Source of the DNA: Lachnospiraceae bacterium
GTDB lineage: Bacteria; Bacillota; Clostridia; Lachnospirales; Lachnospiraceae
DNA: 64,000 bases
Direction: 5' to 3'
Assembly: GCA_017521195.1 (NCBI GenBank)
Contig: JAFXGP010000088.1
Span: 11,203 to 75,202 of the forward strand
Below the pieces are notes generated by a model, which did not search any database, had not been told where the DNA came from, and saw only the letters and a list, made by a program, of their open reading frames with translations. Shown piece after piece: positions 1 to 64,000 of the stretch (the stretch's first letter is position 1; every line of letters begins with the position of its first letter). The position numbers and the translations under genes are program-made.

Positions 1-291
1 TATCAGAAGATGCATTACTTTCTGAATATGGGCTGTGCGGATTATAGGCGCAAGTTTCATAAAAGAATGCTTTTTATCATCCGGCAGAAAACCATATACT
101 TCGTCCGCGGAAACGTGAAGGAATTTCTTACCGTCTTTAAATGTTCCGTCAGGAAGTTTCCATTCTGCTTTTGCACAGTTAAGTCTTATAGCTGTACCAA
201 GTACGTCGGTCTGCACGAATACTTCTGGATTCTTAGTACTTCTGTCTGCATGGCTTTCTGCTGCAAAATGTACCACTCTGTCAATATGACT
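1..291 (-). pseudogene. rfbB: 5'-truncated, frameshifted remnant of dTDP-glucose 4,6-dehydratase (RfbB/RmlB-like); runs off the window start
   Basis: Not in the ORF track. Minus-strand translation reads SHIDRVVHFAAESHADRSTKNPEVFVQTDVLGT...KKFLHVSADEVYGFLPDD. After a frame change near an A5 run (T5 at 71..75 on the plus strand) it reads FFYETCAYNPHSPYSESNASSD and runs off position 1. This matches the central RfbB motifs (HFAAESHVDRS, STDEVYG, PYSxSKA). An in-frame TAA at 292..294 removes the ~75-aa Rossmann N-terminus, there is no start codon, there is one frameshift, and there are T->A and YxxxK Lys->Asn substitutions. Confidence 0.6.
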
Positions 292-315
292 TTATTTCCT
301 ATTATCTATTTTTTC

Positions 316-1443
316 TCAAATTCCCATTATTGTTTTACTTCTACATTGCCTAACAATCTCACATATTTTATCAACTTCCGCTAATTCTAAGTCAGCATAT
401 AATGGAAGAGTTAATACTCTCTTACTCACATGCAAGGCAACCGGTGTTTCATAAACATTATAACGCCCTTTAAAACAATCAAATGAATTAGTTAAAGGAT
501 AAAAATATTTTCGCGCCCCAATCCCCTCTTTTGCCAAAGCTTCTTTCACTTCATTTCTACTACTTCCAAATATTTTTTCATCAAAAACTACTGGAAAATA
601 AGCATAATTACTCTTTACTCCTTTTTGAACAGGATTGAGTTGTATACCGTCCACACCTTCCAATTGTTCTCGATATCGTTCTACTACTTTTCTTCTTTTC
701 TCAATCTCATTATCAACATGTCTAAGATTACATAGCCCCATTGCCGCACAAAACTCATTCATCTTAGCATTTGCGCCTACACCATCTATAACTTCTTCAT
801 TTTTAATACCAAAATTTTTTAATTGATACATTGCTTTTCCAAAATCCAAATCATTAAAACAAACTGCACCGCCTTCAATACTATTAAAAACCTTTGTTGC
901 ATGAAAACTAAAACAACTTACATCTCCATATGTACCTATCCCTTTTCCATTATATATTTCACCAAACGTATGCGCCGCATCATAAATAACCTTTAAATTA
1001 TACTTATTTGCTAATCTCTGTATTTCCTCTATATTACAGATATTTCCATATACATGTACCGGAAGAATTGCAACAGTTTTATCTGTAATTAATTCTTCTA
1101 TTTTTGATACATCCATTGTAAATGTTATCGGATCAATATCGCAAAAAACAGGCTCCATTCCATTACGTACAATTGCATGTGTCGTTGATGCAAATGTGAA
1201 TGGTGTTGTAATCACCTCTCCTTTAGCAATCCCCAATGCTTGCAAAGAGAGTTCTATAGCCATATGTCCGTTAGTTAGCAAGTCGATATTACTTACTCCC
1301 AAATATCTTTTCAACTCTGTCTGTAATTGTTGGTGTTTTATTCCCATATTTGTTAGCCATCGACTCTCCCATATATCACGAATTTCATCCACATATTCTT
1401 CAAACTTAGGCATCGATGATTGTGTTACTAATACAGTTGACAT
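316..1443 (-). CDS. nucleotide-sugar aminotransferase, DegT/DnrJ/EryC1/StrS family (PLP-dependent)
   Basis: 375-aa ORF. Motifs TTPFTFASTTHAI, DAAHTFG and SFHATK (Schiff-base Lys). SD GAGG about 9 nt upstream of the ATG. Confidence 0.85.
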   Translation of the reverse strand: MSTVLVTQSSMPKFEEYVDEIRDIWESRWLTNMGIKHQQLQTELKRYLGVSNIDLLTNGHMAIELSLQALGIAKGEVITTPFTFASTTHAIVRNGMEPVFCDIDPITFTMDVSKIEELITDKTVAILPVHVYGNICNIEEIQRLANKYNLKVIYDAAHTFGEIYNGKGIGTYGDVSCFSFHATKVFNSIEGGAVCFNDLDFGKAMYQLKNFGIKNEEVIDGVGANAKMNEFCAAMGLCNLRHVDNEIEKRRKVVERYREQLEGVDGIQLNPVQKGVKSNYAYFPVVFDEKIFGSSRNEVKEALAKEGIGARKYFYPLTNSFDCFKGRYNVYETPVALHVSKRVLTLPLYADLELAEVDKICEIVRQCRSKTIMGI

Positions 1444-1472
1444 AATATTTACCTCTAAATAATAAATTATCT

Positions 1473-2549
1473 CTATTTAAAATATCTTAATAGCTTACCA
1501 AACGTAGATTCAAACATACTCTTTTTATTGCTTATTTTTTCATTTTTCCCACGAATATCATACAAATCAATAGTCGAACCAAATTCATAGAAATCTCTTA
1601 AATTAAATTTATAACAATCTACTAATAAATCATACACTTTAGGGACATCACATATTTCCAAAAAAAATGAATGTGCTACTTGTTTGCCAACTTCTTTCAT
1701 ATAATATTTATCATCATATAACAGAAAGAATTTTTCACACAACAATTCCTCATGTGTCTTTGCCTTATTATTTCGAAACTCCTTATTAAAAGCTTTGCAG
1801 AAAAAATCATCTTCCATATCTCGAAAATAATTCCTTAATATATATATCGATTCATTAATATCTCTAATCGAATTCTCCGCAATAGGAGCACTGGTATTTA
1901 TTAGTGTGTTTATATGTCGCCGATGTTTTACTAATGTCTCAGTAAAAATGTGTATCTCATATTTCTTAACTAGCTTTGTCCACAAATAAAAATCCGGTAA
2001 CTGCCGCATTCCCAAGTTATAAAATCCTATCTCCTCATATACCGATTTTCGTATGACAACGCTAGGATGACACAAGCAATTTCCATTCATAAAAAGGTAT
2101 TTAACCCATTCTTCTTTTGTTCGATTTTCCTTTCTAAAGGCATCGCAACACTTTTCTATAGTTCTTCCATTTTCATCAATTGTTTCTGCCCATGAAAAAA
2201 CTGCTCCACATTCTGGATGTGAATCTAAATAATCCACTCCCTTCTCTAAATGTTCTGGCATCCATACATCATCCGAATTGCATAATGCAAGATATCTCCC
2301 TTTACATTTTGAATAAATATATTTTGTATTAATATTAGCTCCTTGATTACTTGTAAATTGATTAATTACAAATCTATCATCTGCATATTTCTTTACAATT
2401 TCCATAGTATTATCTGTAGAAGCATCATCTGAAAAAATAACCTCATAATCATCAAATGTCTGATTCAAAACACTTTGAATAGCTTCTGCCACAAACTCCC
2501 CATGGTTATATGAAGGAAACATTATACTAACCTTTGGATTATTACTCAT
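1473..2549 (-). CDS. family-2 (GT-A) glycosyltransferase
   Basis: 358 aa. N-terminal signature VSIMFPSYNHGEFVAEAIQSVLNQTFDDYEVIFSDDASTDNT and acidic motif CNSDDVW. SD AGGAGA upstream. Confidence 0.85.
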   Translation of the reverse strand: MSNNPKVSIMFPSYNHGEFVAEAIQSVLNQTFDDYEVIFSDDASTDNTMEIVKKYADDRFVINQFTSNQGANINTKYIYSKCKGRYLALCNSDDVWMPEHLEKGVDYLDSHPECGAVFSWAETIDENGRTIEKCCDAFRKENRTKEEWVKYLFMNGNCLCHPSVVIRKSVYEEIGFYNLGMRQLPDFYLWTKLVKKYEIHIFTETLVKHRRHINTLINTSAPIAENSIRDINESIYILRNYFRDMEDDFFCKAFNKEFRNNKAKTHEELLCEKFFLLYDDKYYMKEVGKQVAHSFFLEICDVPKVYDLLVDCYKFNLRDFYEFGSTIDLYDIRGKNEKISNKKSMFESTFGKLLRYFK

Positions 2550-2559
2550 TCTTTTTCTC

Positions 2560-4350
2560 CTAACCTATTTTACTCACAATTTTATTTACTAAATATGGAG
2601 GTATTAATGCTTTAATTATATACACTAAAATCGGTGGTGTAAAACTATATAATTTGGATAAAACAGTTCTCATACTTATTCTCCCTTTCAGCGCTAGTTC
2701 TAAACGCTTTTGATGCGCTTGAAAACCTTCGTGGAATTCATATTCAGTAAATTTATCATACACATCAATAACGCTTATTAAATCCTTTAATTGATTTTTG
2801 TGATTCATTCCACTCCACACTCCTTTATCATGTATACGATATGTACTCATTACGTCAGTTAAACAACCTATGCTTCCCATTCGCGATAAAACTATATGTG
2901 TCAACCAATCATAGCAAGGTATTGTAAACATCGCTTCCGGCAAATTCTGAATACATGATTTTCTATACATGCAAGTTGAAAAGTTTCCAATTAAATTATC
3001 ATAAGCCAAATCATGACCTGTATAAATTATATTTTCTTGTTTTTCCATTTCAGGAGTTATTCTGGGTTGTACATGAGTGGTACCCTTATCAAAATTTGTA
3101 ACATTATAACGATTAAATACCATTGAGCACTCAACATGTTCATCCATGAAATCAACCATTTTTTGCAATTTATATTCATCTGTCCAAAAATCATCTCCTT
3201 CAAGAATTGCTATATACTGTGCTTCACATTCAGCAAATGCCCTTCGATAATTATTCATAATGCCAAGATTTCGCGAATTATCTAAAAATACAAACTCTAA
3301 TTTTGTATTTAAACTTAATTCTTTAATAAATTTCTGAGTATTATCTGTTGATGAATCATCTGCTACAATTATATTGAATTTAAAATTTGTTTTTTGCATA
3401 ATTATAGATTCAATTGCTTGCTTTATATATTTTTCATGATTATATGTTATTAATATAACATTTACTCTATTTTTATCTGTTTCTAAATTTCTTTTCACAG
3501 GCATCTTAAATATCTTTTCGCCTACTCCTATTAATCTAGTATTCCGGATTTTTTTCTGTTCTTCTTTTATTCTAGCCAAAAACTCTTTATATTCACATGA
3601 ATTATTATTTGCAAGAAAATCTATTTCTCCTTTTAAATCATTGGTTTTACTTACATATATGTATACCTTTGTCTTATCTTCTCCATTCAAATCAAAGTCA
3701 TGCTTAAGCACATTATCTATATAATACTGATTTATATAGTCAAAAAAGAATTTCCAACCTTCATCATTCGCTGCCAAACTTTCTAAATACATCATTTCAT
3801 GCATTAATTCACTGTCAGAACCATATATACATACATATTTCTTTTCATCTATTCCTTCATTTTCTAACATTTTTAATACTTCTTCAACTCGTGGAAGTTC
3901 TATATCTAAATGTTCACCTAACCACTCTGGTGGTTCTAATCCCATTTGCCTATAATATATTTCCAGCATCCTTTCATCCCATTCAACTCGCTGTTTTCCT
4001 ATTGGAAACGAAATTAAAACACCTTTTCGCGAAACTCTGACTAAATTTTTAATAACATCATTTCTACTATCTACTGGAACATGTTCCAAAACATCCAGTC
4101 CAATAGAAAAATCAAATGAATTATTTTCATATTCTAATTTAGAGGCATCTCCCTTTACGCAATGTACACCATCTACTAATTCTTCCGGCATATTTAAATC
4201 TAAAAAAGTTATTTCATCTTGAGGAAATACATCTAATAAATTAAAATGGCAACCGGAACCAATTTCCAGTATTCTATTTTTTTCTTTCCCCTTAACTCTA
4301 TCTATACATTTTTTTACTATATAGTATCTTGAAGCTTGATGAAAAATCAT
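2560..4350 (-). CDS. bifunctional SAM-dependent methyltransferase / GT2 glycosyltransferase (WsaE/WbdD-like candidate chain terminator)
   Basis: 596 aa. The N-terminal class-I methyltransferase pattern is ILEIGSGCHFN...FDFSIGLDVLEHV. The C-terminal GT2 pattern is VNVILITYNHEKYIKQAIESIIMQKTNFKFNIIVADDSSTDNT plus LEGDDFW. SD GGAGA 9 nt upstream. Confidence 0.8.
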   Translation of the reverse strand: MIFHQASRYYIVKKCIDRVKGKEKNRILEIGSGCHFNLLDVFPQDEITFLDLNMPEELVDGVHCVKGDASKLEYENNSFDFSIGLDVLEHVPVDSRNDVIKNLVRVSRKGVLISFPIGKQRVEWDERMLEIYYRQMGLEPPEWLGEHLDIELPRVEEVLKMLENEGIDEKKYVCIYGSDSELMHEMMYLESLAANDEGWKFFFDYINQYYIDNVLKHDFDLNGEDKTKVYIYVSKTNDLKGEIDFLANNNSCEYKEFLARIKEEQKKIRNTRLIGVGEKIFKMPVKRNLETDKNRVNVILITYNHEKYIKQAIESIIMQKTNFKFNIIVADDSSTDNTQKFIKELSLNTKLEFVFLDNSRNLGIMNNYRRAFAECEAQYIAILEGDDFWTDEYKLQKMVDFMDEHVECSMVFNRYNVTNFDKGTTHVQPRITPEMEKQENIIYTGHDLAYDNLIGNFSTCMYRKSCIQNLPEAMFTIPCYDWLTHIVLSRMGSIGCLTDVMSTYRIHDKGVWSGMNHKNQLKDLISVIDVYDKFTEYEFHEGFQAHQKRLELALKGRISMRTVLSKLYSFTPPILVYIIKALIPPYLVNKIVSKIG

Positions 4351-4490
4351 ATAATTTATCTCCTGTCATTACTATTTTATTTAACATTTGACCAAAATGC
4401 CCATTTTTCTAACACTTCTCCTTCTTTGTGGAAAATAACATGGCTTCTTTTTAGTCAAAAAGTCACTATTATTATAATTAACACTTTAAA

Positions 4491-5801
4491 CTAATCTACA
4501 TATTTTCGTACTTTAACCTCATTTGGCAATTGTAATGTATTCCATATTCTATATGGTTTTGCTTGCTCTACATCAAAATAATATCCATCTTTTGTAATAT
4601 CTACAAAAGATGAGGTTAAATTTATATGTTCCACACTAGACAACACTGTCATTATGTTATATCTTCCTTCACGCAAAGGTACTCTAAATTTAAATTCTAC
4701 AATCAACTTATCTCCCTTGTTTCCTGCAAATTCTTCAATACCTTCATAAGTTGTATTCGTTCCTAACACAGGAATATTTTTTTCATCTCTTATATGATAG
4801 CCAATACATACGTTACACTTCTCACAAAAAATAATATACATCTTTAATATGCATTCCTGGTTGAATTCTGCTTGTATTATTTCTTTTTTTTGTAGGTTTA
4901 AAAGTTTTAGACCTACAACTTTTGCTAGCCCGTTTCCTTCTCTTGAATTTTCTATTCTATCACAATATACTTTATCTTCTATAAACATTTCTGTTGTACT
5001 TTTTAAATCATCAACTGATTTTCCATCTTTTTTCCCCTCCTCATCAACTTTTTCAGTCGCTGCAGACATAACTTTTCTAACTTTTGTTTCATACATATCT
5101 GCAATTTCTTTTACATTACCCTGTGCAACTATCTCTCCATTCTCTAAATAAATAGCTCTTGTACACAAACTCTTCACCGAACCAATATCATGCGAAACTA
5201 AAAAAACTGTTTTTCCCTTTTTAAATAATTCCTGCATCTTTGACATTGATTTTAATTGGAAATATGCATCCCCTACCGCTAATGCTTCATCAACAATCAA
5301 TATATCTGGTTCTATACTGACTGCTATTGAATATGCCAATCGAACATACATTCCACTGGAATATGTCCTGACCGGTTGATAAATATATTCCCCTATATCT
5401 GCAAATTCAACAATTTCCTGTAATTTTTCATCCATCTCCTTACGCGAAAAACCCATAAGCATACCATTAAAATAAATATTTTCAATCCCTGTATATTCAG
5501 GATTAAAACCTGCCCCCAATTCCAATAACGAAGAAATTTTACCATTTACCTCCACACTTCCATTAGTAGGTTGTAATACACCCGTTATTATTTTTAGCAA
5601 CGTGGATTTTCCACTTCCATTTACGCCTATAATACCCACGATTTCGCCTTCTTGAACCTCTAAACTAATATCTTTTAACGCATACTTATCCTTACCATAC
5701 ACTTTACGTCCATTACTAATAATTTCTTTAAAACGTTCTGATGAATCATTATAGATTCTATATATTTTAGATACATTTTTTACCACAACACTCTTTTTCA
5801 T
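4491..5801 (-). CDS. polysaccharide/teichoic-acid ABC exporter ATP-binding protein (Wzt/TagH-like) with C-terminal extension
   Basis: 436 aa. Walker A GVNGSGKST, signature YSSGMYVRLAYS, Walker B ILIVDEALAVGD. About 190 residues follow the NBD (GLKLLNLQKKEI...EFKFRVPLREGRYNIMTVLS), consistent with a Wzt-type glycan-cap-binding beta-sandwich. Confidence 0.85.
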   Translation of the reverse strand: MKKSVVVKNVSKIYRIYNDSSERFKEIISNGRKVYGKDKYALKDISLEVQEGEIVGIIGVNGSGKSTLLKIITGVLQPTNGSVEVNGKISSLLELGAGFNPEYTGIENIYFNGMLMGFSRKEMDEKLQEIVEFADIGEYIYQPVRTYSSGMYVRLAYSIAVSIEPDILIVDEALAVGDAYFQLKSMSKMQELFKKGKTVFLVSHDIGSVKSLCTRAIYLENGEIVAQGNVKEIADMYETKVRKVMSAATEKVDEEGKKDGKSVDDLKSTTEMFIEDKVYCDRIENSREGNGLAKVVGLKLLNLQKKEIIQAEFNQECILKMYIIFCEKCNVCIGYHIRDEKNIPVLGTNTTYEGIEEFAGNKGDKLIVEFKFRVPLREGRYNIMTVLSSVEHINLTSSFVDITKDGYYFDVEQAKPYRIWNTLQLPNEVKVRKYVD

Positions 5802-5833
5802 ACTTAATTTTTAATCCTCTTATCTTCCTATAT

Positions 5834-6619
5834 TTATAATAGATCAGCTAAATGTGGAACCATTTTCTTATATAATTTCATACAAGCAAACCAAAGAGCA
5901 ACAACTACTCCCCAAAAAAACACTGTATACAATATAGAACTCCTGTACTCACCACCATAAACAAGTGCATCCCTAAACCCATTAATAATATAATACATTG
6001 GATTAATCTTAAATATCCATTTGATACTTTCTGGAACAACATCAATATTCCAAACAATTGGAGTTGCCCACATTGCCGCATTAAGAACAATGGAAACTAT
6101 CTGAGGAAAATCTTTCAAAAAAACACAAATTGTAGATAACGCAAATGTAAGTGGAAGAACTAACATTACTAATGCCCCAAAATAATATAATACCCACATT
6201 GTGTATGTTCCTTGAAATACTCCATATCCTATCGTTACTGCAATACATACCAAAAGAAAAAATGAATGGACAAAAAGACATACTAAGGTTTTAGATAAAG
6301 GTATTATATCAATATCAAAAACTATTTTTTTTACTATGTAATTATATTCAAACATACAGTTACTCGAGTTATTTATGATATCCGAAAACATCAACCAAGG
6401 CATAAGCCCAGAAATAAACCATGGCAAAAAAGGGATTCCCTCAACGCTACCATTTTTCAAACCAAATTCAAAAACTAACCAATATATCAAAACCATAACA
6501 ATAGTTTGAATATATGCCCAAACTCCCCCTAACAATGATCCTGCATATCTCTTCTTAAAATCATTTATTGAGAATTCAATACATTTTACTATAAAGTCCT
6601 TATTAATTTTTTTTAACAT
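5834..6619 (-). CDS. ABC-2 type polysaccharide exporter permease (Wzm/TagG-like)
   Basis: 261 aa with about six hydrophobic helices. It lies immediately upstream of the Wzt-like ATPase in the same orientation. Confidence 0.8.
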   Translation of the reverse strand: MLKKINKDFIVKCIEFSINDFKKRYAGSLLGGVWAYIQTIVMVLIYWLVFEFGLKNGSVEGIPFLPWFISGLMPWLMFSDIINNSSNCMFEYNYIVKKIVFDIDIIPLSKTLVCLFVHSFFLLVCIAVTIGYGVFQGTYTMWVLYYFGALVMLVLPLTFALSTICVFLKDFPQIVSIVLNAAMWATPIVWNIDVVPESIKWIFKINPMYYIINGFRDALVYGGEYRSSILYTVFFWGVVVALWFACMKLYKKMVPHLADLL

Positions 6620-6692
6620 TGTTTATATTTCTCCTATTATTTTATTTGTCTTTTTTATCATCTATAGCCAAAACTTTTCACCATGTCATGTT

Positions 6693-7673
6693 TTAGTTGT
6701 TTTTATAAATAATATTATATATCCATATCTTTATTTGAGCTTTTAATACAAATATTTTTTTTGTTTGATAAATACCTTTATCTTTATATTGGGTATTTCG
6801 GCGTATTTCGTCAATATTATATATATATTTACAATTGAATTTTTCACTCGTATCCAATTCCCATATCATACAGGGATCTATATTTTTCCTTTTTATATTT
6901 ACTCCACTGCCATCAAATCCATGATTGCACACTTTAGATACCTTAGGAGCCACAAAACATTTCCCCTCACATATCGCATAAATAGATCGAAGTGTATCAC
7001 ACCATAATGGTCGATTCCCTTCTCCCCAAAATATATTTTCTTTTCCCCACAGAACTCCTTCTCCAAATTGCTGAAAACATATTTTACTTGTCTTATATAA
7101 TAACTTCATCTTATTTTTATCTTTTGGAATGTACTTTTTAAAATATTCTGCCTCTATTTTTTCTAATTTTCTCTCTTTTTCACGCCACATACCTAATCCA
7201 TATGCAGGACACCACTGTTGAAACACAATTGTGTCTTCCTTATCTTTCCAAGGTCCGTCTTCTTGAATACCACAAATATTTAAAACATTTTCATCATGTT
7301 CAAACATCTTTAAACACTTATTCATATACTCTAAAAAACTATATGCAAACTCATTATCATCTTCTGATAATATATATCGATCAAACTTTCTAAAAATTAT
7401 TTTTTTCAAAAACTCTGAATTCCCATTCACCCCCAAATTCTTTTCTTGAATAAAAATATGAACTTTTTTAAATCCATCAATTTCCTTTTTAAGGTACTCC
7501 CTTACACATAAATACCCTCTTTGATATGAATCATTCGGTGGAAAATCAACAGATATATATACTTCTGTCTCTTCTGCATACTTACATTTTTTCAAAGATT
7601 CAACACACCTACGCAAATGCTCATATCTATTTAGTGTAATTATTGCAACTGGTGCAAAAACAATATTATCCAT
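6693..7673 (-). CDS. GT-A fold glycosyltransferase (GT2-like); paralog of 20947..22002
   Basis: 326 aa. Motifs IITLNRYEHLRRCVESLKKC, VYISVDFPPNDSYQRGY and a DxD-like SEDDNEF. SD GAGGGGGA upstream. It shares an extended motif set with the protein at 20947..22002. Confidence 0.65.
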   Translation of the reverse strand: MDNIVFAPVAIITLNRYEHLRRCVESLKKCKYAEETEVYISVDFPPNDSYQRGYLCVREYLKKEIDGFKKVHIFIQEKNLGVNGNSEFLKKIIFRKFDRYILSEDDNEFAYSFLEYMNKCLKMFEHDENVLNICGIQEDGPWKDKEDTIVFQQWCPAYGLGMWREKERKLEKIEAEYFKKYIPKDKNKMKLLYKTSKICFQQFGEGVLWGKENIFWGEGNRPLWCDTLRSIYAICEGKCFVAPKVSKVCNHGFDGSGVNIKRKNIDPCMIWELDTSEKFNCKYIYNIDEIRRNTQYKDKGIYQTKKIFVLKAQIKIWIYNIIYKNN

Positions 7674-7813
7674 ACTAACTTCCCCCTCAAGAAAACATTC
7701 TAAACAAGCAACTTGCCCATCTTTTATTTTCTATATCATATTTTTCAAAAAATGTTAAATAAAGGGGATAATAACCAACACGCTCTTTCCATATAATGTT
7801 TTCTCACTTATCT

Positions 7814-8563
7814 TTACTTAAACTGCCCCAACACTCTTAACGTCCTAAAACCCGTAATCCAAAACGCAAAAGCGATCCCATTTATCTTAAGCGCCTTATA
7901 CCCTTCTTTAAAAGATTCAATATAACTCATTAATCCAACAGTACTGGTTCCGCCATAAAACATTTCTATTACCGTTTCCGGTAAATAAGCAAGTTTATTT
8001 GCCTTATCTTTCAAAAAGCGAACCATAAATTCATAATCTGCTGCTATTTTAAAATCAGTCCTATACAAGCCATATTTCTCATAAATCTCTCTTTTTAAAA
8101 ACATCGTTGGATGTCCCGGCATCCACCCCTGATAGATATTTCCTTCACCCATGTGCCATTTACGGATCACTTTATCACCATCTACATACACTAAATCCGC
8201 ATGTGCTCCCACATACTCTTCCCCTGTATCAGGATTGATAGTCTCCATCTTTTTTATCATTTTACTAATCACATCTGGTGCCGCAAAAACATCGTTAAAG
8301 CATACAATAACATCGCCGCTACTTAATTCGTATCCCTGATTCATAGCATCATAGATACCTTTATCTGGTTTAGACACCGATATTATCGACAATTCACTCT
8401 TCTCTTGATATTCGCGAATGATATCTAATGTTCCATCCGTAGAGCCACCATCTTTTATGACCACTTCAATATTAGGATAATCTTGTATCTCAATACTGCT
8501 TAACGTTTTTTCCAAATTATCTTTGCTATTGTATGTAGTTAAAATCAAAGAAACTTTTTTCAT
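7814..8563 (-). CDS. family-2 glycosyltransferase
   Basis: 249 aa. Signature VSLILTTYNSKDNLEKTLSSIEIQDYPNIEVVIKDGGSTDGTLDII. Confidence 0.85.
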   Translation of the reverse strand: MKKVSLILTTYNSKDNLEKTLSSIEIQDYPNIEVVIKDGGSTDGTLDIIREYQEKSELSIISVSKPDKGIYDAMNQGYELSSGDVIVCFNDVFAAPDVISKMIKKMETINPDTGEEYVGAHADLVYVDGDKVIRKWHMGEGNIYQGWMPGHPTMFLKREIYEKYGLYRTDFKIAADYEFMVRFLKDKANKLAYLPETVIEMFYGGTSTVGLMSYIESFKEGYKALKINGIAFAFWITGFRTLRVLGQFK

Positions 8564-8566
8564 TTT

Positions 8567-8923
8567 TTATGGTTCCTCTTCTAACTCTCTGATACGCTTT
8601 TCCATCTTAGATATGGTTTGTGTCAAGTTTTTAATTTTTTGTGCCTGCTTTGATACGATGGATGTAATGGACATTAAAATCATCATTAAAAATGCTATGC
8701 ATAGTATGAACAATCCGTTCATATTATCTGTGATTCCAAGCAAATGAATAAACCAGGTCAAAGTATAGGGCCAGATTACCATAATTCCTAACACTGCACC
8801 TGCTGCCATCCAAAGCAATGTATATTTTAATTCCAGTTCTTTCTTTTTTAAGAACATAAACAGCATAACAAAGTAAGCTATTACTCCTATAGTCAAAACA
8901 ACTTTTAATGTGGAAGGTAACAT
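8567..8923 (-). CDS. small membrane protein, DUF2304-like (usual partner of GtrB-type polyprenyl-phosphate glycosyltransferases)
   Basis: The track ORF starts at a TTG (8950). The ATG at 8923 has SD AGAGGA 8 nt upstream. There are hydrophobic helices, an LKYTLLWM motif and a C-terminal coiled-coil tail KIKNLTQTISKMEKRIRELEEE. It lies directly downstream of the GtrB-like gene. Confidence 0.55.
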   Translation of the reverse strand: MLPSTLKVVLTIGVIAYFVMLFMFLKKKELELKYTLLWMAAGAVLGIMVIWPYTLTWFIHLLGITDNMNGLFILCIAFLMMILMSITSIVSKQAQKIKNLTQTISKMEKRIRELEEEP

Positions 8924-8962
8924 ATTTTTGTCCTCTTCTATATTTCTCAAACTATTTTTCAG

Positions 8963-9709
8963 TTAGTGGGGTTTCTTCTTATAAAAAGATGGATCTCTTC
9001 TAACACCAAAACTGATTCTACATACAATAATTGCCAAAGTAACTTTTATCATATAGTAAATGGATTTCATAAAATTGATAGAACTTGTCCCTTTTTCACG
9101 ATCACGCATAACCACAGGACATTCTTTCACAACTCCTCCATGCATCACTGCTGATACAATGGCCTCCGGTTCCGGATAATCCATAGGATAATTAACAGAA
9201 TAAATATCAATAAATCTCTTGTTAACTGCTCTGAATCCGCTGGTAACATCTTTTACTTTACAACCGGTACACAACCATATCATAAAGCTCAGAATCTTAA
9301 TCCCCGTTCTTCGTGTAGCAGACGACTGGAAACCTTCTTTTTCAATAAAACGAGAACCAATCACAACATCCGCTTCCCCACTTTCCAGATATGGCAACAT
9401 TTTTTCAAGATATGCAATATCATGCTGTCCGTCTCCATCAATCTGTACTGCAATCTCATAACCTTTATCCTGAGCATACTTATAGCCTGTCTGAACAGCT
9501 CCGCCAATTCCCAAATTGATAGAAAGATTCAGGTACTGGTATCCTCTCTTTCTGCACACATTACGCGTTTCATCACTGGAACCATCATTTACCACGATAT
9601 AATCGTACTGTGGAAAATTCTCTATAATATTATCTACAACCCGTTCTATATTCTCTGCCTCATTGTACGCTGGAATAATCAGTAATACTTTGTTCATATA
9701 TTTATCCAA
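8963..9709 (-). CDS. polyprenyl-phosphate glycosyltransferase (GT2, GtrB/CsbB/DPM1-like)
   Basis: Signature LLIIPAYNEAENIERVVDNIIENFPQYDYIVVNDGSSDET, motif QIDGDGQHD, and a C-terminal hydrophobic helix. The track start at 9709 is a TTG; an ATG at 9697 (MNKVLLIIPAYNE) is an equally plausible start. Confidence 0.8.
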   Translation of the reverse strand: MDKYMNKVLLIIPAYNEAENIERVVDNIIENFPQYDYIVVNDGSSDETRNVCRKRGYQYLNLSINLGIGGAVQTGYKYAQDKGYEIAVQIDGDGQHDIAYLEKMLPYLESGEADVVIGSRFIEKEGFQSSATRRTGIKILSFMIWLCTGCKVKDVTSGFRAVNKRFIDIYSVNYPMDYPEPEAIVSAVMHGGVVKECPVVMRDREKGTSSINFMKSIYYMIKVTLAIIVCRISFGVRRDPSFYKKKPH

Positions 9710-9754
9710 TGTCCTTATTTATACACAACAACCCTATGTTACAATATTATTAGT

Positions 9755-9783
9755 AGTATATCATTTTTATCTTGCCTTGTCGA
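9755..9783 (-). promoter_or_regulatory. sigma-A type promoter candidate for the GtrB-like operon
   Basis: On the minus strand: TCGACA (9783..9778), a 17-nt spacer ending in TGa, then TATACT (9760..9755). This gives an extended -10 about 45-55 nt upstream of the start codon and just downstream of the 9818..9884 hairpin. Confidence 0.45.
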
Positions 9784-9817
9784 TAGTGCAGGAAACTTAT
9801 GTAAATTTACTTTAGTA

Positions 9818-9884
9818 TTTGTATATGAAACGCAGAATAGGCAGAAAGAATATCTTTCCGCCTATTCTGCGTTTCATATACAAA
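9818..9884. terminator. very long near-perfect hairpin (32-nt arms, 3-nt loop); putative terminator/insulator closing the 12673->9907 operon
   Basis: Arms 9818..9849 and 9853..9884 pair at 31 of 32 positions, with a single A/C mismatch at 9843/9859. The loop is ATA (9850..9852). It lies 23 nt downstream of the stop at 9907. No clear U-tract follows on either strand. Confidence 0.5.
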
Positions 9885-9906
9885 AAACATATTACAACAA
9901 TTACTT

Positions 9907-10476
9907 TTATTTTTTACTAACCTTATATTTTTCGATAACATCACATAATTGCTTTTTTCTTTCACTTCTATCACCGGAAATCTTAATGTAATTTATTTGA
10001 AACTGTTCCAAAAGAGATAGAATCAAAGCATCAATATCTCTCCTATACTTTTCATCTTCTGGTCTAACACCATCATATTGAAGAGCAAATTCTATTGGAA
10101 AGTAAACATACAAATCATATCTATCTTTCTCCAATAACCATATATTTTTCATCATTTCAATAAAATACTCAGAAATATATGGCCTTGGTAATTTACTATT
10201 CACCATAGCATATGCTACCGGATCCAGCAATGTACGATCACTTATAAAGATATCACATTCTTGCATCAACTTGTTTTCTTCATTTAATTGATCATTTATA
10301 TAATGAATATATGACTCTACTGTGGCATCCATATTTAAAGGATATCCCTTTTCTATAATTTTTCTTGCAACCTCTGTTACACTGTGAATTTTTAATTTGT
10401 CTGCAAGTATTTCCTCTATATCTTTTAGCAATGTAGTCTTTCCTGTACAATGTGTTCCTGTAAATGCTATTTTCAC
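9907..10476 (-). CDS. P-loop NTPase / nucleoside-kinase-like protein (AAA_28 / NadR-RNK-like)
   Basis: 189 aa. Walker A GTHCTGKTTL, and a Walker-B-like FISDRTLLD. GTG start overlaps the upstream stop (GTGA, 10473..10476). Confidence 0.55.
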   Translation of the reverse strand: MKIAFTGTHCTGKTTLLKDIEEILADKLKIHSVTEVARKIIEKGYPLNMDATVESYIHYINDQLNEENKLMQECDIFISDRTLLDPVAYAMVNSKLPRPYISEYFIEMMKNIWLLEKDRYDLYVYFPIEFALQYDGVRPEDEKYRRDIDALILSLLEQFQINYIKISGDRSERKKQLCDVIEKYKVSKK

Positions 10477-11396
10477 CCCTCTGCACCATCCTTTTTTAAA
10501 TATAAATCTTTCATCATTCTTGCACCTCTCTCCTGAGAATCTCGCGCTTCACAAATTATTACCGGTTGCACCCCTTTATATTTTATTGCTTCGACAAAGT
10601 GCTCTGCCAAAGGATAATATCTATTCTCTTTAACTTCACTAAATAATTCTAATTGTTGATTCTCAATTCTATCTTCAAATGCTCGATGTCTCTTCTCACC
10701 ATTACGATCGATTTCCACCGGATACATATGAAAATGAGTCTCTTCTAAATATTGCCTTCCCAATTCTTTCTCTATGAGATTAAGTATTTCTATAATACTT
10801 TCCGATGTCGTTAATTTACCATTCTCAAATCCGTGCACATGGGCCACATCAATACAAGGACGAGTATACTCCACACGAGAACATATATATATAATATCGT
10901 TCACACTACCTATCTGGCTATGCTTACCTGCTGTTTCAGGATATAAATATATGCCCTTTGGAATTTTATTTTTAATACTATTTAATCCATCTACTATTCT
11001 TTTTAATGCATCCATCCTATCGGCTTCACTCTTCCCCGGAAAATGCCCTGGATGAAAGACAATTCTCTTAGAACCAATTCTAACTGCAAGTTCAAAACAT
11101 TGTAATATCCTTTCCTTAGATCTCTGAACTATTGCATCATCAGCACTTGCCAATGTAATAAAATAAGGTGCATGTAAAGATATTCCTATTTTATATTTCT
11201 CAGCCAATTCCCTATACAAAACTGCCTGTTCTTCCTTCATCTTTACACCATAAGTATTTTGAAGCTCTATCCAATCCAAATTTAATTCATTCAACCACTC
11301 AAATATATTTTCTCTTTTCTTTTTATACCTGCTTTCGAAAAAAGCCGGCGGAAAACCCGCAACACCAAACCTTATTTCTTTTTGTTCTTTTATCAT
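10473..11396 (-). CDS. endonuclease IV-like / xylose-isomerase-like TIM-barrel metalloenzyme
   Basis: 307 aa. Ordered metal-ligand-like motifs LHAPYFI, VFHPGHF, YPETAGK, IDVAHVHG, THFHMYP and ICEARD resemble the Nfo pattern. ATGA overlap with the upstream gene (11393..11396). Confidence 0.6.
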   Translation of the reverse strand: MIKEQKEIRFGVAGFPPAFFESRYKKKRENIFEWLNELNLDWIELQNTYGVKMKEEQAVLYRELAEKYKIGISLHAPYFITLASADDAIVQRSKERILQCFELAVRIGSKRIVFHPGHFPGKSEADRMDALKRIVDGLNSIKNKIPKGIYLYPETAGKHSQIGSVNDIIYICSRVEYTRPCIDVAHVHGFENGKLTTSESIIEILNLIEKELGRQYLEETHFHMYPVEIDRNGEKRHRAFEDRIENQQLELFSEVKENRYYPLAEHFVEAIKYKGVQPVIICEARDSQERGARMMKDLYLKKDGAEG

Positions 11397-12673
11397 GCTC
11401 GCTTTTTCTCCTTTTGTACGATGCCTTTCAACTCTTCACTAATTCTATTGCCGGCACAATATCCAGACCACATTGATTGCACGAACCCTCTGGAAATTCC
11501 CACTGCATCTCCTATTACATAAATATTTTTACAATTCGTTTCAAAATGTTCATCTGTACTGACAATCGGATTGAGTCTATCTACCGAAGGAAGCCAAACA
11601 GGATATTTATCTAGGTTTTCCTCCAGTATCTGTTCCTTTTGCATCATACGTATAAAATGTATAATTGCTTCAAAAACCTCAACAAATAGGTTTGTTTCTT
11701 TTATTAGACTATCACCATTTTTCACAAAATCTTTTAAGGACCAATCTAAATTTATATATTCTTTCAGATAAGAACAATATAGTGCAGCTCCCTCAAAACC
11801 ATATATATAAGGACTTCTAGCTAATATTCCCAAATTAACCTGTTTTGTAATAACATTTTCGAAATGACCATCATAATATTTCATTCCATTTAAGTTTACA
11901 ATAGTCTTACTTCCACCAGAACACACACAAAATGTTCTCAAACCAATATCACCAATTTGAGCCTTAAGTTTAATGTCTTTTCCTATCTCTCTAAATATTT
12001 CTGTTCTATTATAGTCTATACCAAATCGTATTCCCAAATCGGGATTTTGCAATCTGACATTTTTTTGTTTTCCGAACCATTTCATAATTCGCTCAGAAGA
12101 AAGCCTTCCACTAGCAAATATTATATAATCAACTAACTCTTCGATAGTTTCTGTATTATTTTTTTTACACTGTATTATATACCCATCGTTTACTTTTTTA
12201 TAATCGATGAACTCGCACGATGTAATAATATCTACACCATACTTTCTTACTTCCGCCAACAAACTTGAAACAAAGCAATTCATTTCCGTTTTTGTTAAAA
12301 GTATAGATTCATAATTCTTTTGAAAAAAATTATCTGTTTTTGATAGTATCATAGATATACCACCACTCTCAGGGAACTTTTTATTTTGTATAAAAAATTT
12401 CAAATATCTTTCACAAAAAACTGCAAACTCATCTGCATAAAATCCGGTTCGTTTCCATACTCCCGCACTAGCTGGGGGAAAACATAATTTCCCTCCATAA
12501 ATAGTTCCTGCCCCTCCTTCTCCACAGACCATACCTGACTCATCTTCTACCACTCTTTCTGCATAATGTTTACCCTTTTCAATTATAATAATCTGTGCTT
12601 CAAAGTTTTGGGCTAATTGATAAGCCGCTGTAAGACCACTAAGACCTGCACCAACAATTAATATTTTTTTCAT
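11393..12673 (-). CDS. FAD/NAD(P)-binding oxidoreductase (uncharacterised FAD-dependent dehydrogenase type)
   Basis: 426 aa. N-terminal dinucleotide fold KILIVGAGLSGLTAAYQLA...IIIEKG and C-terminal IYVIGDAVGISRG. SD AGGAGAG upstream. Confidence 0.7.
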   Translation of the reverse strand: MKKILIVGAGLSGLTAAYQLAQNFEAQIIIIEKGKHYAERVVEDESGMVCGEGGAGTIYGGKLCFPPASAGVWKRTGFYADEFAVFCERYLKFFIQNKKFPESGGISMILSKTDNFFQKNYESILLTKTEMNCFVSSLLAEVRKYGVDIITSCEFIDYKKVNDGYIIQCKKNNTETIEELVDYIIFASGRLSSERIMKWFGKQKNVRLQNPDLGIRFGIDYNRTEIFREIGKDIKLKAQIGDIGLRTFCVCSGGSKTIVNLNGMKYYDGHFENVITKQVNLGILARSPYIYGFEGAALYCSYLKEYINLDWSLKDFVKNGDSLIKETNLFVEVFEAIIHFIRMMQKEQILEENLDKYPVWLPSVDRLNPIVSTDEHFETNCKNIYVIGDAVGISRGFVQSMWSGYCAGNRISEELKGIVQKEKKRA

Positions 12674-12838
12674 TTTTCTCTCCTAAATCACAACATCTAT
12701 ATACTTTTTTGACATTTTCTTACCTACTAAGCTTTTCTCCTATCCGTCTTACCAATTCCTGTATAAACTCATCTGACTTTGTCAATTGCTCCACTATTTT
12801 ATCTTCTTTTATCTCTGCCAAAATAGTATCTTTTAATC

Positions 12839-13621
12839 CTAACAATCCACATTCCGCAGGTATTGTTCCTGAGAACGAAAATACCTAATATCTTTAATTC
12901 CGTTAGTATCACAATATGACTTTTGATACTTCTTTTTATTCATTTTCTTTAAATTTAATATAGTTTCATTGCGTACTTCTTCATCACCCAAACATGAAAC
13001 ATAAGAAAATTCAATAGTTGCTATTTTATCACCATGCTTTATATCAATTACTCTACTACTTAGATTATATATAAAGCAAAACAACTTCCCTCTATAATAA
13101 GGTTCAACCTGAGTTGCCTGCTGACTAATTATTCCTTTATGTACACTTCCTAATTTTAAATCAAATCTTCCTACAACAATTTTTTTATGTTTTTCTACCA
13201 CACTATAAGTATCCACAGTTTCTCTCAATTGTATAAGTGCAGCACCATACGGGGGTATACTTAATGTTCTTATCTTTACATCATTCTGTCTTTTGTATTG
13301 ATTGCTAGGTTGATGATTTTCATTCAACTTTTCCATTTCATCATCTTCCCCTATATAAAAAAGATTCCATTTCTTCGCCTTACCATCACCTTCTCCACTA
13401 TAGACAAAATGGCCTTCGCCCATCGTCAAATCAAATGTAGTTGGTTTCAAGCGATCTGTTGGATTTTCATCAGGCGAATAATCAACTAATCCGTAACGAA
13501 CTATCTCTTCTGAAGTTAATATCCCTGCCATTTTTTGAAAGCAGCTACTATTATGCTCACAATTCAAATCCATTTTAGAATTATCGCCTATGTCTATACT
13601 TTTTTCGCTTCCCATTACCAC
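12839..13621 (-). CDS. dCTP deaminase / dUTPase-fold protein (divergent; candidate defence effector)
   Basis: 260 aa. The core follows the Dcd/dUTPase pattern: ILTSEEIVRYGL, TTFDLTMGEG, IPPYGAALIQLRETV, VVGRFDLKLGS, QVEPYYRGKLFCFIYN, HGDKIATIEF. SD AGGAGAAG overlaps the stop codon of the KAP gene. The track start is a GTG (13621), with an ATG two codons in (13615). Confidence 0.7.
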   Translation of the reverse strand: MVMGSEKSIDIGDNSKMDLNCEHNSSCFQKMAGILTSEEIVRYGLVDYSPDENPTDRLKPTTFDLTMGEGHFVYSGEGDGKAKKWNLFYIGEDDEMEKLNENHQPSNQYKRQNDVKIRTLSIPPYGAALIQLRETVDTYSVVEKHKKIVVGRFDLKLGSVHKGIISQQATQVEPYYRGKLFCFIYNLSSRVIDIKHGDKIATIEFSYVSCLGDEEVRNETILNLKKMNKKKYQKSYCDTNGIKDIRYFRSQEQYLRNVDC

Positions 13622-13629
13622 AACTTCTC

Positions 13630-14976
13630 CTAATTCATAATTTCAGAAAAATCACAATATCGTTTTACAATATCTAATTCCTTATATCTATCTATATTTC
13701 CATCTGTTCGTGGATAATATGGCATGTCATCTGCATTATATACATTAGCAAAATACCAAAAGACATCGCCATATATAGTACTCTTTAACTTTCCCTTTTC
13801 GTTTATACCTAACTTAACATAACCCTCAGCTTCTCTTTCCAACATCCTTAAATACTCAAACTTTTTAATTCCTAATTCTTTCTCTAACTCAGAATATTTT
13901 TCACGATTAATCAAGGCCAACTTATTCATATCTCCAAAGTTCCACATTTTTAACACTTCATACAGGATTTCAAACATTAAAACCGATTCATCTACCGGCT
14001 CTTTGCATACAATAGAATGCACAACATCTATCTTTTCAATTAATTTCTCTTGTATTCTGACATCAACTCCTGTAAACAGATCCGTAACAACTTTTTCTAT
14101 CTTTTCTTGATTTTTTAATTTCCCATTAACTTGAAATTTTTTAAAATAACGTTCATATTTATGGATAAGATTATTATTAATTTTTCCTTTATCCAATATC
14201 AGTGAAAAATTAATAAATTTTTTTAAATACTTCTCAACACTCATCGAATTCTTACTTTGATTTCCTCCAAACATCTCTTCCACAGAATGTTCCAACTGCG
14301 TTCTATCAATAGCAAGAATCACAACGATATTCTCTAACCCTGAAAAAATATGATGAAGTCGTTCCAATACCTTAATTGTATACTGCGGAATACATCGATC
14401 CAATTCATCAACAACAAAAACTATTGTTCTTTCATCAGCAATTTCTCGTAATTTATCCTGCACCTGTTCTATAGTCTTATTAAAATTAAACATTTTATCA
14501 AAAGCATAACTTTCTTTTTCATTTTTATCTTTGTTATCTTTTATATCACTTACAACATTTACTATATTTACTCCTATTTTATTTTCTATATATAATCCTG
14601 CAATTTCTTGTAATTTATCCTGAGCCAATTGCCAACCAGCTTTTACTGTATCTACCATCTCCAAATTAGTAAGTGCTTCATCTTTCCGAATGGAGCTTAA
14701 CATAGCCGAGATAATTGCCACAGCTGGTTCTTCATAATAGTCATATTTCCAACAATTATAATGAAACACAAAATATTTATCATTCGCAGTCTTTTCGCTC
14801 TGTATAATATTTAATTTCTTTTCTAATTGCTCAACAACAAATGTTTTTCCGATTCCCCATCCACCTTCAATGGCAAAACAACATCCCTGTTTGTTTTCTG
14901 ATAATTGTTCTACTACTTTAATCACATTATCTACAAACTTATCACGATCTAATAAATCAACTTTCTCTCTTTCCAT
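13630..14976 (-). CDS. KAP-family P-loop NTPase (soluble, no transmembrane insert)
   Basis: 448 aa. Walker A IEGGWGIGKTF, family-typical NCWKYDYYEEP, and Walker B TIVFVVDELDRC. No hydrophobic stretch of 18 aa or more lies between Walker A and Walker B. Confidence 0.8.
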   Translation of the reverse strand: MEREKVDLLDRDKFVDNVIKVVEQLSENKQGCCFAIEGGWGIGKTFVVEQLEKKLNIIQSEKTANDKYFVFHYNCWKYDYYEEPAVAIISAMLSSIRKDEALTNLEMVDTVKAGWQLAQDKLQEIAGLYIENKIGVNIVNVVSDIKDNKDKNEKESYAFDKMFNFNKTIEQVQDKLREIADERTIVFVVDELDRCIPQYTIKVLERLHHIFSGLENIVVILAIDRTQLEHSVEEMFGGNQSKNSMSVEKYLKKFINFSLILDKGKINNNLIHKYERYFKKFQVNGKLKNQEKIEKVVTDLFTGVDVRIQEKLIEKIDVVHSIVCKEPVDESVLMFEILYEVLKMWNFGDMNKLALINREKYSELEKELGIKKFEYLRMLEREAEGYVKLGINEKGKLKSTIYGDVFWYFANVYNADDMPYYPRTDGNIDRYKELDIVKRYCDFSEIMN

Positions 14977-15090
14977 ACTTGTCCACGTTACCTTTCTTTT
15001 TCATTAATAAAGATCTCTACTCTATGACAACACATTATTCAAAATGCTATACACGACCCCATCGCATATAGCACCTTCTTTTACTCTTAT

Positions 15091-15408
15091 TTAATTAGAA
15101 TCATCCTTCTCCTCACAAAACTCATTGATCAGTTTCATAATTTTCCCTAATCTCTTCATTTGTGCCGGACTCATGTTATCAAATTTGCCATTCCGATTTT
15201 TACCTTCTCCGGTCAACAAATAATCACAACTTGAAGATAGGGCTCTGCTAATCTTCAATAATGTCTCGGCTGAAATTCCTTTTTTACCCATTTCCACTTC
15301 ATACAAAAACTTGGTTGAAATCTCTGCTTTCTCCGCCAGTTCCTCTCTGGTCATGTTTCTTTCTTTTCTTAATTCTTGTATTCTTATCCCCATTTTGTCA
15401 TTCGTCAT
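15091..15408 (-). CDS. XRE-family helix-turn-helix transcriptional regulator
   Basis: 105 aa. Sequence IRIQELRKERNMTREELAEKAEISTKFLYEVEMGKKGISAETLLKISRAL is a canonical HTH_XRE. SD AAGGGGA 9 nt upstream. Confidence 0.85.
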   Translation of the reverse strand: MTNDKMGIRIQELRKERNMTREELAEKAEISTKFLYEVEMGKKGISAETLLKISRALSSSCDYLLTGEGKNRNGKFDNMSPAQMKRLGKIMKLINEFCEEKDDSN

Positions 15409-15695
15409 ACCACTATCCCCTTTATCCTAATTTTGACATTTTTTAACACTTTGTACAAAGGTCAATAGTTCCATTTGATATTACCTATAATTCACGTTTG
15501 ATATTTTTGAACGTAATATTCCCTTCTACATTTTCAGTGCAAACACATAAATGTTCTTTTATTTTTTCTTTTCATTATCGCTTATTTCCCCGGAATATGT
15601 TGTCATTTATTACTTTATGATGTTTTGTTATAGTTCTAATAGAAAAATAGAAGATTATATCTAAAAAACGGAAGATTCTTTTGATTTGCGCAAAC

Positions 15696-15724
15696 TTTAC
15701 ATTGCCATTATCGTATGATAGAAT
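15696..15724 (+). promoter_or_regulatory. sigma-A type promoter candidate for the plus-strand acyltransferase gene
   Basis: TTTACA (15696..15701), a 17-nt spacer ending in TGa, then TAGAAT (15719..15724), giving an extended -10. It is followed by SD AGGAGA (15754..15759) and the ATG at 15767. Confidence 0.5.
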
Positions 15725-15766
15725 TAGAAAACATTAGTTCAGATTTTTGAATTAGGAGAATACCAT

Positions 15767-16783
15767 ATGACTTCCAAAAAACACCACTCATTCAACTATG
15801 ATTTTCTACGGTTAATAGCCATGACATTTGTAATTGCAGTTCATACGATTCCCAAACCTTTTGCAGAAAATACCATTGGTTCTATTGCATTCAAAGCAAT
15901 TTTGTTTATGTGTAATGGTTTATTTTATATGCTTAGTGGATGTTTGAATTTAGATAAAGTATTTGAATCCAAAGAAGATTATGTGTCTTTTTATAAAAAT
16001 AAAATAGTCACCATTCTTTTACCATTTATTTTAGGTTGCATTTTTGTTAGTCTGTATACATATGAAGGTGAATTCAGTTTTTCCTTAATTGCCAACGACC
16101 TTATATATGACTTTTTATCAAATCACACCTATATTTTTCTTTGGTTTGTCTATCCTTTAATTGGTATGCTTCTAAGCACACCTTTTTTATCTAAGATGCT
16201 TCATTCCATGTCCGACTGGGAATTAAAACTACTATTTGGAATTGGAATGGGTTGGCAAGTAGCCAGCATTTATTTTGCAAATAATTTATTCGGTGTATTT
16301 GGTTTTTCCGGGTGGTTTTTATCCTCTTGGGTATTTCATTTTTTTATAGGATATTTTATTAAAAGAATTGTCACGCCTAACAATAAATATAAGTTCTACA
16401 TATTTTCTATATTAGGTTTTTTTGTTACAGTTTTAGGTAAATATTTCTTAAAAGATGCCTACACAAATCCCAATGATTTGGCGCCGGCCCATATATTACT
16501 AACAATGGGATTGTTTATTTTAATTACGGAAGAAATAAATATCAATAATACTTTCTTCAAAAAGATTGTTCATATAATTTCTTCACATTCGTTTTCAGTG
16601 TATTTAGTACATGATTATGTAAAAAACCATATTGTTAATCCACTTAACCTTTCCGGTTCTCCATGGATTGCTTTTAGTAAAAATTTTATATTAACACTAT
16701 TTTTAAGTGTCATATTAGCAATTGTAATCGACACTATTTTAATTCGTCCATTACAAAAAATAATTAGGAATATTCTCAAATAA
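15767..16783 (+). CDS. acyltransferase family 3 membrane protein (polysaccharide O-acyl/acetyltransferase type)
   Basis: 338 aa, about 10 TM helices, N-terminal FNYDFLRLIAMTFVIAVHT motif. This is the only plus-strand gene in the window. Confidence 0.75.
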   Translation: MTSKKHHSFNYDFLRLIAMTFVIAVHTIPKPFAENTIGSIAFKAILFMCNGLFYMLSGCLNLDKVFESKEDYVSFYKNKIVTILLPFILGCIFVSLYTYEGEFSFSLIANDLIYDFLSNHTYIFLWFVYPLIGMLLSTPFLSKMLHSMSDWELKLLFGIGMGWQVASIYFANNLFGVFGFSGWFLSSWVFHFFIGYFIKRIVTPNNKYKFYIFSILGFFVTVLGKYFLKDAYTNPNDLAPAHILLTMGLFILITEEININNTFFKKIVHIISSHSFSVYLVHDYVKNHIVNPLNLSGSPWIAFSKNFILTLFLSVILAIVIDTILIRPLQKIIRNILK

Positions 16784-16814
16784 AAAATAGGTGTACTTGA
16801 AGTACACCTATTTT
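16784..16814. terminator. bidirectional rho-independent terminator between convergent genes
   Basis: Perfect 14-bp stem AAAATAGGTGTACT (16784..16797) / AGTACACCTATTTT (16801..16814) with a 3-nt loop. A/T runs on both sides. It sits between the stop at 16783 (+) and the stop at 16817 (-). Confidence 0.7.
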
Positions 16815-16816
16815 AC

Positions 16817-18703
16817 TTATCTCACCTCTATAATATAGCCATATGCATTTTCAAATACTCTTTTTTGATTATCTACATATTCCGGATTACAATATACATC
16901 CTGTTTATCACGTCTTACCAATGCGTAATCAACTGCTCTATTCTCTACCATGGAATATTCTATCTCCAAGTCCCATGTCCACGTAGGAATCTGATTGGTA
17001 ATCGCATAGAAGTCGTCAAATCTGGGCCAATCACATACCCAGGCTACCGAGTAACCTGCTTTCGTCAGCTTGGCTGCTTCATTGCATAATTCCTGTTCTA
17101 AAGGACTCATCTTTATCTCATTATAGCGGTCGGTAACAGCATCCAGATTCGTATGTATAAGATTAAAATAAGCCGCAGCCCGATCCTCCAGGCACATAGA
17201 CTCATCTCTTTCTCTCAATTGCTCATCCACATGAATTAAGCTCCCTGCAAACAAAATCGTACACATCAGACCATATGCAACTAAAAATTGCTGCTGGGAT
17301 TTATCTATATCTGCAATCACCCTCACCATAATCGCAAAGCACAAAAGCCATAATAAATTATAATTCTTATTATAATAATATAAACTTATAAATCCCATTA
17401 TATATAATAAAAACTGTGCCCCTATGTATCCCAAGGTTAAAACAAATACCACTATATATTCGTCTAATTTACGTTTGCATAATGTATTCCATAAATAAAC
17501 CAATACAAAAGGAATCAATAATACAAAATTAGAATATAAATCGTAATAAGAAACTCCCGGAATTGCCAATCCAGATATGATGGAACCATCCCATCCTGTT
17601 GTTGCCACTTCCGGCTGTGTTACATCTTCTACACTATCCCTTTCTGTACTTACCGCCTCTGCTACAACTTCGTTTTCTACACTTGCAACTTCAGACACGA
17701 CCTTAGCTTCCAATTCCGGTTCCGGCGCCGACACACTGGTAAATATTCCAAAATATACATAGACAATACACAATACTCCTGCCAAAAACAAAGAAAATGC
17801 CGTATATAGGATTTTTTCTTTCCAAAATCCTTTTCTCTCGCCCCAGATGTATAGGAACTGTGCTCCGAACAAGACCGGCGCAAAGTATACATAACAAACA
17901 CACAATGCTGTATTGGCAAAAAAAGCCGCTATCATTAACTGCAGTGAACTAACATTTCCGCTTCTGTATTCTTTGAACAAATATAAAATCAGCGTTACCA
18001 ACAGAATGGAGGTCCCCCAATAGGTAAATCCATATAACATATTATTTAAAGGGTATCCCAACATATATATAATGGTTAAAATAAGACCTATTATCTTCTT
18101 AGGCAAACTTCTTAATTCTTCTCCAATCAACGCCCAGAATGTAACACCACTTAAAGCAAATAAAAAAGTCTGAAATGCCAAAAATACTTTATAATAATAC
18201 AAAGTTCCCAAGAATGGTGTAATAAACATCAGGTTAAGTCCATCTCTCAATTTTTGGAAATACATGGAACCAATTGTCTGTGTTCTTACTACGTCTTCTG
18301 CCCACATCAGATGTATGGAACCATCACCGGATTTAAAGCGAAATACCTCAAACCATCCGCTATATCTGGAATAAGAAATCAATAATGATACTGCTGCCAC
18401 TACCACAACAGCTGCCATATCCTTATAATCCCAATAATATTTCTGTTTTTCTTTTCCACCCTTTATATAAAGCATTAAAAGTATCACAGTGGCAATAATA
18501 TCACAGATAGAAACACTAATTAAATTGATTGGCACATGAAACAAATTAAGTAATCCTGCACTTGTAGCTTCATAACACCACACTAATAAAAAGCTGAAGA
18601 CAAAATAAGACACACCATTTACTCTTTTTTCATTTTTCTTATAACTAAATAGTGATATTAGTAATACAATAAAACTTATAAAATATAAAATCGAACCTAC
18701 CAT
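16817..18703 (-). CDS. large polytopic membrane protein, function unknown (GT-C-like glycosyltransferase or polymerase candidate)
   Basis: 628 aa. About 9-10 TM helices are followed by an acidic low-complexity linker (APEPELEAKVVSEVASVENEVVAEAVSTERDSVEDVTQPEVATT). About 4 more TM helices and a ~130-aa soluble C-terminal domain follow. I recognise no family motif with confidence. Confidence 0.4.
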   Translation of the reverse strand: MVGSILYFISFIVLLISLFSYKKNEKRVNGVSYFVFSFLLVWCYEATSAGLLNLFHVPINLISVSICDIIATVILLMLYIKGGKEKQKYYWDYKDMAAVVVVAAVSLLISYSRYSGWFEVFRFKSGDGSIHLMWAEDVVRTQTIGSMYFQKLRDGLNLMFITPFLGTLYYYKVFLAFQTFLFALSGVTFWALIGEELRSLPKKIIGLILTIIYMLGYPLNNMLYGFTYWGTSILLVTLILYLFKEYRSGNVSSLQLMIAAFFANTALCVCYVYFAPVLFGAQFLYIWGERKGFWKEKILYTAFSLFLAGVLCIVYVYFGIFTSVSAPEPELEAKVVSEVASVENEVVAEAVSTERDSVEDVTQPEVATTGWDGSIISGLAIPGVSYYDLYSNFVLLIPFVLVYLWNTLCKRKLDEYIVVFVLTLGYIGAQFLLYIMGFISLYYYNKNYNLLWLLCFAIMVRVIADIDKSQQQFLVAYGLMCTILFAGSLIHVDEQLRERDESMCLEDRAAAYFNLIHTNLDAVTDRYNEIKMSPLEQELCNEAAKLTKAGYSVAWVCDWPRFDDFYAITNQIPTWTWDLEIEYSMVENRAVDYALVRRDKQDVYCNPEYVDNQKRVFENAYGYIIEVR

Positions 18704-18741
18704 ATTCTCAAACCTACATTATTAATTAATTTGTCTTCTTC

Positions 18742-19977
18742 CTATTGCATTTGTTTATAGATATCCATTAATTTTCTTGCAACCACTTCTTCGTTACACT
18801 TATTAATCATATTGGTTCTTCCTGTTTTCCCCAATACATTGTTTTCATTATTCTCATATATCCATACAATACCTTTGGCTAAATCTGTACTATCTCTATA
18901 ATCCGCCAAGTATCCACTGCTCATATGTTCTATATTTTCTATGATTCCCCCAGTTTTAAATGCCACCACCGGTGTCTCACAGCATTGACTCTCTACAACC
19001 GTTTGATTAAAACTATCCTCTAAAGAAGGTACCACAAAAACATCTGCACAGCTATAAATCTCTGCCATGGCAGACATGCTTTCTATCTTCCCTAAGCATA
19101 TAGTTCTATAGCCTATATCTGCCAAATGTTCCGGTATTTCAGAAGATCCAAATATCAAAAGTACAATTTCTTTTTTTACAACATCTGCATTCAACAATTT
19201 CAATGCCTCTACAAGATATTTGAATCCTTTATATTCTACGTTAACCCCATTCACTGCACCAAATAAGACTACATATGAATCCTCTATTTTAAGTTTTTTT
19301 CGCATTTTATCTCTACCGGTTCTGTTAAACACATCCACTTCAAGAGTATTGGGAACAATGACTCTTTCCGCATTTTTCGTCACCAGACTTCTTTTCGCAT
19401 TATTGTCCATCCACACACTTGGTGATACATAAACTACTTTTTTCAAATAATCTCTTCCACATTTTTTCTTCTGCAATGCTATCGGCACTTTCTGACTAAG
19501 ATTGCTTTTGAAATGATTGCATTCCTTACATCCTGTGCCATCTTTGGTACATTCCATACGTACATGACATCCCCCGGTTAAATACCAGTTATCATGACAG
19601 GTAATTACCGTAGAATACCCGGATTTTATCTTCTGATATTGTCTGTTAGAAATGAAACCACATGTCCAATGAAAATGTATTATATCATTCGATTCAATAT
19701 ATTTCTTAAGAGACACATTTCTCCATCCTACAGAAAACGGTAAACTTTCTCGTTCTTCATTTCTAAATCTTAAAATTAGATTTTCAACAAACATTAAAGC
19801 CTTATTAAACACTTTTTCCACAAAAGTAGGTTTAATAACAATTACATTTCCTACATCACTTGTCAGATTATACATAGTATAAATATAACTGTTTACTCCT
19901 TGCTTCAACAATGCCTTATGTTGTCTAACAGCAGCTGACGAATCTGATATCGCTGTACTTAAATGTATTACTCTCAT
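18742..19977 (-). CDS. GT4-type (GT-B fold) glycosyltransferase
   Basis: Motif VVPSLEDSFNQTVVESQCCETPVVAFKTGG (EX7E-like). The likely start is MRVIHLS at 19977, with SD GGAGAA 5-6 nt upstream. The track ORF extends to 20001. Confidence 0.75.
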   Translation of the reverse strand: MRVIHLSTAISDSSAAVRQHKALLKQGVNSYIYTMYNLTSDVGNVIVIKPTFVEKVFNKALMFVENLILRFRNEERESLPFSVGWRNVSLKKYIESNDIIHFHWTCGFISNRQYQKIKSGYSTVITCHDNWYLTGGCHVRMECTKDGTGCKECNHFKSNLSQKVPIALQKKKCGRDYLKKVVYVSPSVWMDNNAKRSLVTKNAERVIVPNTLEVDVFNRTGRDKMRKKLKIEDSYVVLFGAVNGVNVEYKGFKYLVEALKLLNADVVKKEIVLLIFGSSEIPEHLADIGYRTICLGKIESMSAMAEIYSCADVFVVPSLEDSFNQTVVESQCCETPVVAFKTGGIIENIEHMSSGYLADYRDSTDLAKGIVWIYENNENNVLGKTGRTNMINKCNEEVVARKLMDIYKQMQ

Positions 19978-20010
19978 AATTTCTCCGTTCAAACATATCA
20001 AATACTCTTT

Positions 20011-20934
20011 TTAAATAATATACTGTTCCTTTATCCAATTATAGGTATTAGAAATCCCCTCTTTTAATTCAATATTACATTCATATCCGGTATCAAGAAA
20101 AAGTTTCTCTCTATTTATTTTCGAAAAATCAATTGGATTTCCTTTATCCTTATATACACCAAATCGTAATTCAACAGGATTTTCCAAAGAAGAATTTATT
20201 TCCTCAACAATCTCTTTAAATGTTCTTACGTTACTATGCCCAACATAGTAACTCTCTAAATTCAAACCTTCTTCTGCAATTGCAAGTATTCCTCCAACAG
20301 CTTCATCTACATAAATCATATCAAACGTACTATTTCCTTCAATCAAATCAACCGGTTTCCCATTAAATGAATTTCTTATAATTACATTTGGAAGAATATT
20401 TGTATTATTATGCTCTCCATATGTTAATGCAAGTAATGCAGTCACATATTCTATACCCAATTTTGTTGCAATTACTTTTCCCATCTCCTCAGCGGCCAAT
20501 TTAGCAACTCCATAAATTCTTGAATGTGTAGGTTGAATATATCTGTCATCTGGCCTTCCATCAATTTCAAATTCATCCACACTTCCTATAAATACAAATC
20601 TTCTACACCCCAAAACATTTGCTATCTTCACAGCATCACAGGCAATTTTTACATTTTGCAACTGAATTTCATAATTGGACTTATCATCTCCATTTACCCC
20701 CCAATTAGCCAAATGAAAAAAAACATCAAAATCTCTGTCCTTAATTATTTTACTCAGTTTTTCATATTCTGAAAAATCAAGTACTATGCCATGAAATCTT
20801 TTGCTGTTTCCCAATTCATCGAGTACTTTTTGATTTCTTCCCACTCCATAAACAGTTACTCCATTTGCCAATAATTTTTCACATAATCGTCTGCCTATAA
20901 ATCCGGTTGCTCCTGTGACACATACTTTTAACAT
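20011..20934 (-). CDS. NAD-dependent nucleotide-sugar epimerase/dehydratase/reductase (extended SDR)
   Basis: 307 aa. Rossmann motif VCVTGATGFIGRRL and catalytic YGVAKLAAE (YxxxK). Confidence 0.8.
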   Translation of the reverse strand: MLKVCVTGATGFIGRRLCEKLLANGVTVYGVGRNQKVLDELGNSKRFHGIVLDFSEYEKLSKIIKDRDFDVFFHLANWGVNGDDKSNYEIQLQNVKIACDAVKIANVLGCRRFVFIGSVDEFEIDGRPDDRYIQPTHSRIYGVAKLAAEEMGKVIATKLGIEYVTALLALTYGEHNNTNILPNVIIRNSFNGKPVDLIEGNSTFDMIYVDEAVGGILAIAEEGLNLESYYVGHSNVRTFKEIVEEINSSLENPVELRFGVYKDKGNPIDFSKINREKLFLDTGYECNIELKEGISNTYNWIKEQYII

Positions 20935-20946
20935 ATTCTATCCTCT

Positions 20947-22002
20947 TTAACCATACATAACTTCTTGTTTATCTTTTAAAGGTTTTCCTTTAATAATTCT
21001 ATATATTTTTCTCAGGAATTTATAAAATTTAAGCACTATTTTATTTCCAAAAACCGCATTAATTTTATATAATATTTTTCCCTTCCGTTTATCTTTTTGA
21101 GAAATTGCAAATTTATCTTTATGCGATATACGATTTAATTCTTCGTTTTCCACAGTCAATCTAATCGGGGAAATTCCCCACTCCTCTGCATCCAACTTTG
21201 CAGATGGTTGATAATCTGAGTTTTGACCTCCATGTGAATGAACTCCTGAACCATCTAATCCCCAATTCCTTGATTTTATTTTAGTGGGAATCACACATTT
21301 TTTATCATTTAATATACAATATATATTCTCATTAATATCAATATATGTTAACTGATCGTCCTTCCCTCTCATAGCAGGCTCTTTCCTAAGAGTATCTGAG
21401 GCAACACACATATAAATCATAGGAGAATAATAAAGTAATTTATCCTGCAAATGCTTACTTTTATATATTGGTCTCATTATATCCTGTGCTAAATATGCTG
21501 CACACTTTCTATTTTTATGAAGCCAATGCCCTGTCCCATACGGATTGTATGCAGGAAGCACCATATAATCACCATCTGCTTCCTTTACTTTTATTTCAAA
21601 ATCCGAAGTAGAACAAATTGCATATATATCTTCATCATCTTTGAATTTCTCTAACCCCCAATTCACATAACTCAAGAAATTATTAGAAAACTCATTATCA
21701 TCATCAGTAAACACATATTTATCATGATTAACAGAAATTTTCTCTTCTAAAAATTTTCTATTAAGTCCCGGACCCAGATTTTTTTCCTGATAATATATAT
21801 TTAACGTTGCAAATCCTTCTATTGTTGTAACATACTCTTTTACTTCTTCATAACCATCTCTATATTTATCTGAAGGTGGAAAATCAACAGAAATATATAA
21901 ATCCGTATATTTTGCCTCTTTATTTTCCTTTATGGATTCCACACATCTTTTCAAATGTTTATATCTGTTTAGTGTGGGAATAATAATTGCTGCGTATTCC
22001 AT
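20947..22002 (-). CDS. GT-A fold glycosyltransferase (GT2-like); paralog of 6693..7673
   Basis: Motifs IIIPTLNRYKHLKRCVESIKEN, LYISVDFPPSDKYRDGY and TDDDNEF. The start at 22002 (MEYAAIII) has SD GAGAGGAAAAG upstream. The track ORF extends to 22017. Confidence 0.65.
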   Translation of the reverse strand: MEYAAIIIPTLNRYKHLKRCVESIKENKEAKYTDLYISVDFPPSDKYRDGYEEVKEYVTTIEGFATLNIYYQEKNLGPGLNRKFLEEKISVNHDKYVFTDDDNEFSNNFLSYVNWGLEKFKDDEDIYAICSTSDFEIKVKEADGDYMVLPAYNPYGTGHWLHKNRKCAAYLAQDIMRPIYKSKHLQDKLLYYSPMIYMCVASDTLRKEPAMRGKDDQLTYIDINENIYCILNDKKCVIPTKIKSRNWGLDGSGVHSHGGQNSDYQPSAKLDAEEWGISPIRLTVENEELNRISHKDKFAISQKDKRKGKILYKINAVFGNKIVLKFYKFLRKIYRIIKGKPLKDKQEVMYG

Positions 22003-22025
22003 ATCTTTTCCTCTCATTTTACATT

Positions 22026-23342
22026 TTATTTATTACGAATGTACTGTTCTGCATACATAAACAGTCGTTTGAATGGAATCAAAGCTTTTAACTGTATAAT
22101 ATAGAGCTCTGAATACCTCTTCCACAACACTACCATTTGTCCAAAAGCTACCATCATATATTCCAGTAAAGTTGCAAATGCCGCACCTATACTTCCCATC
22201 CATTGAATAAAAACAATATTTAACAATAGGTTTAACACTGCTCCTACAATATTTATCCACATAACTATTTTTGTATCTTTATTAATAATATAAACAGCCT
22301 GTCCCGAATAAGATAAGCAGGTAAATATACCTGACCAAATATATACCATCAGAATATAAGCAGATTTCTTAAATTCTTCTCCATATAAGAATCCAATTCC
22401 CCACTCACCAAAGACCATAACACCGAAAGCTGCTACGTATCCAAGCAGAACCATAATATCTGCAAACTTTTGAAGTTTATCTTTATATTCCGACTTATCA
22501 CTTGCTGCTAAAATTGGTAAAAACGAAGAATAGACAACTCCCGGAATAAAATACCAATATTCAGCCAACGTTACCGCTACTGAATATAAACCTAATTCTG
22601 TATTTCCCAACATCTTTCCTACCACAATTTGATCTACCTTCATATAGATTGTAGTTGCAAATCCCATTGCAATCATTGGAAGTGCCTCTATAAAGATACT
22701 CTTTATCATCTTCCGATCAATTTGCATCTGTCCCACATAGGAACATTTAGATTTTTTGTAACAAAAAAACATTGATACAAATACAAAAACAGTCTCCAAA
22801 ACACTGGCTAATACAAAATACAGTAAACCTGCCCCCAATGGTACACCGATAAATCTCACTATTAAAAAGAAAATGTGTACACAGGATTGTGCTATTGCAA
22901 AATACTTAGAAATAGAATTACTGTAAAACCAATACTCAAAAACCGAAAAAAACTGAAACAAATATACAGACGCAAATATTGCAACATATACAGCAACCTT
23001 ACTTCCTGTATTTAATACAATTGCACTACATATAGATAATAGAAAAGCTATGGTTCCGCCACATAACATAATAATCATTCCTGATGTCGCTATTTTACCG
23101 GAAACTTCTCTCTCTTTAGAAAATTTGGAAATAAGAATATCCGCCAAACCACAAGCTGCTATAAATCCCCAAAAGCCGGAAATCGCCTGGGCATTAGCCA
23201 TCATTCCTTTACTTTCAGCCCCTAAATATCTGGTGACATACACACTTACTGCAAGCCCAATTACTATATTTATTACTTTAGCTATTATCATCCATGCTGA
23301 ATTACCTGCGACCCTTTTTAAATCTTTCTTGTCTTTGCTCAT
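22026..23342 (-). CDS. Wzx-type oligosaccharide flippase (MOP superfamily polysaccharide biosynthesis protein)
   Basis: 438 aa, about 12-14 TM helices, and a basic N-terminus followed by the typical Wzx helix pattern (NSAWMIIAKVINIVIGLAVSVYVTRYLG). Confidence 0.75.
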   Translation of the reverse strand: MSKDKKDLKRVAGNSAWMIIAKVINIVIGLAVSVYVTRYLGAESKGMMANAQAISGFWGFIAACGLADILISKFSKEREVSGKIATSGMIIMLCGGTIAFLLSICSAIVLNTGSKVAVYVAIFASVYLFQFFSVFEYWFYSNSISKYFAIAQSCVHIFFLIVRFIGVPLGAGLLYFVLASVLETVFVFVSMFFCYKKSKCSYVGQMQIDRKMIKSIFIEALPMIAMGFATTIYMKVDQIVVGKMLGNTELGLYSVAVTLAEYWYFIPGVVYSSFLPILAASDKSEYKDKLQKFADIMVLLGYVAAFGVMVFGEWGIGFLYGEEFKKSAYILMVYIWSGIFTCLSYSGQAVYIINKDTKIVMWINIVGAVLNLLLNIVFIQWMGSIGAAFATLLEYMMVAFGQMVVLWKRYSELYIIQLKALIPFKRLFMYAEQYIRNK

Positions 23343-23356
23343 TTTTATCTTCCAGC

Positions 23357-24571
23357 CTAAATTTCTTTTACTATCTCATCAAATACTTTTTCGAAATCCT
23401 TAGTAAACTTCTCTAACGAATATGTCTCCTTTGCATATTCTCTAATCATTTTTCCCTTATCCACTAATAACTCAATAGGTTCCTCAATTATCTCATGAAT
23501 TTTCTTTTCTATACTTTCAATTCTATAATCTTCAAAAAATTCGCAGTATTGCGTCAATTCATCCATTCCATTATCTTTCATAATAATCGGAATCATTCCA
23601 TGACACATACCTGTCATTACAGCTGTTGATGCAGCCTCTGAACAAGATGGTAACACTATGAACATACACTTTTCAGCCAATTCCACAAAAATATCACTTT
23701 TAATATCTATATATCCGCAATTATGAATATTAGAATTCAAAACGTAACCATGTTCCTTCACCTTTTCTTCAATACAGTGACCACACATATACAAATTCCA
23801 TTCCGGATGTTTATTGAATACTTCTATCAACAAATCAACCCCTTTATGAATGAAACCATCGGTTCCCAATATTAAGAAATTATTATTCTTACGTTTTGAA
23901 TAATCCCTAAAATTCTCATTAAATATCATAGATGGTAAAATTCTTCTAACAGGAACACTTAAATCAGATAAGAATTTATCATCTCCAAAACAGATAATTG
24001 CATCTGCCAATTTCTCATCATCTTTTTTAAAGAAACTTCCGGTCCTCTGAAGATCAACTCTTTTCCCCGTCCGTTCATAGAAATAGTCAACTCTTTCTTT
24101 TTCCCTCATATAGGAAATATCATAGGGATTTTCAGTTAGGTATAGGATTCGAAAAGCATCGGTTTCTGCCGCCACACGACGGAACACTTCCCCTAATCCA
24201 AACACAATATCATATTTGTGCTTTCTGATGTTCTCCACTGCATCTAAATCATAATTCGCACATACATCTATGATGTAATCACATTTAATAAAGTACCGGA
24301 TGATTTGGAACAATTCTAAGCGGTTAGTATGTACCGCTCCTTCTTCGCACAATTCACTATCAGTCTTAATTAAGTCCAAATAGACTATGAGAACTCTTTT
24401 TTGATTTTCTTCATCATGATAATTAATGTTATTAACAATATGTTCGCCACCTACAGCCTGGTCTCCGCATTTCCAACGGCAATACAGATTCACATTATTG
24501 ATAAACTTACATACCTTAAGGCCTTCCTTTTTTATGCGATTTTTGATGTTCTTTTTTATATTATTTCCCAT
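23357..24571 (-). CDS. GT-B fold glycosyltransferase (GT1/GT4-like, divergent)
   Basis: 404 aa. The C-terminal half resembles the GT4 donor-binding domain: FLILGTDGFIHKGVDLLIEVF and VLPSCSEAASTAVMTGMCHGMIPII. Confidence 0.55.
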   Translation of the reverse strand: MGNNIKKNIKNRIKKEGLKVCKFINNVNLYCRWKCGDQAVGGEHIVNNINYHDEENQKRVLIVYLDLIKTDSELCEEGAVHTNRLELFQIIRYFIKCDYIIDVCANYDLDAVENIRKHKYDIVFGLGEVFRRVAAETDAFRILYLTENPYDISYMREKERVDYFYERTGKRVDLQRTGSFFKKDDEKLADAIICFGDDKFLSDLSVPVRRILPSMIFNENFRDYSKRKNNNFLILGTDGFIHKGVDLLIEVFNKHPEWNLYMCGHCIEEKVKEHGYVLNSNIHNCGYIDIKSDIFVELAEKCMFIVLPSCSEAASTAVMTGMCHGMIPIIMKDNGMDELTQYCEFFEDYRIESIEKKIHEIIEEPIELLVDKGKMIREYAKETYSLEKFTKDFEKVFDEIVKEI

Positions 24572-24596
24572 AAAAACTCACCTTTTCTGAGACCTT

Positions 24597-25385
24597 TCAC
24601 TTTAAATATATATCCCCAATCTTAACAAACTGCGGATGTGCCGGTAAGGTAATTATATTAGTAATAATTCTAATAATCTTAAATTTCGCCATAATCTTTT
24701 TCCATAAATTAAGGCTACCTACTTCTTCATAGTATTTAGTTATATTGGTAGATTTCTGGTTTTCATGTCTTCTGAAACCGCCTACAATGGCATCTACCGT
24801 ATATAACCTTTCGTATTTAGAGAAATCTCTCCACAGCCAATAATCTCCGGCCAACTGGCATTCTTTACGTACACCACCTACCTTCTCCCACAGTTCTCTT
24901 CTCCAGAAAGTGGATTCCTGCTGTACCATAGAATAAATACGTCCATCCATGTATCCTTTTCTTAAGAAACTTTGTACGAAAATAGGAATGGTCTTAGGAA
25001 CATTATACATAATTCCTGTAGGTGAAAATACCACCGGAACCCCTGTACACCACTTGATTTTTTCATTTTTCATTACTTCAGCCACTATTTCAAAAGCATA
25101 TGGCATGTACATATCGTCAGAATTCAGCCACGCATAAACATCCCCATCTGCCATTCGAAATCCTTTGTTAATAGCATCATACATTCCGTTGTCTTTTTCA
25201 GAAATATATCTCATAGGATAGGTATTCTCATATTTTTTAATAATATCTAATGTACCGTCTGTAGAACCACCATCCACAATAATATGTTCAAAACATGTAT
25301 ATGTCTGATTTTTAACCGATAAAATGCACTCTTCGATATATTGTTCTCCATTATAAACCGGTGTTATGATTGTAAACTTTAACAT
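24597..25385 (-). CDS. family-2 glycosyltransferase
   Basis: 262 aa. Signature FTIITPVYNGEQYIEECILSVKNQTYTCFEHIIVDGGSTDGTLDII and motif NSDDMY. Confidence 0.85.
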   Translation of the reverse strand: MLKFTIITPVYNGEQYIEECILSVKNQTYTCFEHIIVDGGSTDGTLDIIKKYENTYPMRYISEKDNGMYDAINKGFRMADGDVYAWLNSDDMYMPYAFEIVAEVMKNEKIKWCTGVPVVFSPTGIMYNVPKTIPIFVQSFLRKGYMDGRIYSMVQQESTFWRRELWEKVGGVRKECQLAGDYWLWRDFSKYERLYTVDAIVGGFRRHENQKSTNITKYYEEVGSLNLWKKIMAKFKIIRIITNIITLPAHPQFVKIGDIYLK

Positions 25386-25425
25386 ATTTGTTTTCTTATC
25401 TGAGGATTTGCTTACCCTCTCTCTC

Positions 25426-26274
25426 CTACATTCTTATCCATCCCTTACACCATACATCCGGTGTCGGAATGTTTTCAAACCACACCTTAGGTGCGATTAC
25501 TTCTTTCTCTACATTTGCATTCAGCCAAGCGCTCCACCAACTGAAGCTACTGTTGGCTATCACATTGTGTTTGCAACAACTCATCAGTTCCATGTCACGG
25601 AAACTGTTCTTTCCGCTGTTCCAATCCACGAAAGTCATTTCTCCTGCTGCCTTAAAATTTTCTCTCACCCATTCTTTATCGTTAGTAAAAACAAAGAAAT
25701 GAACATCTTCGTATTTCCCCATAAAATAGGCAATGGCTTTTTTATAATATTCTTCATCGCAAGGATTTCCATATAATCGCATTACCTCTTTGTTCAGGTA
25801 ATCTCCTCTGCGGATATGCAATGCCACAGAGTTAGTTGCTGCCATCTTTTCTTTTATTTCAAGATTTAATGGATTATCATCTTCCGGAAACCGATAGAGC
25901 TTTCTAATATCTCTTTCTATCTCTTTAAAATATTTTTCTGTCTGCCAATATCCATCAAAATACTTCTCATTCAATTGAAACACTTCCGGATGAAATTCCA
26001 TACCCTTTTCAAGATAATGGGTCTTTTTATATCCAATAGTATGTCTTAAAATCTTGTGTAACAGACTCTTATTGCAGTCACCGTATTTTGCTACCTCTTC
26101 CAAAGTTGCTTCTTCCATGTCTGCTCCAAAAATCCCCAGTTCATTATAATCATTGTTATACTGTAACTGACTGTTATCTATTTTTACTTTTTTCCCTAAA
26201 TGCTGTAATTGTTTTGCCAGAGCGTACTGGAACATCTGATTTCCCAATCTGCCCTGTAATTTCATAATTACCAT
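25426..26274 (-). CDS. GT11-family alpha-1,2-fucosyltransferase
   Basis: 282 aa with all three GT11 motifs: GRLGNQMFQYALAKQL, LHIRRGDY and ANSSFSWWSAWL. Confidence 0.85.
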   Translation of the reverse strand: MVIMKLQGRLGNQMFQYALAKQLQHLGKKVKIDNSQLQYNNDYNELGIFGADMEEATLEEVAKYGDCNKSLLHKILRHTIGYKKTHYLEKGMEFHPEVFQLNEKYFDGYWQTEKYFKEIERDIRKLYRFPEDDNPLNLEIKEKMAATNSVALHIRRGDYLNKEVMRLYGNPCDEEYYKKAIAYFMGKYEDVHFFVFTNDKEWVRENFKAAGEMTFVDWNSGKNSFRDMELMSCCKHNVIANSSFSWWSAWLNANVEKEVIAPKVWFENIPTPDVWCKGWIRM

Positions 26275-26285
26275 GGTTTTCCCTC

Positions 26286-27275
26286 TTATATAGGCTGTGT
26301 TTTTCCTACTTTATATAACAGATGTAAAATTTCAAGCCAACCCTTTTGCAACAACCATAATTTTAATTTATTGGCTTTGGATATGGTCTGCATATATTCA
26401 TTCTTAGGCCACTGTGGAAATCTTTTATCCATGTATTCCACCATTTGTTTTGCCATTTTGCTGTTTTTATCTGCCCGCACACAGCGTCCTGCTGCCGCAA
26501 TCAGAACATGATAGATTCCTAAGGATTCCAATACAGAATAGTACTGTTCATAGACTCCCTTCTTTTTGAAATATGCTATAATCAGCTCCATGGCTTTTAT
26601 AATTTCTAAATTCTTTTCGTTAGCTCTGCTATGCATTACGGAAGTGGAACGCTGCATATAATAATACAAAGGCTCCGCTAACACTTCAATCTTACCCGCA
26701 TTGCTTAAGAAGATACAGGCTCCCACCAGATCCTCATACCACATACCGGTTGGGAAACGCATATCCGGATTATCAAAGATGCTTCTTCGGTATAACTTAT
26801 TCCAAGGACAAGGATATTCTAATAATACTTTCGGATGTTTTTCTACACTGATTTCTTTTGCATCAATGTTGCACCCTTTCATAACGGTCAGCACTTTCCC
26901 TGACTCATCTGTCACGTAAGCATCGAAAAGCACCATATCTGCATCGGTTTTCTTCGCCAACTGATAAGTTTTCTCCACCAAGGTAAGTTCCACGGTATCG
27001 TCACTGTCCACAAAGAGAATATACTCTCCTTCTGCCAGGGTAATGCCTTTGTTTCTGGCACCTCCCTGCCCTGTATTCTCCTGTTTGTATGCACGAATTT
27101 TACCCGGATATTTCTTCTGATATTCCAGAGCAACCTCATGACTTTTGTCTTTGGAACCATCATCGATAATAATGATTTCAAAATTCTGCATGGTTTGCTT
27201 TAAAATAGAATCCAGACAAATCCCGATATAACCTTCTACATTATAAGTTGGTATAATAATACTGACTGCTTTCAC
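26286..27275 (-). CDS. family-2 glycosyltransferase
   Basis: 329 aa. Signature VSIIIPTYNVEGYIGICLDSILKQTMQNFEIIIIDDGSKDKS and motif VDSDD. Confidence 0.85.
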   Translation of the reverse strand: MKAVSIIIPTYNVEGYIGICLDSILKQTMQNFEIIIIDDGSKDKSHEVALEYQKKYPGKIRAYKQENTGQGGARNKGITLAEGEYILFVDSDDTVELTLVEKTYQLAKKTDADMVLFDAYVTDESGKVLTVMKGCNIDAKEISVEKHPKVLLEYPCPWNKLYRRSIFDNPDMRFPTGMWYEDLVGACIFLSNAGKIEVLAEPLYYYMQRSTSVMHSRANEKNLEIIKAMELIIAYFKKKGVYEQYYSVLESLGIYHVLIAAAGRCVRADKNSKMAKQMVEYMDKRFPQWPKNEYMQTISKANKLKLWLLQKGWLEILHLLYKVGKTQPI

Positions 27276-27286
27276 GTTTTCTACCT

Positions 27287-28339
27287 TTATCTGTTCATAT
27301 CATAATAAATCTGCACCAATTCTTTTATACTATTGTCCAGATTATATTCCTTGTTTATTTTTTCTCTTCCTGTGATTCCGCATTTCTTTTGCAGATTAAC
27401 ATCTTCCAACAATTCAGCCAAAGCATCTTTCAAAGCCTTGGTATCCTTCGGTGGAATCAACACTCCTGTCTCCTGCGGAGTTACCATATAAGGAATTCCC
27501 CCAACATTGGTTGCCACGCAGGCACATCCATATGCCATACCCTCCAGTAAAGATACCGGCATTCCTTCAAAATAAGTTGGAAGTACAAATATATTACATT
27601 CTTTTAAATACTTCTCTTTTTGTTCACTGTCAATCCAGCCAAGTTGATGTACCCATTCACCGCAATAATCTGCTTTTTCTTTCAAATCTTCATCCACCCA
27701 GATACCGCCCAGATACAATTCTAATTCCGGATACTGTTCTTTAAGCTCACTCACTGCATCTAACAGTTCCCTGATACCCTTTTCCTTACACAAACGGCCC
27801 AGAAATAAAAGTTTTTGTCCGGAATAATTTTTTTCATATACGGGTGGAACTTTAATGGTATTTGGAAACACCGTGATTTTATTCACATCCGTAATGTCCC
27901 CAAAGATATCCTTCAAATGAGGAGCTACCACTAGCATCTTATCTGCCTTATCCACCACACTTCTAATTTGTTTTCTTTGGCTGTCATTACATTTCTCATA
28001 ATAGAATTCATCAATATGTCCGCCATGCTGATGTATGATTATTTTTTTCTTGTATAGGGACGCAATGTAAATAAACGGCATTTTACGATAGATACTTACA
28101 TCTGATGCCATGTTTACATGAACAATATCGTATTTATGCACTACCATTACAAACTTCAGCAAAGCTTTTGCCGCCACCAGCAATTTATGAACTTTGCTTC
28201 CATCTTCCATGGTTCCAATATAGGTCAAATCAATCTGTTTATCCAAACCTGCATCATAGTAATTGTTAATTACACCGGAAATACCTCCATTAACACTTCT
28301 GGCCGGACCAATCATCAAAACTTTTACTTTTTCTTTCAT
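27287..28339 (-). CDS. GT4-type glycosyltransferase
   Basis: 350 aa. Motif LPTYFEGMPVSLLEGMAYGCACVATNVGG (EX7E). Confidence 0.8.
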   Translation of the reverse strand: MKEKVKVLMIGPARSVNGGISGVINNYYDAGLDKQIDLTYIGTMEDGSKVHKLLVAAKALLKFVMVVHKYDIVHVNMASDVSIYRKMPFIYIASLYKKKIIIHQHGGHIDEFYYEKCNDSQRKQIRSVVDKADKMLVVAPHLKDIFGDITDVNKITVFPNTIKVPPVYEKNYSGQKLLFLGRLCKEKGIRELLDAVSELKEQYPELELYLGGIWVDEDLKEKADYCGEWVHQLGWIDSEQKEKYLKECNIFVLPTYFEGMPVSLLEGMAYGCACVATNVGGIPYMVTPQETGVLIPPKDTKALKDALAELLEDVNLQKKCGITGREKINKEYNLDNSIKELVQIYYDMNR

Positions 28340-28342
28340 ACA

Positions 28343-28465
28343 TTAAAATCCCTGATATAAAACAGATACATTTTCCACCATCAGTACCGCATACACTGCA
28401 ATTAACAGTTTTGCTACTAATAGAATAAATTGTATTTTATCCGGTAATTGTTCAAACTTCTTCAT
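28343..28465 (-). CDS. unannotated 40-aa single-pass membrane micro-protein, DltX-like (C-terminal YxxF)
   Basis: Below the ORF-track size cut-off. It reads ATG (28465) ... TAA (28343) and encodes MKKFEQLPDKIQFILLVAKLLIAVYAVLMVENVSVLYQGF. SD AAGGAAA lies 6-7 nt upstream. It starts 21 nt after the MBOAT stop, and its stop is 3 nt before the next ATG. The shape is one TM helix plus a C-terminal tail ending in Y-Q-G-F. Confidence 0.55.
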   Translation of the reverse strand: MKKFEQLPDKIQFILLVAKLLIAVYAVLMVENVSVLYQGF

Positions 28466-28486
28466 AGTTTCCTTCACACTTACACT

Positions 28487-29689
28487 TTATCTAAACATAT
28501 TTATTAATGCTCCCCAAGTATCGTATCCCACAAAGGCAAAGGAGATACAGATATAGCCCCAAGTAACACCGATTTCGATCCATTTAACAATAGGTTTACT
28601 CTGATATTCTTTGTATTTCTTCTTACCCATTTTCTTCTTCAGGGTATTGTTAAACCACATACTTCCGGATACGCCTAAACCTTCTAACAAACCATATATA
28701 ATATAGTTGATGGTATTGCCGTGCCAGATACCTGCAATGAAAAAAGTAACAAATAACATCACATACTGGATAATATTAATATCCGCTTTTTCAAACTTGG
28801 TAATTCCCCATTTAAAAATCGGAGAATAAATATAATCACGAATCCACTGGGACAGGGTGATATGATGTCTGTTCCAGTATTCGGATAAACTTCTTGCCAA
28901 ATAAGGCTTGTTGAAGTTTTCCGGAATAGTAAATCCTGCCAGCTTTCCTGCTGCAATCACAATATCGCAGAAACCTGAAAAGTTAAAATAAATATACCAA
29001 GCATTCAGAAATGTAAATGCCAAGTAAATCACTAACAATGTAACACCACTCCAACGTTCAAAATTGCGGAAGGCTTTATCTGTGTAATTATGTATGACAC
29101 CGGAAATCAAAAATACTTTGATATATCCGTTTAACATACGGTTCAACTGGCTGTAAATTTCCTGCTTTTCCAAAGGCTGTTTTTCTTCCTTACGGTCTTC
29201 CAGATAATCCCGAAATCTCATAATCGGACCGCAGATAATGGTATAGAAGGATAAGAGGTAATTCACATAATCCAGAAGACGGATTTCTTCTCCTTCTTCC
29301 TTTAGCCAATCATACTGCATTACAAAATCAATTTCTCGGAACAAAATATAAGAAAGTCCCAGCAGCTTCCATGCAAATAAATAGGGAATATTTAACACAC
29401 CAAAAATCCAGTCGTATTTCATTTCATATGCGAAACATACTACCAGTGCTATAATAATCCATCTCTTATTCTTCACTCTTGGAGTCAGGAGGTAGGGAAA
29501 CAGAATAAAAAATGCTGCAAACAATAACTGTCCGATACTACGGATTCCCACACCAAACACAAATAGGTTTAATCCAAGAAAAATCAATTCTCTGTATTTC
29601 CAATTGTTTCTTAAAAAAATAGGTGAAATCACTAAAAGTATAACAAACCAAAGTGATTCAATTGCAACCTCAAACATAGTTCTCCTCAT
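28487..29689 (-). CDS. MBOAT-family membrane O-acyltransferase (DltB/AlgI-like)
   Basis: 400 aa, polytopic. Motifs EYWNRHHITLSQWIRDYIY and FFIAGIWHGNTINY (conserved MBOAT His). Confidence 0.85.
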   Translation of the reverse strand: MRRTMFEVAIESLWFVILLVISPIFLRNNWKYRELIFLGLNLFVFGVGIRSIGQLLFAAFFILFPYLLTPRVKNKRWIIIALVVCFAYEMKYDWIFGVLNIPYLFAWKLLGLSYILFREIDFVMQYDWLKEEGEEIRLLDYVNYLLSFYTIICGPIMRFRDYLEDRKEEKQPLEKQEIYSQLNRMLNGYIKVFLISGVIHNYTDKAFRNFERWSGVTLLVIYLAFTFLNAWYIYFNFSGFCDIVIAAGKLAGFTIPENFNKPYLARSLSEYWNRHHITLSQWIRDYIYSPIFKWGITKFEKADINIIQYVMLFVTFFIAGIWHGNTINYIIYGLLEGLGVSGSMWFNNTLKKKMGKKKYKEYQSKPIVKWIEIGVTWGYICISFAFVGYDTWGALINMFR

Positions 29690-29715
29690 TCCATGATTTC
29701 ATATTTCATCATGAA

Positions 29716-29949
29716 TTACGCTAATTTCTTTTCAATCAATGCAATAAATTCGCCTACGTTTTTCAGTTTCATAACTTCTACTGTAGTAAATTTCACGCCG
29801 AATTTCTTTTCTACAGCTACAATCAACTGAATGTGTGTGAGAGATGTCCAATCTTCCACATCTTCTGCTGTCATTTCATCAAAAAGCTCCAATTCGTCAT
29901 CATCAAATACATCCTGAAATACTTCTGTTAAAGTTTCTTTTACATTCAT
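29716..29949 (-). CDS. acyl/peptidyl carrier protein (DltC-like)
   Basis: 77 aa, acidic. The Ser attachment context is EDVEDWTSLTHIQLIVAVEKKFG. The start lies 1 nt after the FkbH-like stop. Confidence 0.8.
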   Translation of the reverse strand: MNVKETLTEVFQDVFDDDELELFDEMTAEDVEDWTSLTHIQLIVAVEKKFGVKFTTVEVMKLKNVGEFIALIEKKLA

Positions 29950-29950
29950 C

Positions 29951-31702
29951 TTAATTTATCTCCTTTATCCAAATCTTTTTATTATATTCTTTTGTTAAAT
30001 CATATCCATATTTATTCTCCGCGATTTCTTCAAATCCTAATCCGGGATAGAAATCTTTTACCATACGGTTCTTTGCGGTAGGAATGTATTCTCCCACCAA
30101 TTTACTGCACCCCATACTTCTTGCCGCATCACATACATGAGAAAAGGCAAATTCTTCCACACCTCTCTTTAATACACGACAGCTCATAACCCAGGTATCA
30201 GCAAAACATTCTTCTCCGTCTTTTCTCAGAATAATACAGGAAATGATTCCGTAATCGCTGAATTTATCCTTTAAGGACACTGCCAAAAGCTTGGTATTTT
30301 CTTCCTGCATCATTTGTTCAATAGAAGCTTCCGTATAACGGATGGTGCGGAGATTAAACTGATTGGATTTGTTAATTAACTGTGCAAAACGTTCCTTGCT
30401 GTATTCATCAATTTCGTCCACACTTCCGACCATATCCAATGCCTGCAAATATTCGTCATAGTTTACAAAGCTGCTTTCCAGTTCCTGGCGTTTGCTGTTC
30501 TGTAAATAAGACTGGGTACGTTTGAAATCTTCTCCTGTCAACTGTCCCCATTCAAATGGCATACATAAGGATAATGCCTGTACATAATCAGCCGGATCTT
30601 CCGGTACATCTACTACCAAAACTTCCGGTACAAATTTCTTTACAATTTCCCGTTCCGCCGGATTGTCATCGAAGAATACCAGAGAGTCCACACCGATATT
30701 CAGTTTAGATGCAATGGTACGGATATTACCTGCTTTGTCTTCCCAGTTGGCAATGAAACAAGAGATATCGTCCAGTTTCAAAATCATCTTATCATTTTTC
30801 TCAAACGGCTCTTTGGCAATATCTTCTTCGTTTTTACTGCATACTGCCAAAATAACACCACGTTCTTTTAACTGTAATACATACTGTTGGAAAGCTCTGT
30901 AGGATTCCCCGATGGCATTGTTTGGATCCAACTGGATTCCCATACAACCGTCATCACCTACAACACCACCCCAAAGGGTATTATCTAAGTCTAATACCAG
31001 ACACTTTTTCACTTTACCGGTTAATGCCAGAATCTGTTTTACAAACACTTCTGCAGCAACTCCGATATAATCCATACGGAACCCGGTTTTGGACAGATAA
31101 TAGGAAGAATTGTCAAACCAGTTGATTTTACCAACCACTCCTGCCCAATAATCCATATCCATAATGGTTACATTACCGCCACGTTTTTGTTCTAACTTAG
31201 CATTAATTCTCTTGTAATAATAAGAGCGGGAATATTCATAATTAGATTCCAGATTGCCCAATGCTCTCTCAATAGGGAGTACAAAGTTGGCCTGAAGAAT
31301 CTGACATCCCAAAGAAGTCTCTAATTTACTCCAGATCCCTTGATACAACTGCACCTGCTTGTCTGCCAGCTGTTCTACAGCGTCTGCATCGCTTCCCAGT
31401 ACCGGAAATTCTTTAATATCCTTAATGGATGGCAACAAGATTACCATGGATGGTTTGAATTCATACAAATCAGAGTCATCATTTAACACATCCATTAAAA
31501 TGCCATCATATTCCCCTTCATAGATATTGGCATCGATGCCTTCTTCATGTAAAAGGAAACGGAGTACACTTACAAAATGCTGTATGCTGTAAGACCCGAG
31601 AACCGCAATTCTTACATCCTTTTCTCCTGCCACATAAGACTTGGCATAACGTCTTGCCAATTTTAATAACTGAGGTATTTCTTCTATGTTCCAAACGTTC
31701 AT
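29951..31702 (-). CDS. FkbH-like HAD-IIIC family enzyme (candidate glyceryl-/acyl-ACP loader)
   Basis: 583 aa. HAD motif I is LVLDLDNTLWGGVVGDDG. The C-terminal domain carries the conserved Cys context VMSCRVLKRGVEE. Confidence 0.75.
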   Translation of the reverse strand: MNVWNIEEIPQLLKLARRYAKSYVAGEKDVRIAVLGSYSIQHFVSVLRFLLHEEGIDANIYEGEYDGILMDVLNDDSDLYEFKPSMVILLPSIKDIKEFPVLGSDADAVEQLADKQVQLYQGIWSKLETSLGCQILQANFVLPIERALGNLESNYEYSRSYYYKRINAKLEQKRGGNVTIMDMDYWAGVVGKINWFDNSSYYLSKTGFRMDYIGVAAEVFVKQILALTGKVKKCLVLDLDNTLWGGVVGDDGCMGIQLDPNNAIGESYRAFQQYVLQLKERGVILAVCSKNEEDIAKEPFEKNDKMILKLDDISCFIANWEDKAGNIRTIASKLNIGVDSLVFFDDNPAEREIVKKFVPEVLVVDVPEDPADYVQALSLCMPFEWGQLTGEDFKRTQSYLQNSKRQELESSFVNYDEYLQALDMVGSVDEIDEYSKERFAQLINKSNQFNLRTIRYTEASIEQMMQEENTKLLAVSLKDKFSDYGIISCIILRKDGEECFADTWVMSCRVLKRGVEEFAFSHVCDAARSMGCSKLVGEYIPTAKNRMVKDFYPGLGFEEIAENKYGYDLTKEYNKKIWIKEIN

Positions 31703-31740
31703 GTATTCCTCACATTCCGCTGTGATTACAGCTTTTTCCC

Positions 31741-32667
31741 CTACTGCATAATGCGGGAGAATTCTTCTTTCATAAAATCTGTATATTTTAATTGCGCCTC
31801 TTTGGTAAGATGGGCACGGTCTTCATAATCTTCCCAGTCAAATATATTTCTACTGTCGATGTAAGCAATTCCATGTTCTTCCAAAAACGGTTTCAATTCA
31901 TTATCAATGTATTGATTAAAGATAATTCCTTCGTTGGAATCTGCATGAGCCTGTGTAATATACACGAAGTTCACCACCACGTTAGTTCTTTGTTCTAATT
32001 CCAGAATCTTATCTTCAAATTTTTTCTTCTGTTCTTCACTAATATATTCAAAATCCTTAGTAAAAGTATTCCACTCTTCCAACTGAGCTTCGTAAACCTC
32101 CGGACTGTCTTCCAAAGCCTGTACTTTTAAAGTCAGCTTTTCTACTAGGTTGTCCAGATTATGCTCAATGGCAAATAAGTACCTTTTAATCGCTGAAGTC
32201 CAGTAACTTTTACGTTCCAACTCCAAATCCTGATTGACGTAAAAATCACCCCAAGTATTAATATTGGCTACTGCTGCCATGTTATGGTATTCTGCTTTAC
32301 GTATAGTACTGGTTCCCATGTCCAACAACAGATAATTATCTTTGGTATAAGAATAGCCTTTCTGCTCCAAATAATCTAATAATAAGATTAATTCATCCAA
32401 GCTCTGGGCACTGGTTGCCATTAACTCCACTTCCGGGAATGCTTCCATGTCGATACCACTCTGAGCTGTGGAAGCACCGAATTGCACTATCTTTACCCGT
32501 TCACCCTTGTCCAGGATGCGTTCCACATCAATGAAATATAAATCTCCCAGGGCACCCTCTCCGGCCACGGATACATTGACTGCAACAATGATGGCTGCTG
32601 CCGCAATTGTCGCAACTAAAATACCAATGCATGTTTTTAAATATTGATTCAATCCATATTTTTTCAT
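31741..32667 (-). CDS. membrane-anchored SGNH/DltD-like extracytoplasmic O-acyltransferase
   Basis: 308 aa. There is an N-terminal TM anchor (IGILVATIAAAAIIVAV), a Ser-block FGASTAQSG and a C-terminal DxxH block (EDRAHLT). Confidence 0.55.
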   Translation of the reverse strand: MKKYGLNQYLKTCIGILVATIAAAAIIVAVNVSVAGEGALGDLYFIDVERILDKGERVKIVQFGASTAQSGIDMEAFPEVELMATSAQSLDELILLLDYLEQKGYSYTKDNYLLLDMGTSTIRKAEYHNMAAVANINTWGDFYVNQDLELERKSYWTSAIKRYLFAIEHNLDNLVEKLTLKVQALEDSPEVYEAQLEEWNTFTKDFEYISEEQKKKFEDKILELEQRTNVVVNFVYITQAHADSNEGIIFNQYIDNELKPFLEEHGIAYIDSRNIFDWEDYEDRAHLTKEAQLKYTDFMKEEFSRIMQ

Positions 32668-32678
32668 AATAGTTCCTA

Positions 32679-33887
32679 TTAATTGTTTTTATTTATTCCT
32701 ACTTGCTTCTTAAATGAAAGGAACTGCCACCAATAGACTTCTTCCGTTCCTTCCAGATGAAGTATTTCACTAAGATACACTCCAAGTAAAATCAAAACAT
32801 AATTTCTTCCGTTGAATACGGAAATGGTATGAGCTTCAAACAACTGATAAAAAGCAAACATCAGAACCATTACATAGATTCCGTAGTCCTTTCTTTTCTT
32901 ACTATTCCAAAGCAATGCACCGTTAAGATACATATACACAAGCCCCGGAACAATTCCATACCAGTAGAATAATCTGACAATTCCCATGTCAAAATATCGG
33001 GTATTGTCCGGACAGGAAAACAAACTCCATCTTGTCAGATCCGCTCTAAAGTACGCATATCGAAGTCTGGCCGAGAAAATGGTAAAATCAATTTTATCCA
33101 ACCACAAATGACTCCATCCCTTATGATTAAACCCTACTCCATACCAGGCTACCACAACTGCCAGAACTACCGTCATGGCAATGGCAACACAACCAAATAT
33201 GTAGACCCATTTTTGGTCTCTCATCTTCGGACAATAGACAAAAAAGGCGGCCACCATAATAGATATGGCTGTTGTCATAAGTCCCATTCGGGAAGTGGAA
33301 AAACAATATGCCAGCACATTGATTCCCATAAGAATCCCCAGTTTATACAGGTTCAGTTTATCAAATTTAAGATAAATCCACAATAGTGTTAACATCAGCA
33401 CCATGCAATGGAAGGAGTTCGGATGTCCCATACCAAAGGTATATCTGGTTTCTAAGATATTATTACGGAAGATATCTGTTAAAGTCATGTCACCGTAAAT
33501 TCCCGTAATAGCCAATCCCATAATTAGAAGACATCCTATCAAAGTCACTTTAAAAACATAGGATAGCACTTTCTTGGCATCCAACCCTTTGCAGGCTGCA
33601 CACAAAGCAACTACACGGATAATTTCTTCCCTGTCAGTACATATATAAGAACAGATACCCATAAGTACAAAAAACGCCATAACTATCCATTCCTTACGGC
33701 TGTACTTGGTAAGAACAATTTTTCCTACAAACAATACGAAAAACAACCGGAACCACCAGGTCTGATATTGGATAATATAATTACTCTTATCCAGAATCAC
33801 CATGAAAAGTTCTCCTGTTAATCCTGCATAAAACAGACCATTTTTCAACTGATTCAGTTTTCCTTCTGTTAACAACTTTCCATTCAT
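32679..33887 (-). CDS. O-antigen ligase/polymerase-like membrane protein (Wzy_C/WaaL family)
   Basis: 402 aa, about 10-12 TM helices, with an external-loop motif TFGMGHPNSFH typical of the O-antigen ligase family. Confidence 0.6.
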   Translation of the reverse strand: MNGKLLTEGKLNQLKNGLFYAGLTGELFMVILDKSNYIIQYQTWWFRLFFVLFVGKIVLTKYSRKEWIVMAFFVLMGICSYICTDREEIIRVVALCAACKGLDAKKVLSYVFKVTLIGCLLIMGLAITGIYGDMTLTDIFRNNILETRYTFGMGHPNSFHCMVLMLTLLWIYLKFDKLNLYKLGILMGINVLAYCFSTSRMGLMTTAISIMVAAFFVYCPKMRDQKWVYIFGCVAIAMTVVLAVVVAWYGVGFNHKGWSHLWLDKIDFTIFSARLRYAYFRADLTRWSLFSCPDNTRYFDMGIVRLFYWYGIVPGLVYMYLNGALLWNSKKRKDYGIYVMVLMFAFYQLFEAHTISVFNGRNYVLILLGVYLSEILHLEGTEEVYWWQFLSFKKQVGINKNN

Positions 33888-33906
33888 TGTTTCTTACTTA
33901 CTCCCT

Positions 33907-35829
33907 TTATTTCAGTTCAAAGTAATTGTTAAGTGTTTTATCATCAAACATATAATTATAGATAATGTTATGATATCTGTTGATTTCCGTATCGCATTTC
34001 TCATCTGCTTCCTGATAAGAAATATGATTTTCTGCTGCATCTATAATACCTACCGTATTTATTACCGGATATTCTTCATACAAATCCATAAGGTATTTCT
34101 GGTGCCCGGTCATAGGTAATCCCAAAACCTCCATAGCATAGGACGACAAATAATTTAAACTCATATCTACATCCTGTTTTTCTTCGATGTCATAATTAGT
34201 CCAGATAAAATAAGGTGTGATATACATTTTCTGACGTTCCGACTGAGGCATATTGTTTAGGGAATATCCTGTCATAGTTTCCACAAACTCAGATTCCACT
34301 GCCGGCTGATGATCTCCGAAGAAGATGACTGCCACCGGTTCTTCATAAGCTTTCAGATATTCCAAAAATTCCCCCAAAGCCCGATCACTTTCATGTACCA
34401 GATTCAGATAATTACTTGTCTCTTCATAATTCTTGCCTTCCAAAGAAATCTCTTTTCTCAGCTGTTCGATTTCTCCGGTGTATCCTCCATGATTCTGAAC
34501 CGTTACATCAAAGATAAACATAGGTTCAGAACCCTTATTTTCTTCTAAGAGTTCTTTTACCACTTCATACTGACTGCTGTCCGTTGCATACTGACGGATA
34601 TAAGTTAAAGAATCCATATCTTCTTCAAAAAACGTACGGTCTACACCAAAATAATTATAGACAGATACTCTGTTCCATCCATAGGAACCATAAGGATGCA
34701 TAAACACGGTTTCATAACCCAAAGCTTTCATCTGGGTAAAAAGATTTTCTTTCTCTTCATGCAGATACATCTGATAGGGAACCACTCGTTCCGAAAAATA
34801 TCCAATACTGTTACCGGTCAAAAATTCGTATTCAGAATTAGCTGTATTTCCACCATAAATAGAAACATACAAATCTCCTTGGATGGTGTTCTCTTTTAAA
34901 CTCTTTAGTACCGGTAAAACTTCTTTGCTGGTTTCAAATTCTCCCAACACTTCCAAATCCGCGAAACTTTCATTCATAATGGCAATGATATTAGGATATT
35001 CTGCAGACACCGCAGCTTCATCAGAACTATACTCCTGTAATTGCTGTTGTAATTCTTCCGCTTGATATTCTTCCGGTTCACTAATCATAATCTCTTTTAA
35101 CTGCAGATACAGGTTGTAAGCAAATCCATTGGTTTCATGGGACCAATAATCCGCTTTTACTCCACCAAAAGAAATTATACTATTGGTACTAAGTAGCAAA
35201 AGCCAAAATATAACAGACAAGCCTGATAATATCACTCTTACCTTCCTCGGAAATTCCTGTTTTTCTTTTCTGTATTGCAAGAATGAAAGTATGACCAAAA
35301 ACAACACTCCTGCCAGAAAACAAAGACCGGCTCCTGTCTTTAATATAAATTCCATGTCAAAGTTCAACGTGTAACTACCGGCCACCGTCATGGCTGTTTT
35401 CAACGAGAAAATATCCCCGCCGCTAAGAGGTGTGCTTCGGATTGCCTTCACCACTGCATTCACAATCCCAAGTATCACAAAGAATACTGTAGGAATCCAT
35501 ATGGTAATACTCCACTTTTTCATCACCGAAACCAGTAGCATATAAATGCTTAAATACAACAGGATATTTAATATTCCTGTTTTGTTAATCCCGGTAACCA
35601 CTTTTCCGATAGCCATTAAATCATTAAAATAACAAGCACTTACGGCCAATAATAGTACCATCAGGTAGCTACTAAGGATTGTTTTTTCTTTCTTTTCTGC
35701 CACCCACATCCCAATGGATATCAAGGCAAAAATTACACATGAAACTATGCTTGCTCTTCCAATCAGAGCAAGGGCCCCAAGAACCGCCAGTGATGCAATT
35801 ACACTGCTATACTTCCATGAATACTTCAT
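33907..35829 (-). CDS. LtaS-like phosphoglycerol (alkaline-phosphatase superfamily) transferase
   Basis: 640 aa. A multi-TM N-terminus is followed by an extracellular sulfatase-fold domain. Its motifs are IIAIMNESFAD, GGNTANSEYEFLTG (Thr nucleophile context) and IFFGDHQP. Confidence 0.75.
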   Translation of the reverse strand: MKYSWKYSSVIASLAVLGALALIGRASIVSCVIFALISIGMWVAEKKEKTILSSYLMVLLLAVSACYFNDLMAIGKVVTGINKTGILNILLYLSIYMLLVSVMKKWSITIWIPTVFFVILGIVNAVVKAIRSTPLSGGDIFSLKTAMTVAGSYTLNFDMEFILKTGAGLCFLAGVLFLVILSFLQYRKEKQEFPRKVRVILSGLSVIFWLLLLSTNSIISFGGVKADYWSHETNGFAYNLYLQLKEIMISEPEEYQAEELQQQLQEYSSDEAAVSAEYPNIIAIMNESFADLEVLGEFETSKEVLPVLKSLKENTIQGDLYVSIYGGNTANSEYEFLTGNSIGYFSERVVPYQMYLHEEKENLFTQMKALGYETVFMHPYGSYGWNRVSVYNYFGVDRTFFEEDMDSLTYIRQYATDSSQYEVVKELLEENKGSEPMFIFDVTVQNHGGYTGEIEQLRKEISLEGKNYEETSNYLNLVHESDRALGEFLEYLKAYEEPVAVIFFGDHQPAVESEFVETMTGYSLNNMPQSERQKMYITPYFIWTNYDIEEKQDVDMSLNYLSSYAMEVLGLPMTGHQKYLMDLYEEYPVINTVGIIDAAENHISYQEADEKCDTEINRYHNIIYNYMFDDKTLNNYFELK

Positions 35830-36752
35830 TCTTCCTCACATTCCGGCACTAACCAATCGGTATAGATGCCTTTTACGCCATATTCGCGTAACTGATTTGC
35901 CGTGGTTTCATCATTTACGGTATATACCAAAACATCAACATTCCACGCATTAAAATATTCCACAATCTCTTCACTGATTCTGCCGGTTTCCATCGCTACT
36001 ACAGGAATTTTATTTTCCAGACAAAATCCCAGAATTTCTTCATAAATCGGACTAACATAATGATATAAGGTATATACATAATGTTTAAACGGATAAATGC
36101 TTTGCATAATCTCATAAGATTTAGGATTGTATATCTGGATAATCATACGATCCAGAATATCCTTTGTTTCCCGTATGCTTGCTTCTTCCACCAAAGCAGA
36201 CACCAGAGTAATTACATCCTCATTGGAACTGCCCATGGAATTATCCCACTTAATGTCTGTCATCATATAAACATCCGGATAAATTTCCATCAAATCCATC
36301 AATTTCTTCAAATCTACGGGTGTATATTTACCTTCTATTTTTTCCTGCATAAACGAAGAGTATTCTATCTCTTCTCCATTTGCATCCAGATACTCATGGG
36401 AACAAACCACTTCTCCCTCTTTTGTCACCACTAAATCTACTTCATATACCCGGAATCCATTTTCATAAGCTTCTTCAAAAGCCTCCAAAGAATTGGTATA
36501 ATCACTCTCGTCAATTCCACCCATAGCATGTGCCAATAAAGTATCTTCCTTCAGCCACTCTGCCATGTTTTCTGCCAAGGGGTCATACTTGTCCAAATCC
36601 ACCGGATTCAACCAATATCGGATATAGGTCTTCACCATGGTTCCGTAGCCATGTCCCCTAAGACTGTTCAGCCCCAAGAATGCTACTGCCAAACCAAGGA
36701 TAACAAATATAAGAATCAATATTTTCTTCTTATTCTTTGAAAAAAATGTCAT
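35826..36752 (-). CDS. membrane-anchored glycerophosphodiester phosphodiesterase family (GDPD) protein
   Basis: 308 aa. There is an N-terminal TM anchor, then LLAHAMGG...TNSLEAFEEAYENGFRVYEVDLVVTKEGEVVCSHE (GDPD pattern). 4-nt overlap with the upstream gene. Confidence 0.65.
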   Translation of the reverse strand: MTFFSKNKKKILILIFVILGLAVAFLGLNSLRGHGYGTMVKTYIRYWLNPVDLDKYDPLAENMAEWLKEDTLLAHAMGGIDESDYTNSLEAFEEAYENGFRVYEVDLVVTKEGEVVCSHEYLDANGEEIEYSSFMQEKIEGKYTPVDLKKLMDLMEIYPDVYMMTDIKWDNSMGSSNEDVITLVSALVEEASIRETKDILDRMIIQIYNPKSYEIMQSIYPFKHYVYTLYHYVSPIYEEILGFCLENKIPVVAMETGRISEEIVEYFNAWNVDVLVYTVNDETTANQLREYGVKGIYTDWLVPECEEE

Positions 36753-37691
36753 CTATTTTCTCCCAAGGAGACGCTTCATTCCTCTTTTCAGTCTGCGTCC
36801 CACTCTCTTTACCTTCATTTTAATCTTTGTCATTTTCATCTGTGCAGGAGTTAACCGGGGCATAATTAAAAAATCATATTCATCTATATGCTCCAACAAA
36901 TACTTAGGATACGTATCATCGATTTCTACACATTCAAACTTAGCATCTCTGCCAAAAATATCCTGACCGGTCATAATACGGTCCGTTACCTGCATCAGGA
37001 TTTCTTCGCTGTTATACTCCTGATGAGCGGCTGCCACTACCTTATCTCCGATACGCTTAGCAAGGTCTCTCTCTCCATTGCCGCCCATATATCCAAAATG
37101 CCAGCCACCGTTTGGAACTCTCACACCATTTATTTTGGCCTCTTTTGTCCGCAAATCCCAGAATCCTCTTCCCCGCAGAGTTCCGTAATGAAACACCTTT
37201 GTTCCAAGCCACATAGGACGTTCCACACCCTCAAACTCGCCACTGTAAGAAAGAAGTTTACCGCTGACTTCTTCTGCATTTAAAAAACAATAGAACATTC
37301 TCTGGGCCAGATGATAAATCTTGCCTTGTTCCATTTTAGGAAACAATTCTACCAAAGTATCCGGATTAGGTATCTCGTCTACATCACTAAAAATACAGAT
37401 ATCATCTTCCTTACATTGTTCCAAACCTTTTAACAAATGGTCTTTTTGAAAATGGTCCATATCGTGAGGCTCTATCCCTACCGGACATTCATCTACTACT
37501 ATGTGAATAATCTTATCTTCCCACTTTTTAAACAACTGTTTATTTTCCTGAAAATACAGAGGTTTTGGTTCACTGGAAAAAGTATAAGCTGCTTCTTCAA
37601 TGACAAACTTATCCACGATAGGATCCATAATCTCCATACGCATTTTCAAAATATCCAATTCATTAAAAAAAGGAAAACAATCGTATATCAT
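36753..37691 (-). CDS. GT17-like glycosyltransferase (GnT-III / beta-1,4-GlcNAc-transferase family)
   Basis: 312 aa. The N-terminus MIYDCFPFFNELDILKMRMEIMDPIVDKFVIEEA matches the Glyco_transf_17 signature. Motif SDVDEIP also present. Confidence 0.65.
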   Translation of the reverse strand: MIYDCFPFFNELDILKMRMEIMDPIVDKFVIEEAAYTFSSEPKPLYFQENKQLFKKWEDKIIHIVVDECPVGIEPHDMDHFQKDHLLKGLEQCKEDDICIFSDVDEIPNPDTLVELFPKMEQGKIYHLAQRMFYCFLNAEEVSGKLLSYSGEFEGVERPMWLGTKVFHYGTLRGRGFWDLRTKEAKINGVRVPNGGWHFGYMGGNGERDLAKRIGDKVVAAAHQEYNSEEILMQVTDRIMTGQDIFGRDAKFECVEIDDTYPKYLLEHIDEYDFLIMPRLTPAQMKMTKIKMKVKRVGRRLKRGMKRLLGRK

Positions 37692-37708
37692 ACTCTATCT
37701 CCATTAAA

Positions 37709-38473
37709 TTATTTCTTAAAATATCTCCAGAATAACAATGGACGAAGCACATTTTTTATGCTCTTCCACAGCTCCTTCCATGGATTCTTAAATACCGGGT
37801 ACTGGGCATTGGCTCCCCACCATTTATGAAATGCAAAGGGCTTAATTCCCTGCACTTCCGGAATAGGATGTTCATGGGCAAAATATTTTGCCACATCCAA
37901 AGGTGCCCATTTCATACCTTCTGCTTCAAACAAATGTCTGTTAGTACAGCAGATAAATATATCTTCATTATAAAATCCGTCTTCGTCTCGTTCCCACTTC
38001 AAATTGGCTTTTTTCGGAAAATCCATCAGTCGTTTACTACGAAGGGACACGCTGTTTCCCACTCTGCAGATATTTCCATGAATATCATGGTAACAATGCT
38101 TGGTTCCCGGCTTTGGCAATGGCCACGGAGAACCAATATAGTCATAGTCTAAGAATTCATCTCTCCAGCTTTCCGCATTTATAACACAACCATCTGCATG
38201 TACAATCATGGCAAAATCCGTTTCGATATAATCTCCCAGTTCATATGCCATTTTATAGTTAAAACAATCGATATCCGTTAATTTTGACGTATGTTTATAT
38301 TGAATGTTTTTAGGTAAAAACAATGGTTTTCTATGGGTAATTAATACTGCCTGTCCAAAATCCACCCGTTCCATACTGTATTTCATTGCTTTGATGGTCT
38401 CTACCATATTTACACTGCTCATTGCCACCAACGTTACATTGGGAAGCTGCAATTTACCATTCTTGAATTCCAT
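37709..38473 (-). CDS. DUF5672-like protein (uncharacterised, putative glycan-modifying enzyme)
   Basis: 254 aa. Motifs IVHADGCVIN, YDYIGSPWP, VGNSVSLRSKRL and NEDIFIC resemble the DUF5672 pattern as I remember it. Confidence 0.45.
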   Translation of the reverse strand: MEFKNGKLQLPNVTLVAMSSVNMVETIKAMKYSMERVDFGQAVLITHRKPLFLPKNIQYKHTSKLTDIDCFNYKMAYELGDYIETDFAMIVHADGCVINAESWRDEFLDYDYIGSPWPLPKPGTKHCYHDIHGNICRVGNSVSLRSKRLMDFPKKANLKWERDEDGFYNEDIFICCTNRHLFEAEGMKWAPLDVAKYFAHEHPIPEVQGIKPFAFHKWWGANAQYPVFKNPWKELWKSIKNVLRPLLFWRYFKK

Positions 38474-38498
38474 ATAAATTCCTCTTATTTACTACTTT

Positions 38499-39536
38499 TT
38501 ATCTGCTTTTTCCAACAAAAAGTCGGAATTTACGGAGCACCGCTCTCACCAGTCTTTGACTTTGATAAAAACGGTATATCGCCGTGCTTTGTATTTTCAT
38601 AAACATCAATTCCGTTCCTTGAGGACGGATATCTGCCTTCTGGTATCTCTTAGAAGTTTTCTTATATTCTTCCAATTCTTTTCTACATTCTTCAGCTGTG
38701 AAAATTCTGCCTTTTCTATCCTGATAATGGAAACCGGTATAGATATTCTGCTCCGAAGACCAATATCCATCAGATACATTGTGTCTTGCCCAATATTTCG
38801 GTGCAATAATGTATTTTACGGTTTCACTGGTAAAAGCAGGGAAATAAGTAAAAGAAGAGTTAGCCAATAACAAATATTTTGCATTTTTGATAATGGAATA
38901 ATCCTTTGCCAAGTCAAAATTATAAGCAGGAATTCCAGGCAAAATTTTGTTAGCCTCTTTTACATCATTGGTAATAATCATAAATCGCATATTGGGATTA
39001 ATTTTACGCATGTTTTTCATGCCCTGCTTCCAATAGGATTTTTTAACAAACAATTCCGGAGAATTCATATAATCCGTACACCGAAGATGTAAAATACATA
39101 AATCATCCTGACTAAAATCGTAGCAGTCATATTCCGGCTTTACTTTTAACCATTCTTTAATTTCTTCTTTGTATTCCAAATAGTAGTCTTCAGACTGCAT
39201 ATTACCCCAAAGCAAAGTGTCTTCCGGTACTTTATACATGTCCCAATCAGTTCCTGCCACATATGCCCCATGTGTTAAATCATGTTTCGAATTCCCAAGG
39301 TATAATCTCTTTTCCTTTTCATAATAAGTCTGCTTAAAATCTTCTCTTGTTACTTCTTTTCCAAAATCCAAATCCATGAAGTACAATCCGCAATCGCTGT
39401 GCATATTGTTAGCAAAAGTTTCTTTTCCAAGCATACCAAACTCTTCGCCACGCTCCTTGGCAATACATCTGGCTGTAACATATCGAAATAACTGATTTCC
39501 TAACCCATCCCCATGGGTTACTTCTGTTCCTATCAT
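38499..39536 (-). CDS. GT11-like (fucosyltransferase-fold) glycosyltransferase, divergent
   Basis: 345 aa. Degenerate GT11 motifs appear in the right order: GDGLGNQLFRYVTARC, LHLRCTDY and ANSSFTYFPAF. ATGA overlap with the upstream ABC gene. Confidence 0.55.
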   Translation of the reverse strand: MIGTEVTHGDGLGNQLFRYVTARCIAKERGEEFGMLGKETFANNMHSDCGLYFMDLDFGKEVTREDFKQTYYEKEKRLYLGNSKHDLTHGAYVAGTDWDMYKVPEDTLLWGNMQSEDYYLEYKEEIKEWLKVKPEYDCYDFSQDDLCILHLRCTDYMNSPELFVKKSYWKQGMKNMRKINPNMRFMIITNDVKEANKILPGIPAYNFDLAKDYSIIKNAKYLLLANSSFTYFPAFTSETVKYIIAPKYWARHNVSDGYWSSEQNIYTGFHYQDRKGRIFTAEECRKELEEYKKTSKRYQKADIRPQGTELMFMKIQSTAIYRFYQSQRLVRAVLRKFRLFVGKSR

Positions 39537-41290
39537 CGTCTTCCCTCTAATGTTGTTTCTTCAATTTTTCCACCTTCAACCTTAAAAATCATGTCACAGT
39601 TTTCAATGGTTCTGAGTCTATGAGCAATGATAATCATTGTCTTTCTTCCGTGGAATTTATCAATAGCTTCCATAATAGCGGTTTCTGTATCCGTATCCAA
39701 TGCGGATGTAGCTTCGTCAAACACCAGAATTTCCGGATTGTGATACAAAGCTCTGGCAATTCCCAATCGCTGTCTCTGTCCGCCGGAAATACGTACGCCA
39801 CGCTCTCCTACGGAGGTATTTAACCCTTCCGGAAGGCTTTCTACAAATTCTTTTAACTGAGCTTCTTCCAATACTTCCCAAATTCTCTTATCATCAATAT
39901 CTTCCCTTTTTACCCCAAAGGCAACATTGTCTCTGATAGGGTCATCGGTAAGATAAATATTCTGTGCAATGTATCCGATATGGCTTAACCAGGAACCATA
40001 ATTCTCCATCACATCTCTGCCGCCGCAGGTAATCTTACCTCCTTGAATATCTAAAAGTCCCATTAAAATATCCACGGCAGTAGTCTTACCGGCACCGGAT
40101 GGTCCGATAACACCTACAGATTTCCCAACCGGAATTACCATATCCGCTTTATCCAAAATCAATTTTTCTGTATTCGGATATTTATAAGTTACTTTTTCCA
40201 AAGCAATGGAGCCATCCACTTCAATGGCAGGTTTATCTTCAATACGACGCTGACTTACTCTCTTTTCTTCCTTATAATCTTTGAAATCAATATTCTCATA
40301 TACAAAGTTGATACTTGGACTATAGAAAGCAATATTGTTTACATAAGTATTAATTCGGTTTACACTCGGCATCAAACGCACTGCTGCCACTGCAAAGGCC
40401 ATCATCTGTGGTGCCATATCAACAATTTCTTTACCCATGATAATACAAATAGCCATATAACTTAACAAACCGCCAACACAGATGGTTTCAATCAATAATC
40501 TTGGCATATTATTTAAAACGGTATATTTACTGTTTAAATTAGCTCCGTTTTGAGCATATACGGAATAATTTTCCACAAAAAAGTTTTCTTTATGAAGAAC
40601 TTTTACTTCTTTAATACCAAAAATAGACTGGTTACGCCATTTCCCCATACGGGCCTGTACTTCCTGATTTTCTGCCCCCAATCTATTTAATCTTGGCTTT
40701 AAGATTTTAATAATAACGAAGGTCATGAATAACAAAATGGCTGCAATCATACTTGTCATCATAGGATCTACAATAAGAAGAACTGCACATAAGAAAACTG
40801 CTACTACTACCTCTGTCATCAATTGGATAAAATCCATCAATGCAATAAATACCTTTGGAACATCGCTATCCAGAGTACGGAATACCGTAGGAATGTCTGC
40901 ATTCAAATAGAATTCATACGGACGGTTCAAATATTCATCCATCATGTAGCTTACGGTTAAAAACTGGTTTTTATTTACAAAACGTGCTTGTACATAATTC
41001 ATCAAAAGCAGATATGCATTCTTGATAATAAAAACTGCAACTACAGCAAACAAAAGAACTATAATAAATTCCTTCATATTTTCAAGTCCCAGTATCTTCC
41101 GGACCATAATTACATATTCATTATTTTCCAACGCATGTGCATCCAGCATTGCCTGAGCCAAAGGTACAATCATAGATACTCCTACCGTTTCCAAAATTGC
41201 CCCGATAAGAATCATAACTCCCAGACCGGCCACACTCCGCTTCTGTCTCTTACTTAAAATATTAAATAGCTTTTTTATGATGTCTGTCAT
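39533..41290 (-). CDS. type-I ABC exporter, fused permease/ATPase (MsbA/PglK-like lipid-linked glycan flippase candidate)
   Basis: 585 aa. A 6-TM domain is followed by an NBD. Walker A GPSGAGKTT, signature ISGGQRQRLGIARAL, Walker B ILVFDEATSALD. Confidence 0.8.
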   Translation of the reverse strand: MTDIIKKLFNILSKRQKRSVAGLGVMILIGAILETVGVSMIVPLAQAMLDAHALENNEYVIMVRKILGLENMKEFIIVLLFAVVAVFIIKNAYLLLMNYVQARFVNKNQFLTVSYMMDEYLNRPYEFYLNADIPTVFRTLDSDVPKVFIALMDFIQLMTEVVVAVFLCAVLLIVDPMMTSMIAAILLFMTFVIIKILKPRLNRLGAENQEVQARMGKWRNQSIFGIKEVKVLHKENFFVENYSVYAQNGANLNSKYTVLNNMPRLLIETICVGGLLSYMAICIIMGKEIVDMAPQMMAFAVAAVRLMPSVNRINTYVNNIAFYSPSINFVYENIDFKDYKEEKRVSQRRIEDKPAIEVDGSIALEKVTYKYPNTEKLILDKADMVIPVGKSVGVIGPSGAGKTTAVDILMGLLDIQGGKITCGGRDVMENYGSWLSHIGYIAQNIYLTDDPIRDNVAFGVKREDIDDKRIWEVLEEAQLKEFVESLPEGLNTSVGERGVRISGGQRQRLGIARALYHNPEILVFDEATSALDTDTETAIMEAIDKFHGRKTMIIIAHRLRTIENCDMIFKVEGGKIEETTLEGRR

Positions 41291-42299
41291 ATTTTTTCCT
41301 CACTAAATACCAAGACAGCCATGCTGTCAACAATGTCACAATAATAAATATTATAGCACATATCTGCCATGGCATATAGCCAAAAACGTTTAAATGTACC
41401 ATAACATTAAGCACAATCCAATGATATAAAAACATTCCATAGGACAGGTCACATTTTATTCGTTTTACAGGTAGTAAATATGCTAAACCAATAATAATAA
41501 AAGGCAACAAAATCCCGGATACAATATCCTCGTAATAACCATAAGAACATACATGAAATCCCTGATTAATAGCAAATATTAAAATTAGAATCCATATATA
41601 TTTTTTTATTGTAGGTATAACCCACTCTCTATTTTGATAACAAAATACTCCTATTAGGAACCATAAAAAATATGGTATAAATATTCTTTCGACTATTTTA
41701 TCTACAGCTCCATCCATATGATCTGTAATATATTTGCATACCAAATTCATTATTACAGATGCGGACATCAATAATATCCACCCATTCCTTTTCATTTTCT
41801 TTAACCATGGATATATTACTCCCAGAATCACATACAACTGTACTTCCGTAAATATTGTCCATAATGCTCCGTTAATACTTCCTGTCGCAAAATCTTTCAA
41901 ACAAGAAGGTGTATTCGCTATCCCCACTATCTGGGTACATATCCATAGAAAAATGCTTCCATCCAGTCTTTCTCTTGCCAAAATTATTACAACAACCAAA
42001 TTTATCAAGGTACATAACCAAAGCTCCGGATATAAACGAAAGATTCGCTTTATAAAAAATTCTTTTCTCGTTTTACACCTTTCAAAAGATGCAGATATCA
42101 AAAAACCGCTCAAAGAAAAAAGAATAACTACCCCCGGAAAAATTTCCGTGATTGTTCTGATTCCTCTTAAAGTTGCTATCTTCTGCTCTGATAATGCCAT
42201 TGCATAATATGTATAATGTAATAACATTACACTAAATGCCGCAAAATATCGGATAACATCAAATGAATTATTTTCTAATCGAAAAGAGTTTTCCTTCAT
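41262..42299 (-). CDS. acyltransferase family 3 membrane protein
   Basis: 345 aa, about 10 TM helices, N-terminal FDVIRYFAAFSVMLLHY motif. Its 3' end overlaps the ABC gene by 29 nt. Confidence 0.75.
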   Translation of the reverse strand: MKENSFRLENNSFDVIRYFAAFSVMLLHYTYYAMALSEQKIATLRGIRTITEIFPGVVILFSLSGFLISASFERCKTRKEFFIKRIFRLYPELWLCTLINLVVVIILARERLDGSIFLWICTQIVGIANTPSCLKDFATGSINGALWTIFTEVQLYVILGVIYPWLKKMKRNGWILLMSASVIMNLVCKYITDHMDGAVDKIVERIFIPYFLWFLIGVFCYQNREWVIPTIKKYIWILILIFAINQGFHVCSYGYYEDIVSGILLPFIIIGLAYLLPVKRIKCDLSYGMFLYHWIVLNVMVHLNVFGYMPWQICAIIFIIVTLLTAWLSWYLVRKKYDRHHKKAI

Positions 42300-42332
42300 T
42301 TCAACCTCGCTCTTTTTCTATGAAGTAATCTG

Positions 42333-44273
42333 TCAGTCTATTATCTTCATCTCTTCTGTATACACATCCCTGCAATCTCTTCCTTGGAACCACTGGGTAG
42401 GGGCAATCACTATTTTTCCCTTAGATGGATTCAGATAGCATCCCCACCAACTAAAGCTGGAATTAGCCAGAATGTAATGTTTGCATTTGGTCATCAAATA
42501 CATATCTATATATCCTGCATCTTCGTCATTACCTTCCACAATCGTAATATTACTTTGTTTGTAATGTTCTTTCACCCAGGCAGGATCATTAGTAAATACA
42601 AAGAAATGACAATCCAAAACTGCATCTTCCATATACTTCATTGCCTTTGTATAATATTCTTCCGTACAGATGCCACCATATACGTCACTAACCTGTAAAT
42701 AATCACCTCTTCGAATGTGAAGACTTACAGAATTTTTACTTTGCATTTGTGATTCGTATTCCTGCATCTTAGAAGACAACTTGATATTTCGGAATGTAAA
42801 GGCTTCCCTTACCTGTTCTTTGATATTTTTGAAATACTTTTCACTTTGCCAGCATCCTATCAGATAAGCCCTTTCCTTTTTCAACACTTCAGGATCAAAC
42901 AACTGGCTCTTTTCTACGTATGCCGCTGTTTGTCTTCCGGTTAGTTTTCTACGAATCTTCGATACTACGTCCAGATAAGAATCTGTCAAACAGTTCATTT
43001 CTGTTTCCGTTGGTGTGGCATATCCGGCACCAAATACCGACAAGCGAATCGGACGCGCATCCTTGCCTTCATATTCTGTAACATCATCAATCTTAACATT
43101 TTTTCCTAGAGCTTTTAATTGAAGATATAATGCATATTGAAACATCTGATTTCCCATACCACCGGACAATTGTACCACCACCAAAGGCTCTTTTTGAGAT
43201 GCTTTCAGCATTTTGTAAGGAAGCAGATATCTTTCATTCACTCGCACAAAATTTTCATAAATCCAAGGACTTGCTTGGAACATTTTCATCTTAATGGCAT
43301 CATTTTTACTACTAACCGAAGACGAATATGCCCCCGGAATGTAATTCTTTTCTTCTTTTATAATCTGTACAATCTTCTTACAATAAGTTTTGTAGTCCTC
43401 CGGTTTTGTTTTTTTCAATTCCAGATAATGCAACAACATTCTCTTATAGAAAAAGAAGTTGTGAATATTTACCAAGTCCTGTCTTTCAATGGATTGCAGA
43501 TATTTTCTTTTCTCATAATACAAAGGAATCTGATCCGTAAAAATACGTTTATTCACTCCCGCATTCATAATACTGCCCACGCGGTCCACCACATAGTTGT
43601 AATAACACTGATTCAGGTAAACAACCTTCTTTGCCATGTGCAACAGCTTTGTGGTAAATACGATTTCCTCGTACAATTTTCCCACAGGAAAACGTAATTC
43701 CTTTAACAATTCCTTTTTAAACAATTTGTTCCATGCGGCATTTTGAATCTGTACTTCTTCCTCTTCTTTGATGAAGCTTTCCAATGCTTCGTCCTGTTCA
43801 AAATAAAGAATCGTATCCGTAGACGTATCCTGTACATGATTTACGGAAACCTGCTTGTAAGAGCATACTGCCAAGTCCGCATTTCCCTTCTGTATAGCCA
43901 AATACATATTTTCATACATATTACTATCAATCCAGTCGTCCCCATCCACAAAAGCAACATAATTGCCTTTTGCCTGTTCGATGGCCATATTTCTGGTCTC
44001 AGAAGGTCCACCATTTTTTTTGTGAATCACACGGATTCTGGAGTCTCTTTTGGCATATTCATCACATACTTCCCCACTTCCGTCCGTAGAACCGTCATCC
44101 ACTAATAGAATTTCCAGATTTCTGTAAGTTTGGTTACATACACTTTCAATAGATCTTTTTAAATAATCTTTGATATTGTAACAAGTTACTGCAACAGTAA
44201 TCAGAGGCAGCTCTTTTACTTCCATATTCTGTTTGATTTCTGTTAAACTCCCTCTAACCATTGTTTTCTCCAT
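42333..44273 (-). CDS. bifunctional GT2 / GT11 (alpha-1,2-fucosyltransferase-type) glycosyltransferase fusion
   Basis: 646 aa. The N-terminal GT2 signature is ITVAVTCYNIKDYLKRSIESVCNQTYRNLEILLVDDGSTDGS plus VDGDD. The C-terminal GT11 motifs are SGGMGNQMFQYALYLQL, LHIRRGDY and ANSSFSWWGCYL. Confidence 0.85.
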   Translation of the reverse strand: MEKTMVRGSLTEIKQNMEVKELPLITVAVTCYNIKDYLKRSIESVCNQTYRNLEILLVDDGSTDGSGEVCDEYAKRDSRIRVIHKKNGGPSETRNMAIEQAKGNYVAFVDGDDWIDSNMYENMYLAIQKGNADLAVCSYKQVSVNHVQDTSTDTILYFEQDEALESFIKEEEEVQIQNAAWNKLFKKELLKELRFPVGKLYEEIVFTTKLLHMAKKVVYLNQCYYNYVVDRVGSIMNAGVNKRIFTDQIPLYYEKRKYLQSIERQDLVNIHNFFFYKRMLLHYLELKKTKPEDYKTYCKKIVQIIKEEKNYIPGAYSSSVSSKNDAIKMKMFQASPWIYENFVRVNERYLLPYKMLKASQKEPLVVVQLSGGMGNQMFQYALYLQLKALGKNVKIDDVTEYEGKDARPIRLSVFGAGYATPTETEMNCLTDSYLDVVSKIRRKLTGRQTAAYVEKSQLFDPEVLKKERAYLIGCWQSEKYFKNIKEQVREAFTFRNIKLSSKMQEYESQMQSKNSVSLHIRRGDYLQVSDVYGGICTEEYYTKAMKYMEDAVLDCHFFVFTNDPAWVKEHYKQSNITIVEGNDEDAGYIDMYLMTKCKHYILANSSFSWWGCYLNPSKGKIVIAPTQWFQGRDCRDVYTEEMKIID

Positions 44274-44314
44274 TTCATAACATAGACATCTGTTTTGATT
44301 CTGTTATTATTACT

Positions 44315-46192
44315 CTAAAATTTTCTCTGGCACATCCATTCCTGGAACATTAAAATGTACCATATCTGAATTCTCCATTGTCCATTATTAATATAATCGT
44401 TCCAAACATCCCAAACCACATCCGGATCCAGAATTCCCTGCTGTTCCAAAGTCCTACGGTCTATCAGGCTTTCCGCCCAACCACGAAGTTCCGGCTCTTT
44501 TAACCATTTTGTAATCGGAATGGCAAACCCTCGTTTCGGTAAATCCATCAGTTCCTTCGGAACATATTTATACAAAATATTTCTAAGTACTTTTTTAGTT
44601 ATCCCATCCTGATATTTATATTCCATCGGAAGAGTCCATGCAAACTCAACCACGTCCTTATCCAACATCGGGATTCGGGATTCCAATGACACTGCCATAC
44701 CTGCTCTGTCTACTTTTACCAAGATATCATCAGGATGATACATCAACAAATCCATCAGCATAATGTTGTGTCTTGTTTCTTTTAAATAACCCTCCTGGTA
44801 CTGGGTATATTTGAACGGAAGCATATTTTTATCCAGACAAATTTCTTTTGCCACCGGCTCTTCTTCATTGGATATTTCATAAAGCTGGGCTGCACCCTTT
44901 GCTCCCAAAAGTCCTGCTTTTACATTCAGCACCTTACTTTTCTTAACCGGTGCATTAAGAATCAGACTGCTTGCCAGTTTCCGGATTGGATATGGGATAT
45001 TTTTCATTTTCCCCCAAATACGGTCAATAGAATTATAGGAATGATATCCACAAAATAATTCATCTCCGGCATCTCCGCTTAAAGATACTGTTACATGTTC
45101 TTTCGTCATCTTACTAACCAGATAAGTAGGTATCTGGGAACTGTCCGCAAAGGGTTCTCCAAAAATATAAGAAAGGTTTGGAATTACTTCTCTTGCATCT
45201 TTTTCTGAGATATACAATTCTGTATGTTTTGTTCCCAAATGTTCGGCAATCTGTTTCGCCACTGCTGCCTCATTCATCTTAGGATCGTCTACACCGATGG
45301 TAAAGCTTCTTACCGGCTGACTACTCAAAGACTGCATCAATGCCACTACGGTAGTACTGTCAATACCAGAGGAAAGAAAGGCCCCTACAGGAACATCCGC
45401 TACCATCTGATCTGCTATGGATGCTTTTAACAAACGTTCCAATTCTTCCGTAGCTTCTTCTTCACTGCCCTTAAACGGATTCTGCTCCCCATACTTTGCC
45501 ACTTCTCTCATAGACCAATAGTTTTCGATATTGAACTCTTTATAAGGTGCTTTTAAAGTAAGAACACATCCCGGTTCCAATTTAAAAATATTCTCATATA
45601 CACTATAAGGTGCCGGAATATATCCATGAATAAAATAGATCGGTAATGCTCCTTTGTTGATTTCATTATCGAAGCCATCCAATTCAGCAATGCATCCGAT
45701 GTCAGAAGCGAATACAAAACTATCCTTTACCCAACCATAATAAAGTGGTTTTTCACCCACACGATCACGAAGTAAAAACAATTCCTTCTTTTCCCTGTCA
45801 TAAAGGGCAATGGCAAACATACCTTTGCAGAGGCTGATTCCTTCTTTTACACCATAGTTTTCAAAAAGTTCCAGCAATACTTCTGTATCAGATGTACCCT
45901 TAAAGTTGTCTACCTTACCTTCATTGATTAATTTTTCTCTTAATTTTCTATGGTTATAGATTTCCCCATTAAAAGCAATGACAAATCTTCCACTATGGGA
46001 TGTCATAGGCTGGGCTCCATTGGGTGACAAATCCACAATAGACAAACGACGATGACCCAAAGCTACACTTCTATCAGTTTCAATAAAGCTACCACCTGCA
46101 TCCGGTCCTCTATGGAACATTCTTTCGTTCATCTTATCAATATTCTTTTGTATGTCACCTTTCCAGTTACATAAACCTGCTATACCACACAT
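44315..46192 (-). CDS. asparagine synthase (glutamine-hydrolysing)-like amidotransferase, copy 1 (uronamide-forming candidate)
   Basis: 625 aa. N-terminal nucleophile MCGIAG, motif LSIVDLS...QP, and PP-loop FLSSGIDSTTV. Confidence 0.85.
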   Translation of the reverse strand: MCGIAGLCNWKGDIQKNIDKMNERMFHRGPDAGGSFIETDRSVALGHRRLSIVDLSPNGAQPMTSHSGRFVIAFNGEIYNHRKLREKLINEGKVDNFKGTSDTEVLLELFENYGVKEGISLCKGMFAIALYDREKKELFLLRDRVGEKPLYYGWVKDSFVFASDIGCIAELDGFDNEINKGALPIYFIHGYIPAPYSVYENIFKLEPGCVLTLKAPYKEFNIENYWSMREVAKYGEQNPFKGSEEEATEELERLLKASIADQMVADVPVGAFLSSGIDSTTVVALMQSLSSQPVRSFTIGVDDPKMNEAAVAKQIAEHLGTKHTELYISEKDAREVIPNLSYIFGEPFADSSQIPTYLVSKMTKEHVTVSLSGDAGDELFCGYHSYNSIDRIWGKMKNIPYPIRKLASSLILNAPVKKSKVLNVKAGLLGAKGAAQLYEISNEEEPVAKEICLDKNMLPFKYTQYQEGYLKETRHNIMLMDLLMYHPDDILVKVDRAGMAVSLESRIPMLDKDVVEFAWTLPMEYKYQDGITKKVLRNILYKYVPKELMDLPKRGFAIPITKWLKEPELRGWAESLIDRRTLEQQGILDPDVVWDVWNDYINNGQWRIQIWYILMFQEWMCQRKF

Positions 46193-46222
46193 ACTTTATT
46201 CCTCATTTATTGCAATATGCTT

Positions 46223-47317
46223 TTATTTCATCTTCGAAAGAAGATATTCTTCCCACTTACGATTTACTTTGTCCGGATGAAGTTCCTCTGTAAGTTTGTA
46301 AGCATTTCTACTATATTTTTCCCATAATTCTTCATCAGTAAGTAATGTTCTCATAGCCTTTGCCATAGGCTCAACTTTCCCTACCGGTACCAGAATTCCA
46401 TTTTCTTTTCCTTTCATCAACATTCGTGGTCCTCCGCAAGGACAATCGGTACTGATACTTGGAATCCCCAGTGCCATGGCTTCCATTAAGGAATTTGGCA
46501 TTCCTTCTGTATTGGAAGAAAGAACAAAAATTTTAGATTTTTCAATTCTCGTTTTCACGTTACGGATAGGTCCCGGTAAAAATATTTGATTCTTATACGG
46601 AGTCTTTTGTGCATACTCAGTTAATTTCTCATGGTCTTCACCACTTCCGTACAAAATCAAATTCACTTCCGGAAAATCTCCTGCAATTTGGCAAAAAGCA
46701 TCGATAATTAACTTCTGATTTTTATTGCCATCCAATCTTCCTACCGTTACAATCTCATTTTTTCTTGCTCCTTCATAGTAGTCATCTATGAAAAGCGGAT
46801 TCAACGGATTTTCCAAAATAACCGCCTTTTTTTGAATCCATTTCGGGAAATAAGCCTTTGCATCAGGAGTCTGTAAAACAAGCCCATCTGCTTTTCCCAT
46901 CAACGTTTTGGCAAGAATTTCCTGCATTTTATCATAATATTCTGCCTTTGGTTCCCCTCGGACGGAAGCCACTACCGGAATCTTCAGTCCCCAGGCAGTA
47001 AGAATCGCCATGAAATTATTTTTCCCTATAAAAGAAACAATCACATCCGGCTTTTCACTTTTCCAGATATTCCGCAATTTCATAAAACGACGTTTAAAAT
47101 TAACTATTCTGTTATTTGTAATTTCATCCTCCGTAATATCCGAAAAAATCCTTGTTGCACCATCCGGCAAATCATACTCCGGGTGATAAACCGTGGTGGT
47201 AACAATCGTCACTTGATGTCCTTTTGCCAAAAGTGATTCTGTCAAATTCAAAATCACCCTCTGAGCTCCACCTTTGATTAAACTATGCACATAAAATACA
47301 AATTTTTTTGATTTCAT
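46223..47317 (-). CDS. GT4-type glycosyltransferase (paralog of 49329..50432)
   Basis: Motif FVLSSNTEGMPNSLMEAMALGIPSISTDCPCGGPR. The start at 47317 (MKSKKFVFYV) has SD AAGGGAAAAG upstream. The track ORF extends to 47344. Confidence 0.8.
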   Translation of the reverse strand: MKSKKFVFYVHSLIKGGAQRVILNLTESLLAKGHQVTIVTTTVYHPEYDLPDGATRIFSDITEDEITNNRIVNFKRRFMKLRNIWKSEKPDVIVSFIGKNNFMAILTAWGLKIPVVASVRGEPKAEYYDKMQEILAKTLMGKADGLVLQTPDAKAYFPKWIQKKAVILENPLNPLFIDDYYEGARKNEIVTVGRLDGNKNQKLIIDAFCQIAGDFPEVNLILYGSGEDHEKLTEYAQKTPYKNQIFLPGPIRNVKTRIEKSKIFVLSSNTEGMPNSLMEAMALGIPSISTDCPCGGPRMLMKGKENGILVPVGKVEPMAKAMRTLLTDEELWEKYSRNAYKLTEELHPDKVNRKWEEYLLSKMK

Positions 47318-47381
47318 ATCTTTTCCCTTTGTGAATGTATGCATTCAAAATGTTTTTATCCATTTGCTTAGTTATAAAGAA

Positions 47382-49259
47382 TTACATATATTGTTGATAC
47401 CATTTCTGGAATACAAAATAGGCCCATACCATGCGGGAATAATTAGCTCCCGAACCGCTTCCTTTATCTCCGGTTTCCAGATAATGTTTCATAAATCTCT
47501 GTGTTTCCTTTGTTTTGAAAATATTTTGAGTATTCAAAAACTCTTCACCGCAGTAATCCAATAACTGTTCTTTCAATGGACCTCTTAACCATTTGTCCAA
47601 CGGTACAGAGAATCCAACCTTAGGTCTTTCCAACAATTCCTTTGGAATGTAATCATAAGCCAGTTCTTTCAAAATTCTCTTTTTATTCCCCTTCTCATAC
47701 TTGTAAGAATGAGGAAGTGCAAAAGAAAATTCCATAACTTCTTTGTCCAAAATCGGACATCTGGTTTCCAAAGAATATTTCATTCCCGCTCTGTCAACCT
47801 TACATAAAATATCTCCCGGAAGATAAGTATCCATATCCAGCAACATTCTTCGAATCTGCCAATTATCTACATCATACTTGGCTTCTTCTTCAAAACGATA
47901 ACCCATCTGCTTCTGCTTCAACATAGATACCGCCGCTTCACTGTGTTTAGCATCGAAAGGTTGTACCTTCAACACCTTGTCCCTATTTCCGGCCACAATC
48001 TGTACTTTGGTTGGAAATTTGTCCATAAGATGCATCTGTTTGAATCCCGGCAGGTTACAAACACCATAAACCATTGCTCCTAAAGGGTCTAATTTCTGCA
48101 TATCCAACAACATCTTATAATTGTTATATCCACAGAAAAATTCATCCCCACCATCTCCGGATAAGGCTACGGTTACTTTTTCTTTTGCCAATCTGGAAAC
48201 CAACATGGTTGGAATCTGGGAACTGTCTGCAAAAGGTTCGTCATAATAATCGGTCAAATCTTCGATTAAGCCGAACATATCCTGTTCGGTAATATACATT
48301 TCGGTATGGTCTGTTCCCAAATATTCAGCCACATCTTTGGCATAAATGGCTTCATTGTATTTTTTATCTTCAAATCCGATAGAGAATGTTTTTACCGGTT
48401 TCCCGCTCTTGCTTTGTGCCATAGCTGTCATTAGAGAGGAATCATAACCCCCGCTAAGGAATGTTCCCAAAGGTACGTCTGCTATCATTCTCATTTCAAT
48501 GGAATTACTTAATTTCTTTTTCAGTTCTTCTTTGGCTTCTTTAAAACTGCCACGGAAGGTATTTTTCTTTTCTCCGTATAGGGTTGCTATATCCCAATAT
48601 TTCCATTTCTCTTTTTTTCCGTTTTGAAAACGATACACAGCCCCCGGTTCCAGTTTATATACATGTTCAAAAATCGTATCCGGTGCATTAATATACTGGT
48701 GCACAAGATATCGGTTTAATTGTTCCTGACGGATTTTTTTCTCAAATCCCGGATACTTCATAATAGGTTTTAATTCAGAGGCAAATACCAGATTTTCATC
48801 ATCTTCCAGATAATACAAAGGCTTCTTACCAATACGATCCCTTACCAAATACAAACTTTCATCTTCCCTGTCATATAAGGCAATAGCAAACATTCCGTTA
48901 AATCGTTCTACACATTGAATTCCCCACTTTAAGTAGGCCGCCAGGATTACTTCTGTATCACAATGAGATTTAAAAGGATAATCTTTTAATTCTTCCCTTA
49001 ATTCCGGAAAATTGTAAATTTCTCCATTATAAGCAATACTCAATCTTTTATCTACGGAATGCATAGGCTGATGTCCCAAGGGGGACAAATCCTGGATAGA
49101 CAAACGTCTTTGAGCAAGTCCGATACTATATTGATTCTTTCCCGCATAGATTTCTACACCACTATCATCCGGTCCCCTATGAAACATAGTATCGTTCATT
49201 TCACTCAGTTGTTCCAATGTGATATTTTGTTTACTGTAAAAACCACAAATTCCGCACAT
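47382..49259 (-). CDS. asparagine synthase (glutamine-hydrolysing)-like amidotransferase, copy 2
   Basis: 625 aa. N-terminal nucleophile MCGICG, motif LSIQDLS...QP, and PP-loop FLSGGYDSSLM. By eye it is roughly half identical to copy 1 over the N-terminal region. Confidence 0.85.
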   Translation of the reverse strand: MCGICGFYSKQNITLEQLSEMNDTMFHRGPDDSGVEIYAGKNQYSIGLAQRRLSIQDLSPLGHQPMHSVDKRLSIAYNGEIYNFPELREELKDYPFKSHCDTEVILAAYLKWGIQCVERFNGMFAIALYDREDESLYLVRDRIGKKPLYYLEDDENLVFASELKPIMKYPGFEKKIRQEQLNRYLVHQYINAPDTIFEHVYKLEPGAVYRFQNGKKEKWKYWDIATLYGEKKNTFRGSFKEAKEELKKKLSNSIEMRMIADVPLGTFLSGGYDSSLMTAMAQSKSGKPVKTFSIGFEDKKYNEAIYAKDVAEYLGTDHTEMYITEQDMFGLIEDLTDYYDEPFADSSQIPTMLVSRLAKEKVTVALSGDGGDEFFCGYNNYKMLLDMQKLDPLGAMVYGVCNLPGFKQMHLMDKFPTKVQIVAGNRDKVLKVQPFDAKHSEAAVSMLKQKQMGYRFEEEAKYDVDNWQIRRMLLDMDTYLPGDILCKVDRAGMKYSLETRCPILDKEVMEFSFALPHSYKYEKGNKKRILKELAYDYIPKELLERPKVGFSVPLDKWLRGPLKEQLLDYCGEEFLNTQNIFKTKETQRFMKHYLETGDKGSGSGANYSRMVWAYFVFQKWYQQYM

Positions 49260-49328
49260 ATGCTTATTGCCTTTCTGTTTTTTATTTCATAATCTCAGAG
49301 AACTATCGCTTTTGCATTTATGCACAAA

Positions 49329-50432
49329 TCAAATTCTTTCTCCGATATAGTCCGTCCACTGTTTAAAAATCCGGTCCAAAGTTGCTTCCTGCAAACGTTC
49401 TTTTGCTTTGGCTCCCATTTTTTCCGCTTCTTGTGGATTTTGGATATAATATTCCATTGCCTGAACCATAGAGCCTATATTTTTTACCGGTACCAACTGT
49501 CCGGTAATTCCCGGTTCAATCCAATAACGGCTTCCGCCGCAAGGACAATCCGTACTGACAACCGGAAGTCCTAATGCCATAGCTTCCATCAGGGCATTTG
49601 GCATTCCCTCGTAATTCGAGGACAATACAAACATAGCTGCATCTGCCATGTCTGTTTCCAAGGTACTGCTAAGCCCCATGAAATGGACATTCTCTTTCAA
49701 ACTTCCTGCATTTACATATTTTATCAATTCTTCTTTACATTCATCATCACTGCCATCCCCGTACAGATAGAGATGGTAGTCCGGATATTTCTCTAATATT
49801 TTTTCAAATGCATTTACCAAGAGCATCTGATTTTTCTGTGCCACCAAGCGGCCCACACACACAATTTTTTTCTTCGGTGTTTTTCGTTTTGCATGCAAAT
49901 ATTTTTCATTGACAGGATTACAAATAATGGTAGATTTCTTCTGCAAAACTTCATCAAAGAATTCTTTTGCTTCTTCTGTCTGAAATACACAACCGTTAGC
50001 CCGGTTCAAAAACAATTTATTCATAAATGTTCTTGCAGTACCTACATAATCAATCTTAGGATCGTTCCGCACCGACACGATCACCGGAATACCGGTTCCC
50101 GTAGTCGCCATCATCGCTCTGTAATTCGCTTTTACACAAAAAGAAATTAATATATCCGGCTTTTCTTCCAGCAAAGTTGCCCGAAGATTCTTAACGCGGA
50201 ACCACTGCTTGGCAATTCTGGATGCCTGTTCCTGTTTTTCGGAAAGTCCCACATGAATTCTTCTTACTTCCGGTTGCAACTCATACTCTTCTTCTGAAAA
50301 CCACTCTGTTGCCACTATAACATCTTTTCCCTTGCTGGCAAATTCATTGGCCAAAAGGCTTACCACTCTTTCTGCTCCGCCTTTTCCCATACTGTTGAGA
50401 TGAAAGATGATTTTATTAACTGTTTTGCTCAT
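49329..50432 (-). CDS. GT4-type glycosyltransferase (paralog of 46223..47317)
   Basis: Motif FVLSSNYEGMPNALMEAMALGLPVVSTDCPCGGSR. The start at 50432 (MSKTVNKIIF) has SD AAGGAAAGGAA upstream. The track ORF extends to 50474. Confidence 0.8.
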   Translation of the reverse strand: MSKTVNKIIFHLNSMGKGGAERVVSLLANEFASKGKDVIVATEWFSEEEYELQPEVRRIHVGLSEKQEQASRIAKQWFRVKNLRATLLEEKPDILISFCVKANYRAMMATTGTGIPVIVSVRNDPKIDYVGTARTFMNKLFLNRANGCVFQTEEAKEFFDEVLQKKSTIICNPVNEKYLHAKRKTPKKKIVCVGRLVAQKNQMLLVNAFEKILEKYPDYHLYLYGDGSDDECKEELIKYVNAGSLKENVHFMGLSSTLETDMADAAMFVLSSNYEGMPNALMEAMALGLPVVSTDCPCGGSRYWIEPGITGQLVPVKNIGSMVQAMEYYIQNPQEAEKMGAKAKERLQEATLDRIFKQWTDYIGERI

Positions 50433-50483
50433 TTGGCTGTTCCTTTCCTTTGGGATGTTTATCCATTCAACCACACTTCCAGA

Positions 50484-51635
50484 CTAACCTTTGGGAAATT
50501 TCCCCGTTAAGTAAAACTCCTGCATTCTCTCAGCCTGTGCTTTTACATCGAAGGAAGCCTGTTTCACTTCTTCTGCATAACCGGCTCTTTGACTGTTATC
50601 AGAAGCTCTATGACTATATTTCATAATCTCTTCCGCCCAGACATCTGCATCTTCCCTAATACTTCTCATCTGTATCAAATCCGTCACAATTGCTTCTGCT
50701 GTAACGGTATCTGACATAATTCCATGAAGTCCACTGGCCTGTGCCTCCACTACTGTTCCCGGAAGACCTTCATAAAGGGAAGGAAGTAAAAAATAATCCA
50801 TCGCCTGATAGTAACGATATACATCCTTTTTATTTCCCATAAAAAGAACCCTGGAAGAAATTCCCATAGCTACCGCCTGTTCCATGATTTCTTCTTTTAA
50901 ATCTCCGTCTCCCAAAAACATCAAAACTGTTTCCGGAAGCCGCATTTCTTTTTCCATCTTAAGACACTGCTCCAAAATCTGAAGCATGTATCTATGATTT
51001 TTCATATGAGAAAATCTTCCCACATGACCGATTACAAATTTATCTTTTATCCCCAATTCATAGCGGATTTGTTCCCTTGTGGCTTCGTCATACTTAAACT
51101 TGTCCACATCAATGGCATTGGGAATAAATGTAGCCTTTCTGGAAATCTGCTTTTGATTTCCAAAAACAGATTCTCCCGCCATATCGGAACAGGTAAAACG
51201 ATAGTCACATTTCTTATATAAGTCTCTTCGTAAAAATCTGGTAAGGTGTCCCTTTAATCCCGGATCAACCCCCGCGCTTCTGGCATGGGCAATAGTGATT
51301 TCTACTCCTGCCTTTTTCGCGATCGGAAGATAAATTGCAGCAGTACTGGTCATATGTCCCTGTACTACTTTAATCTCCGGATGGGTTTCAAACAAATCCT
51401 TCCATGCCTTCTTATAGGTAAAGTAATTCTTCACATTAAATCTTGGCACATGGTACACTTTGCCCCCAAGACGTTCCACTTCTTCTTCAAAAGCACAGCG
51501 GTCAGTGGTATGCTGCACAAAATGAAATTGTACTTTTTCCCTGTCTATATTACGGTACAAATCCATAATTCTGCTTTCTGCACCGCCAATATCCAATCTT
51601 CCTACTACATGCAGTACTATCGTTGGTTGATTCAT
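50484..51635 (-). CDS. GT4-type glycosyltransferase (paralog of 52187..53275)
   Basis: 383 aa. Motifs LHVVGRLDIGGAESRIMDLYRNIDREKVQFHFV and LPSLYEGLPGTVVEAQASGLHGIMSD. Confidence 0.8.
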   Translation of the reverse strand: MNQPTIVLHVVGRLDIGGAESRIMDLYRNIDREKVQFHFVQHTTDRCAFEEEVERLGGKVYHVPRFNVKNYFTYKKAWKDLFETHPEIKVVQGHMTSTAAIYLPIAKKAGVEITIAHARSAGVDPGLKGHLTRFLRRDLYKKCDYRFTCSDMAGESVFGNQKQISRKATFIPNAIDVDKFKYDEATREQIRYELGIKDKFVIGHVGRFSHMKNHRYMLQILEQCLKMEKEMRLPETVLMFLGDGDLKEEIMEQAVAMGISSRVLFMGNKKDVYRYYQAMDYFLLPSLYEGLPGTVVEAQASGLHGIMSDTVTAEAIVTDLIQMRSIREDADVWAEEIMKYSHRASDNSQRAGYAEEVKQASFDVKAQAERMQEFYLTGKFPKG

Positions 51636-51665
51636 AATTTCTTACCTTTACTTTTAAAATCACTT

Positions 51666-52190
51666 TTATTCAGAAACATCCTGTGCAGGTACACCTACTA
51701 ATATTGCACCATCTTTCAGGCAGCTTTTGGTTACTACTGCATTAGCTCCTACCTGAATGTTATCTCCTAAGGTAATATCTCCAAAGACTTTTGCACCGGG
51801 GCCTAAATAAGCATTATCACCAATCTTTGGCGCTTTTCCGTGATTTGCTCCCACGCAAACTCCCGGGTGCAGTTTTGCATGTTTCCCGATTCGGGAACCT
51901 GCATTAATAATAACGGAACCCAAATGCGCCATTTCAAATCCCTCTTCCAAGACATTTAGAGGAATAGAGATTCCATATCTGGTCTGAATTCTAAGTAATC
52001 GAAATAAATACCATATTCTGGTAATCTTTCCGGTATTCGCTGCATACTCTGCTTTTCGCAAAAAATAAGCATGTTGAAACAATACCTGTTGTTCCGTCAT
52101 CAAAATAGGTAAATGAAAATACCATTTTTTCTTATATTTTTTGCCTTCCACAGTTAAATATCTTTTTAAGTCATCTTTGTTTTGTATCAT
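51666..52190 (-). CDS. hexapeptide-repeat (LbH) O-acetyltransferase, serine-acetyltransferase-like
   Basis: 174 aa. A helical N-terminal domain is followed by repeats IGKHAKLHPGVCVGAN and IGDNAYLGPGAKVFGDITLGDNIQVGANAVV. 4-nt overlap with the upstream GT4. Confidence 0.8.
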   Translation of the reverse strand: MIQNKDDLKRYLTVEGKKYKKKWYFHLPILMTEQQVLFQHAYFLRKAEYAANTGKITRIWYLFRLLRIQTRYGISIPLNVLEEGFEMAHLGSVIINAGSRIGKHAKLHPGVCVGANHGKAPKIGDNAYLGPGAKVFGDITLGDNIQVGANAVVTKSCLKDGAILVGVPAQDVSE

Positions 52191-53275
52191 TTTGCAAGCT
52201 CCGTAAAATAACTCTCATACCACTTTACAAGTTCATCCATGTCATATCCTGCATCCCGGATAGCTTTTCTCTGACACTGCCGGGATTGAGTTTCTCCGTC
52301 TTTTTGTAACTGAACTGCTTTTTTCGCCCAAATTTCAGAACTGTCTTCGATGGACTCCATGGTTACCAATCCTTCCGTAACAATTACATCTTTGGTAATG
52401 GTATCTGATATGATAGCCGGCAGTGCAGCAATCTGTGCCTCAATTAATGTTAATGGTAATCCTTCAAAGAACGATGGAAATAACAATACATCCATGCAGG
52501 ACATAAAGTAATTTGCATCATGGCGCGTACCTGTCAGAATCACTCTATCTTCCAAATTTAATTCTTTTATTTTTTTCTCAATTTCAGGCCTTAAATCTCC
52601 GTCTCCAAGGCAGAAGAAAACCGCTTTATCATCTAATTTGGCTATTTCCTTATAAACATCCAGTAAAAACATATGATTTTTGGATTCCCTGAAATTAGCA
52701 ATATGTCCATATACATGTTTTTCCCGAATTGCAAATTCTTCCCGGATTTTTTCTGCCTTTTCTTCACTGTATGCAAATTTATTTACATTAATTGCATTAT
52801 GAATTACTTGAAATTCTTTTTTACAAAACATCCATTCCCCGGCCTTCTTAGAACAAGCCAGTCTTTTATCTGCCACAAATTTCATTAATACTCTGCCAAT
52901 CTTATGAAGACTCATCTGCGGGTCCGTCTCGTTATGGGAATGGCATATCGTTTTTGCACCGGCTAATTTTGCTGCCAATAATTGGGGGGCTATTAAAGCA
53001 TTCGCTGTATGTCGTATTACAATCTGATATTTGTTTTTCTTAATAATCTTGTAGAGCCCGGAAAGATTGCCAATAGGGTCTGCTGTAAGTCTTGGAAGCT
53101 CATATACATTCCCTCCCATCTCTCTGATTCGCTGGCAATGATCATTTTCCTTTTGAAGATGCACCACAAAATCAAACTGAAATTTTTCCCGGTCAATTTT
53201 TTCATACAGATTCATAATGAAATTTTCTATTCCTCCGGGATACATAGTTCCCACTACCTGAAGAACTCTTATCAT
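52187..53275 (-). CDS. GT4-type glycosyltransferase (paralog of 50484..51635)
   Basis: 362 aa. Motifs LQVVGTMYPGGIENFIMNLYEKIDREKFQFDFV and FPSFFEGLPLTLIEAQIAALPAIISD. Confidence 0.8.
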   Translation of the reverse strand: MIRVLQVVGTMYPGGIENFIMNLYEKIDREKFQFDFVVHLQKENDHCQRIREMGGNVYELPRLTADPIGNLSGLYKIIKKNKYQIVIRHTANALIAPQLLAAKLAGAKTICHSHNETDPQMSLHKIGRVLMKFVADKRLACSKKAGEWMFCKKEFQVIHNAINVNKFAYSEEKAEKIREEFAIREKHVYGHIANFRESKNHMFLLDVYKEIAKLDDKAVFFCLGDGDLRPEIEKKIKELNLEDRVILTGTRHDANYFMSCMDVLLFPSFFEGLPLTLIEAQIAALPAIISDTITKDVIVTEGLVTMESIEDSSEIWAKKAVQLQKDGETQSRQCQRKAIRDAGYDMDELVKWYESYFTELAK

Positions 53276-53285
53276 TGTTTTTCTC

Positions 53286-54266
53286 CTATTTGCTTAAGTC
53301 CTCTTTGTACCAGTCAATCGCTAACGCAATTCCTTTTGCGAAATCATAATCCGGGTCATAACCTAACAGATTTCTTGCTTTACTGATGTCTGCGTTGGAG
53401 TGTTTAATATCTCCTTTTCTGTCCGGTCCGAAGTTAGGTTCAATTTTCTTACCTAAAGCTTCACAAAGTGTATAATAAATATCAATTAAATATTCTCTTC
53501 CGCCATAAGCAATGTTAAATGCCTGTCCTGCTGCCTCTGATGGTGCCTGACATGCTTTTAAGTTGGCTTCAATTACATTATCAATATAAGTAAAGTCTCT
53601 GGACTGTTTGCCATCACCGTTAATGGTTGGCACTTCATCGTTAATTAACATCTTAATAAATTTAGGAATAACCGCAGCATATACTCCATCCGGATCCTGA
53701 TGTCTTCCAAATACATTAAAGTAACGCATACCATAGGTATCCAATCCATATAATTTAGTATAAAGTTTTCCATATTCTTCATCCACACGTTTGGTAAGAG
53801 CATATGGTGAAAGCAAATTCCCTTCCTGCCCTTCTACTTTAGGAAGTACAGGATGATCTCCGTATACGGAAGAACTGGAAGCATAAACAAATTTCTTAAC
53901 TCCCTGCTGTCTTGCAGCTTCCATCATATTTAAAGTTCCGCGAATGTTAACTTCTTCATAAAACAATGGCATCTCAATACTTCTTGGAACACTTCCCCAA
54001 GCCGCCTGATTTAATACAAAATCCACACCTTCGCAAGCTTTCATACAAGTATCTAAATCGCGGATATCTCCGTGAATAAAGGTATAATTGGGTCTATCGC
54101 TTAATCTATCTACATTTTTTTGTTTTCCGGTAGATAAGTTATCCAAACATCTCACCTGATATCCCATATCGGTAATCGCTTCACAAAGGTTGGAGCCGAT
54201 AAATCCTGCACCACCGGTTACTAAAAACACACTGTCCTTTGGAAAAACTAAATCTTTGTATCCCAT
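53286..54266 (-). CDS. UDP-GlcNAc(A) 4-epimerase-type extended SDR (WbpP/TviC-like)
   Basis: 326 aa. Motifs FLVTGGAGFIGSNLCE and LDNLSTGKQKNVD, and catalytic SPYALTKRVDE (YxxxK). Confidence 0.75.
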   Translation of the reverse strand: MGYKDLVFPKDSVFLVTGGAGFIGSNLCEAITDMGYQVRCLDNLSTGKQKNVDRLSDRPNYTFIHGDIRDLDTCMKACEGVDFVLNQAAWGSVPRSIEMPLFYEEVNIRGTLNMMEAARQQGVKKFVYASSSSVYGDHPVLPKVEGQEGNLLSPYALTKRVDEEYGKLYTKLYGLDTYGMRYFNVFGRHQDPDGVYAAVIPKFIKMLINDEVPTINGDGKQSRDFTYIDNVIEANLKACQAPSEAAGQAFNIAYGGREYLIDIYYTLCEALGKKIEPNFGPDRKGDIKHSNADISKARNLLGYDPDYDFAKGIALAIDWYKEDLSK

Positions 54267-54368
54267 ACTTTCATCCTCTTTTCTTTTACTTAAAACTTTT
54301 TATTTCTATTTGCGCATAACAATTCCATTAAATCATAATAGTTATAATCTTTAGTATCATACCATAAA

Positions 54369-54402
54369 ACAAAGCCTGTTGCAAATTTACAACAGGCTTT
54401 GT
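54369..54402 (-). terminator. rho-independent terminator candidate inside the locus, downstream of the acyltransferase gene
   Basis: Perfect 13-bp stem ACAAAGCCTGTTG (54369..54381) / CAACAGGCTTTGT (54390..54402) with an 8-nt loop. On the minus-strand transcript it is followed by UUUAUGG. It lies 18 nt after the stop at 54420. Confidence 0.5.
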
Positions 54403-54419
54403 GAAACAATCTTTAACTT

Positions 54420-55481
54420 CTATTTTAAAAATATGCTTTTACATTTTATCATCACTTTTTGCGCCAATCCGGAAAGTACAGTCAATAAAATTCCTGCCAC
54501 GTTCACCATTAACAGATATAACATACACAATTTAAATCTATCTCTTATACTTTCGGGATATCCAAAATATTGTGGGAAAATACATACGCGAAAAACTTCA
54601 TGAATCAAATAGACTCCTAATGTGGCCTTGGACCAATATTTTATAATACCCGGCACTTTTATCTTCTCGTTTGGTAAGAATCCAATTGCAACACATATGC
54701 ATAAGATGAATGCCATAGGAAAATCATTGGCAGAATATCCATTTTTTAACGAGTGAATGATCACAAGTAAAAAGCCGGTCACACTCATTCCTTTCCACAG
54801 CAGTATATTTTTTGCGTTCTTTTTAAGATAATCATTCAACCTGGCAGCAATGACTCCCAGTCCCATGCCGGCAATTCCCCGCATTAGGGCACCATTTATA
54901 AAGAATCCCTCTATATCTACGATATGGAAATCCAAAACGGCTGCCTTTCTATAAAACCACGAATAAAATACCATTATACTTAATGGAATCAAAAAATTAA
55001 CTGTTACTTTTTCGTAGTTTTTCAACAGAAAATACAAAAAGAAAGTACAAATGAACAATGCAGATATATACCATGATGTACCATTTATATAATTCCAACC
55101 CCTATTTAAGCCTATACAATGTAAACCTATTATCTCCCAAAAACTATCATACAAACGTGCAACTCTGCTTGCCGGGTCATTGGCTGTTTTTAATATAAAC
55201 GTAATAATAAAACATATAATATAAATGGGATAAATATTAAAATACTTATCTTTTATGCATGCTACGTTTGATTCATATTTATTACTTTTACACTGCCGAT
55301 ATAACAAAAATCCTGATACAATGAAAAAGAATTCTACCGAAATATACCATCCATTTGTCATACCCATATCTTTAGCAATATTATATACATTACCAAAATG
55401 AAATGCTGCAATCATATTGGTGAATATAATTCGCCAAATATAAATCATATTATCGTTACGTTCTTTCATTATAATCTCCAA
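54420..55481 (-). CDS. acyltransferase family 3 membrane protein
   Basis: 353 aa, about 10-11 TM helices, N-terminal [15 protein letters not shown] motif. 13-nt overlap with the upstream dehydrogenase gene. Confidence 0.7.
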
Positions 55482-56785
55482 TAAGAGAATCCCTCTTCTG
55501 TATAATCTTTTCTATCTAATAATCCCTTAATATCTGCCAATACTTTTACTTTGTTATCAGGATTAAAGAATCCACAGATATCTTCTTTGGAAAGTTTTAA
55601 GAATTCGTCATGAGCAACTGCAATAATTACCGCATCCATGTTTTTAACATCTGCCATAGTACCGAATTCAATTCCGTATAATTTCAATGCTTCTTCTGCA
55701 TCTGCTGTTTCATCTACTACTACCGGAGTAATACCATATTCACCAAGTTCTTTGTAGATATCGATAATCTTAGTATTTCTGGTATCCGGACAATTTTCTT
55801 TAAAAGTAAAACCAAGAATCGCTACTTTCGCTTTGTTTACAGGAAGCTCAGCTTTGATAATATTCTTAACTACACTTTCTGCCACATATTTACCCATATC
55901 ATCATTGATACGACGACCGGATAAAATAATCTGAGAATGATAACCAAGCTGTTCTGCTTTATAAGTTAAATAATAAGGGTCAACACCAATACAATGTCCG
56001 CCTACAAGTCCGGGGAAGAATTTTAAGAAATTCCATTTGGTTCCCGCTGCTTCCAATACTGCTTTTGTATCAATACCCATTTTATTGAAGATAATGGATA
56101 ATTCATTCATGAACGCAATGTTAATGTCACGCTGACTGTTTTCAATTACTTTTGCAGCTTCTGCTACTTTGATGGATTCCGCACGATGAACACCTGCTTC
56201 TACAACAAGTTCATATACTTTAGCAACTTCATCCAAGGTTTCTTCATCCATACCGGATACAATCTTTGTGATAGTTTCTAATCTATGAACTTTATCGCCC
56301 GGATTAATTCTTTCCGGAGAGTAACCGATTTTGAAATCTACACCACATTTTAAACCGGATTCTTTTTCCAGAATCGGAACGCAAGTTTCTTCTGTAACTC
56401 CCGGATAAACGGTAGATTCAAATACCACGATAGAACCTTTTGTTAAATTCTGTCCAAGCAATCTGCTGGCACCTTCTACCGGTGTCAAATCCGGTGTATG
56501 GTCATCATTTACAGGTGTTGGAACTGCTACAATGTGGAATTTAGCCTCTTTTAATTTTGCAGGATCTGCTGTAAATTCTACACTTGTAGTTTTAATCACA
56601 TCATCCCCAACTTCTCTGGTTGGGTCGATTCCGGATTTGTATAAATTAATTTTTGCTTCGTTTAAGTCAAATCCTACAACCTTTACTTTTCTTGCAAACG
56701 CAACTGCGATAGGCATACCTACATATCCAAGACCTACTAAAGATATTTTCTCTTCTCCTGCTACGATTTTTTCATATAAACTCAT
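55469..56785 (-). CDS. UDP-N-acetylhexosamine 6-dehydrogenase (TviB/WbpO/CapL-type nucleotide-sugar dehydrogenase)
   Basis: 438 aa. NAD fold [18 protein letters not shown] and catalytic Cys context [15 protein letters not shown]. Confidence 0.8.
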
Positions 56786-57873
56786 ATTATTTTCTCCATT
56801 TCCTCTATATAAGATTCCACCACAATCCTGCGGTCAAATTCCTGTTCTATTTTTTTGCGGGCACACTTTCCCATTTCTTTTCTCTCTTCATAAGAAAGGT
56901 TCAGAAAACGTTTCACAGCTTCGTAAAACGCCTGCTTATCACGTGGTACAAAACCGATTCCCGTGATACCATCATCAAAACCCTCTCTGCATCCGGGAAT
57001 ATCCGAAGCCAAGACCGGCCTTCCGGTGGCTGCTGATTCCAAAACCACGTTGGACATTCCTTCATGATAGCTTGGCATAACTGCTGCCGAAGCTTTTGTA
57101 TAGAAAGGATGGATGATTTTTTGGTAACCGATAAATTCCACAACACCAGTCTGCTGAAGCTTTTCCACAACCTCTTTATAATCCTCTTCATAGCTGCCTA
57201 TCAGCTGAAAAATCACTTCCGGGAATTCCTGTTTGATTTCTTTCGCCGCATACAGCAGTTCATCAATTCCCTTTTCTTTCATGATTCGCCCTACAAATAC
57301 TAATCTTACAGGCTCATCTTTAGCGGGGTACTCTTCAAACACATGCCTGTCCAGATTCACCCCGGAACCGGGAACCAATCGGACTTTTTTGCCTCTAATT
57401 CCAAAGTTGTCAAAAATGTCTTTATTCTTGGCATTTTGAAAGAAAACACAGCTTGCTTTTTTTAAGGCAATTTTATATAAAAATACCACCAGTTTACGAA
57501 GCAATCCATCTTCTTCAAACGCGGAACCCAGGCCCGTAATATTAACTATATATGGAATCCTCTTTAATCTGCAGCAAAGACTGCCGTAGATGTTGGGTTT
57601 AATCGTATACGTTAGCACCACATTTGGTTTTACTTCCCTTATCAATTTAAGATATTGTATCATCAATTTGCCATCTTTGACAGGATTCATACCTCTTCGT
57701 TCCAAAAATGTGTGGTGTACGATGCATCCTTCGTCCGCAATTTCCGGTACGTCATCTTCGTCCGGCAGACTTACATGAACTTCATACTCTTTCAACAATC
57801 TTAAAAGCAATTCATTTCGAAAATCATATAGTCCGCTGGCATTATTTGCAAGAATTAAAACTCTTTTTTTCAT
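56782..57873 (-). CDS. GT4-type glycosyltransferase (PglA/WbuB-like position)
   Basis: 363 aa. Motifs [20 protein letters not shown] and [33 protein letters not shown]. Confidence 0.8.
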
Positions 57874-58844
57874 GCTAATTCATCCTGTTTCTTAATCACA
57901 ACACTGTCATACATCATCATAACAACGCCTTCTTCATAGTCACCAATGCAGGAATCATTTGCTTCCCCTGAAATATTCTTTTCAATTAATTTTATAAAAT
58001 CTACACCTGCACCATATGCATGAAGATATGCTCCGCCAAAACGAGGATTAATTTCAGAAAGATAATACTGTCCATTTACATAAAAGAAATCCATATCATT
58101 AGGACCATATAATTCTAATACTCCCGCAACTTGTTTGATTAACTCAAAAAGCTTTTCATCTTTAAAAGATATTGTCTTATTTGCGCCCCCTATGGTAGTT
58201 GAAATTTTTCTCTTCGAAAATGCAGATACCACTTCTCGGCTTTCTGTGTCTACATATACATCTGCATCCAAATCCATGCCGCCCATGAATTCTTGAACAA
58301 TCAGAGATTCATCTTCCTTCATTGCAACAACAAGTTCATCCATACTCTCAACTTTTCTTGCTCCAACACTTCCGCTTCCTGTTCGTGGTTTCACAAAAAC
58401 AGGGAAAGAAAGTTCTTTTTGAGCTATCGCATTTTGAGCCTCTTCTAAAGTCCCGTAAGTTTGCACCGTAGGAATATTATGTTTTTTAAGGTGCTTAAAC
58501 AATTCGTACTTGTCAAAACAGAGTCGCGCTGTCTCATAAGCAGGAACCAGCACCTTAATTCCGAATTGTTCAAACACTTCCCTATTCTTAGATAACACTT
58601 CTATCTCCGGATCAATAAAGGTTGCGATTGCCTGTATTTTTTCCTTTTTGCAAATATCTAAAAGTGTGTCAATATAGTTGGGATCTATAATTTTAGGAAC
58701 CAGATATTGTTCATCTGCAAAATATAATGCCGGTGCATATGGACTGTTATCAGTCGCGATAATCTTTCCTTCCGTTCCCATTGTCTGACGAAAATCTTTA
58801 AGTAGTTCACCTCTTCGGCCTACACTGCACATCAATAAATTCAT
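57870..58844 (-). CDS. ATP-grasp family ligase
   Basis: 324 aa. Motifs FPVFVKPRTGSGSVGARKV, LIVQEFMGG and YLSEINPRFGGAY. ATGA-type overlap with the downstream GT4. Confidence 0.8.
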   Translation of the reverse strand: MNLLMCSVGRRGELLKDFRQTMGTEGKIIATDNSPYAPALYFADEQYLVPKIIDPNYIDTLLDICKKEKIQAIATFIDPEIEVLSKNREVFEQFGIKVLVPAYETARLCFDKYELFKHLKKHNIPTVQTYGTLEEAQNAIAQKELSFPVFVKPRTGSGSVGARKVESMDELVVAMKEDESLIVQEFMGGMDLDADVYVDTESREVVSAFSKRKISTTIGGANKTISFKDEKLFELIKQVAGVLELYGPNDMDFFYVNGQYYLSEINPRFGGAYLHAYGAGVDFIKLIEKNISGEANDSCIGDYEEGVVMMMYDSVVIKKQDELA

Positions 58845-58875
58845 TTTCTATTCTCCTGTCCATAATATTCTATAT

Positions 58876-60036
58876 TTAAGAATGGATATCTAAATAATCT
58901 TTTACTGAAATTTGACTTCTTACTTTTTCAACGCCCTGACTACTTTTTACGTATACTTCCGGAAGATATCGTATAAACATGCCTCCAAAAGTCATAGAAT
59001 AGGCCCCTACACGATGATAAACTATTTCATCTCCGACCTGAAGTTCCTTTTCATTTTCTAAAACCATAATGCGGTCATGATCCATACATGTATAACCACA
59101 AATTATTTGTCGTGGTTGTTTTTTATCATCCTGTGCATTGCTTGAAAACATATATCTCTTTTTGGCCCACAGCGGATCGATATGAATACGACTACCATCT
59201 GTAGTAACAATTCTTGCATGCGTCGTATCTTTTACATCCAATACAGATGTGTGCAACTCAACCGTGGATCCAACAATTGCTGAACCGGGTTCTACAATCA
59301 GTTTCGTTTCTTCCGGATTAATTACTTCGCTCAATTCATTTTTTATTACAGTTACATAATCTTTCGGTGTAGGTTTTCCTTCCACTCCCCCGAAATAGCC
59401 ACCACCCATATCAATAAATGACAGCTCTAAATTATATTTACGGATTAAATTCGCTGCATAACATGCAATTTCCCTATAAACATTTAAACTTCGGGTAATA
59501 CTGTTACAATGCAAATGTAAACCTATTTTTACCACGCCATAAATATCTCTTATGGTATGAAGTGCTTTTTCAAACTCACCATTTTCTACCGCAAATCCGA
59601 ATCGGAAACCATCTTCCTCATATCCAATGTCCTCATGACTAAAAACAGAAGAATCTACATTTACTCTGATACCTATATTTTCACAAGTATCTCCCTTGTA
59701 CTTTGCAAGATATTCCAAATCTTTCGCAGAATCCAGATTGATATAAGCTTTGCCTTCCACTGCTGATTTAAATTGTTCTTCCCCTTTAATAGGACCGTTA
59801 TATACAATCTCGCTATCTGCATACCCGCACATCCTAGCTAATTGGTACTCTTCATCAGAAACCACTTCTGCCAATGCATCCTTCTCTTTTAAATACTTTA
59901 AAAGCCATGGTAGTGAATTTGTTTTTACAGAATACGCCAACTTAGAATTCGGCCACAACTCTTTTAATGCATTTTGAAATGCCATAACATTAGCATTCAA
60001 TTCGTTTTCTAAAATCAGAAAATACGGAGTTTTCAT
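58876..60036 (-). CDS. PLP-dependent decarboxylase, fold type III (Orn/DAP/Arg decarboxylase family)
   Basis: 386 aa. PLP-Lys context LAYSVKTNS, phosphate-binding DMGGGYFGG, and C-terminal ICGYTCMDHD. Confidence 0.75.
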   Translation of the reverse strand: MKTPYFLILENELNANVMAFQNALKELWPNSKLAYSVKTNSLPWLLKYLKEKDALAEVVSDEEYQLARMCGYADSEIVYNGPIKGEEQFKSAVEGKAYINLDSAKDLEYLAKYKGDTCENIGIRVNVDSSVFSHEDIGYEEDGFRFGFAVENGEFEKALHTIRDIYGVVKIGLHLHCNSITRSLNVYREIACYAANLIRKYNLELSFIDMGGGYFGGVEGKPTPKDYVTVIKNELSEVINPEETKLIVEPGSAIVGSTVELHTSVLDVKDTTHARIVTTDGSRIHIDPLWAKKRYMFSSNAQDDKKQPRQIICGYTCMDHDRIMVLENEKELQVGDEIVYHRVGAYSMTFGGMFIRYLPEVYVKSSQGVEKVRSQISVKDYLDIHS

Positions 60037-60650
60037 CCATCCACCTCTTCCGTTCCCATAAAATCTTCCATTGTTGCAGAGTTTGCAGAACTAATGCCAT
60101 CCCGTTTCAAAACGGTAAATACTGTCTGGAAAATAATCTTCCAATCACCTATAAATGTGATGTTATCTACATACTTAACATCCCATTCAAACTTTTCTTC
60201 CCAGCTAATGGAATTTCTTCCGTTTACCTGCGCCAATCCGGTAAATCCGGGACGTACTTCATGTCTTCTTGCTTGCCGTTTATTATATCTTGGAAGATAT
60301 TCTACTAACAAGGGTCTGGGACCTACAATACTCATATCTCCTTTGAAAATATTCCATAACTCCGGCAATTCATCCAAGCTGGTAGCACGGAGCATTTCAC
60401 CAAATTTTGTAAGACGAACTTCATCCGGAAGCAAGTTCCCATTCTCATCTTTTTCATCCGTCATGGTACGGAACTTACACATGGTAAATATCTTCCCGTC
60501 TTTTCCCGGGCGTTTCTGATGAAAGATAACCGGACTGCCAAGCTTGATTCTTACTAAGATGGCTACAGTAAGCAATACCGGCGAGAGCACTATTAAAGCT
60601 ACTCCGGATAATATAATATCCAATAATCTTTTTATATAATTCTTGTACAT
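60033..60650 (-). CDS. small monotopic phosphoglycosyl transferase (PglC/WbaP C-terminal-type 'bacterial sugar transferase'), initiating enzyme
   Basis: 205 aa. Motifs KRLLDIILSGVALIVLSPVLL, SPVIFHQKRPGKDGKIFTMCKFRTM and DELPELWNIFKGDMSIVGPRP. Confidence 0.85.
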   Translation of the reverse strand: MYKNYIKRLLDIILSGVALIVLSPVLLTVAILVRIKLGSPVIFHQKRPGKDGKIFTMCKFRTMTDEKDENGNLLPDEVRLTKFGEMLRATSLDELPELWNIFKGDMSIVGPRPLLVEYLPRYNKRQARRHEVRPGFTGLAQVNGRNSISWEEKFEWDVKYVDNITFIGDWKIIFQTVFTVLKRDGISSANSATMEDFMGTEEVDG

Positions 60651-60673
60651 GCTCTTTCCTCCCTACCACCGTA

Positions 60674-61807
60674 TTATCGGCCGAAACAACCACGCACAAT
60701 ACTTATAATATTCGCCATATCTTCTTCTGTGTTTTTAATATCACTTGGTAAGCAAAGTCCACGGTTAAAGATATCTTCACCAACACTGATATCACCTTCT
60801 GCCGCAGAGATAAAATCATAACCTTCGAATACGGGCTGTAAATGCATTGGTTTCCAGATTGGTCTGGATTCCATGTTTTCTGCTTCCAGGGCATCCATAA
60901 TCTGATTTGGAGTTACTTCGCATCCTTCGGATAAGGTCATACAGGATAACCAACAGTTGGAATCTCCATCCGGATTCATAGGATTCATAGTAATTTCCTC
61001 TATATCTGCAAAAGCAGCTTTATACTGCTCATATATTTTCTTCTTAATTGCCTTATGTTCTTCCAAATGAAGCATCTGGCCACGTCCGATACCTGCCACA
61101 ACGTTGGACATACGGTAGTTGTAGCCAATGTTGGAATGTTGATAATGTCTTGCCGCATCTCTTGCCTGCGTGGACAAAAATCTGGCACGAGCTATTGCTT
61201 CTTCATCATCAGAAACTAACATTCCACCTCCGGAAGTAGTAATAATCTTGTTTCCATTGAAAGAAAAGATTCCGAATTTACCAAAAGTTCCCGTCTGCTT
61301 CCCTTTGTATGTAGCACTCATGGATTCTGCTGCATCTTCAATAAACGGCACATTATGTTCTCCGCAGATTGCCATTAATTCATCAATTTTTGCCGGTGTA
61401 CCATAGAGATGTACACAAACCACTGCCTTAGGATTTGGATACTTTTCAAAAGCTTTCTTCAAAGCTTTGGGATCCATATTCCAAGTGTCCGGTTCGCTGT
61501 CGATAAATACCGGAATCGCTTTTTCATAGCAAATCGGATTACAGGTAGCAGAAAATGTCAAATCGGATACAAAGACAATATCCCCTTCTTTTACATCTGC
61601 TAATTTTAATGCCAGATGAATCGCTGCAGTTCCTGCGCTTAAAGCTGCTGCCGCCTTGCTTCCCGTATATGCTGCCACTTCTTTTTCAAATTCATTTACA
61701 TTTGGACCAAGTGGTGCTACCCAGTTGGTATCAAATGCTTCATGCACAAACTCAAGTTCCTCTCCATGCATGGTCGGACATGAAAGATAGATTCTTTTCT
61801 TTTCCAT
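60674..61807 (-). CDS. UDP-4-keto-6-deoxy-HexNAc aminotransferase (DegT/PglE-like)
   Basis: 377 aa. Motifs LSAGTAAIHLAL, DAAESM and FSFNGNKIITTSGGG (PLP Lys). Confidence 0.85.
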   Translation of the reverse strand: MEKKRIYLSCPTMHGEELEFVHEAFDTNWVAPLGPNVNEFEKEVAAYTGSKAAAALSAGTAAIHLALKLADVKEGDIVFVSDLTFSATCNPICYEKAIPVFIDSEPDTWNMDPKALKKAFEKYPNPKAVVCVHLYGTPAKIDELMAICGEHNVPFIEDAAESMSATYKGKQTGTFGKFGIFSFNGNKIITTSGGGMLVSDDEEAIARARFLSTQARDAARHYQHSNIGYNYRMSNVVAGIGRGQMLHLEEHKAIKKKIYEQYKAAFADIEEITMNPMNPDGDSNCWLSCMTLSEGCEVTPNQIMDALEAENMESRPIWKPMHLQPVFEGYDFISAAEGDISVGEDIFNRGLCLPSDIKNTEEDMANIISIVRGCFGR

Positions 61808-61819
61808 AGCTGTCTCCCT

Positions 61820-63703
61820 TTATTTTACATCGTCCTTAATCTGATATGTGGGAACAATCTCCTTAATCAGATGACGGATATCTGCACTTTCATTTTTTGA
61901 CTCTTCTTTCAGGTTTTTCAATTGACGGAAGAATGTCATTTCATCGATTTCAATAGGCTTACCTATATGAATCATCTTATTGGCTGTGTCTTGAAGTCCT
62001 TCTTCATCCATCAAAAGTTCTTCGTATAGTTTTTCTCCGGGACGAAGTCCTGTGAATTCAATCTGAATATCTTCATCCACTTTGTAACCGGATAAACGAA
62101 TTAAATTCTTAGCCAAATCCAGAATTTTTACCGGTTCGCCCATATCCAGAACAAAGATTTCTCCACCTTTGGCATAGGCGCCTGCCTGCAATACCAAAGA
62201 TACCGCTTCTGGTATGGTCATAAAGTAACGGATGATATCCGGATGAGTTACGGTCACCGGACCTCCCTGAGCAATCTGTTTCTTAAATAACGGAATTACA
62301 CTACCGTTACTTCCCAATACGTTACCAAAACGAACTGCTACAAATTCTGTATCGTAATGACGATTAAAAGTCTGGATAATCATTTCACAGATACGTTTGC
62401 TGGCACCCATGATATTGGTAGGGTTTACCGCTTTATCCGTACTAATCATTACAAATTTTTCCGTTCCATAATAGGCTGCCGCCTGGGCTGTCTTCCATGT
62501 ACCGAATACATTATTTTTCACCGCTTCGTTAGGGCTTGTCTCCATCAAAGGCACATGTTTATGAGCTGCTGCATGATACACAATCTGCGGTCTGTAGGTT
62601 TCAAAAATTGTATTCATACGATTGGTATTTCTTACCGATGCAATCAACACCAATAAATCTAAATCCGGGTGTTTATATAACAATTCCTGCTGTACATCAT
62701 AGGCACTGTTTTCATAAATATCTACCAAAATCAGTTTTTTGGGTTTATGCTGGGCAATCTGGCGGCACAACTCACTTCCGATAGAACCACCTCCACCGGT
62801 AACCATAACTACTTTGCCACTTACATAGCCTAAAATAGAATCCAAATCTACGCGGATAGGTTCTCTTCCCAGCAAGTCTTCTACTTCTACGTCTCTTAAC
62901 TGACTTACATTAACTTCTCCGTTTACCAGCTGATACATCCCCGGCAAGGATTTCAGTTTACATTCTGTTTCTTTACATATATCCAGAATCTCACTGATTA
63001 CTTTCTTGGAAGCAGAAGGAATAGCAATAAAAATTTCATCTACTCCATATACATCCACGCATTCCAATATTTTTTCTCTGCCACCTACAACGCGGATGCC
63101 CTGAATATAGCTACCCCATTTTTTGGAATCATCATCAATAATACAAGCAATACTCATAGTAGAGAAATTACTGTTTACAATCTCTTTAATAATAGAATTT
63201 CCCGCTTCGCCGGCACCGATAATCATAACACGAATGGCATTTTTCTTATTCTGTGCTTTATGCTTGAAACTACGCATAAAACGATAAGAAAAACGGCTGG
63301 CGAAAACCAAGGAAATTAGCAAAAAGCAATAGGTAAAATAATAACTGTTCGGAACCGCTCTCTGTTCTACTTTCACTGCATAGAGACCTACACCATTCAC
63401 CGCGGAAGCCATAAAGCAGGCTACAATAATATTTTGCAACTCACTTTCTCCGGCAAAAGCCCACAAACTGTGATATAGACGGAAAATATAAAATATAATA
63501 ATTGTAAAAATAATATTAAAAGGCAAAAAGCGAATGATAGTATCCAAAAAGTAATCCGGAATCATATCAAATTCAAACTCAAAACGCATGGAAATTGCTA
63601 AAAAGCTGGCTGCCAATACGCTTGCCACATCGTAAATTACAAAACTGGCTCTACGAAAAATCAGTTGGTAATTAAATACTTCTTTTTTCATTTTTCTCTC
63701 CAT
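61820..63703 (-). CDS. membrane-bound UDP-HexNAc 4,6-dehydratase (PglF/CapD/WbpM-like)
   Basis: 627 aa with four N-terminal TM helices. Motifs IIGAGEAG, VMVTGGGGSIGSEL and MISTDKAVNP (catalytic TDK). Confidence 0.85.
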   Translation of the reverse strand: MERKMKKEVFNYQLIFRRASFVIYDVASVLAASFLAISMRFEFEFDMIPDYFLDTIIRFLPFNIIFTIIIFYIFRLYHSLWAFAGESELQNIIVACFMASAVNGVGLYAVKVEQRAVPNSYYFTYCFLLISLVFASRFSYRFMRSFKHKAQNKKNAIRVMIIGAGEAGNSIIKEIVNSNFSTMSIACIIDDDSKKWGSYIQGIRVVGGREKILECVDVYGVDEIFIAIPSASKKVISEILDICKETECKLKSLPGMYQLVNGEVNVSQLRDVEVEDLLGREPIRVDLDSILGYVSGKVVMVTGGGGSIGSELCRQIAQHKPKKLILVDIYENSAYDVQQELLYKHPDLDLLVLIASVRNTNRMNTIFETYRPQIVYHAAAHKHVPLMETSPNEAVKNNVFGTWKTAQAAAYYGTEKFVMISTDKAVNPTNIMGASKRICEMIIQTFNRHYDTEFVAVRFGNVLGSNGSVIPLFKKQIAQGGPVTVTHPDIIRYFMTIPEAVSLVLQAGAYAKGGEIFVLDMGEPVKILDLAKNLIRLSGYKVDEDIQIEFTGLRPGEKLYEELLMDEEGLQDTANKMIHIGKPIEIDEMTFFRQLKNLKEESKNESADIRHLIKEIVPTYQIKDDVK

Positions 63704-63724
63704 TGTAGTTCATGTGATAGAACT

Positions 63725-64000
63725 TTACTCTGCTTTTTCCTTTTTAAATAAAAGCGGAATAATTACGATAAACATTGCAAATCCAAAAGGATTACCATAG
63801 TGGAATATCCATTCCACCATACTTGCTGCTGCAAATGCTAAAATTACAGCTATCGGAAGAAGCTCAAAATAATCTTCTTCCTTTTCATATCTGTTTTTAC
63901 AGCTCCTCCAGATACATACAAAGAAACTTAACACACCAAACATAATAAACATAATTCCTGTAATCAGACCATGATCATGAATTACCTGCAAAAATGTATT
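63725..64000 (-). CDS. C-terminal part of an O-antigen ligase/polymerase-like membrane protein (partial, continues beyond window end)
   Basis: The reading frame is open to position 64000 (NTFLQVIHDHGLITGIMFIMFG...). The 'M' at 63991 in the track is a TTG. The motif (H)NTFLQV..(E/D)xG is typical of the Wzy_C/WaaL C-terminal region. Confidence 0.5.
   Translation of the reverse strand, partial: NTFLQVIHDHGLITGIMFIMFGVLSFFVCIWRSCKNRYEKEEDYFELLPIAVILAFAAASMVEWIFHYGNPFGFAMFIVIIPLLFKKEKAE

What the first reader, a model, noticed from the sequence alone, without database searches (positions are those of the whole stretch)
28343..28465. Unannotated 40-aa ORF with DltX-like topology and a C-terminal Y-x-x-F tail next to the MBOAT
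The ORF is too small for the ORF track. It encodes MKKFEQLPDKIQFILLVAKLLIAVYAVLMVENVSVLYQGF*. It has a good SD (AAGGAAA), starts 21 nt after the MBOAT stop and ends 3 nt before the next gene's ATG.
Work on the S. aureus Dlt pathway (2023, as I recall it) showed that DltX is a single-pass micro-protein. Its conserved C-terminal motif, (aromatic)-x-Y-x-x-F, carries the acyl group on the Tyr between DltB and DltD. Here the last six residues are V-L-Y-Q-G-F. The Y-x-x-F-COOH part is present and only the first aromatic is missing. This supports the idea that the module uses the same Tyr-shuttle mechanism for a different acyl group.
Basis: partly seen in the sequence, partly recalled or inferred. 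Interest (0 to 1): 0.7.

Follow-up and report, generated by a model that had tools for sequence, protein, structure and literature searches.

The report
Conserved tyrosine-tail microprotein beside DltB-like acyltransferase
The 40-codon ORF is a real, widely conserved membrane microprotein whose invariant C-terminal Tyr-x-x-Phe tail most likely carries an acyl group (probably glyceryl) across the last step of a previously undescribed, Dlt-like pathway that decorates surface polysaccharides in many bacterial phyla.

Summary
It lies on the minus strand (28465→28343), with the stated sequence, Shine-Dalgarno site and spacings.

The ORF is not a chance ORF. Of 80 genomes with a homologous MBOAT:
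- 68 have a 30-54 aa single-pass micro-ORF ending [V/I][L/V]-Y-x-x-F-stop. Tyr and the terminal Phe are invariant in 55/55.
- 8 have a longer MBOAT that itself ends in this motif and have no micro-ORF.
- 3 of the remaining 4 are on short contigs.

The micro-ORF belongs to a conserved five-gene cassette: an FkbH-type loader, an ACP, a DltB-like MBOAT, the microprotein, and a membrane-anchored SGNH/DltD-like protein. The cassette occurs in Firmicutes, Actinobacteria, Proteobacteria, Planctomycetota, Acidobacteriota, Verrucomicrobiota and Elusimicrobiota.

However, this family is not a sequence member of DltX. It gives no PF12459 hit, while true DltX scores 57 bits, and hhalign gives 8%. The first aromatic is usually Val/Ile, and there is no DltA.

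Best reading: a functional analogue of DltX that shuttles an acyl group on Tyr37 from the MBOAT to the SGNH transferase. The acyl group is probably glyceryl, delivered by ACP. Nothing is shown biochemically.

Novelty: a new variant of a known kind. Recent literature states that non-Dlt MBOAT/SGNH pathways lack both a carrier protein and a DltX-like microprotein.

The parts
28343..28465 (-). Micro-ORF of 40 aa. It has an N-in single TM helix (about residues 11-30), a 6-residue linker and the C-terminal tail V-L-Y37-Q-G-F40-COOH.
   Evidence: Translation. Hydropathy. Positive-inside rule holds in 50 of 55 family members. Conserved in 68 of 80 loci. Y and F are invariant.
28346..28363 (-). Codons for the C-terminal hexapeptide VLYQGF (putative acyl-shuttle motif). 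The Tyr37 codon is at 28355-28357.
   Evidence: Family consensus is [V/I][L/V]-Y-[Q/K/R/M]-[G/A/N]-F-stop. The same motif ends the fused MBOATs of L048, L065, L069 and L072. hhalign between the microprotein family and the fused tails gives probability 77%.
28468..28474 (-). Shine-Dalgarno-like AAGGAAA upstream of the micro-ORF ATG.
   Evidence: Read directly from the sequence.
28487..29689 (-). DltB-like MBOAT acyltransferase of 400 aa. The catalytic His323 sits in AGIWHG. There is no C-terminal YxxF.
   Evidence: Pfam MBOAT, E 2.9e-24. TIGR04091 DltB scores 172 bits, below the equivalog cut-off of 375. The only PDB sequence hits are DltB, E 7e-23. AF2 model has pLDDT 91 and Foldseek TM-score 0.79 to DltB 8JEM. 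H323 is invariant.
29716..29949 (-). Stand-alone acyl carrier protein of 77 aa. Ser36 lies in W-T-S-L.
   Evidence: PP-binding hit. ACP/DltC-type NCBIfam hits. The ACP is adjacent to the MBOAT in 67 loci, with the W-D-S-[LM] serine invariant.
29951..31702 (-). FkbH-type loader of 583 aa (FkbH_N + HAD-IIIC + FkbH C-terminal region). It is the presumed glyceryl-S-ACP synthase.
   Evidence: TIGR01686 FkbH scores 313 bits against a cut-off of 147, and HAD-IIIC scores 72 bits. PF21211 hit. Co-conserved in about 55 loci. [quoted passage not shown]
31741..32667 (-). Membrane-anchored SGNH/DltD-like protein of 308 aa. It has an N-terminal TM helix and an extracytoplasmic domain with G64-x-S66 ... D283-x-x-H286. 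It is the presumed final acyltransferase.
   Evidence: Family found in about 48 loci. G64 and S66 are invariant, and D283 and H286 are at least 90% conserved. The best PDB profile hit is DltD 6O93, E 0.019, aligning both the GSS and DxxH motifs. AF2 model has pLDDT 70. Foldseek top hits are GDSL 4RW0 and DltD 6O93/6PFX/7DXM, E 0.012-0.04.

Best explanation
The micro-ORF encodes a real single-pass membrane microprotein with its N-terminus in the cytoplasm and its C-terminus outside. It is the fifth component of a conserved surface-polymer acylation cassette.

Proposed sequence of events:
1. The FkbH-type enzyme loads an acyl group onto the phosphopantetheine arm of the adjacent ACP. The group is most likely glyceryl, taken from 1,3-bisphosphoglycerate.
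2. The DltB-like MBOAT uses its conserved His323 to move the acyl group through the membrane. It lands on the phenol of Tyr37 in the microprotein's extracytoplasmic tail, ...V-L-Y-Q-G-F-COOH.
3. The tail swings to the membrane-anchored SGNH/DltD-like protein. This protein takes the acyl group on Ser66 and esterifies the polysaccharide made by the surrounding Wzx-type glycan gene cluster.

Shown here: the ORF is real and conserved; Tyr and the terminal Phe are invariant; the topology signals are present; the five genes co-occur; split and fused forms are mutually exclusive; and the MBOAT has the DltB fold.

Inferred: the acyl-Tyr intermediate, the identity of the acyl group, and the acceptor polymer.
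For: **Conservation of the micro-ORF**
- 58 of 80 loci have a micro-ORF ending Y..F just downstream of the MBOAT, and 10 more have it elsewhere in the locus.
- In 55 sequences, Y(-4) and F(-1) are 55/55. Position -6 is V or I in 47, and position -5 is L, V or I in 54.

**Split and fused forms**
- 8 loci have a longer MBOAT (477-571 aa) that ends in IVYKVF, IVYKAF, LVYGNF or ILYADY and have no micro-ORF.
- Two of these, L048 and L065, carry the same FkbH and ACP genes.
- The micro family aligns end to end with the fused tails (hhalign probability 77%).
- The frame relative to the MBOAT varies (20, 11 and 27 loci in the three frames), so the micro-ORF is an independent ORF.

**Topology**
- A hydrophobic core is present, and K+R are enriched on the N-terminal side in 50 of 55 sequences.

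**Partner proteins**
- The MBOAT is DltB-like, has the invariant His, and has DltB's length, so it lacks the extra helices that carry the fused motif.
- The ACP serine is conserved.
- The SGNH-like partner has invariant GxS and a conserved DxxH, and DltD is the top PDB match by both profile and fold.
- In Gram-negative loci its gene directly follows the micro-ORF.

**Literature**
- The acyl-Tyr shuttle on FXYXXF was demonstrated for DltX and PatA.
- FkbH-like enzymes make glyceryl-ACP.
- No FkbK/I/G-type tailoring genes are found in the cassette.
Against: - There is no biochemical or genetic evidence for this family.
- It is not detectably homologous to DltX. None of 32 members hit PF12459, while true DltX proteins score about 57 bits. 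hhalign against DltX gives 8%.
- The first aromatic of FXYXXF is aliphatic here.
- Support for the SGNH partner's fold is weak. Foldseek E-values are 0.01-0.04 on a model with pLDDT 70, and the HMM E-value is 0.019.
- No complex model could be computed.
- Four loci have the cassette without an FkbH gene nearby, so the acyl group may vary.
- FkbH substrate specificity outside polyketide pathways is untested.
Confidence: 0.72

Rival explanations
1. The microprotein is a real, conserved subunit, but it only scaffolds or stabilises the complex between the MBOAT and the SGNH-like protein. The acyl group passes directly from the MBOAT to the SGNH serine or to the polymer, and the Tyr is never acylated.
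For: DltX also holds DltB and DltD together. L. plantarum DltX binds DltD through both its TM helix and its tail. Conservation alone cannot separate a binding role from a catalytic one.
Against: The only invariant residues are the Tyr and the terminal Phe, at a fixed distance from a free C-terminus. The TM helix, which would be the scaffolding surface, varies freely. These are the same two positions that are invariant in motifs where acyl-Tyr was shown.
Confidence: 0.15
2. The micro-ORF is a leftover of a recently split (nonsense-mutated) fused MBOAT. In the window it is in frame with the MBOAT, separated by one stop codon and 7 codons.
For: The in-frame arrangement in the window. Fused MBOAT relatives exist.
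Against: The split arrangement is found in 68 loci across phyla, in all three relative frames (20, 11 and 27 loci) and with variable spacing, including 4-nt overlaps. The micro-ORF has its own ATG and SD. The MBOAT is full length relative to DltB (TM-score 0.79 over 417 columns). Fused forms carry about 80-170 extra residues, not 40.
Confidence: 0.03
3. It is an orthologue of DltX, and the cassette is a divergent teichoic-acid D-alanylation (Dlt) system.
For: The MBOAT's best family and structure matches are DltB. The ACP weakly matches DltC. The partner's best PDB match is DltD.
Against: There is no DltA-type adenylating ligase, and an FkbH loader sits in its place. The MBOAT scores 172 bits against the DltB equivalog cut-off of 375. 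There is no PF12459 hit, while real DltX scores 57 bits. The gene order differs from dltXABCD. The cassette is common in Gram-negative phyla that lack teichoic acids.
Confidence: 0.02
4. It is a chance ORF or a non-coding spacer/RNA element between the MBOAT and the glycosyltransferase gene.
For: It is very short. It has no Pfam or NCBIfam hit.
Against: It is conserved across phyla with an invariant Tyr and Phe followed immediately by a stop codon. The base rate of small ORFs ending Y..F is about 1%. Substitutions are synonymous-biased and conservative. There is no Rfam hit.
Confidence: 0.01

Closest known systems
DltX, the acyl-shuttle microprotein of the DltXABCD teichoic-acid D-alanylation pathway (Pfam PF12459)
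   Same: - Size is about 40-50 aa, with a single TM helix, N-terminus in and C-terminus out.
- The free C-terminus ends in Y-x-x-F, with the Tyr at -4 invariant.
- It is encoded in an operon with a DltB-type MBOAT that lacks a fused motif, a small carrier protein, and a membrane-anchored DltD-type SGNH protein.
   Different: - No detectable sequence homology.
- Position -6 is Val or Ile instead of Phe. The tail consensus is VLYQGF, against FIYNEF in DltX.
- The linker between the TM helix and the motif is shorter.
- The gene lies after the MBOAT rather than before dltA.
- The loader is FkbH (probably glyceryl), not DltA (D-Ala).
- It occurs in many Gram-negative phyla.
C-terminal FXYXXF acyl-shuttle motif fused to bacterial MBOATs (PatA, AlgI and WssH type; Schultz 2023, Anderson 2025)
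   Same: The hexapeptide follows a final TM helix at the extracytoplasmic C-terminus. Within this very MBOAT clade, fused versions (L048, L065, L069, L072) replace the micro-ORF, and their tails align with it.
   Different: - Here the motif is on a separate polypeptide.
- The donor is an acyl-ACP rather than acetyl-CoA.
- The published view is that non-Dlt MBOAT/SGNH pathways have neither a carrier protein nor a microprotein.
FkbH/ACP glyceryl-ACP modules of polyketide and tetronate biosynthesis (FkbH-FkbJ, OzmB, Mad7/Mad8)
   Same: An FkbH-domain enzyme (TIGR01686, 313 bits) is paired with a stand-alone ACP.
   Different: There is no PKS, FabH-like or FkbK/I/G tailoring gene. The ACP is instead coupled to a membrane MBOAT, a microprotein and an SGNH protein inside a glycan gene cluster.

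Membership tests
DltX (Pfam PF12459) | Significant match to the PF12459 profile | tested here: not met
   None of 30 family members hit at E<=10, nor did 2 extra members that have F at -6. As positive controls, Listeria, L. crispatus and E. casseliflavus DltX score 57-58 bits, E about 1e-15. hhalign between the micro family and DltX gives probability 8%.
DltX (Pfam PF12459) | Single-pass microprotein with N-terminus in and C-terminus out | tested here: met
   Hydropathy peak of 2.45 over residues 11-29. K+R are enriched on the N-terminal side in 50 of 55 members. This is prediction only.
DltX (Pfam PF12459) | Invariant Tyr at -4 and Phe at the free C-terminus (the YxxF-COOH part of FXYXXF) | tested here: met
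   55 of 55 for both positions. The stop codon follows the Phe directly in all of them.
DltX (Pfam PF12459) | Aromatic Phe at -6 (the first F of FXYXXF) | tested here: not met
   V 33, I 14, L 3, N 1, and F in only 4 of 55. The window has Val.
DltX (Pfam PF12459) | Encoded with dltA/dltB/dltC/dltD (D-Ala ligase pathway) | tested here: not met
   There is no DltA. FkbH is the loader. Real dlt operons are shown for comparison.
DltX (Pfam PF12459) | Forms a covalent acyl-O-Tyr intermediate | not testable with these tools
   This needs MS or radiolabelling of reconstituted proteins.
Bacterial MBOAT/SGNH acyl-shuttle pathways (Schultz 2023; Anderson 2025) | MBOAT with the catalytic His and a DltB-like fold | tested here: met
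   H323 is invariant. Pfam MBOAT hit. Foldseek gives DltB at E 3e-14, TM-score 0.79.
Bacterial MBOAT/SGNH acyl-shuttle pathways (Schultz 2023; Anderson 2025) | One extracytoplasmic C-terminal x-x-Y-x-x-F motif per system, either fused to the MBOAT or on a microprotein | tested here: met
   68 loci are split and 8 are fused, and the two forms are mutually exclusive. Three of the 4 unresolved loci are on short contigs.
Bacterial MBOAT/SGNH acyl-shuttle pathways (Schultz 2023; Anderson 2025) | Partner SGNH-fold transferase with a Ser/Asp/His triad | tested here: inconclusive
   GxS is invariant and DxxH is at least 90% conserved in 35 sequences. The best PDB profile hit is DltD at E 0.019. Foldseek top hits are GDSL and DltD, but only at E 0.012-0.04 on a model with pLDDT 70. 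There is no Pfam hit.
FkbH-type glyceryl-ACP synthase + ACP | FkbH domain above the curated cut-off, with an adjacent carrier protein that has a conserved Ser | tested here: met
   TIGR01686 scores 313 bits against a cut-off of 147. The ACP has a PP-binding hit. The W-D/T-S-L serine is conserved in 67 of 67.
FkbH-type glyceryl-ACP synthase + ACP | Uses 1,3-bisphosphoglycerate to form glyceryl-S-ACP | not testable with these tools
   Inferred from characterised FkbH-like enzymes. It needs an in vitro assay.

The most novel reading that the evidence does not exclude
This micro-ORF marks an unrecognised, phylogenetically broad second class of carrier-protein-dependent MBOAT/SGNH polymer-acylation machinery: FkbH, ACP, a DltB-like MBOAT, a Tyr-tail microprotein and a DltD-like protein. 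The microprotein family has no detectable sequence similarity to DltX but would perform the same acyl-Tyr shuttle, installing glycerate (glyceryl) esters on surface glycans of gut Firmicutes and of many Gram-negative phyla. This would overturn the current statement that only Dlt uses a carrier protein and a microprotein.
Probability: 0.5. Interest if true: 0.72.

Novelty: new variant of a known kind. Interest (0 to 1): 0.62.

Why it matters
The Tyr acyl-shuttle was established only in 2023-2025. It is currently described as either a DltX microprotein, unique to D-alanylation and the only case with a carrier protein, or a motif fused to acetyl-CoA-using MBOATs.

A second microprotein family with no detectable sequence similarity to DltX would matter in four ways:
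- It would show that the split, carrier-protein-dependent architecture is general and sits in a different loading context (FkbH/ACP).
- It would predict a new polymer modification, probably O-glyceryl esters, on gut and soil bacterial glycans.
- It would assign functions to three unannotated gene families: the microprotein, the SGNH-like partner, and FkbH genes outside polyketide clusters.
- It would provide a simple genomic signature for annotating such micro-ORFs, which gene callers either miss or leave unnamed: an MBOAT followed by a small ORF with a TM helix ending in hhYxxF-stop.

Tried and rejected
- **Complex model.** I tried the MBOAT plus microprotein as a linker fusion, and also as the read-through DNA reference.
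- **Deep alignment for the SGNH-like protein.** Only a shallow 10-sequence alignment could be used, which gave a mediocre model (pLDDT 70).
- **Exhaustive profile search.** A narrow 5-sequence micro-ORF profile was searched against 1.84 billion representatives. It returned only 2 hits, because 40-aa TM profiles lack statistical power. This says nothing about family size.
- **Word-index search.** The search with the 40-mer found only 4 close relatives. Conservation had to be shown through MBOAT-anchored loci instead.
- **PDB profile search with the micro family.** It returned only spurious TM-helix matches such as TRPV6.
- **Pfam and NCBIfam for the microprotein.** No hits.
- **Rfam on 28200-28600.** No hits.
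- **Promoter and terminator scan of 27000-33000.** Nothing above shuffled expectation. The ORF sits inside an operon.
- **Primary DltX paper.** Schultz et al. 2023 is not held. The motif was taken from the follow-up by the same groups.
- **Literature searches.** I searched for FkbH+MBOAT, HAD-IIIC+ACP+MBOAT, DltX-like, and DltB-like/DltD-like. None found a description of this cassette. This is absence in the searchable library only.
- **Rejected hypotheses.** Chance ORF, nonsense-split pseudogene, and true Dlt system. See the rival explanations.

Full report
**1. The observation**

The ORF lies on the minus strand, with ATG at 28465-28463 and TAA at 28345-28343. It translates to MKKFEQLPDKIQFILLVAKLLIAVYAVLMVENVSVLYQGF.
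- AAGGAAA lies at 28474-28468.
- The upstream 400-aa MBOAT ORF (28487-29689) ends 21 nt before the ATG.
- The downstream GT1 glycosyltransferase ORF (27287-28339) starts 3 nt after the stop.

Residues 11-30 form a strongly hydrophobic segment (Kyte-Doolittle 2.45 over 19 residues). It is preceded by MKKFEQLPDK and followed by ENVSVLYQGF. The exact sequence has been called as a gene on 10 public contigs, but no source names it. Pfam and NCBIfam have no model that matches it. No Rfam family matches the region, and no promoter or terminator signal exceeds shuffled expectation. It is an intra-operonic ORF.

**2. It is a real, conserved gene**

A word-index search found only four 40-aa relatives at 73-88% identity, all ending VLYQGF or ILYQGF. 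I therefore anchored on the MBOAT:
- 1454 homologues were found.
- A 25-sequence alignment was built from them.
- That alignment retrieved 80 genomic loci from species-representative genomes.

The loci break down as follows:

| Arrangement | Loci |
|---|---|
| Small ORF ending Y-x-x-F-stop just downstream of the MBOAT (ending within about 610 nt of its stop, most within 170 nt) | 58 |
| Such an ORF elsewhere in the locus, either just upstream of the MBOAT or a few genes away | 10 |
| MBOAT 477-571 aa long that itself ends ...IVYKVF, ...IVYKAF, ...LVYGNF or ...ILYADY, with no micro-ORF | 8 |
| Unresolved (three on contigs of 1.8-3.7 kb) | 4 |

The base rate of 25-80-aa ORFs ending Y..F in the same DNA is 74 of 6831. 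Most of those 74 are the true ones.

In 55 collected sequences of 30-54 aa (median 41), the tail positions are as follows:

| Position | Residues |
|---|---|
| -4 | Tyr 55/55 |
| -1 | Phe 55/55 |
| -6 | V 33, I 14, F 4, L 3, N 1 |
| -5 | L, V or I in 54/55 |
| -3 | Q 39/55 |
| -2 | G 31/55 |

The rest of the protein is a freely varying TM helix. Lys and Arg are enriched on the N-terminal side in 50 of 55 sequences, which predicts N-in, C-out.

The frame relative to the MBOAT varies: 20, 11 and 27 loci fall in the three frames. The in-frame arrangement in the window is therefore incidental and not a recent nonsense split.

Against the nearest genome (L001, Lachnospiraceae MAG RGIG7742, 85% DNA identity), 6 of 10 changed codons are synonymous. 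The other four changes are I/V, A/G, V/I and S/A.

**3. The surrounding module**

All genes are on the minus strand. In order of transcription they are:
- A 308-aa protein (31741-32667).
- A 583-aa FkbH protein (29951-31702). TIGR01686 scores 313 bits against a cut-off of 147, and HAD-IIIC and FkbH_N domains are present.
- A 77-aa ACP (29716-29949).
- The MBOAT.
- The micro-ORF.

tblastn and an iterated HMM show the same set in about 50 loci. These loci come from Lachnospiraceae, Erysipelotrichaceae, Oscillospiraceae, an actinobacterium (Ancillula), alpha-, beta- and delta-proteobacteria, Planctomycetota, Acidobacteriota, Verrucomicrobiota, Elusimicrobiota and Armatimonadota. In the Gram-negative loci, the homologue of the 308-aa protein lies immediately after the micro-ORF.

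*The MBOAT.* It is closest to DltB.
- TIGR04091 scores 172 bits, below the equivalog cut-off of 375.
- Its only PDB sequence hits are DltB, E 7e-23.
- A confident AF2 model (pLDDT 91) superposes on DltB over its whole length, with TM-score 0.77-0.79 and E 3e-14. The next-best hits, PORCN and HHAT, are seven orders of magnitude weaker.
- His323 is invariant.
- Like DltB, it lacks the extra C-terminal helices and the motif.

*The 308-aa protein.* It has an N-terminal TM anchor. Across 35 homologues, G64-x-S66 is invariant and D283-x-x-H286 is nearly invariant. This is the block I / block V signature of SGNH enzymes.
- Its profile's best PDB hit is DltD (6O93, E 0.019), aligning both motifs.
- A moderate AF2 model (pLDDT 70) gives GDSL and DltD structures as the top Foldseek hits, E 0.012-0.04.
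- These three lines are individually weak but agree. I rate the SGNH/DltD-like assignment as probable, not proven.

*The ACP.* The serine in W-D-S-[L/M] is conserved in 67 of 67 loci. The window has W-T-S-L.

*The wider cluster.* The cassette sits inside a Wzx-type glycan cluster. This includes several GT1, GT2 and GT11 glycosyltransferases, a flippase, an epimerase, an LtaS-type sulfatase-family protein and a GDPD.

**4. Mechanism**

Published work shows the following (PMC12148441, PMC13653941):
- DltB moves D-Ala from DltC onto the invariant Tyr of DltX's C-terminal FXYXXF.
- DltD's Ser takes it from there.
- PatA-type MBOATs carry the same motif fused after two extra helices and auto-acylate the Tyr.

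The present system has every architectural element of the Dlt version: a carrier protein, a short MBOAT, a microprotein with a YxxF-COOH tail, and an anchored SGNH/DltD-like protein.

The strongest argument specific to this family is complementarity within one MBOAT clade. A locus has either a micro-ORF or a fused tail, never both and never neither. L048 and L065 are fused and have the same FkbH and ACP genes. The micro family aligns end to end with the fused tails (hhalign probability 77%).

I therefore propose the pathway FkbH -> acyl-S-ACP -> (MBOAT His323) -> acyl-O-Tyr37 of the microprotein -> Ser66 of the SGNH-like protein -> polysaccharide hydroxyl.

The acyl group is most likely glyceryl, for two reasons:
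- None of the downstream tailoring enzymes (FkbK/I/G-like) is present in the cassette.

This step is an inference from family knowledge. The acyl-Tyr step and the acceptor are also inferred.

**5. Comparison with the known**

The family works like DltX, but it is not a member of it.
- True DltX proteins were recovered from annotated dlt operons of Listeria, L. crispatus, B. cereus and E. casseliflavus.
- Three of them (Listeria, L. crispatus and E. casseliflavus) were scanned against Pfam and score 57-58 bits on PF12459.
- None of 32 members of this family hits PF12459 at E<=10.
- hhalign between the two alignments gives 8%.

Other differences:
- The tail is VLYQGF, against FIYNEF in DltX.
- Position -6 is aliphatic.
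- The linker between the TM helix and the motif is shorter.
- The gene follows the MBOAT instead of preceding dltA.
- There is no DltA.
- The system is common in Gram-negative bacteria.

The 2025 paper from the groups that defined the mechanism states that other MBOAT/SGNH pathways lack both a carrier protein and a DltX-like microprotein. Six literature searches found no description of an FkbH/ACP/MBOAT/microprotein cassette. The 2023 primary paper could not be read, so earlier mention in its supplement cannot be excluded.

**6. Verdict**

The correction is that 'DltX-like' means analogous, not homologous.
- Novelty: a new variant of a known kind.
- Interest: about 0.6. The chemistry is expected, so a specialist would not be astonished. 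However, the finding extends a very recent paradigm to a broad, unannotated system, predicts a new glycan modification, and is directly testable in cultured strains.

Noticed in passing
L008, L009, L016, L018 (e.g. L009:4697-7380): These loci have the SGNH-like gene, ACP, MBOAT and micro-ORF but no FkbH gene within 6 kb. The loader, and therefore the acyl group, may differ in this sub-clade. A 363-aa ORF with no Pfam hit follows the micro-ORF in L009.
   Followed up: partly
window 28343-29689 (-): The MBOAT and the micro-ORF are in the same reading frame, separated by a single TAA and 7 codons (…INMFR*SVSVKETMKKF…). Other loci use all three relative frames, so this looks incidental. Stop-codon read-through would nevertheless produce a fused protein.
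   Followed up: yes
window 29716-29949 (-): The ACP has W-T-S-L at the phosphopantetheine site. 65 of 67 homologues have W-D-S-[L/M/F/V]. The Asp-to-Thr change is shared only with the closest relative, L001.
   Followed up: partly
window 31741-32667 (-) and homologues (alignment A3): The membrane-anchored GxS…DxxH partner family of about 310-390 aa has no Pfam or NCBIfam model at all, despite occurring in many phyla. It is an unannotated DltD-like family.
   Followed up: partly
window 29951-31702 (-): The N-terminal 385 residues match PDB 3SLR, 'uncharacterized protein BF1531' (Bacteroides), at E 3e-70. This is a solved structure with no assigned function that belongs to this loader family.
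   Followed up: no
L077-L080 (Cardiobacterium), MBOAT about 500 aa: These fused MBOATs end in I-L-Y-A-D-Y, with a terminal Tyr instead of Phe. They have no FkbH or ACP nearby, so they are probably an acyl-CoA-dependent relative.
   Followed up: no
window 33907-36752 (-): An LtaS-type sulfatase-family membrane protein (640 aa, PF00884) and a GDPD-family phosphodiesterase (308 aa) lie directly upstream of the cassette. This suggests glycerol-phosphate chemistry on the same polymer.
   Followed up: no
window 16817-18703 (-) and 32679-33887 (-): Two polytopic membrane proteins of 628 aa and 402 aa have no Pfam hit. They are possibly the polymerase or ligase of the glycan cluster.
   Followed up: no
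window 25426-26274 (-): A GT11-family (alpha-1,2-fucosyltransferase-like) glycosyltransferase lies within the same cluster. This hints at a fucosylated surface glycan in this gut or rumen Lachnospiraceae.
   Followed up: no
L086 (Ligilactobacillus murinus plasmid pLmYK1) and L084 (E. faecalis plasmid): These plasmids carry a stand-alone dltB gene with no dltX, dltA, dltC or dltD. On pLmYK1 it lies next to a bactofencin A bacteriocin gene, matching the reported DltB-homologue immunity gene.
   Followed up: no

What the first reader, a model, noticed from the sequence alone, without database searches (positions are those of the whole stretch)
57870..63703. PglF-PglE-PglC-type cassette carrying an ATP-grasp ligase and a fold-III PLP decarboxylase instead of a PglD-type N-acetyltransferase
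The genes at 61820..63703 (membrane 4,6-dehydratase), 60674..61807 (aminotransferase) and 60033..60650 (small phosphoglycosyl transferase) match the first steps of di-N-acetylbacillosamine-type pathways. No PglD-like acetyltransferase follows. Instead, overlapping genes encode an Orn/DAP-type decarboxylase (58876..60036) and an ATP-grasp ligase (57870..58844).
There are two precedents for this enzyme pair. In butirosin biosynthesis, BtrJ (ATP-grasp) and BtrK (PLP decarboxylase) build a gamma-aminobutyryl unit on a carrier protein. In Campylobacter capsule synthesis, an ATP-grasp amide ligase works with a PLP decarboxylase to make glucuronamide substituents.
There are two hypotheses:
- The 4-amino group of the 2,4-diamino-2,4,6-trideoxyhexose is acylated with an amino-acid-derived (decarboxylated) acyl group.
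- The HexNAcA carboxylate is amidated with a decarboxylation-derived amine.
Either would be an uncommon substituent. A CysE-like acetyltransferase lies 6 kb downstream, so plain N-acetylation cannot be excluded.
Basis: partly seen in the sequence, partly recalled or inferred. Interest (0 to 1): 0.6.

Follow-up and report, generated by a model that had tools for sequence, protein, structure and literature searches.

The report
Amino-sugar ligase plus decarboxylase tailoring module
In a gut Lachnospiraceae sugar-coat operon, the enzyme that normally acetylates the first sugar's amino group is replaced by an ATP-dependent ligase plus a vitamin-B6 decarboxylase; this widespread gene pair, sometimes fused into one gene, probably attaches a short amine-ended acyl chain to the sugar, a step not described for sugars in the papers searched.

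Summary
All five genes lie on the minus strand in one tightly packed transcription unit.

Hypothesis 2 (amidation of HexNAcA) is not.

- **Ligase position.** Homologues of the ATP-grasp ligase sit directly after a PglC-like transferase in 66 of 71 informative genome loci.
- **Decarboxylase family.** It is a separate family, far from LysA and closest to FigC/FslC, which decarboxylates an amide-linked amino acid.
- **Pairing.** In every locus inspected, the decarboxylase lies beside or is fused to an ATP-grasp ligase.
- **No link to uronic acid.** The pair usually occurs without uronic-acid genes.
- **Second pathway.** The pair also fills the N-acetyltransferase slot of legionaminic/pseudaminic-acid-type pathways.
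- **Natural fusions.** The decarboxylase is found fused to the ligase (in both orders), the PglC-type transferase, a CMP-sugar synthetase and a GNAT.

Best reading: ligate, then decarboxylate, on the nucleotide-linked 4-amino sugar, giving an omega-aminoacyl group (4-aminobutanoyl or beta-alanyl). The acid and the order of steps are inferred, not shown.

The ligase part is a known theme (B. cereus Pyl, Neisseria PglB2). The decarboxylase partner is the new variant. This scan had noted the same pair on other DNA, as first-reader notes only.

The parts
61820..63703 (-). PglF/CapD-type membrane UDP-HexNAc 4,6-dehydratase (627 aa)
   Evidence: Pfam Polysacc_synt_2 413 bits and CoA_binding_3. Three N-terminal hydrophobic segments.
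60674..61807 (-). PglE/LegC-like DegT aminotransferase (377 aa). It makes the nucleotide-linked 4-amino-4,6-dideoxy-HexNAc.
   Evidence: Pfam DegT 325 bits. NCBIfam LegC family 378 bits, below its cut-off of 420. Homologues lie upstream of the ligase in 58 of 71 loci.
60033..60650 (-). Small PglC-type phosphoglycosyl transferase (205 aa). Its stop codon overlaps the decarboxylase start (ATGA).
   Evidence: Pfam Bac_transf 218 bits. One hydrophobic segment. Present upstream of ligase homologues in 66 of 71 loci. A natural transferase::decarboxylase fusion exists: P0260, 52% and 60% identical to this gene and to the decarboxylase.
58876..60036 (-). Fold-III PLP decarboxylase (386 aa) of a sugar-pathway family related to FigC/FslC. 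Predicted to remove the alpha-carboxyl of an amino acid amide-linked to the sugar.
   Evidence: Catalytic residues K38, R124, H176, G211-213, E249, C317, D321 and Y346 are invariant in the family. A family profile scores FigC 221 bits, LysA at most 172, BtrK 135. AF2 model pLDDT 92; Foldseek top hit 7kh2. LysA model 142 bits against a cut-off of 298.
57870..58844 (-). ATP-grasp carboxylate-amine ligase (324 aa) in the slot where PglD-type acetyltransferases sit. Predicted to acylate the 4-amino group.
   Evidence: NF009406 458 bits. PDB 2pn1 at 5e-75; no function in its PDB name. Family-invariant K112, K152, D250, N266, R268 and near-invariant E264, which I read from memory as the usual ATP/Mg site. 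Sits after PglC in 66 of 71 loci. Fused to the decarboxylase in 17 protein clusters, with one more in the reverse order.
56782..57873 (-). GT4 glycosyltransferase, translationally coupled to the ligase. Probably adds the second sugar.
   Evidence: Pfam Glycos_transf_1 111 bits. Follows the ligase in most related loci.
55469..56785 (-). TviB-type UDP-GlcNAc 6-dehydrogenase. Same operon, but not part of the ligase/decarboxylase module.
   Evidence: NCBIfam TviB 487 bits and NDP-sugar dehydrogenase 379 bits. Absent from 10 of 11 decarboxylase-bearing loci with long flanks.
54369..54402 (-). Strong hairpin with a T-run after the acyltransferase-3 gene. The first terminator-like site downstream of the cassette.
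   Evidence: 15-pair stem, 6 GC pairs, followed by TTTAT.

Best explanation
The ligase and the decarboxylase form one two-enzyme module that replaces the PglD/LegH-type N-acetyltransferase.

1. The dehydratase and the aminotransferase make the nucleotide-linked 4-amino-4,6-dideoxy-HexNAc. (Inferred from family membership.)
2. The ATP-grasp ligase activates a carboxyl group of an acid with ATP and joins it to the sugar's 4-amino group. (Inferred from position, from the Pyl and PglB2 precedents, and from context.)
3. The acid is most likely an abundant dicarboxylic amino acid joined through its side-chain carboxyl (L-Glu gamma or L-Asp beta), which leaves a free alpha-amino-acid head. (Inference.)
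4. The PLP decarboxylase removes that alpha-carboxyl. The sugar then carries a 4-aminobutanoyl or beta-alanyl group ending in a primary amine. (Inference.)
5. The PglC-type transferase loads the finished sugar onto the lipid carrier as the first sugar of the polymer, and the coupled GT4 extends it.

Both tailoring enzymes are soluble. Because the same pair works in lipid-free nonulosonic-acid pathways, they most likely act on the nucleotide sugar.
For: **The ligase belongs to the 4-amino-sugar step.**
- 66 of 71 homologue loci have a PglC-like gene within 4.7 kb upstream, and 58 of 71 have a PglE-like gene.
- A ligase 59% identical to this one, with a decarboxylase, sits in a Bacteroidales locus ordered DegT - NeuC - decarboxylase - ligase - NeuB - CMP-transferase.

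**The decarboxylase is tied to ATP-grasp ligases.**
- In all 10 of 401 genomes of the order that carry a family member (11 places), it lies next to an ATP-grasp.
- The decarboxylase tree mirrors the ligase tree.

**Natural fusions, all inside amino-sugar cassettes.**
- Decarboxylase::ligase in 17 clusters. Examples: Selenomonas sp. ND2010, in dehydratase - DegT - nucleotidyltransferase - [fusion] - NeuB - NeuC - CMP-transferase; and P0241, in PglF - PglE - PglC - [fusion] - GT4.
- Ligase::decarboxylase in the reverse order.
- PglC::decarboxylase.
- CMP-sugar synthetase::decarboxylase.
- GNAT::decarboxylase.

**The decarboxylase is not LysA.**
- It scores 142 bits against a cut-off of 298.
- At the aligned positions of three LysA residues that I recall as DAP-contacting, the genome's own LysA candidate has R, R and E; this gene has S252, D287 and M318.
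- The genome's own LysA candidate scores 285 bits.

**Its nearest characterised relative works on an amide conjugate.**
- FigC/FslC scores 221 bits with the family profile, about 50 bits above LysA.

**Near-identical ligases occur with and without a decarboxylase.**
- Examples: L005/L007 and L048/L058.
- Three decarboxylase-less genomes show no family member at all.
- This fits a ligase that uses a common metabolite, with the decarboxylase as an optional trimming step.

**Published precedents for the ligase step.** Pyl (PMC11626204, PMC8987622) and PglB2 (PMC11130364).
Against: - There is no biochemistry for any member, so the acid is unknown.
- The only characterised relative of the ligase by context, Pyl, uses 2-oxoglutarate. 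A PLP decarboxylase cannot act on that without prior amination.
- I could not obtain the Pyl or PglB2 sequences, so homology to them is not shown.
- In other cassettes the inserted genes (a class I/II aminotransferase plus a 2-hydroxyacid dehydrogenase) look like suppliers of the acid before ligation. The decarboxylase could be one too.
- FigC's citrate-contacting residues (R387, R290) are not conserved here, so likeness to FigC does not define the substrate.
- L048 and L058 come from one MAG, so a decarboxylase could serve both loci in trans.
- The completeness of the three decarboxylase-less genomes is not given.
- A hexapeptide acetyltransferase 5.7 kb downstream, and a NeuD-family enzyme 59 kb away, could still acetylate some of the amino sugar.
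Confidence: 0.55

Rival explanations
1. Decarboxylate first. The decarboxylase acts on a free amino acid that keeps a second carboxyl (a DAP-like diamino-dicarboxylate, Glu or Asp). This makes an acid (Lys, GABA or beta-alanine) that the ligase then joins to the 4-amino group. The end product is of the same class, but the order and the substrate differ.
For: Other cassettes of this ligase family carry genes that look like acid suppliers: an aspartate-aminotransferase-like enzyme plus a 2-hydroxyacid dehydrogenase. In Campylobacter, decarboxylation comes before ligation (PMC11800397). Fusions and adjacency fit either order.
Against: From my own knowledge (not checked here), LysA is the only characterised fold-III decarboxylase whose product keeps a carboxyl; at the aligned positions of its DAP-contacting residues as I recall them, the own LysA candidate's R, R and E are replaced here. 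The closest characterised relative acts on an amide conjugate. Fusion to a CMP-sugar synthetase or to the membrane transferase is odd for an enzyme of free amino-acid metabolism. Near-identical ligases work in genomes with no family member, so their substrate does not depend on the decarboxylase.
Confidence: 0.2
2. Uronamide route. The ligase activates the GalNAcA carboxylate and joins it to an amine or amino acid (for example the side-chain amine of Orn or Lys). The decarboxylase acts before or after, giving a putrescine- or cadaverine-type amide.
For: TviB and TviC genes lie in the same operon. An N-acyl-ornithine conjugate would resemble the FigC substrate most closely. Campylobacter Cj1438C is an ATP-dependent uronate amidoligase.
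Against: 10 of 11 decarboxylase-bearing loci with long flanks lack TviB, while 25 of 47 decarboxylase-less loci have it. The pair, including a ligase 59% identical to this one, works in nonulosonic-acid pathways without uronic acids. The ligase follows PglC, not TviB/TviC, across loci. Two AsnB-type amidotransferases in the locus already cover uronate amidation.
Confidence: 0.05
3. Carrier-protein route, as in butirosin. The ligase loads Glu onto a small carrier protein, the decarboxylase makes GABA-S-carrier, and a separate acyltransferase moves it to the sugar or polymer.
For: The enzyme pair matches BtrJ/BtrK in type. An unassigned ORF of 80-85 aa lies between the decarboxylase and ligase genes in Faecalimonas.
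Against: The cassette here has no ORF between the two genes: the gap is 31 nt. The Faecalimonas ORF matches no family, PP-binding included. BtrK is a weaker match (135 bits) than FigC (221). The nonulosonic-acid versions contain no carrier gene or transferase in the slot.
Confidence: 0.05
4. The decarboxylase is a housekeeping or spare LysA that happens to lie in the operon, and the 4-amino sugar stays free or is acetylated in trans.
For: Some sources name homologues 'diaminopimelate decarboxylase'. LysA is the best NCBIfam hit by a small margin.
Against: The score is under half the LysA cut-off. The genome has a better LysA candidate at 285 bits. The branch to that LysA is very long. At the aligned positions of three LysA residues recalled as DAP-contacting, the own LysA candidate's R, R and E are replaced. 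Linkage and fusion to ATP-grasp ligases is strict.
Confidence: 0.02

Closest known systems
Bacillus cereus ATCC 14579 UDP-yelosamine pathway (Pdeg, Pat, Pyl; Hwang et al. 2014, J Biol Chem, cited in PMC11626204 and PMC8987622)
   Same: A 4,6-dehydratase and an aminotransferase, then an ATP-grasp enzyme that ligates an acid to the UDP-4-amino sugar, beside a small phosphoglycosyl transferase and with no PglD.
   Different: Pyl ligates 2-oxoglutarate and no decarboxylase is reported. Here a PLP decarboxylase is coupled to the ligase, which calls for an amino-acid head group.
Neisseria PglB2 (phosphoglycosyl transferase fused to an ATP-grasp domain; glyceramido-acetamido-trideoxyhexose, PMC11130364)
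   Same: An ATP-grasp replaces the acetyltransferase at the 4-amino group of the priming sugar. Fusion to the transferase has parallels here: PglC::decarboxylase and decarboxylase::ligase.
   Different: The acyl group there is glyceroyl and there is no decarboxylase. Here the genes are separate.
FigA/FigC (FslA/FslC) of rhizoferrin and SbnH of staphyloferrin B (PMC7857480; PDB 7kh2, 6knk)
   Same: The ligate-then-decarboxylate logic: an amino acid is first joined by an amide bond, then a fold-III PLP enzyme removes its alpha-carboxyl. FigC is the closest solved and characterised relative of the decarboxylase.
   Different: The ligase there is an NIS synthetase and the partner is citrate. FigC's citrate-binding R387 and R290 are not conserved here. 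About 26-27% identity. The NCBIfam FslC score is 137 bits against a cut-off of 500.
BtrJ/BtrK/BtrI of butirosin biosynthesis
   Same: An ATP-grasp ligase plus a fold-III decarboxylase turn glutamate into a 4-aminobutyryl unit.
   Different: That system works on a carrier protein. No carrier gene is in this cassette, and BtrK is a weaker match than FigC or LysA.
Campylobacter jejuni HS:2 Cj1436/Cj1437/Cj1438C/Cj1435 (PMC11800397)
   Same: A decarboxylase and an ATP-dependent amide ligase decorate a capsule sugar.
   Different: The decarboxylase acts on free L-serine phosphate before ligation. The ligase amidates a uronic-acid carboxylate in the growing chain. Context here points to the 4-amino group of a nucleotide sugar.
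PglD / LegH / PseH N-acetyltransferases
   Same: The same step and the same slot in the pathway (N-acylation of the 4-amino group).
   Different: Those enzymes transfer acetate from acetyl-CoA. This module uses ATP and an unidentified acid, then trims it.

Membership tests
PglF-PglE-PglD-PglC (diNAcBac-type initiation module) | Membrane 4,6-dehydratase of the Polysacc_synt_2 family | tested here: met
   413 bits; three N-terminal hydrophobic segments.
PglF-PglE-PglD-PglC (diNAcBac-type initiation module) | DegT-type 4-aminotransferase and a small monotopic Bac_transf transferase | tested here: met
   325 and 218 bits.
PglF-PglE-PglD-PglC (diNAcBac-type initiation module) | PglD/NeuD-family N-acetyltransferase in the module | tested here: not met
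   The best hit in this part of the contig is 44 bits, against a cut-off of 161. The only member over the cut-off is 59 kb away, about 2.5 kb from another DegT.
Pyl-type ATP-grasp (UDP-4-amino-sugar:acid ligase) | ATP-grasp fold with conserved ATP/Mg site | tested here: met
   Pfam and NCBIfam hits. Family-invariant K112, K152, D250, N266, R268 and near-invariant E264; their assignment to the ATP/Mg site is from memory.
Pyl-type ATP-grasp (UDP-4-amino-sugar:acid ligase) | Encoded beside the 4-aminotransferase and a small phosphoglycosyl transferase | tested here: met
   In this window, and in 66 of 71 (transferase) and 58 of 71 (aminotransferase) related loci.
Pyl-type ATP-grasp (UDP-4-amino-sugar:acid ligase) | Sequence orthology to B. 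cereus Pyl; ligation of 2-oxoglutarate | not testable with these tools
   PMC4271244 is not held.
LysA (diaminopimelate decarboxylase, TIGR01048) | Score over the curated cut-off | tested here: not met
   142 bits against 297.9. The genome's own candidate on contig C63 scores 285 bits.
LysA (diaminopimelate decarboxylase, TIGR01048) | Residues that hold the distal end of DAP (Arg of EPGR, Arg/Tyr of the RPxxY helix, Glu after the catalytic Cys). This list is from memory of LysA structures; here it was compared only with the own-genome LysA candidate and with LysA chains aligned. | tested here: not met
   S252, D287, W290 and M318 at the aligned positions. In the family these positions are S/V/M/N, D/N, variable and M/L.
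FslC/FigC (N-citrylornithine decarboxylase, NF041039) | Score over the curated cut-off | tested here: not met
   137 bits against 500.
FslC/FigC (N-citrylornithine decarboxylase, NF041039) | Catalytic set K63, R151, H198, G237-239, E287, C354 (PMC7857480) | tested here: met
   K38, R124, H176, G211-213, E249 and C317 are invariant.
FslC/FigC (N-citrylornithine decarboxylase, NF041039) | Citrate-contacting R387 and R290; a partner NIS synthetase | tested here: not met
   F350 and S252 at the aligned positions. The neighbour is an ATP-grasp, not an NIS synthetase.
BtrJ/BtrK/BtrI | A small carrier protein encoded with the pair | tested here: not met
   The 31-nt gap holds no ORF. The extra ORF in Faecalimonas has no Pfam match.

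The most novel reading that the evidence does not exclude
The decarboxylase family would be the first PLP-dependent decarboxylase found to act on a nucleotide-sugar-bound amino acid.

- It would make N-(4-aminobutanoyl)- or N-(beta-alanyl)-substituted bacillosamine-type sugars.
- In the nonulosonic-acid versions it would make the matching legionaminic/pseudaminic-acid derivatives.
- These sugars would carry a flexible primary amine. Next to GalNAcA this would give gut Firmicutes and Bacteroidales zwitterionic or cationic surface polymers of an unreported type.
Probability: 0.45. Interest if true: 0.7.

Novelty: new variant of a known kind. Interest (0 to 1): 0.6.

Why it matters
The first sugar of a capsule or glycan, and the terminal nonulosonic acids, are major antigenic and immune-modulating features of gut bacteria. 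Free amines on such polymers are what make Bacteroides-type zwitterionic polysaccharides active (my own knowledge).

- **Scale.** The module has 241 representative clusters at E <= 1e-30 (a count that may include other FigC-like proteins). Its members recur in Lachnospiraceae, Oscillospiraceae, Selenomonas and Bacteroidales.
- **Prediction.** It predicts new monosaccharides that mass spectrometry could detect as a 44 Da difference between strains with and without the decarboxylase.
- **Annotation.** At least one homologue is currently named 'FslC', and others 'diaminopimelate decarboxylase' or 'carbamoyl-phosphate synthase'. These names look wrong.
- **Test organisms.** Cultured strains carry the module (Faecalimonas canis, Selenomonas sp. 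ND2010), and Butyrivibrio strains serve as decarboxylase-less comparators.

Tried and rejected
- **Complex prediction.** Complex prediction on decarboxylase plus ligase, with family alignments, gave no verdict (score 0.00). It is not used either way.
- **Pyl paper.** The primary paper (PMC4271244) is not held. I found no way to fetch the Pyl or PglB2 sequences, so no direct alignment or tree with them was made.
- **Literature.** No paper in the held library describes the pair. The searches covered an ATP-grasp plus decarboxylase on bacillosamine or trideoxyhexose; aminobutanoyl- or beta-alanyl-substituted nonulosonic acids; and 'diaminopimelate decarboxylase' together with legionaminic, pseudaminic or bacillosamine terms.
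- **Possible carrier protein.** The 80-85 aa ORF between the two genes in Faecalimonas has no Pfam match even at E = 5.
- **LysA.** Considered as a housekeeping LysA and rejected.
- **Uronamide route.** Considered and rejected.
- **The acid.** I did not try to assign it from ligase residues. The closest structure, 2pn1, has no function in its PDB name.

Full report
**What is there**

- 61820-63703: a 627-aa PglF/CapD-type dehydratase. Polysacc_synt_2 413 bits and CoA_binding_3; three N-terminal hydrophobic segments.
- 60674-61807: a DegT aminotransferase. Its best NCBIfam match is the LegC family at 378 bits, below the cut-off of 420.
- 60033-60650: a 205-aa Bac_transf phosphoglycosyl transferase.
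- 58876-60036: a fold-III PLP decarboxylase.
- 57870-58844: an ATP-grasp ligase that passes NCBIfam NF009406 (458 bits, cut-off 271). That family carries only the placeholder name 'carbamoyl phosphate synthase-like protein'.

The transferase stop overlaps the decarboxylase start (ATGA). The ligase stop overlaps the start of the next GT4 in the same way. The decarboxylase and the ligase are separated by 31 nt with an AGGAGA site. No terminator-like site lies on the minus strand before the strong hairpin at 54402-54369, after the acyltransferase-3 gene. The closest public relative of the stretch is a Lachnospiraceae MAG from water-buffalo rectum, with a ligase 94% identical.

**Is a PglD-type enzyme really missing?**

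Locally, yes. The hexapeptide protein at 51666-52190 scores 44 bits on the NeuD/PglD model, whose cut-off is 161. One true family member (171 bits) lies on the same contig, 2.2 kb outside the window and about 59 kb further down the minus strand. It lies about 2.5 kb from a second DegT aminotransferase (window 316-1443), at the end of a Wzm/Wzt sub-locus, so it probably serves another sugar. Action in trans cannot be excluded.

**The ligase**

The family is large: 6300 proteins at E <= 0.001.

I fetched 80 genome loci encoding homologues and labelled their ORFs by BLAST against the window's proteins.
- Of 71 loci with at least 3 kb upstream, 66 have a PglC-like gene within 4.7 kb upstream of the ligase, and 58 have a PglE-like gene.
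- The usual order is PglF - PglE - PglC - [insert] - ligase - GT4.
- The insert varies: nothing; the fold-III decarboxylase (17 of 71); a fold-II PLP enzyme of the D-cysteine-desulfhydrase/CuyA group, with or without a GNAT; a GNAT alone; or an aspartate-aminotransferase-like enzyme plus a 2-hydroxyacid dehydrogenase.
- The decarboxylase never co-occurs with the separate PLP-lyase or GNAT inserts (0 of 17 against 25 of 54).

A maximum-likelihood tree (quick search) splits the ligases into two starred clades. The clade holding this window's ligase has only 'decarboxylase' or 'none' contexts.

Published work gives two precedents for an ATP-grasp in this slot.
- Neisseria PglB2 is an ATP-grasp fused to the transferase and gives the glyceramido sugar (PMC11130364).

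I could not get either sequence, so membership in 'the Pyl family' rests on context only. The closest solved structure is 2pn1, which has no function in its PDB name (5e-75).

**The decarboxylase is not LysA**
- It scores 142 bits on the LysA model, whose cut-off is 298.
- The genome has a better LysA candidate on another contig, at 285 bits.
- In a tree of 30 family members plus that candidate, the family is separated from it by a path of about 5 changes per column.
- The catalytic set of fold-III decarboxylases is invariant across the family: K38 (Schiff base), R124, H174/H176, G211-213, E249, C317, D321, Y346.
- At the aligned positions of the residues that, as I recall LysA structures, hold the far end of DAP, the genome's own LysA candidate has R (of ELGR), R (of the RPxxY-type helix) and E after the catalytic Cys. 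This gene has S252, D287 and M318.

**What it resembles**

A profile of 24 family members scores the N-citrylornithine decarboxylase FigC/FslC (7kh2) at 221 bits, LysA structures at 172 or less, and BtrK at 135. An AlphaFold model (pLDDT 92) has 7kh2 as its top Foldseek match.

By my reading of the HMMER alignment, many family-invariant residues that differ from the own LysA candidate are shared with FigC: T39, E57, V59, N80, K84, R145-F146, R182, Y227, M318, F354-I355 and P359.

The FigC paper places FigC in a clade with SbnH, AcsE, MccE and BtrK (a clade that also contains the DAP decarboxylases and D-ODC); all five of these remove the alpha-carboxyl of an amino acid already joined to something else (PMC7857480).

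FigC's citrate contacts (R387, R290) are not kept here (F350, S252). Instead R283, K292 and R322 are conserved, in the two elements that paper calls specificity determinants: the 3-10 helix and the Cys loop. That these residues bind a nucleotide-sugar diphosphate is my guess only.

NCBI names a 64%-identical Faecalimonas canis protein 'FslC'. Its context is a capsule locus ordered LytR - Wzz - CpsB - CpsD - PglF - PglE - PglC - decarboxylase - small ORF - ligase - GT4 - EpsG, with no siderophore genes. The name is probably wrong.

**Linkage of the two enzymes**

In a sample of 401 genomes of the same order, only 10 carry a family member at E <= 1e-60. In all 11 places it lies next to an ATP-grasp. 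The decarboxylase tree mirrors the ligase tree.

Natural fusions are frequent.
- 17 protein clusters are decarboxylase::ligase, and one is ligase::decarboxylase in the reverse order.
- One cluster is PglC::decarboxylase (P0260). It is 52% and 60% identical to this window's two proteins, in DegT - [fusion] - ligase - GT4.
- One is GNAT::decarboxylase, in DegT - PglC - [fusion] - ligase - GT4.
- Several are CMP-sugar synthetase::decarboxylase.
- P0241 is a decarboxylase::ligase fusion in exactly this cassette's order: PglF - PglE - PglC - [fusion] - GT4 - sugar dehydrogenase.

**Which group is modified?**

Three lines of evidence speak against the uronic-acid idea.
1. Of 11 decarboxylase-bearing loci with at least 8 kb downstream, only 1 has a TviB-like gene. 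Of 47 decarboxylase-less loci, 25 do.
2. The pair occupies the N-acetyltransferase slot of nonulosonic-acid pathways.
   - A Bacteroidales locus reads DegT - NeuC - decarboxylase - ligase (59% identical to this one) - NeuB - CMP-transferase.
   - Selenomonas sp. ND2010 and a Hadza gut contig read dehydratase - DegT - nucleotidyltransferase - [decarboxylase::ligase] - NeuB - NeuC - CMP-transferase.
   - The intermediate these pathways share with the bacillosamine route is the nucleotide-linked 4-amino-4,6-dideoxy-HexNAc (established pathway knowledge). They contain neither a uronic acid nor a lipid carrier.
3. This locus has two AsnB-type amidotransferases that can account for uronamides.

The module therefore most likely acts on the 4-amino group of the soluble nucleotide sugar.

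**Order of steps and the acid (inference)**

A PLP decarboxylase needs a free alpha-amino acid. If it acts after ligation, the amino acid must be joined through a side-chain carboxyl. L-Glu (gamma) or L-Asp (beta) are the obvious abundant candidates. The products would be 4-aminobutanoyl or beta-alanyl amides.

Points in favour of ligation first:
- The kinship with conjugate decarboxylases.
- The fusions to a CMP-sugar synthetase and to the membrane transferase.
- The existence of gamma-linked glutamyl groups on a clostridial legionaminic acid.
- Near-identical ligases with and without a decarboxylase (L005/L007; L048/L058). Three decarboxylase-less genomes show no family member, and two more have only the nonulosonic-acid paralogue.

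Points against certainty:
- Pyl uses a keto acid.
- Other inserts look like acid suppliers.
- L048 and L058 come from one MAG.
- The completeness of those three genomes is not told.

I put about 0.8 on 'the pair tailors the N4 acyl group', and about 0.55 on the full ligate-then-decarboxylate reading.

**Comparison with earlier notes of this scan**

Several follow-up reports on other genomes filed 'ATP-grasp in PglD's slot' as an uncharacterised member of the Pyl/PglB2 theme, and I agree. Two first-reader notes on other DNA had seen the decarboxylase-ligase pair, without follow-up. The new content here is the decarboxylase family, its fusions, and its second home in nonulosonic-acid pathways.

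**Not done**
- Complex prediction gave no verdict.
- No paper in the held library describes the pair.

Noticed in passing
outside the window: G000:C83:88603-89724 (= L102:13335-14540, minus strand), 13.4 kb beyond the window's right end: A paralogue of the cassette decarboxylase (40% identical, E 6e-90). It overlaps by 14 nt the end of a CMP-nonulosonate-synthetase-type cytidylyltransferase. Its neighbours are a GT52/polysialyltransferase-like gene, NeuB, an ABC exporter and a 397-aa ATP-grasp_4 ligase. The genome therefore carries the ligase-decarboxylase idea twice, in two sugar pathways.
   Followed up: partly
L103:8148-10076 (genus g4 of the same family; 6 of 7 genomes sampled): Cytidylyltransferase and decarboxylase are fused in one 642-aa ORF, between an ATP-grasp_4 ligase and NeuB. 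In this variant the decarboxylation may happen at the nonulosonic-acid or CMP-sugar stage.
   Followed up: partly
L031:9021-10004, L029:9083-9997, L034:5420-6871, L026:9484-10029, L027:2591-4746: Other genes occupy the slot between PglC and the ligase in related loci: a fold-II PLP enzyme of the D-cysteine desulfhydrase / CuyA / ACC-deaminase group; a GNAT weakly like PseH and sometimes fused to that PLP enzyme; or an aspartate-aminotransferase-like enzyme plus a 2-hydroxyacid dehydrogenase. This is a swappable tailoring slot whose chemistry is unknown.
   Followed up: partly
P0153 (Faecalimonas canis), context L087: NCBI names this 64%-identical homologue 'rhizoferrin biosynthesis N-citrylornithine decarboxylase FslC', yet it sits in a capsule locus with no siderophore genes. 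Probably an over-annotation. Other sources call homologues 'diaminopimelate decarboxylase', and call the ligase 'carbamoyl-phosphate synthase large subunit'.
   Followed up: partly
L087:10203-10445 and L088:10188-10445: An ORF of 80-85 aa with no Pfam match lies between the decarboxylase and ligase genes in Faecalimonas. It is absent from this window.
   Followed up: partly
outside the window: G000:C83:8405-9010 (L105:1465-2121), with window 316-1443 and 4491-6619: A NeuD/PglD-family acetyltransferase over its cut-off lies about 2.5 kb from a second DegT aminotransferase, next to a Wzm/Wzt ABC exporter pair. This looks like a second, separate amino-sugar pathway at the far end of this very long glycan region.
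   Followed up: partly
L118:13755-16166: In the locus with the PglC-[decarboxylase::ligase] fusion, an AMP-binding (adenylating) enzyme is followed by a second fold-III decarboxylase. This may be another ligate-and-decarboxylate pair.
   Followed up: no
L119:9127-11139: Downstream of the PglC::decarboxylase fusion lies a 670-aa protein that combines nucleotidyltransferase domains with PEP mutase. This hints at a phosphonate decoration in the same glycan.
   Followed up: no
window 63725-64000, continuing into L102:1-2178 (minus strand): The gene just upstream of the dehydratase encodes a large protein (more than 800 aa when joined across the window end) with no Pfam match in the 726 residues tested.
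   Followed up: no
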